From positions 1 to 17,471 of the forward strand of contig JAZDIN010000040.1 of NCBI GenBank assembly GCA_043804895.1: a stretch of 17,471 nt of DNA, written 5' to 3'. The notes under the pieces were generated by a model. The model was not told the DNA's origin. It did no database searches and was given only the letters and a program-made list of their open reading frames with translations. Position numbers and translations under genes: made by a program. The DNA is from Candidatus Altiarchaeota archaeon. Its GTDB lineage: Archaea; Altiarchaeota; Altiarchaeia; IMC4; SCGC-AAA252-I15. Below are positions 1 through 17,471 of the stretch, in pieces. Position 1 is the first letter of the stretch. The number at the start of each line of letters is the position of its first letter.

Positions 1-769
1 CCTCGGCAACCTCCTACTCCTTATCGGCTTGAGCATCTTCTTCGGAGGCCTAAGGTTTAAGGAGCAGAAGTTCAACAAGGACTCGGTCGGCGTCTCCTCA
101 ACGATGCTGATAATAGCCATCGTAGGCCTCGCAGTCCCGACAGTCTACTCCATGGTCGGGGGGGCCGACCCGGGCGATGAGAGGGTAATCAACGACGCAG
201 TCGCCGCAGTCCTCGCCCTGATATACGTGGCAGGCCTCATCTTCGCATTCGTCACACACAAGCATCTTTTCGACGCCAGCGACGAGGTGAAAGCGAAGGG
301 CGTAAGACACACAATCAGCATCAGGACAGCTTCTATCATCCTGCTTCTGGCGACTTTGGCCGTCGTCTTCGAGTCGGAGCTCTTGGTGGACGGGTTCAAA
401 CACGCTACAGTCAACTTAGGCTTGACGCAGACGTTCCTGGGAGTTGTGGTTGTTGCGATAATAACCAACATCGCAGAGAAAGCAAGCGCAGTCCAATTCG
501 CAATTGAAAACAAGCTTGATTTAGCCCTGGAAATCGGGCTGAGCAGCGCCACCCAAATTGCGCTGTTCGTAGTCCCCATACTCATATTCATAAGCCACAT
601 CTTCAACTACGGCTTCACACTCGTCTTCACCCCATTCGAAATAGTCTCAGTCTTCTTCGCAGTCATGATAGTCAACCACCTCTCATCAGACGGCCGATGC
701 AACTGGCTGGAAGGAGCCCAACTAATCTCAGTCTACCTCATAATAGTAATAGCATTCTACTTCGTGTAA
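1..769 (+). CDS. cax: Ca2+/H+ antiporter (CaCA/CAX family), 5'-truncated by the window edge
   Basis: Frame is open from position 2 (LGNLLLLIGLSIFFGG, alpha-1 repeat). Also the alpha-2 repeat NIAEKASAVQFA...GLSSATQIALFVVP, the typical end DGRCNWLEGAQLISVY, and many hydrophobic helices. Confidence 0.92.
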   Translation, partial: LGNLLLLIGLSIFFGGLRFKEQKFNKDSVGVSSTMLIIAIVGLAVPTVYSMVGGADPGDERVINDAVAAVLALIYVAGLIFAFVTHKHLFDASDEVKAKGVRHTISIRTASIILLLATLAVVFESELLVDGFKHATVNLGLTQTFLGVVVVAIITNIAEKASAVQFAIENKLDLALEIGLSSATQIALFVVPILIFISHIFNYGFTLVFTPFEIVSVFFAVMIVNHLSSDGRCNWLEGAQLISVYLIIVIAFYFV

Positions 770-786
770 AGTGTTGCGAGTTTCAT

Positions 787-807
787 GAACCTTCTGTGAA
801 AAGGTTC
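787..807. repeat. Short palindrome GAACCTT-N7-AAGGTTC between the convergent cax and tRNA genes (possible terminator or REP-like element)
   Basis: Perfect 7-bp inverted repeat, 787-793 / 801-807. Confidence 0.5.
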
Positions 808-891
808 GCCGGGGTCGAAATTCCGAAAGCCTGTGGGCTTTCTTATCTCGACCCGGTTGAGGATACACGAATGCTGTCGGGTTTATACGAT
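805..891 (-). repeat. tRNA-3'-end cassette (unit A, 87 bp): duplicated tRNA terminus, inverted copy and inner hairpin
   Basis: 805-822 matches 892-909 at 16/18. 845-857 ATCTCGACCCGGT is an inverted copy lacking one base. Inner hairpin GAAAGCC-TGTG-GGCTTTC at 825-842. Confidence 0.8.
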
Positions 892-893
892 TT

Positions 894-1000
894 CGCCGAG
901 GTCGAGATTTGAACTCGAGTTCCCTTTAGGGGAACACGCTGCCAGGGTTTTTTGTTTTCTTTCCAGGCGTGCGCTTTAGACCGGACTCAGCCACCTCGGC
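894..1000 (-). tRNA. tRNA-Ser(GGA) with a 20-nt intron at position 37/38; CCA not encoded
   Basis: Minus strand folds as: acceptor GCCGAGG/CCTCGGC, discriminator G, anticodon stem CACGC/GCGTG with loop CT-GGA-A|A, long variable arm TTCCC-CTAAA-GGGAA, T arm TCGAG-TTCAAAT-CTCGA. Confidence 0.95.
941..960 (-). other. tRNA intron AGAAAACAAAAAACCCTGGC
   Basis: Removing 941-960 restores a 7-nt anticodon loop. Intron CCTG pairs with C32-U33-G34-G35 with one U-U mismatch, giving a relaxed bulge-helix-bulge. Confidence 0.85.
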
Positions 1001-1002
1001 AT

Positions 1003-1088
1003 ATCGTATGTTTACATTTGCTTCTCGTATCACTACCGAGTGGCTGTCTGCGAGCCAATAGGGCGAAGCTTGACAGCCACCTCGGCAT
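1003..1088 (+). repeat. tRNA-5'-end cassette (unit B, 86 bp): duplicated tRNA terminus and inverted copy
   Basis: CAGCCACCTCGGCAT at 1074-1088 is identical to 988-1002. 1035-1048 ACCGAGTGGCTGTC pairs with 1072-1086, leaving one bulged base. Confidence 0.85.
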
Positions 1089-1144
1089 GAGCTTGTGTGA
1101 ATGCCGGGGCTAGCAACCCGTGAGGTTGCGCTTGCCTCGGCATT
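1089..1144 (+). repeat. Third acceptor-stem hairpin unit (unit C, about 55 bp)
   Basis: AATGCCGGGGC (1100-1110) pairs with GCCTCGGCATT (1134-1144). Inner stem GCAACC/GGTTGC. Third copy of CCTCGGCAT at 1135-1143. Confidence 0.8.
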
Positions 1145-1149
1145 GAGGC

Positions 1150-1178
1150 TTTTATATACGACGTCATAGTATTTATTT
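1150..1178. promoter_or_regulatory. Probable divergent archaeal TATA boxes: TTTTATATA (+, 1150-1158) for the 1196 gene and AAATAAATA (-, 1178-1170) for the tRNA side
   Basis: The only AT-rich TATA-like motifs between two divergent transcription units. Confidence 0.45.
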
Positions 1179-1195
1179 CACTTGTATTTTAGGGT

Positions 1196-1948
1196 ATGGA
1201 TTTTAAGGCGGTTTCATGGGGTTTAGGCGTCTTGTGTGTTGTCTTGGCAGCTTATGCTCTTTTGGGTGGGGCAACGAGGACTGTTTACGTCAACAACACA
1301 GTCTACCCTAAGGATAATCTGACAGTGTACTACCTTTACCCGCTACGCTGCATCGACTGCGACCTCAACAAGCAGGGACAGTGCGACTACTGCACCAGCT
1401 ATTACAGAAGCGAGATGATGGAGTTATTGAGCCAGGATTTGGGCGTTCCAGTTAGTTTCCACATCAGCGACGTTGTCAGCAAGCCTAACGCCCTTATAGT
1501 GTACAATGAAAAAATCACCTTAAGTGATGGACGCAGCAGATACAACATCGCCAACACCTTATGCAGGTTCGCGGGAGTAAAGAAGTCCTGCGAGCTGTTT
1601 GACGGTGAGTTGAAGAGGGTTAAGGAGTGCGTTAGCAGGTATGGGGTTGATGAGGATACACTCGTTTACCACACTAATAGCAAGGATTGCGCAGTCTGCT
1701 CCAAAACTGACGAGATTGTCGGCAAACTCATTGGGCTGGAGTATAATGACACCATGAAGTACACAGCCAAGATGTTCGACCACTCTGATCCGCAGGGGAA
1801 GAAGATTTTCAGCGATTGCCTCCAGTCTTTCGACAACACCGATTATGTTCCGCAGCTTCTGTGCACGGGTAGTGGCAGGGATTTGACCGGGGAGTTCACC
1901 TTGAAGCAGGCTACTGACTTCGCTGACCTGTGCATCGAGTCAGGCTAG
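1196..1948 (+). CDS. Membrane-anchored Cys-rich hypothetical protein, probably two thioredoxin-like modules
   Basis: N-terminal hydrophobic helix. Motifs YYLYPLRCIDC, CDYC and YHTNSKDCAVC, downstream KPNAL and VPQLLC (cis-Pro-like positions), and N-x-T sequons. Stop codon overlaps the leuS stop (CTAG, 1945-1948). Confidence 0.7.
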   Translation: MDFKAVSWGLGVLCVVLAAYALLGGATRTVYVNNTVYPKDNLTVYYLYPLRCIDCDLNKQGQCDYCTSYYRSEMMELLSQDLGVPVSFHISDVVSKPNALIVYNEKITLSDGRSRYNIANTLCRFAGVKKSCELFDGELKRVKECVSRYGVDEDTLVYHTNSKDCAVCSKTDEIVGKLIGLEYNDTMKYTAKMFDHSDPQGKKIFSDCLQSFDNTDYVPQLLCTGSGRDLTGEFTLKQATDFADLCIESG

Positions 1949-4788
1949 CATTCGACGTATATCCCAGGTTTCATGGGGAGGGCGTATCTGCTTTTCCCCT
2001 CAGGGTCGTGTGTCGGCTCCTCGTAGACTATTATCTGAGCGTTCAGTTCCTTCGCGAGGAATGTTTTGGCGTTTTGTAGGGTTGCAAACTCGGTCTTTCT
2101 GTCGAGTATAATCTTTGGGAGTTCTTCCTTCCGGGTCTGCATCATCTTAGCTATCTCTTTCCCCTTCGTCCGAAGCTCCGGGTCTGCCATGACGTCCTTC
2201 ATCTGCTTCCCCTCTTTAATCGCAGCATACACCTTGTGCTTCCATTCGGGAGTGAGGTACATGTGGATTTTCTTAGGCTGCTTTTTCAGGACTTGGAGGA
2301 TATTCTGGACGTCTTCGAGTATCAGCTTTATGTAGTCTTCCTTCGAGTCGACTACCTCGTCTATCTTCGAATCCTCGACCTTCGGGTACTCCTGTCTTGT
2401 GATTAGGTCCTTGTGTCCCATCTTCTCCCAGAGTTCCTCGCAGGTGAATGGCGTGAATGGTGCCATCATCTTAACCCATCTTTCAGCCAACTCTGACAGC
2501 ATCTTCGGGTTTTGTTTTTCTGCCCGCCTAAAGTACCAGCTTAGGTCTGTGAGCAGGTCGTATAACGCGGACTGGACTGCCTTTCGGGCGCTTGATGCGT
2601 CCAAGGCCTCCCGGGTCTTGTTTATGCGTTCTGTGAGTCTGTTCCTCATCCAACGGTCGGCGTCTTCCTCGATGGATGCTGTGCCTTTGAGTTCGATTAT
2701 TTTCTCCACAGTCTCCTGGAACTGTCTCAGCCTTTTTCGTGTGTTTTCGACGTGGTTTTCGCGCCAGTCCAGCGTTGTCGCAGGGTCTGCGCCGTATATC
2801 AGGTAGAGGCGGACCACGTCAGCGCCGTATTTCCCTATGCTCGTGTGTATCGGTATCACGTTTCCGATGCTTTTGCTCATCTTCCTGCCTTCTGCGATTA
2901 GCATCTCGTTTAGGCTTATCTTCTTCGGCCACATTTGTGAGGGGAATATGGCCGCATGGTGGAACATCATGAATGTGAGGTGGTTTGATATGTGGGCGAT
3001 TCCTGTCCTGCGTTCGTCCATCGGGTACCAGTATGCGAATTCCGCATGTATCTTTTCGAGTAGCTTCGCGTCGACACCGGTTTTGGAGCTGACGTCCTTC
3101 GGTTTGCCTGTTCCGATGAAGACGTAGTCGAAGAACTCCGGAGTCAGCTGTTTTTCAGTAAGCTTGTTCTCGGTTATGTGGTGCGCTATGGTGTAGTATG
3201 CCATGTAGATTGTGCTGTCTGAGAGTGATTCTATCATCCACCTCTCGTCGAACGGCAGCCTAGTCCCGAGGCCGCGGTTTCTCGTGCACGGCCATTCATG
3301 GAGCCATCCTATGGTGTGCTCGAATCCCCTTCGATACATTTCAGGCTCGATTGCTATCTTCAAGAGCAGTTCGCGTGTTATCTCCTTCCATCCTTCGCTG
3401 CCGTAGTTTAGGAACCACTGGTCTGAGAGGACTTTTATCGTGAGGCTGCCCCCGCACCGGCATTTAGGCTCCGTCACAGCCTTCCCGTCGGTGTCTTTGA
3501 TGTTATTCTCGTAGGCTGTGGTTATCTGGTTGAGTCCTTTAAGCCGTTCTATGACTCCGTCTTTGGCTTCGCTTACCCTCAGGCCTTCGAATTCCCCGCA
3601 TTTTTCGTTCATAACTCCGCGGTAGAATTCGTCCTTGTAGAGTTCCTGGGTGATTTTTTCCAGTTTTTCCATATCTTTTTGGGATTTTATCCCCTCACGT
3701 TCCACAAGGTCTCTCGCTGGGATGTCAGAATGACCATCTATCCGTATCAGAGATATCGGAGTCAGGTCTACACCGTATTTCTCCATCACCTCAAGGCCTG
3801 CCACGTAGTCGTATGGTGCGTGCGCTGGGACTGAGTTTACGACGCCGGTGGCTATGTCCACGTCCACGAACTCGGCCGCGAGGAGAGACACCTGCCTTTC
3901 GACTATCGGAACTGTGAGTTTTTTTCCGACGAATTCGCTTCCCTTGAATTTTGAGATAATCTTGACTTCGTGCTGTTGGTCTTGGTATTTCTGCACGAAC
4001 CTTTCTGCAACGTACCATGTCTCGCCGTCGACCTGTGCCTTCACGTACGTCTCCTGGGGGTGTATCCAGGTGTTGACTATTCCGAAAACCGTCTCAGGCC
4101 GGAGGGTGGCTGCGACGATGTAGCCGTCCTGGAACTTCATCTTTATGAGGTAGAATTCGCTCATCCCAATCTCGTACTCGTCCCCGGATTTTATGTCGTC
4201 CGTTGTTACTGGGTTGCTGCAGCTGGGGCAGAAGTAGACTGGGTGCTTACCTTTCATGATGTACTCCTTCTCCTTCAGCTTCAGGTACTGCCAGCTTACG
4301 AAGGCATTGTAGGGTTTGTCGCCTGTTGTGAAGAACCTCCGCCAGTCTATTGAGTAGCCCATCCCCTCGAAATCCTGCCTTATAGCGTTCGCATAGAAGC
4401 CGGCCACATTCGCTGGCTCCTTGAACCCTGACACAATCTCGTCTACCCTCTTAGGGTCTGACTCGTAGAAGGAGACGTACTCCCTGTTGCCTTGCAAGGC
4501 CTTAACGTCACCCTGCTCGATTTTCCTAGAGATTGCAAGGATTGGCGTCCCGGTTATGTGGGAGGCCATCGGGAAGAGCACGTTGTACCCGACCATCCTC
4601 TTATACCTCGCAGTCACGTCGCCGAGGGTGTAGCTTCTAGCATGGCCGACGTGCAAGGCCCCGGAGGCGTACGGGTACGGCACAGTAAGGAAGTACTTCG
4701 GTTTCTTCAAGTCAGGGTCACTCTCGAAAACACCCTCACCCCTCCACCTTTTAAGCCATTTAGCCTCAATAGACTCGGATTCGGCCAT
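1945..4788 (-). CDS. leuS: Leucyl-tRNA synthetase, archaeal/eukaryotic type (947 aa from ATG 4788)
   Basis: PYPYASGALHVGH (HIGH), ATLRPET and GVVNSVPAHAPYD (CP1 editing domain), IESLSDSTIYMAYYT, KMSKS, C-terminal ALPMKPGIYVE. Start placed at MAESES because TTTTTAATAT (4820-4811) lies about 25-30 nt upstream. Confidence 0.97.
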   Translation of the reverse strand: MAESESIEAKWLKRWRGEGVFESDPDLKKPKYFLTVPYPYASGALHVGHARSYTLGDVTARYKRMVGYNVLFPMASHITGTPILAISRKIEQGDVKALQGNREYVSFYESDPKRVDEIVSGFKEPANVAGFYANAIRQDFEGMGYSIDWRRFFTTGDKPYNAFVSWQYLKLKEKEYIMKGKHPVYFCPSCSNPVTTDDIKSGDEYEIGMSEFYLIKMKFQDGYIVAATLRPETVFGIVNTWIHPQETYVKAQVDGETWYVAERFVQKYQDQQHEVKIISKFKGSEFVGKKLTVPIVERQVSLLAAEFVDVDIATGVVNSVPAHAPYDYVAGLEVMEKYGVDLTPISLIRIDGHSDIPARDLVEREGIKSQKDMEKLEKITQELYKDEFYRGVMNEKCGEFEGLRVSEAKDGVIERLKGLNQITTAYENNIKDTDGKAVTEPKCRCGGSLTIKVLSDQWFLNYGSEGWKEITRELLLKIAIEPEMYRRGFEHTIGWLHEWPCTRNRGLGTRLPFDERWMIESLSDSTIYMAYYTIAHHITENKLTEKQLTPEFFDYVFIGTGKPKDVSSKTGVDAKLLEKIHAEFAYWYPMDERRTGIAHISNHLTFMMFHHAAIFPSQMWPKKISLNEMLIAEGRKMSKSIGNVIPIHTSIGKYGADVVRLYLIYGADPATTLDWRENHVENTRKRLRQFQETVEKIIELKGTASIEEDADRWMRNRLTERINKTREALDASSARKAVQSALYDLLTDLSWYFRRAEKQNPKMLSELAERWVKMMAPFTPFTCEELWEKMGHKDLITRQEYPKVEDSKIDEVVDSKEDYIKLILEDVQNILQVLKKQPKKIHMYLTPEWKHKVYAAIKEGKQMKDVMADPELRTKGKEIAKMMQTRKEELPKIILDRKTEFATLQNAKTFLAKELNAQIIVYEEPTHDPEGKSRYALPMKPGIYVEC

Positions 4789-4840
4789 GATAGGAGTGAT
4801 ATAGTATTCAATATTAAAAATAGCCTTAGGGGTAATGCCG

Positions 4841-5446
4841 TCATTGAGGGGCAATTAGCTTACTGTAGTAGTCTTTTGCGTATTCTGTTATGAGTTGTTT
4901 GGCTGATGCTTCTTTCAGCTCTTCCATGTCCTTGTAACCATAATTTTTTGGGTCTACGCCCAGGGGGGGATTCTCTAGGAACGCTAGGCGGTCACCATCA
5001 TAGACTGCGACAGCCTCGGGATGCTCACCCGGTTTCCCGTCAACATTGTGGTTGAGGATGCTGAACTTGACTAAATCTACCACGTCATCCCTGACATTAA
5101 GGCCTTTCAGTATTTCCTCAGCCTCGGCAGAGCAGAACTTCTCATGTTGGGGTATTGTACCTTCCTCATGGCATTTCCCGTAGCTTATGTCATGTAGTAG
5201 TGCTCCGACCTCAACAACATGTTTCTGCCTAACTGAGAGACCCATAGAATCAGCCACCTGTAGGCTGCGGTCCCTGGCGAGTAGGGTATGGGCTAGGAGA
5301 ATGGGATTGTCCGCTAGTCTTTCCTTGACTATATTCTCAACTTCTTTAACGAGCTCCGGAGTTAGACTCCGCTGGTTGAATAGGGGGAGTTTCTTGAATT
5401 CTGGATCCTCTTTGTTGGCCAGGTCCAACTGTTTCATGTAGCCCAT
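4841..5446 (-). CDS. HD-domain metal-dependent phosphohydrolase
   Basis: H...HD...H...D pattern: LAHTL, ALLHDISY, PQHE, LNHN, YDGDRL. Confidence 0.8.
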   Translation of the reverse strand: MGYMKQLDLANKEDPEFKKLPLFNQRSLTPELVKEVENIVKERLADNPILLAHTLLARDRSLQVADSMGLSVRQKHVVEVGALLHDISYGKCHEEGTIPQHEKFCSAEAEEILKGLNVRDDVVDLVKFSILNHNVDGKPGEHPEAVAVYDGDRLAFLENPPLGVDPKNYGYKDMEELKEASAKQLITEYAKDYYSKLIAPQ

Positions 5447-5501
5447 ATTAGAGATTGGGAATGAGACACATAAATACAGAGAGTAATAATACGTTACCAG
5501 T

Positions 5502-6224
5502 ATGGAGTTTGTCGTCGACGTTGAGGGATTGGTGAAATATTATGGAAGTGTCAAGGCCGTTGACGGCGTCACATTGAAGGTTAGACCGGGGTGTATTTTC
5601 GGATTGATTGGGCCGAACGGCGCTGGTAAGACGACGATTATCAGGTCGTTGACGGGGCAGCTTAAGCCGACAGCAGGGAAGGTTTCCGTGTTGGGTGTTG
5701 ACGTCCTCGCTGACCCGGTTGGCGTTCGCAAGGTGGTGGGGATAATACCTGAGCAGGAGGCGCCTGCAAGCTTCCTCACAGCTGAGGAGTACCTCTCATT
5801 CGTGTGCTCTATCAGAATGGTAGCCGACGTTGAGAGGCGCCTGGACTTCTGGTTCAATCTCTTGGACTTCCACGGGCAGAGGAACATGCTTTGTAAGGAT
5901 TTGTCGCGCGGCACGAGGCAGAAGCTGATGCTCGTTCAGGCGTTCATACACGAGCCGAAGCTCGTGTTCATAGACGAGCCGCTCGTGAACCTGGACCCGT
6001 TAGTCCAAAAGAGCGTGAAAGACTTCTTACGAGATTATGCGAGGAAAGGCAACACGATATTCATGTGCAGCCACCTTCTTGAAATCGTCGAAGAAGTCTG
6101 CAACGACATAGCGATACTCGGGGCAGGCAAGATAAAGGCTGAGGGGCAGCTGAAGGAGCTCTTACGTGGCGGCAGACACCTTGAGGGACTGTTCCTAGAG
6201 CTTGTTGGTGGCAGACATGCTTGA
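5502..6224 (+). CDS. ABC transporter ATP-binding protein (exporter type)
   Basis: Walker A GPNGAGKT, signature LSRGTRQK, Walker B VFIDEP, H-loop CSH. Confidence 0.95.
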   Translation: MEFVVDVEGLVKYYGSVKAVDGVTLKVRPGCIFGLIGPNGAGKTTIIRSLTGQLKPTAGKVSVLGVDVLADPVGVRKVVGIIPEQEAPASFLTAEEYLSFVCSIRMVADVERRLDFWFNLLDFHGQRNMLCKDLSRGTRQKLMLVQAFIHEPKLVFIDEPLVNLDPLVQKSVKDFLRDYARKGNTIFMCSHLLEIVEEVCNDIAILGAGKIKAEGQLKELLRGGRHLEGLFLELVGGRHA

Positions 6225-7668
6225 GACCCTTAAGGCGATGATGAAGGAGGAGTGGAGGATACACTCCCTCATGTTCGGTAACAGGAGCTTCAGTTTCTTC
6301 CCGTTTATGCTCGTCATCCTAGCCTTCATTGGGTCCATGATGCTGCCACTGTATGCCCATATACTGTCGAGGGAAGAGATGGCAGCCATAATCCACTTCA
6401 CCTACCTCTTCTTCGGCCTGTCCGTCGGCAGCTTCGGCCTCATGGGCCAGGAGGCCTTGAACCGCCGCCTCGGGGATTTGAGTCTCGTAGCATATATCAG
6501 TCGCATACTTCCTGTTTCTGAGAGGAGGCTTTTCGCGAACTTCATAGCCAAGGACACCATCTTCTACATCATGTTCCTTGTCGCCCCATTTGTCGCAGGT
6601 TATGTCCCGGCGAGGATGATACTGGGACTATCATTATCAAACATCCCCCTCATCGCAGTAACTCTCACCCTAACGTTCCTCCTCGGGCTTACAGTAAGCT
6701 TCGCCTTGTCAACAGCCTACGCGCACTTTGGCAAACCGCTGCTCGTAGTGGTCGGACTTGCAGTCTTCTGGTATTCTGTCTGGAATCCGACGTGGTTGAC
6801 GTTTGAAGGGGTAATGTCGATGACTCCGACACTCCAGTATTACCTACACCCGACTGCATCTAATCTAGTATTGTCCATGGCGTTGGTTTTCCTGCCATCG
6901 GCCCTGTCTGTGGCGTACCTTAAGGTGGACTACCGGCTTTCTGTGAAGAGGTTCCACAACGAGTATGGTAGGCTAGTGGATAGGCTGGGTCTTGGGATTT
7001 ATTCGCCGTTCCTGGCGAAAGACTTGCTTGACCTGAACCGCAGCGAAGGCGGACTTGCGAAGGTTGCGGTAAGCTATGTGTTCCCGCTGGCTGCCGTCGC
7101 CCTTGTAGTATCCTTCTTCGCCAACCTCCTGCCAATCCAAGGATACCATTCCATACTCATAATGGCTTTGATGACAGGCCTCGTCTCCACCAGCCTCTAC
7201 AACTGGCTTGCGGAGTACGATTTCCCCGAGCTCTACGAATTCCTGCCGATTACGACGCCGTATATAATAAAGTCGAAGCTTGTGATCTATGCGTTCTTCA
7301 CAGCAGTCATGTCAACTGTTGTTCTAATCCTGGCTTACCTCTACCTTCTTCCGCCGCCAGTATTCCTCCCCTTGAGTTTCCTGCTCACAGCATCCGTCGC
7401 AGCCTACACGACCGCTGTGACAGTGTACCTCGCAGGCCTGAGGCCGAACGTGATGCTCTACTCAGGAAAGTTATTCTTCTACTATCTCATTGCATTAATG
7501 CCGCTTCTCCTTATACCCGCAGTAGCGTTTATGACAGGATACCCTAGTATGACCACGAGCATAGGACTCGTGTTGGTCTTAGGGGCTTTCATGCTGCCCG
7601 CAGCAGACAGGCTCCTAAGAAAAAGTTACGTGAAGTGGAAGCACCCGATAAGCTATATCACAGGCTGA
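6217..7668 (+). CDS. ABC exporter permease (polytopic membrane protein, about 483 aa)
   Basis: Many hydrophobic helices in two blocks. ATG 6217 overlaps the end of the ATPase gene by 8 nt. MMKEEWR and LAKDLLDL resemble the starts of ABC-2 permease halves. Confidence 0.75.
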   Translation: MLETLKAMMKEEWRIHSLMFGNRSFSFFPFMLVILAFIGSMMLPLYAHILSREEMAAIIHFTYLFFGLSVGSFGLMGQEALNRRLGDLSLVAYISRILPVSERRLFANFIAKDTIFYIMFLVAPFVAGYVPARMILGLSLSNIPLIAVTLTLTFLLGLTVSFALSTAYAHFGKPLLVVVGLAVFWYSVWNPTWLTFEGVMSMTPTLQYYLHPTASNLVLSMALVFLPSALSVAYLKVDYRLSVKRFHNEYGRLVDRLGLGIYSPFLAKDLLDLNRSEGGLAKVAVSYVFPLAAVALVVSFFANLLPIQGYHSILIMALMTGLVSTSLYNWLAEYDFPELYEFLPITTPYIIKSKLVIYAFFTAVMSTVVLILAYLYLLPPPVFLPLSFLLTASVAAYTTAVTVYLAGLRPNVMLYSGKLFFYYLIALMPLLLIPAVAFMTGYPSMTTSIGLVLVLGAFMLPAADRLLRKSYVKWKHPISYITG

Positions 7669-8803
7669 GCTTTCCCATCCGCTCCAACGCAGTCCTGATC
7701 TTCTCCCTTGAGACCGAGTAACTGCACCGCACATACCCTTCGCCGCTGTCACCGAACGTGCTCCCAGGAACGACGACAACCTTACACTCGTTGAGGACCC
7801 GCCCGCAGAACTCCTCACTCGTGAGGCCGGTCTCCTTGATGTTGGCGAACGCGTAGAACGCACCCCTTGGCATAATGCACGAGACCTTGTCCAAACCGTT
7901 GAGGCCTTCCACGAGGAGCCTCCTCCGTTTGTCGTACTCATCGACCATCTTTTTCACATCGCTTGAGCACTCGTCGAACGCCAAAGCAGCGTACTGTGAC
8001 ACGGTGGGGGCGTTAAGCATCGCGTACTGGTGCACCTTCATCATCGCCTCGATTATCTCATCTGAGGCGGCAGAATATCCAAGGCGCCATCCCGTGAACG
8101 CATATCCTTTGCTGAAGCCGTTGATAGTGATTGTCCGATCCTCCATGCCGTTGAACGAGCCTATACTGTAGTGCTTGAGGCCATCGTAGACGAGGTACTC
8201 GTAGAGTTCGTCTGAGATGACTGTCAAATCGTGTTCGACCGCTATGTCCGCTATCTCCTCCAGGTCGCTCTTCCTCAGGACGCTCCCGGTCGGGTTGTTG
8301 GGTGAGGCGACGATTATCATCTTCGTCTTAGGTGTTACAGCCTTCTGAATCTCGTCCACGGATACCCGGAACTCGTCCTCCTCGTGCATCGCAACAGGTA
8401 CTGGAGTGCAGTGTGCAAACCACACGCACGGCTTGTATGCGACATAACTGGGCTCAGGCACGATGACCTCGTCGCCTGGGTCTAGCATGGCGCGGAACGC
8501 CAAATCCAACGACTCGCTCGTCCCGGTCGTGACTAGGATCTGCTTTTCTGGGTCAGCGTCAATATCGTTCTCCGTTTTCAGCTTTTTCGATATCTTCTGC
8601 CTCAAATCGATGAGGCCGTAGTTGGAGGTGTAGTTCTTCCTATCCGCCCTAATCGAGCTGATAGCGGCCTCCTTCATCGGCTGGGGCGTCGGGAAGTCCG
8701 GCTCACCCACACCAAGGCTCACCGCACCCTCTATCTTCGACGCCAAATCGAAGAACTTCCTAATACCAGAGAACGGCACCGCATTAACGCGCTTAGCAAC
8801 CAT
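7658..8803 (-). CDS. PLP-dependent aminotransferase class I/II (aspartate/aromatic type)
   Basis: SLGVGEPDF, SPNNPTG, ISDELYE, GFSKGYAFTGWRLG (PLP lysine), PRGAFY, GEGYVRCSY. Start placed at MVAKRV. Confidence 0.93.
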   Translation of the reverse strand: MVAKRVNAVPFSGIRKFFDLASKIEGAVSLGVGEPDFPTPQPMKEAAISSIRADRKNYTSNYGLIDLRQKISKKLKTENDIDADPEKQILVTTGTSESLDLAFRAMLDPGDEVIVPEPSYVAYKPCVWFAHCTPVPVAMHEEDEFRVSVDEIQKAVTPKTKMIIVASPNNPTGSVLRKSDLEEIADIAVEHDLTVISDELYEYLVYDGLKHYSIGSFNGMEDRTITINGFSKGYAFTGWRLGYSAASDEIIEAMMKVHQYAMLNAPTVSQYAALAFDECSSDVKKMVDEYDKRRRLLVEGLNGLDKVSCIMPRGAFYAFANIKETGLTSEEFCGRVLNECKVVVVPGSTFGDSGEGYVRCSYSVSREKIRTALERMGKLSL

Positions 8804-8879
8804 TTTAGAAAGATTTCTTATAGATAGCATTTGACGAATAAAAATACAATATTTAAGCGAATGATGCATAGGATGATAT

Positions 8880-9437
8880 ATGACAATTGCTACCGCTACT
8901 AAAGGAGAGAAACCAACGAAAGAAGTTGAAGATATTATGCTGTTCCAAACGAAGAAACGTCTTCTGCCAGATTACGTTATTTCAGGACTAAGAGAAGCTG
9001 TCGTAGGCAATCCGAGTATAAAGCTGAGAGGGATTTTAAACGAGTTCGATAGTCTGGAGAGTAAGGGACTTGACTTAAGTCGATTCCCGAAAGAAGCTCA
9101 ACATCTTGTGATACTGGCCAGCAAACACATCTCTTCCGACCCAATACTAGAGAAAAAACCAGAAATCGCCAGAGACATCATGAGGGAGGCTTTGCCAGCA
9201 ACATTGAAAGCACTGGTTGAATCAGAGGCAGAAATAGACTTGGGGAATATCAAAACAAATTGGAGTACGCTCAGTAATCTAGCCAATCGTATAGAACCAA
9301 CCAAAGCCAGGGCCGTGCTCACCTTTGATTTACCAGCTAAACTGAGAGATGGGGGAGCCGACATAAACTTGAAGGCGATATGGGCTGACGCGGTTGCATC
9401 AAGGACTGAGGAAATGAGGAAAATCCAACACCAGTGA
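8880..9437 (+). CDS. Hypothetical helical protein with a weak internal repeat
   Basis: 185-aa ORF filling the gap between genes, with TATTTAAG (8850-8857) upstream. No family recognised. Confidence 0.65.
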   Translation: MTIATATKGEKPTKEVEDIMLFQTKKRLLPDYVISGLREAVVGNPSIKLRGILNEFDSLESKGLDLSRFPKEAQHLVILASKHISSDPILEKKPEIARDIMREALPATLKALVESEAEIDLGNIKTNWSTLSNLANRIEPTKARAVLTFDLPAKLRDGGADINLKAIWADAVASRTEEMRKIQHQ

Positions 9438-9474
9438 GGCATATTTAATCTCATCCTTCGGGTTCTATTACATT

Positions 9475-10755
9475 ATGGGAGTAACAACCGCCCCTGCTAA
9501 GACTAAAGAGGGAATACCATCAGCTCTGATGGAGGATGTGCAAAGTCTGGGAGCGTCTGTCGAGGTGAAGGAGGCCGTAGATAGGGAGATTAAGGCGTTC
9601 GCCAAGGATGTGAAAACGCGGCTGAAAGCAATTGAGAAGGAAGCATCCTCATTAGGTGATGAGTTAATGGGTGGAAATGTTGAGAAAGCTTGGGATTCGT
9701 TCGACCGGGTTACAAAAGCCTCTGATGGACTGACTGCGCTGATTGGAGAGCGGTTGGAACGTGCGCGCCGTAAGCCTGAAAGACAAAACAATGATGTTTT
9801 CTCCGTTAACTTAAGCACTGGAGTGGTCGTTTCAGGCAGCCAGTCCTCGAGTGAGCGCCTAGGATGGTCAACTGGAGTTGAAGTTGACGCGACATTCAAA
9901 AAGAAGTTGACTGATGGCGCTATGCACCTTATGGGCAGGCCGAGTGTTGACGTTCAGTTGGAGGAGGATAATCTCGTGCAGTTGTTGCGCGTTGACTTCC
10001 CAGAGGGAAAGCCAGTAGCTATGCTGGTTTTTGCAGAGCCTATGTCGGAATCTCAGAAAGCAGTGATACACGAGTTAGGTGATTTCGCACATGACCTAAA
10101 GAACCCGATGCAGGGCTTCAACACAGCCATGCCACGTGTGATGGAGGCCTTAAGCACCGGCGATACTACGACGGCCGGGGAGTGGCTTGCACATATATCA
10201 AAAACATCTGAGAGATTGAGCGGTATTGTGGAGGATAGGCTTGAATGTTTGGAGGGGGCGGAAAAGAAGAGGATGGTGTTTTCCGTTTCAAACACTGTAT
10301 ACGACGCAAGTCGGATGTATTCAAAGTCGTTGACGCAGTCTGGCATAGACTTCAGTAGTGAAGTTGATAGGGATTTGCTCGTCTACGGAAACAGAAGCGA
10401 CATCAGAACAGTCTTCGTTAACCTAATCGAGAACTCAATCCCGCCCTTGTTGAAGGTTAATGGGGAGCGGAGGATAAGCGTGACTTCTGAAAAAGTCAAG
10501 TTCAGAGACGCTGATGCAATGAAGATAACTTTCTCTGACAACGGAGAGGGTTCAGACGATGATACTGAACGCTGGTTTGAGAGGGGTTACACAACAAAAG
10601 GCAGGGGCGGGACAGGCATAGGGTTGGCTAAAAGCAAGATCATAATCGAGGAGGAGATGGGCGGCTCGATAACAGTTGTGAGTAAGAGGGGGAAAGGGAC
10701 CACCTTTACGATAATCGTGCCGTTGGCTGAATCGAGAATGCAGATGGTAGCTTAG
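9475..10755 (+). CDS. Soluble sensor histidine kinase (HisKA + HATPase_c)
   Basis: H-box FAHDLKNP, N-box FVNLIENS, G1 DNGEG, F-box FERGYTTK, G2 GTGIGL. No transmembrane segment. Confidence 0.9.
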   Translation: MGVTTAPAKTKEGIPSALMEDVQSLGASVEVKEAVDREIKAFAKDVKTRLKAIEKEASSLGDELMGGNVEKAWDSFDRVTKASDGLTALIGERLERARRKPERQNNDVFSVNLSTGVVVSGSQSSSERLGWSTGVEVDATFKKKLTDGAMHLMGRPSVDVQLEEDNLVQLLRVDFPEGKPVAMLVFAEPMSESQKAVIHELGDFAHDLKNPMQGFNTAMPRVMEALSTGDTTTAGEWLAHISKTSERLSGIVEDRLECLEGAEKKRMVFSVSNTVYDASRMYSKSLTQSGIDFSSEVDRDLLVYGNRSDIRTVFVNLIENSIPPLLKVNGERRISVTSEKVKFRDADAMKITFSDNGEGSDDDTERWFERGYTTKGRGGTGIGLAKSKIIIEEEMGGSITVVSKRGKGTTFTIIVPLAESRMQMVA

Positions 10756-11807
10756 AGCAGTTTCTTCTTTAATGCTAGTTCTGCGTTGAGTATGCTGGCG
10801 CCTGCTGCGCCTCTGACGGTGTTGTGGCTGAGGCATGTGAATTTCAGCTTCTTCTCGCACTTTTTCCTGATTCTGCCGACTGACACTGCCATTCCATTAC
10901 CTGCGTCGCGGTCAAGTCTTGGTTGAGGCCTGTCAGGCTCTTCCCGGACTATTATGACTGGGTCTGGGGCTGTGGGGAGCTTCAGCTTCTGGGGGAGGCC
11001 TTTAAACTTCCGGAATGTCTCAGCAACGTCATCGACTTCGAAGTCTACGCTGGTGCCGACGAACACGCACTTCATGTGGCCGTCCATGGACTGGACTCTG
11101 TTGCATGAGGCGAACACGTCGAAGTTTGCGAACTCGACCTTCCCGCCCTTCATTTTACCAAGGAATTTGAGTGTCTCCTCCTCCACCTTCTCCTCCTCCC
11201 CGCCGATGTAGGGTATAACATTATCGACTATGGCCATGGAGGGGACTCCTTCGTAGCCTGCGCCGCTGAGGGCCTGCATCGTCGCCACATTCACCCACTC
11301 TATTCCGAACTCGTCAAATATTGGTTTCAGGGGAAGGGCTAGGCCGATTGTGCTGCAGTTGCCGTTTGTGACTATGTAGCCGTCCCAGCCGCGATTTTTC
11401 TTCTGACTCTTGATTAGGTCGTATTGCTCTGGGTTGACTTCCGCTATGACTAGAGGCACGTCCTCATCCATCCGGTAGGTTTTGGTGTTGCTGAACACTG
11501 GCACATGTTTTGCGAATGCGCCCTCAACCTCCCTCGCAATCTCGGATGGGATTGAGGAGAAGACTAAGTCAAGGTCGAATTGGTCGATTACCTTCGCATC
11601 CATTGGCTGCACAGTCATCTTCGCGATTTCATAGGGTATGTCGCCGTGGAGGTACCACTTAGCAGCCTCCTTGTACGTCTTCCCAGCGCTACGCTCAGAT
11701 GCGGCGAGGCATCCTATCCGGAAGTAGGGGTGACCCTCAAGGCCTCTGATGAAACGTTGACCCACCATCCCAGTGGCGCCTAAAATCCCGACATTGAGTT
11801 TTCTCAT
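10752..11807 (-). CDS. asd: Aspartate-semialdehyde dehydrogenase, archaeal type
   Basis: GATGMVGQ, catalytic NGNCST, TMQALSGAG, CNRV...DGH, DRPQPRLDRD, HNTVRGAAGASILNAE. Confidence 0.96.
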   Translation of the reverse strand: MRKLNVGILGATGMVGQRFIRGLEGHPYFRIGCLAASERSAGKTYKEAAKWYLHGDIPYEIAKMTVQPMDAKVIDQFDLDLVFSSIPSEIAREVEGAFAKHVPVFSNTKTYRMDEDVPLVIAEVNPEQYDLIKSQKKNRGWDGYIVTNGNCSTIGLALPLKPIFDEFGIEWVNVATMQALSGAGYEGVPSMAIVDNVIPYIGGEEEKVEEETLKFLGKMKGGKVEFANFDVFASCNRVQSMDGHMKCVFVGTSVDFEVDDVAETFRKFKGLPQKLKLPTAPDPVIIVREEPDRPQPRLDRDAGNGMAVSVGRIRKKCEKKLKFTCLSHNTVRGAAGASILNAELALKKKLL

Positions 11808-11845
11808 ACGCCCATGATATAGGAGTGGTTGAATAAAAAAAGCAA

Positions 11846-12463
11846 CTAACGGAGTTTCCTTTTGAGTATCCCAAGGCCGTGGTTGAAGAGGAGTTTGGCC
11901 TTATGCGCACTTTTCACATTCAGTTTGCCTGACGTCAAGGCCGTTCTGAAGTCGCCTTCGAATTCGACCGCAACCGAACCCACCTCCCGGAGAGTGTGAG
12001 CGTCGCTTCCCCCGACCACGGATATGCCGGACTCCAAGCAGACTGCCACCGGGTCGCGGGTGTTGCTGAAGGTGTGGCCGTTCACAGCCTCCACAGCGTC
12101 GAACTTGAGTTTTAGTATGAGGTCGCCGACTCCCCCACGTCGCCTGTCGTACGGGTGAGCTGCCACGGCAAGGCCGCCCTGGGAGTGTATCAACTCGATA
12201 GTCTCTGCTGCTGGGAGGTCCCTTGGTATGAGCTTAGTAACGTATAAGGCGAGGATATGGCCTTCGTCTGAGGACACCTCAACGCCGGGTATCACTGTGA
12301 GCCTGTGGGAGGCGTACTCCAAGGCCTTGAGCGAACCGTCGATGATGTCATGGTCTGTGACTGCAATTCCGGACAGGCCAATAGCCTTCGCGTATACGAC
12401 CAGCTCCTCAGGGGTAGCCAGGCCGTCTGAGTAGGTGGTGTGGGTGTGGAGTTCGTATAACAT
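11846..12463 (-). CDS. PHP-domain metal-dependent phosphoesterase
   Basis: ELHTHTTYSDG, AVTDHD, PGVEVS...GH, AAHPY, GGSDAH. Start placed at MLYEL, with TTTTAAA about 25 nt upstream. Confidence 0.9.
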   Translation of the reverse strand: MLYELHTHTTYSDGLATPEELVVYAKAIGLSGIAVTDHDIIDGSLKALEYASHRLTVIPGVEVSSDEGHILALYVTKLIPRDLPAAETIELIHSQGGLAVAAHPYDRRRGGVGDLILKLKFDAVEAVNGHTFSNTRDPVAVCLESGISVVGGSDAHTLREVGSVAVEFEGDFRTALTSGKLNVKSAHKAKLLFNHGLGILKRKLR

Positions 12464-12549
12464 GATGAGGTAATTGTGTTTGGGTTTAAAATAATGGTGA
12501 GGGTGAGGTAACTGCTGCACTTATTAATGCCTTTTGAGATTAGTTAGGT

Positions 12550-13074
12550 ATGGACGTCTATTTTGACGATTTTTACGGAAAGTATTCGCTAAGGCAGCAG
12601 TATGTTGAGATGTTCGCGCTTGCCGCGCTAGGATTCCTTTTACCGTTCACCGTAGGCCATCCGCAGATTCTCGTCGGAGTTCTTGTTAACGCTTTCATCA
12701 TCAGGGCCGCGCTCACTCTGCCAGAACACAAGGCCTTGCTCGTGGTTTTCACCCCAGTGCTCGGCGCCTTGGCAAGAGGGTTGTTGTTCGGGCCGTTCAC
12801 ACTCTTCCTCGTGTACATGGTGCCGTTCATATGGGCAGGGAATTACATCCTGATGAAGGCCTTCAGAGTGAGAGGAAACTATTTCCTGCGCCTTGGCGTT
12901 GGGTCGGTTGCGAAAACAGGCCTCTTGTTTGGTAGCGCATATGCGTTGTATTCCACAGGATTACTGCCTGCGCTCATGCTGTCGGCGATGGGGGTGATGC
13001 AGCTGACTACTGCGATAGCTGGCGGGATACTGGCGTACGGGGAACTGAAGGCAGAGAGACATCTGATAGGTTAA
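12550..13074 (+). CDS. Integral membrane protein resembling an ECF-transporter S-component
   Basis: 174 aa with about 6 hydrophobic helices. Motifs QILVGVLVNA, MVPFIWAGN and MQLTTAIAGG resemble S-component-like proteins (recognised from memory, not searched). Confidence 0.6.
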   Translation: MDVYFDDFYGKYSLRQQYVEMFALAALGFLLPFTVGHPQILVGVLVNAFIIRAALTLPEHKALLVVFTPVLGALARGLLFGPFTLFLVYMVPFIWAGNYILMKAFRVRGNYFLRLGVGSVAKTGLLFGSAYALYSTGLLPALMLSAMGVMQLTTAIAGGILAYGELKAERHLIG

Positions 13075-13077
13075 GGC

Positions 13078-14799
13078 CTATTTGCAGTCTTTTATTGTGC
13101 ACCTGTTGGTGTAGCTTGTGTGTAGGAGTTGGTGGGCCTGTTCGCTTCCGAATTCGCCGAGGTATTCCTTGTAGAGTGCAAGCACATCAGGGTTCTGGTG
13201 GGATTTCCTCAGCTTCTTGCCAGCGTCCTCCTTGTTCAAGGCCTCCGCCCTCTTTGCGAGAATCTCCTTCCTGTGCGGCGTCGGCTGGCCTCCGCCTCCG
13301 ACGCATCCTCCGTAGCATGCCATGATTTCTATGAAATGGTAGGGGCTCTTACCGTCCTTGATTTGTTCCATAAGCTTCCTTGCCTCCCCGAGCGTGTGGA
13401 CTACGCAAATCTTGACTGTCTCGCCTGCAATGTTTAATTCAGCCTCTTTCATGGTCTCCATGCCGCGGATTGACGTGTACTCTATACTGCCGAGGTCTTC
13501 GCCTGTCATGATGTCAGCAACAGACCTGAGGGCAGCCTCCATCACCCCCCCTGAGCGGCCGAATATGTCGCCTGCGCCTGATGAGAGGCCCATTGGGGTG
13601 TCGAATTCTGATGGGGGGAGTTTCAGGAAGTCTATGCTGTACTGTTTTGTTATTTTTGCAAGTTCCACTGTTGTGAGGACATAGTCAGCGTCGCCGTGGA
13701 ATTCCGGGCGCTGCACCTCAAACTTCTTGGCAGTGCAAGGCATGACGTCCACGAGGACTATGTCCTTGGAGTCTTTGCCTATCTTCTTGGCATAGTACGT
13801 CTTCACAAGCGATGCGAGGATTGCCTGCGGGCTCCGGCATGACGACATGTGGTCGAGCTCGGGGTAGAAGAACTGCTCCGCGAACTTTATCCATGCCGGG
13901 CAGCAAGTCGTTATCATCGGCAGGTCGCGTTTCTCCTTGAACCTTTTGATGAACTCAGTGCCCTCCTCCACAATACATATGTCAGCCCCGAAGTTGGTGT
14001 CGAACACTTTGTGGAACCCGAGCTGGCGTAGGGCGGCGACCATCTGGCCTGTGACAGGAGAGCCGGGGGGGAGTCCGAAGCATTCTCCGAGCGTCGCCCG
14101 GATGGATGGCGCAGCTTGGGCTATCAGGAATTTGTCAGAGTTGAGAGCATCCAGGACTTCAGGTATGCTGCTCTTCTCGGTGAGCGTCCCTGTCGGGCAT
14201 GCGACCACGCACTGGCCACAGTTGATGCACGGGCTCTCGTTCATGTTCATTCCAAAGGACGGGGCAACCTTTGTGTCGAAGCCTCTCTTTTGGAGCCCTA
14301 TTGCGTATACAGTCTGCACATCATTGCAGACACGGGCGCATTGTTCGCAGAGTATGCATTTGTTGTTGTCCCTGACTATGGACGGGCTTGATGTGTCCTT
14401 CTCCTCATTCCTTAACCTGGGGGGGAATGGCGTGTCCTCTATCATGAAATCGTGGGCGTACTGCTGCAAACGGCAAGTTAGGTTGCGTGGGCATGTCGTA
14501 CAGTTTAGGTCGTGGTTGGAGAGTAGGAGCTCTAGGTTCATCCTGCGCGCCTCAAGGATCCTGGGCGTGTGGGTCTTCACCTTCATGCCGTCTTGGATTG
14601 GTGTGCAACAGGATGCGACGAGCCTCGGGCTGCCTTCCACTTCGACCACGCACATCCTGCAAGCGCCGATTATGTCAAGCCTGGTGTTCCAGCAGAAGTG
14701 GGGGATGTCTATGCCGTTCCTCCTCGCCACCTCTATAAGCATCTCATCCTCCCCAGCATCCACTTCCCGACCGTTCAGGTGTATCTTGACTTGTTTCAC
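13078..14799 (-). CDS. hydA: [FeFe]-hydrogenase catalytic subunit, group A (573 aa from GTG 14799)
   Basis: H-cluster motifs TTCCPAW, MPCTAKKFE, EIMACYGGCVGGGGQP. N-terminal [2Fe-2S] (HFC...GACRMC...C), His-ligated [4Fe-4S] (HDLNCTTCPRNLTC), two [4Fe-4S] (CILCEQCARVC, CINCGQCVVACP), fused small-subunit tail RKSHQNP...LLHTSY. GTG overlaps the hydB TGA. Confidence 0.96.
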   Translation of the reverse strand: MKQVKIHLNGREVDAGEDEMLIEVARRNGIDIPHFCWNTRLDIIGACRMCVVEVEGSPRLVASCCTPIQDGMKVKTHTPRILEARRMNLELLLSNHDLNCTTCPRNLTCRLQQYAHDFMIEDTPFPPRLRNEEKDTSSPSIVRDNNKCILCEQCARVCNDVQTVYAIGLQKRGFDTKVAPSFGMNMNESPCINCGQCVVACPTGTLTEKSSIPEVLDALNSDKFLIAQAAPSIRATLGECFGLPPGSPVTGQMVAALRQLGFHKVFDTNFGADICIVEEGTEFIKRFKEKRDLPMITTCCPAWIKFAEQFFYPELDHMSSCRSPQAILASLVKTYYAKKIGKDSKDIVLVDVMPCTAKKFEVQRPEFHGDADYVLTTVELAKITKQYSIDFLKLPPSEFDTPMGLSSGAGDIFGRSGGVMEAALRSVADIMTGEDLGSIEYTSIRGMETMKEAELNIAGETVKICVVHTLGEARKLMEQIKDGKSPYHFIEIMACYGGCVGGGGQPTPHRKEILAKRAEALNKEDAGKKLRKSHQNPDVLALYKEYLGEFGSEQAHQLLHTSYTNRCTIKDCK

Positions 14800-16406
14800 T
14801 TTATGTCCTTGAACTTGCATACTCCGGCCGCGCAACGCTTCTTCAGCACGTGGTCTCTGTATTCGCCCATGAAGTTTTCCATTGTGGAGAGCACGGGAGA
14901 CGGGGCAGCCTGGCCGAGGCCGCAAAGAGACGTGTCCTTGATGAACGTTGAGAGTTTCATTATCATGTTCAGGTCATTTTCTGTTGCGGTCCCGCCGGTT
15001 ATCTTCTCCAAGAGTTCGAGCAACCTTGTGTTCCCCTCCCGGCAGGGGGTGCATTTGCCGCAGGATTCCTGTCTTGTGAAATCCAGGAAGTACCTTGACA
15101 TCTCGACCATGCAGTCCCTGTCGCTGAGAACAATGAACCCGCCTGAGCCGAACGGTAGGATATCATAGTCGAGGGGCTTGTCTATTTGACTGGCTGGTAT
15201 GCAGACGCCTGAGGGGCCTCCGGATTGGACTGCCTTCAGCTTAGTGCCTTTCGGCATTCCCCCTCCAATGTCGTATATGAACTCGCGGAGTGTGACCCCG
15301 AATGGAACTTCAACGACACCTGTTCGGTTGAGTTTTCCGACGAGGCATATGGTTTTGGTGCCCTTCGTCTTATCGGTCCCGACTTTGGTGTACTCGTCAA
15401 CACCTATCTTGAATATGGTTGTCACGTTGCCAAGTGTGTCGACGTTGTTCACATTCGTCGGCAAACCCCATAACCCCTTATCCGTGGGGTAAGGGGGTTT
15501 GGAAGTGGGGTATCCGCGGTTGCCCATCACAGAGTTTATGAGTGAGGTCTCCTCGCCGCAGACGAACGCGCCCGCCCCCTTCTTCATTATGATGTCAAGG
15601 TTGAATCCGTCCTTGCCGAGTATGTTCCGACCGAGCAACCCCTTCCGCTTGAGCCTGTTGATTGCCTCCTCACACGTCTTTATGGCGAGCGGGTATTCCG
15701 CGCGGACGTAAATGTAGGCCTCGTCTGAGCCTATCGCGTACGCCGCAATCAGCATCCCCTCAAGGACCTTGTAGGGGTCACTTTCAAGTAGTACGCGGTT
15801 CATGAACGCCCCTGGGTCGCCTTCGTTGCCGTTGCATATGATGTATTTCTTCCCCGAGTGTGAGGCCATCATAGCCCACTTCTTCCCAGTCGGGAACGCG
15901 CCGCCGCGACCTCTGAGGTTTGATTTGTCGACTGTTGCGATGACTTCCTGTGGGCTCATCTGAAGCGCCTTCTCAAGGCCGCTGAATCCGCCGCATGCGA
16001 CGTACTGTTCGAGGCTGGTTGGGTCTATTAGCCCACAGTTTTCCATCACCAGTCTGCGCTGCTTCTTATAGTAGTCTATGTCGGTCAGACTGTGGCCTGA
16101 GAGCATTTTTTTGTTCACCTTCCCCTGGCGTATCGACTTGATGAGTTCGCTGACGTTCTCTGAAGTCACTTTCGAATAGATTGAATAGATGCCATTCTGT
16201 CGGACTGTGACAACAGGCTCGTTATAGCACATGCCTGAGCATCCGACTGATTCCACGAGGATTCCGAGTTTGGACTGCCTTAGCTTGTCAAGGACTGGGA
16301 TGCCTCCCGCTGATATTCCGCAAGTAGCCAAACCGACTGTTATGCGGTCGCCTGAGAGCTGCTTCCTCGCCTCGCTTGCGTCGACTACGTCTTCTACTGC
16401 TTTCAT
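14796..16406 (-). CDS. hydB: NuoF-like FMN/NAD(H)-binding hydrogenase subunit, lacking the C-terminal 2x[4Fe-4S] domain
   Basis: N-terminal thioredoxin-like domain (TCGISAG...GCSGMC), RGRGGAFPTG, EGDPGAFM, GAGAFVCGEET, GGPSG, ESCGKCTPCREG...CGLG. Confidence 0.92.
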   Translation of the reverse strand: MKAVEDVVDASEARKQLSGDRITVGLATCGISAGGIPVLDKLRQSKLGILVESVGCSGMCYNEPVVTVRQNGIYSIYSKVTSENVSELIKSIRQGKVNKKMLSGHSLTDIDYYKKQRRLVMENCGLIDPTSLEQYVACGGFSGLEKALQMSPQEVIATVDKSNLRGRGGAFPTGKKWAMMASHSGKKYIICNGNEGDPGAFMNRVLLESDPYKVLEGMLIAAYAIGSDEAYIYVRAEYPLAIKTCEEAINRLKRKGLLGRNILGKDGFNLDIIMKKGAGAFVCGEETSLINSVMGNRGYPTSKPPYPTDKGLWGLPTNVNNVDTLGNVTTIFKIGVDEYTKVGTDKTKGTKTICLVGKLNRTGVVEVPFGVTLREFIYDIGGGMPKGTKLKAVQSGGPSGVCIPASQIDKPLDYDILPFGSGGFIVLSDRDCMVEMSRYFLDFTRQESCGKCTPCREGNTRLLELLEKITGGTATENDLNMIMKLSTFIKDTSLCGLGQAAPSPVLSTMENFMGEYRDHVLKKRCAAGVCKFKDIK

Positions 16407-16846
16407 CTGATTTTTTTTAGTATCCCGTCAACCTTCTTCACAGTCAACTGATTGTATACTATGTCGTCTATCATCATGTTAGGTGATGACGAGCAGGCAC
16501 CGAGGCAGTTGACGAACTGGAGTGTGAACTTGCCATCTTTTGTCGTCTGCCTGTCCCGTATGCCAAGTTTCTTTGTTATGTGCTCGTGGATTTCGTCGGA
16601 GCCTTTGGCGTGGCATGTCGTGCCAGTGCATACCCGTATTATGTGCTTGCCTGGAGGCTTGAGCTTGAAGTCGGAGTAGAATGTGACGACACCGTAGATT
16701 TCGACTAGGGGTATCCTCAGCTTCTGCTCCACCCTGCGCATATGCTCTTCTGAGACGTAGCCGTAAGCCTCCTGTATGTCCTCAAGGACTGCGATGAGGT
16801 CAGAACGGCCAGAGTATCTGGAGATTATATCATCCAGTGAAACCAT
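16403..16846 (-). CDS. hydC: NuoE-like [2Fe-2S] hydrogenase subunit
   Basis: YGVVTFYS, CTGTTCHAKG, CLGACSSSP. ATGA overlap with hydB. Confidence 0.93.
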   Translation of the reverse strand: MVSLDDIISRYSGRSDLIAVLEDIQEAYGYVSEEHMRRVEQKLRIPLVEIYGVVTFYSDFKLKPPGKHIIRVCTGTTCHAKGSDEIHEHITKKLGIRDRQTTKDGKFTLQFVNCLGACSSSPNMMIDDIVYNQLTVKKVDGILKKIR

Positions 16847-16869
16847 CCAGGTATAATGTATTTGTATAA

Positions 16870-16965
16870 ATAAATATCCACAGGCTAAAGCCTGTGGTAT
16901 TTATAAGAAAGCCATGCAACCCACATTCATCCACAATATTAATATTGTGGTATTCTGTGGCTTTC
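16870..16965 (-). mobile_element. Non-autonomous IS200/IS605-like palindromic mini-element, copy 1
   Basis: ATAAATAT-CCACAGGCT-AA-AGCCTGTGG-TATT hairpin. GAAAGCCA/TGGCTTTC inverted repeat enclosing ACATTCAT-CCACAATATTAATATTGTGG-TATTC. Confidence 0.6.
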
Positions 16966-16968
16966 GGT

Positions 16969-17123
16969 ATAAATATCCGCATCCTGAAGGCTGCGGTATT
17001 CTCTCGGGTTCAGCAGTACGGACATTCATCCTCCGCTTAAATATTCAGCAGCCACGGGCTGTTTAATGTGTCTGAAAGCAGACAGCTCTCACCCACATGC
17101 AGAGGTATTCTGCTGAACCCTCG
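16969..17123 (-). mobile_element. Non-autonomous IS200/IS605-like palindromic mini-element, copy 2, with a structured insert
   Basis: ATAAATAT-CCGCATCCT-GA-AGGCTGCGG-TATT hairpin. GGGTTCAGCAG/CTGCTGAACCC inverted repeat enclosing ACATTCAT-CCTCCGC...GCAGAGG-TATTC. Confidence 0.6.
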
Positions 17124-17134
17124 ATAAAAGGTAG

Positions 17135-17471
17135 TTATATGTTCTTCTCCAGGTACTTTCTGAAGACTCCGCTGACGGATTGGTCGCGGAATACCAGCTC
17201 AGTGTGGGGGTAGGCTATGACGACCCTCCCCTTGTTTTCGGGCATGTTGAATAGTTCGAGTATGCGATCGGATATATCTGACTTCACCTGCCGCCTCTTA
17301 GTAGCACGACAGGTATATTTAACGTGGAATACCACAGATGAATCCGACAGGCTAGTATACACCACCGGGCCTCCGGTCAACTCCGTCTCCTGGGGGGTGC
17401 CATAGAGGTATGGCCTCATCCGCTCCACAGCCCTCTTCATCGACTCCCCGACAACGTCTTCCGCAGCCGTT
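17135..17471 (-). CDS. mscS: Small-conductance mechanosensitive channel family protein, C-terminal part (runs off the window)
   Basis: Frame is open to the window edge. P-V...LSDSSVVFHVKY...SDISDRILELF...VVIAYPHTEL matches the MscS C-terminal domain pattern. Confidence 0.75.
   Translation of the reverse strand, partial: TAAEDVVGESMKRAVERMRPYLYGTPQETELTGGPVVYTSLSDSSVVFHVKYTCRATKRRQVKSDISDRILELFNMPENKGRVVIAYPHTELVFRDQSVSGVFRKYLEKNI

Follow-up and report, generated by a model that had tools for sequence, protein, structure and literature searches.

What can an element be that carries both an inverted and a direct copy of the very tRNA end it adjoins, and that does so in mirror image at the two ends of a single gene? 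The question is raised by a tRNA-Ser locus of a Candidatus Altiarchaeota archaeon, near the start of the stretch of 17,471 nucleotides analyzed here (hereinafter the window; contig JAZDIN010000040.1). A first-pass annotation of this DNA had interpreted the repeats as a new tRNA-targeting hairpin element that is devoid of genes, and our analysis confirms the repeats themselves and supports that interpretation in part: hairpin units of about 87 bases copying the adjoining tRNA end constitute what is apparently an undescribed family, a search of the literature for such units having found no description of them.

The gene at the center of the locus codes for tRNA-Ser(GGA) on the minus strand (894–1000; Rfam RF00005, 46 bits, complete over model positions 1–71), with an intron of 20–22 nt in its anticodon loop at about 941–960. 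ARAGORN called it as tRNA-Ser(gga) with the intron option and called nothing at default settings; beyond the tRNA, an Rfam search of 700–1250 at permissive thresholds returned only three chance-level matches. Behind the 3′ end, and likewise read on the minus strand, lies a unit of 87 nt. It begins with an unstructured linker (858–893), which displays the conserved sequence motifs of the family when aligned with other units and in whose columns RNAalifold predicts no conserved helix. This is followed by an inverted arm (845–857) that complements the 3′ strand of the T stem and part of the 3′ strand of the acceptor stem and that, as read from the sequence, is one base short of a perfect complement to the tRNA 3′ end. 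Next comes a loop (822–844), which in RNA and DNA folds forms an internal hairpin of 7 bp along with an asymmetric internal loop that is conserved, and finally a direct arm (805–821). This outer copy repeats the tRNA 3′ end with two differences, starting at the last bases of the T loop and stopping 2 bases beyond the discriminator. The two arms pair with each other in RNA folds, in DNA folds and in the model alignment, and a repeat search matched 805–822 with 892–909 (18 nt, 89% identical, spacing 87). Only behind this outer copy does one encounter the native tRNA trailer with its T-run and small hairpin (781–804, minus strand).

The 5′ end presents the same architecture in mirror image, as the first-pass annotation had observed, with a unit of 86 nt that runs outward from the tRNA on the plus strand: a linker homologous to the 3′ linker (1003–1034), an inverted arm resembling the tRNA 5′ end in which the first G is replaced by A and one G is missing (1035–1046), a loop (1047–1073) that folds, as RNA and as DNA, with a short helix inside, and a direct arm (1074–1088) with which the inverted arm pairs in both kinds of folds. 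The direct arm is an exact copy of 988–1002 (15 of 15 bases, spacing 86 in the repeat search), that is, of the stretch complementary to tRNA bases 1–13 and to the 2 bases upstream of them. Both inverted arms of the window (845–857 and 1035–1046) start with an A where the tRNA has a G. The claimed homology of the two spacers is real, since a covariance model built from 3′ units only (hereinafter model R1) matches the 5′ unit over its full length on the plus strand (1002–1087, 18 bits, E 3.4e-5 in a search of 801 nt), aligning its linker over model positions 1–35. The pair of linker motifs noted previously as shared by the two flanks was recovered by a regular-expression scan at five places in the 1.58 Mb genome, two of which are these tRNA ends.

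Abutting the 5′ unit, and outside the coordinates of the first-pass annotation, there is a third, shorter unit on the plus strand (1089–1143), which comprises a 12-nt linker and a hairpin (arms 1100–1114 and 1130–1144 in an inverted-repeat search) whose outer stem copies the acceptor stem only. It folds as RNA with a z of −3.86 and as DNA with −16.6 on the plus strand versus −14.4 on the minus strand; model R1 does not match it significantly (5.4 bits, E 0.21), and hairpins resembling it occupy the orthologous place at five other loci (L003, L004, L006, L009 and L015). The units of the window thereby range from 55 to 88 nt in size. Between the outermost unit and a divergent gene (1196–1948), the sequence holds an A/T-rich box (1151–1158, strand unassigned), which, by comparison with the archaeal TATA consensus, is a candidate promoter element; the stretch around it is conserved in L003 and L004.

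Is this arrangement peculiar to one gene? A common plan is seen in the units at large: a motif-bearing linker of about 35 nt, an inverted arm complementary to the terminal 12–13 bases of the tRNA gene, a loop with an inner helix, and a direct copy of the tRNA terminus, read on the tRNA strand at 3′ ends and on the opposite strand at 5′ ends and hence outward both times. Model R1 detects four full units in the window’s genome, 57 places in 11 of the 21 genomes of the same family (E ≤ 0.01) and matches in nine of the 49 genomes of the order (E ≤ 1e-4), and its match at the 5′ end bears out the mirror orientation there. A profile search with nhmmer seeded with three units retrieved only the four units already known in the window’s genome. 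The gene-less unit is thus, as had been proposed, repeated at other tRNAs and in other genomes, with bearers of Ser, Val, Ile, Gly, Ala and Arg identity among others, and its size is uniform across the family (82–91 nt). Weak model matches at C6 and C35 look like chance. The expectation that the arms follow the neighboring tRNA also held up, in that, of the 35 full-length rows, 31 have in front of them a copy that agrees with their own 3′ arm at 12 or more of 13 positions; 20 lie directly after a T loop and the rest after another unit or a contig end. Further, nine of the 23 tRNA entries of the window’s genome have a 12-mer of their own end (at most one mismatch) in the proper flank within 350 nt, where simple arithmetic with equal base frequencies gives a chance expectation of about 0.04. 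By the same model (E ≤ 1e-4), none of the 22 genomes of family f5 bears units, and this absence, along with the otherwise patchy distribution, fits a selfish element.

Given such a repeat-rich tRNA locus, one may ask if chance, local slippage or faulty assembly created the pattern. Assemblers do have trouble with these repeats, as one tRNA-Val locus is broken at contig ends, with the end of C33 and the end of C47 sharing upstream sequence. However, independent assemblies and metagenome contigs (L002, L080, L081 and L084) show the same layout at the orthologous locus, it recurs in the 57 places of 11 genomes, and the shuffling and model statistics likewise speak against an artefact. Hence, we regard this explanation, which we would consider scarcely credible, as in practice disproved by the independent assemblies.

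What the units did to their surroundings can be read from comparisons between loci. A trailer of the type found at 781–804 directly follows tRNA-Ser where the 3′ unit is absent (L007, L012, L015, L016 and L045): the tRNA end has been duplicated and the native trailer has been displaced behind the outer copy. In a comparable vein, the two tRNA-Val genes of the window’s genome differ in body, intron and flanks; their units are identical over 86 nt and diverge where the outer copy ends. Taking synteny with a homologue of orf1196 (found in 10 of 19 loci) as the measure of orthology, the tRNA-Ser locus carries anywhere from zero to three units per side across genomes. Unit-free versions of this locus, which the first-pass annotation had proposed to look for, do exist, with none on either side at L010 of G004 and none on the 3′ side at L007 and L008. 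Perfect tandem copies are seen at L005, L012 and G001:C62. Units are thus gained, lost and tandemly amplified between related genomes. When 32 units are compared by linker and loop, no unit has as its nearest neighbor one from another genome that shares its arm, and for six the nearest is a unit of the same genome with a different arm. Distant copies of tRNA ends at C11, C4:5104, C25:112738 and C45 come without a hairpin. A metagenome scan with an alignment of the neighboring protein recovered eight loci at 43–60% identity, none of them close; with that protein as a single query, it found no relative.

Earlier, the target had been taken to be the heptamer of the acceptor stem. This is too narrow: the copied stretch is longer, extending from within the T loop, or on the 5′ side reaching the D stem, to 0–2 bases beyond the tRNA end. 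The single-base gap in the inverted arm fared differently, in that it is present in both units of the window and fails as a family-wide rule; most units have a single bulged base, with exceptions, and one tRNA-Val unit of G007 forms an uninterrupted 12-bp stem.

The hairpin itself bears the marks of sustained selection. In the family alignment 86.7% of the cells are paired and 18 of 19 pairs show double changes, values reached by none of 500 shuffles, and the inner helix has compensatory changes in six of its seven pairs. Covariation is seen in both helices, and on the unit’s own strand there are 50 wobble pairs to 8 A.C mismatches; pairing is therefore under selection on one strand. The internal-loop bases and the tandem G.A pairs of the inner helix are conserved in the alignment. 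The arms, on the other hand, differ wholly between tRNAs, and inspection of the alignment by eye revealed no shared core at their ends. Among the 5′-side hairpins there is no clear strand preference: ten fold better on the antisense strand, six on the sense strand and one equally on both, with 14 wobble pairs on the sense strand versus 9 on the antisense strand.

Conserved structure, tandem G.A pairs and strand bias are equally expected of a functional RNA. Indeed, the 3′ units, being situated between the tRNA and its T-run, are probably co-transcribed with it. The units might accordingly be transcribed as leader and trailer and act as minihelices with the tRNA’s own acceptor and T-stem or D-stem sequence, serving in the processing, folding or protection of the precursor in the manner of t-elements, with their presence or absence reflecting lineage-specific tuning. 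Besides the covariation of both helices, the wobble bias on the tRNA-sense strand of the 3′ units, the conserved internal-loop bases and G.A pairs, and the position of the 3′ units ahead of the T-run trailer, such a role would agree with a promoter-like A/T box seen by eye at the normal distance from the outermost 5′ copy (L012 and L003), which would place the 5′ units within the leader. It would also agree with the presence of an RNase P RNA in the window’s genome (81.5 bits, just under the cut-off of 84 bits). Against it stand the orthologous tRNA-Ser genes that either lack units (L010) or have one to three, and the poor mimicry of a minihelix by the Val and Ile units, which form only four of the seven acceptor pairs. 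Oligo-T terminates archaeal transcription; if so here, the runs of five to six T in the sense-strand loops of L070, L054, L064, L072 and L002 would stop transcription before the outer arm. Moreover, the 5′ units are reverse-complement homologues of the 3′ units, which is natural for inserted DNA and odd for an RNA built for the purpose, and gene-bearing accessory units (below) end in the same hairpin. On balance, we consider a role as RNA flanks, though it is the principal competing explanation, rather unlikely.

Some narrower RNA-level candidates were rejected. The two linkers are complementary in stretches of just 7 and 5 bases, and the hairpins formed locally are much the stronger, which leaves no place for a long leader–trailer processing stem. 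An intron, split or permuted tRNA was dismissed because the tRNA is complete over model positions 1–71 and its folds, examined by eye, show no bulge-helix-bulge motif (two 3-base bulges 4 bp apart). Likewise, the box sequences typical of C/D-box RNAs, K-turns and promoters were not seen in the linker on inspection by eye.

Evidence on the nature of the units also comes from a different tRNA gene, that adjacent to the EF-1alpha and EF-2 genes on G000:C4, behind which stand three units of 984, 738 and 1014 bp. Each terminates with the tRNA 3′ end copied exactly; in two of them this comes with an inverted arm and the same type of loop, one boundary being without a hairpin. Their cargo, in mixed gene orientation, comprises a MazE-like and ParE-like pair, a NYN nuclease and otherwise unknown frames; it could not be detected in any of 20 relatives, where only the tRNA matched. 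The second of the two gene-bearing examples examined is a 2.4-kb unit in G016:C13, wherein an AAA ATPase is encoded between two unit-bearing repeats. Thus, the same hairpin type closes kilobase-sized units of accessory genes behind another tRNA, and by that token the likeness to folded recombination sites, which the first-pass annotation had invoked, gains weight.

Arrays of cargo between partial tRNAs also resemble stacked integrations, and one could envisage the units as passive scars: elements with integrases would have left attL and attR copies of the tRNA, deletions would have spared only their ends, and the hairpin would be att-flanking sequence. tRNA att repeats usually extend from the T loop to the tRNA end, which is the extent of the direct copy in the units, and the window’s genome does contain displaced tRNA 3′ fragments without hairpins, such as one 1.8 kb behind tRNA-Met. 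Nevertheless, a uniform size of 82–91 nt, a conserved linker and loop, compensatory changes and strand bias are unlike what random deletions leave behind. The mirror orientation of the units at 5′ ends, the perfect tandem copies, the 23–27 nt found at the T-loop position of the unit’s copy, where a core site should have 7 nt, and the lack of an integrase match in seven of the 11 unit-bearing genomes all count against scars too, making this origin decidedly improbable.

If the units are mobile, what mobilizes them? Of the enzymes considered, tyrosine recombinases, HUH/TnpA, TnpB, serine recombinases and DDE integrases show no association with the units. PF00589 occurs in four of the 11 unit-bearing genomes versus six of the 10 without units; it has no match in G000, G001, G002, G004, G005 and G007, in genomes that are 57–93% complete and where absence is hence unproven. 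At the same level of completeness (57–93%), PF01797 (Y1 HUH) is matched in none of the 11 unit-bearing genomes versus four of the 10 others, and PF07282, PF00239 and PF00665 in none of the five unit-rich genomes, only one of which matches PF01548. GIY-YIG matches occur in five of five genomes; in the window’s genus they lie within frames of 538–696 residues, which we take to be repair proteins. Neither the window’s units nor those on C4 contain an integrase gene. Counting against a reading of the units as mobile cassettes are this lack of a known accompanying enzyme, the tailoring of the arms to each tRNA, which no transposase or integrase is known to perform, the want of a clear strand preference among the 5′-side hairpins, and the boundary on C4 that is without a hairpin. 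Nor has a circle junction, a single-stranded form or, inside any one population, an empty allele been observed, the lone DNA contig run leaving 769–1301 uncovered.

The explanation that we favor, while holding it to be about evenly balanced between right and wrong, is that the units are gene-less minimal cassettes of a system that inserts at tRNA ends and works like the attC sites of integrons or the attP of CTX phage. Docking would take place at the end of the tRNA gene. The hairpin would form from a single strand, imitate this double-stranded docking site and be its partner in recombination, much as in those two models. In such systems, the insertion of a circle opened in the direct arm yields a target copy, the cargo, the inverted arm, the loop and again a target copy, in that order. 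A bolder and unlikely extension is that these archaea practice an integron-like form of gene capture, in which any tRNA end could dock cassettes bearing a templated single-stranded copy of the docking site. Such cassettes might range from the 35-nt linker up to a few genes; joining them, and rewriting the arms for each tRNA, would fall either to an enzyme that belongs to no known recombinase or transposase family or to a nucleic-acid enzyme of the host.

Were the cassette reading true, it would mean that accessory genes come and go at tRNA genes even in genomes that lack the customary integrases and transposases, and it would point to a new joining enzyme with a recognition site that copies its target, which would be of interest for programmable insertion. 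Were the units functional RNAs, they would represent a new self-matched leader and trailer element of archaeal tRNA maturation. Under either reading, they explain part of the clutter of tRNA fragments and of the contig breaks in these assemblies, and should be taken into account by tRNA finders and genomic-island finders.

Several known systems resemble the units in part. MITEs carry an inverted repeat at each terminus and create a target duplication that is short and constant in length; the inverted arm of the units is instead internal and pairs with the target copy rather than with the other end, and the duplication is of 13–18 bases. REP/BIME, PATE and other hairpins derived from IS200/IS605 are moved by Y1 HUH transposases and insert by a 4–5 base target without duplication. 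Both they and the units are short hairpin repeats devoid of genes, with a preferred strand, frequent tandem arrangement and, putatively in the case of the units, action in trans, but the units duplicate 13–18 bases of the tRNA end, have arms that copy the flank, and dwell in 11 genomes in which no such transposase was found. The t-elements are tRNA-like processing signals with an acceptor-like stem hairpin and are not copies of the neighboring tRNA; such minihelices mimic an acceptor stem with its T arm and are cleaved by RNase P and RNase Z. The units similarly present an acceptor-like stem beside the transcript of a gene, their stem joining the T stem to 4–6 acceptor pairs with the T loop replaced; they differ in being direct and inverted duplications of the neighboring tRNA and in bounding gene cassettes.

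Among elements that are known to insert at tRNA genes, tRNA integrases leave partial tRNA repeats, as described for the tycheposon islands of Prochlorococcus (10.1101/2020.12.28.424599). The resemblance lies in direct copies of the tRNA 3′ part that bound stacked accessory units beside a conserved tRNA gene. As in tRNA att repeats, the copy in the units starts at the last T-loop bases and ends 0–2 bases past the discriminator. Unlike tycheposons, the units are without an integrase, can be gene-less at 87 nt, have an inverted copy and a conserved loop for each direct copy, and occur at 5′ ends too.

In CTX phage and further elements that integrate with the help of Xer, a single-stranded attP folds into a hairpin that imitates dif and is recombined by XerC/D or XerA. 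In the units too, a hairpin imitates a double-stranded target, and the order of parts is that of the product; their target is the tRNA end rather than dif, they measure 87 nt to about 1 kb without phage genes, and no Xer-type (PF00589) gene was found in G000 or G001.

Finally, clusters of attC sites without an integrase (CALINs) have been reported from archaea (10.1101/2022.02.06.479319), and tRNA is mentioned nowhere in that paper. Unlike integrons, the units dock at the end of a tRNA gene, lack a detectable integron-type integrase, have arms that copy 12–18 bases of their own docking site without a 7-base core, and include mirror-orientation units at the other end of the gene. As to arrays in which an open reading frame precedes each site, there are the three-unit array on G000:C4, with a hairpin at two of its three ends and mixed gene orientation, and the single 2.4-kb unit in G016. 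An attC site, for its part, is an imperfect hairpin with a bulged base, in which pairing is conserved over sequence and 7-base core sites are shared at the outer ends of both arms. Like integron cassettes, the units end in an imperfect hairpin with unpaired bases whose structure rather than sequence is conserved, are selected on one strand, form arrays behind one fixed docking site, and carry a cargo ranging from none to one or two genes, including a toxin–antitoxin pair.

The tRNA-Ser gene of the window is flanked on both sides by units laid out as the first-pass annotation had described, with direct repeats of the tRNA ends, inverted copies that are one base short and linker motifs common to the two flanks. 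A repeat search recovered an 18-nt direct repeat on the 3′ side (805–822 versus 892–909; 89% identity, spacing 87; unit at about 805–893, minus strand) and one identical at 15 of 15 positions on the 5′ side (988–1002 versus 1074–1088; spacing 86; unit at about 1003–1088, plus strand). The two tRNA ends have their complements at 845–857 and 1035–1046, each lacking one base and bearing an initial A in place of the tRNA’s G. The motif pair common to both linkers occurs at five places in the genome, including these two. Both units fold as the expected hairpin, as RNA (z of −3.1 and −2.7) and also as DNA. The 5′ unit, read on the plus strand, gives a full-length match to a covariance model made from 3′ units only (18 bits, E of 3.4e-5 in 801 nt), and the two units are therefore reverse-complement homologues. 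Outside the interval originally delimited, at 1089–1143, lies a shorter third unit with a stem that copies the acceptor stem only. Each of the three hairpins folds slightly better on the strand that reads outward.

The tRNA gene itself (894–1000, minus strand) is matched over its full length by the Rfam model at 46 bits (cut-off 29), and its anticodon loop holds about 22 additional bases. ARAGORN, which under default settings detects no tRNA in the window, assigns it to tRNA-Ser(GGA) with a 20-nt intron once introns are allowed. Its neighbors are ordinary: a Na/Ca exchanger gene ending at 769, a divergent gene of unknown function at 1196–1948 and a leucyl-tRNA synthetase gene. No recombinase gene is found within the 17.5-kb window, which is an entire contig of a 1.58-Mb assembly (71 contigs, 88.7% complete). 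Rfam counts only 17 tRNAs across this genome (G000), in which several have introns of 80–250 nt or outside the anticodon loop, such as a tRNA-Leu with a D-loop insert (C25:114097–114219); thus, many tRNAs escape the standard tools. A full-length archaeal RNase P RNA is also present (C58:9820–10111; 81.5 bits, just below the 84-bit Rfam cut-off). Further, a trailer comprising a T-rich/A-rich hairpin and a short conserved motif, seen in the window at 781–804 and at loci L007, L008, L012, L014, L015, L016 and L045, follows many tRNAs across the order and may act as a bidirectional terminator.

Copies of their own end occur in the proper flank of 9 of the 23 tRNA entries of G000 (allowing one mismatch in 12 bases, within 350 nt of the tRNA; about 0.04 expected by chance by our own arithmetic), with two of these 23 entries probably representing one gene split at contig ends. 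The same tRNA-Val and upstream sequence are seen at the ends of C33 (23591–23654) and C47 (21265–21411), where the assembly probably broke at a repeated tRNA-Val-plus-unit locus. Alignable 3′ units of G000 adjoin tRNA-Ser, two tRNA-Val genes and tRNA-Ile. A covariance model (R1) built from nine 3′ units of four genomes recovers four full units in G000 and, at E ≤ 0.01, 57 places in 11 of the 21 genomes of the family, including all five of the window’s genus, G000 among them. At E ≤ 1e-4 it matches 9 of the 49 genomes of the order and none of the 22 in the largest sister family. Hence, the anticipated units at other tRNAs and in other genomes do exist, and their arms vary with the target: they lie behind at least six tRNA identities and match the adjoining tRNA. 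Among the 35 full-length rows, 31 (30 of 34 places, one place appearing twice) have in front of them a copy that agrees with their own 3′ arm at 12 or more of 13 bases; 20 stand directly behind a T loop and most others behind another unit in a tandem array. The copy extends from the last T-loop bases to 0–2 bases beyond the discriminator. In a related genome (G001:C62:47273–47620) a tRNA-Val precedes a tandem array of four 87-nt units of two types, with two identical copies of each.

Across 42 hits (38 distinct), 86.7% of the cells are paired and 18 of 19 pairs have changed on both sides, values that are biased in favor of pairing by the fitting of the alignment to the model; none of 500 shuffles reached them and slid registers were only 34–46% paired. 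Covariation in the outer helix partly reflects the tie of one arm to the tRNA, but the inner helix, independent of that arm, has double changes in six of seven pairs. The linker is conserved in sequence, and RNAalifold predicts no helix there. On the unit’s own strand, wobble pairs outnumber A·C mismatches by 50 to 8; the hairpin is therefore under selection in single-stranded form and with one polarity, either as RNA or as single-stranded DNA. For the 5′-side hairpins, an automated two-strand comparison favored neither strand clearly. The main rival explanation, that these structures act as RNA within the tRNA precursor, would fit this bias toward one strand, the conservation of the internal loop and the location ahead of a T-run. 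However, T-runs also lie within several loops, mimicry of a minihelix is poor in the Val and Ile units and the 5′ and 3′ units are mirror-image homologues; we consider such a role rather unlikely.

Also speaking against it is the loss of units at orthologous loci. Of 19 fetched tRNA-Ser loci, 10 share the divergent neighbor gene, and the empty site sought since the first-pass annotation is found in G004, of the same genus, with no unit on either side. Elsewhere, G001 has one unit per side and an extra hairpin, G016 two identical tandem 5′ units, G006 two 3′ units, and G005 and G015 units on the 5′ side only, with a like variety of flanks on metagenome contigs bearing the same neighbor gene. 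Behind the outer 3′ copy come a T-run and a small hairpin, a trailer of the kind that adjoins the tRNA directly where a 3′ unit is missing. The two tRNA-Val genes of G000 differ in anticodon, intron and flanks, and their units are identical over 86 nt, the identity stopping where the outer copy ends. Linker and loop sequences do not track the tRNA. For none of 32 units is the closest relative a unit with the same arm from another genome; it is a same-arm (tandem or paralogous) unit of the same genome in 12, a different-arm unit of the same genome in 6 and a different-arm unit of a different genome in 14. One G001 unit lacks the outer copy, with the breakpoint at the loop–arm junction, and is 97% identical to its neighbor in linker, inverted arm and loop. 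The idea that the units are plain scars of an integrase leaves their uniform size, their covariation and the 5′ units unaccounted for, and appears improbable; an artefact is ruled out by independent assemblies.

Other tRNA-end copies were also observed. Downstream of tRNA-Ser in G013, G022 and G006 (loci L009, L017 and L045) lie larger tRNA 3′ fragments, which extend back from the T stem or anticodon stem and hold a structured insert of 60–100 nt within the T loop; these may represent a stage between copies of tRNA fragments and the compact units. In G000, the first 13–17 bases of tRNA-Ile, tRNA-Lys and tRNA-Phe are repeated, exactly or nearly so, upstream of the gene (C33:4792–4978, C11:53960–54131 and C2:23155–23258, respectively), the copy being followed by a multi-hairpin insert of 100–190 nt, homologous between Ile and Lys, that represents a different unit type from that of the window.

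A weak model match led to an accessory island in G000 (C4:91350–94520; about 3350–6520 of locus L087) behind an intron-bearing tRNA that adjoins the EF-1alpha and EF-2 genes. Rfam does not detect this tRNA, and ARAGORN does so only with a long intron. The island comprises three units of 984, 738 and 1014 bp, each terminated by a copy identical to the 3′ end of the tRNA, preceded in two of the three by an inverted arm and loop of the type of the 87-nt units; these cassette ends bear the hairpin of the same family. The cargo comprises genes for a MazE-like and ParE-like pair and for an NYN-domain nuclease, along with unknown frames, and was not recovered in a search of 20 relatives, which match the tRNA only. 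GNAT and PIN genes lie farther along. In G016, a 2.4-kb stretch with an AAA ATPase is enclosed by a pair of repeats, both made up of a tRNA-end-like piece and a unit.

The suggested co-occurrence with tyrosine recombinases or HUH/TnpA enzymes did not hold: PF00589 is present in 4 of 11 unit-bearing and 6 of 10 other genomes, with none in G000 or G001, and Y1 HUH transposases (PF01797) in none of the 11. Among the five unit-rich genomes, TnpB-type (PF07282), serine recombinase (PF00239) and DDE integrase (PF00665) domains occur in none, IS110-type (PF01548) in one and LAGLIDADG (PF14528) in three. GIY-YIG (PF01541), likewise proposed, occurs in all five, in the window’s genus inside frames of 538–696 residues. 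The obvious enzyme candidates are thereby eliminated in these incomplete genomes, with viruses and plasmids unbinned, for which absence from the searches does not imply true absence.

No such units are described in the accessible parts of the literature on archaeal split or intron-bearing tRNAs and Altiarchaeota tRNA, on miniature hairpin elements at tRNA genes, or on folded attC-like sites with tRNA genes, tycheposons and archaeal integrons; the available portion of an archaeal integron preprint (10.1101/2022.02.06.479319) leaves tRNA unmentioned. We propose, giving it an even chance, that the window units are gene-less minimal cassettes of a hairpin-based insertion system. Here, a circle carrying a hairpin that imitates the tRNA end would be opened inside the direct arm and joined into its target, yielding the order target copy, cargo, inverted arm, loop, target copy; it is the match of the observed layout to this product that would favor the minimal-cassette reading. 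The arms could possibly have come to fit each tRNA by target pick-up at imprecise excision with subsequent correction within the hairpin, or possibly by templating through an as yet hypothetical enzyme. In the case of integron attC and CTX attP, a circle with a target-mimicking hairpin is opened in the direct arm and inserted, and the product order predicted from these systems is the layout of the window units.
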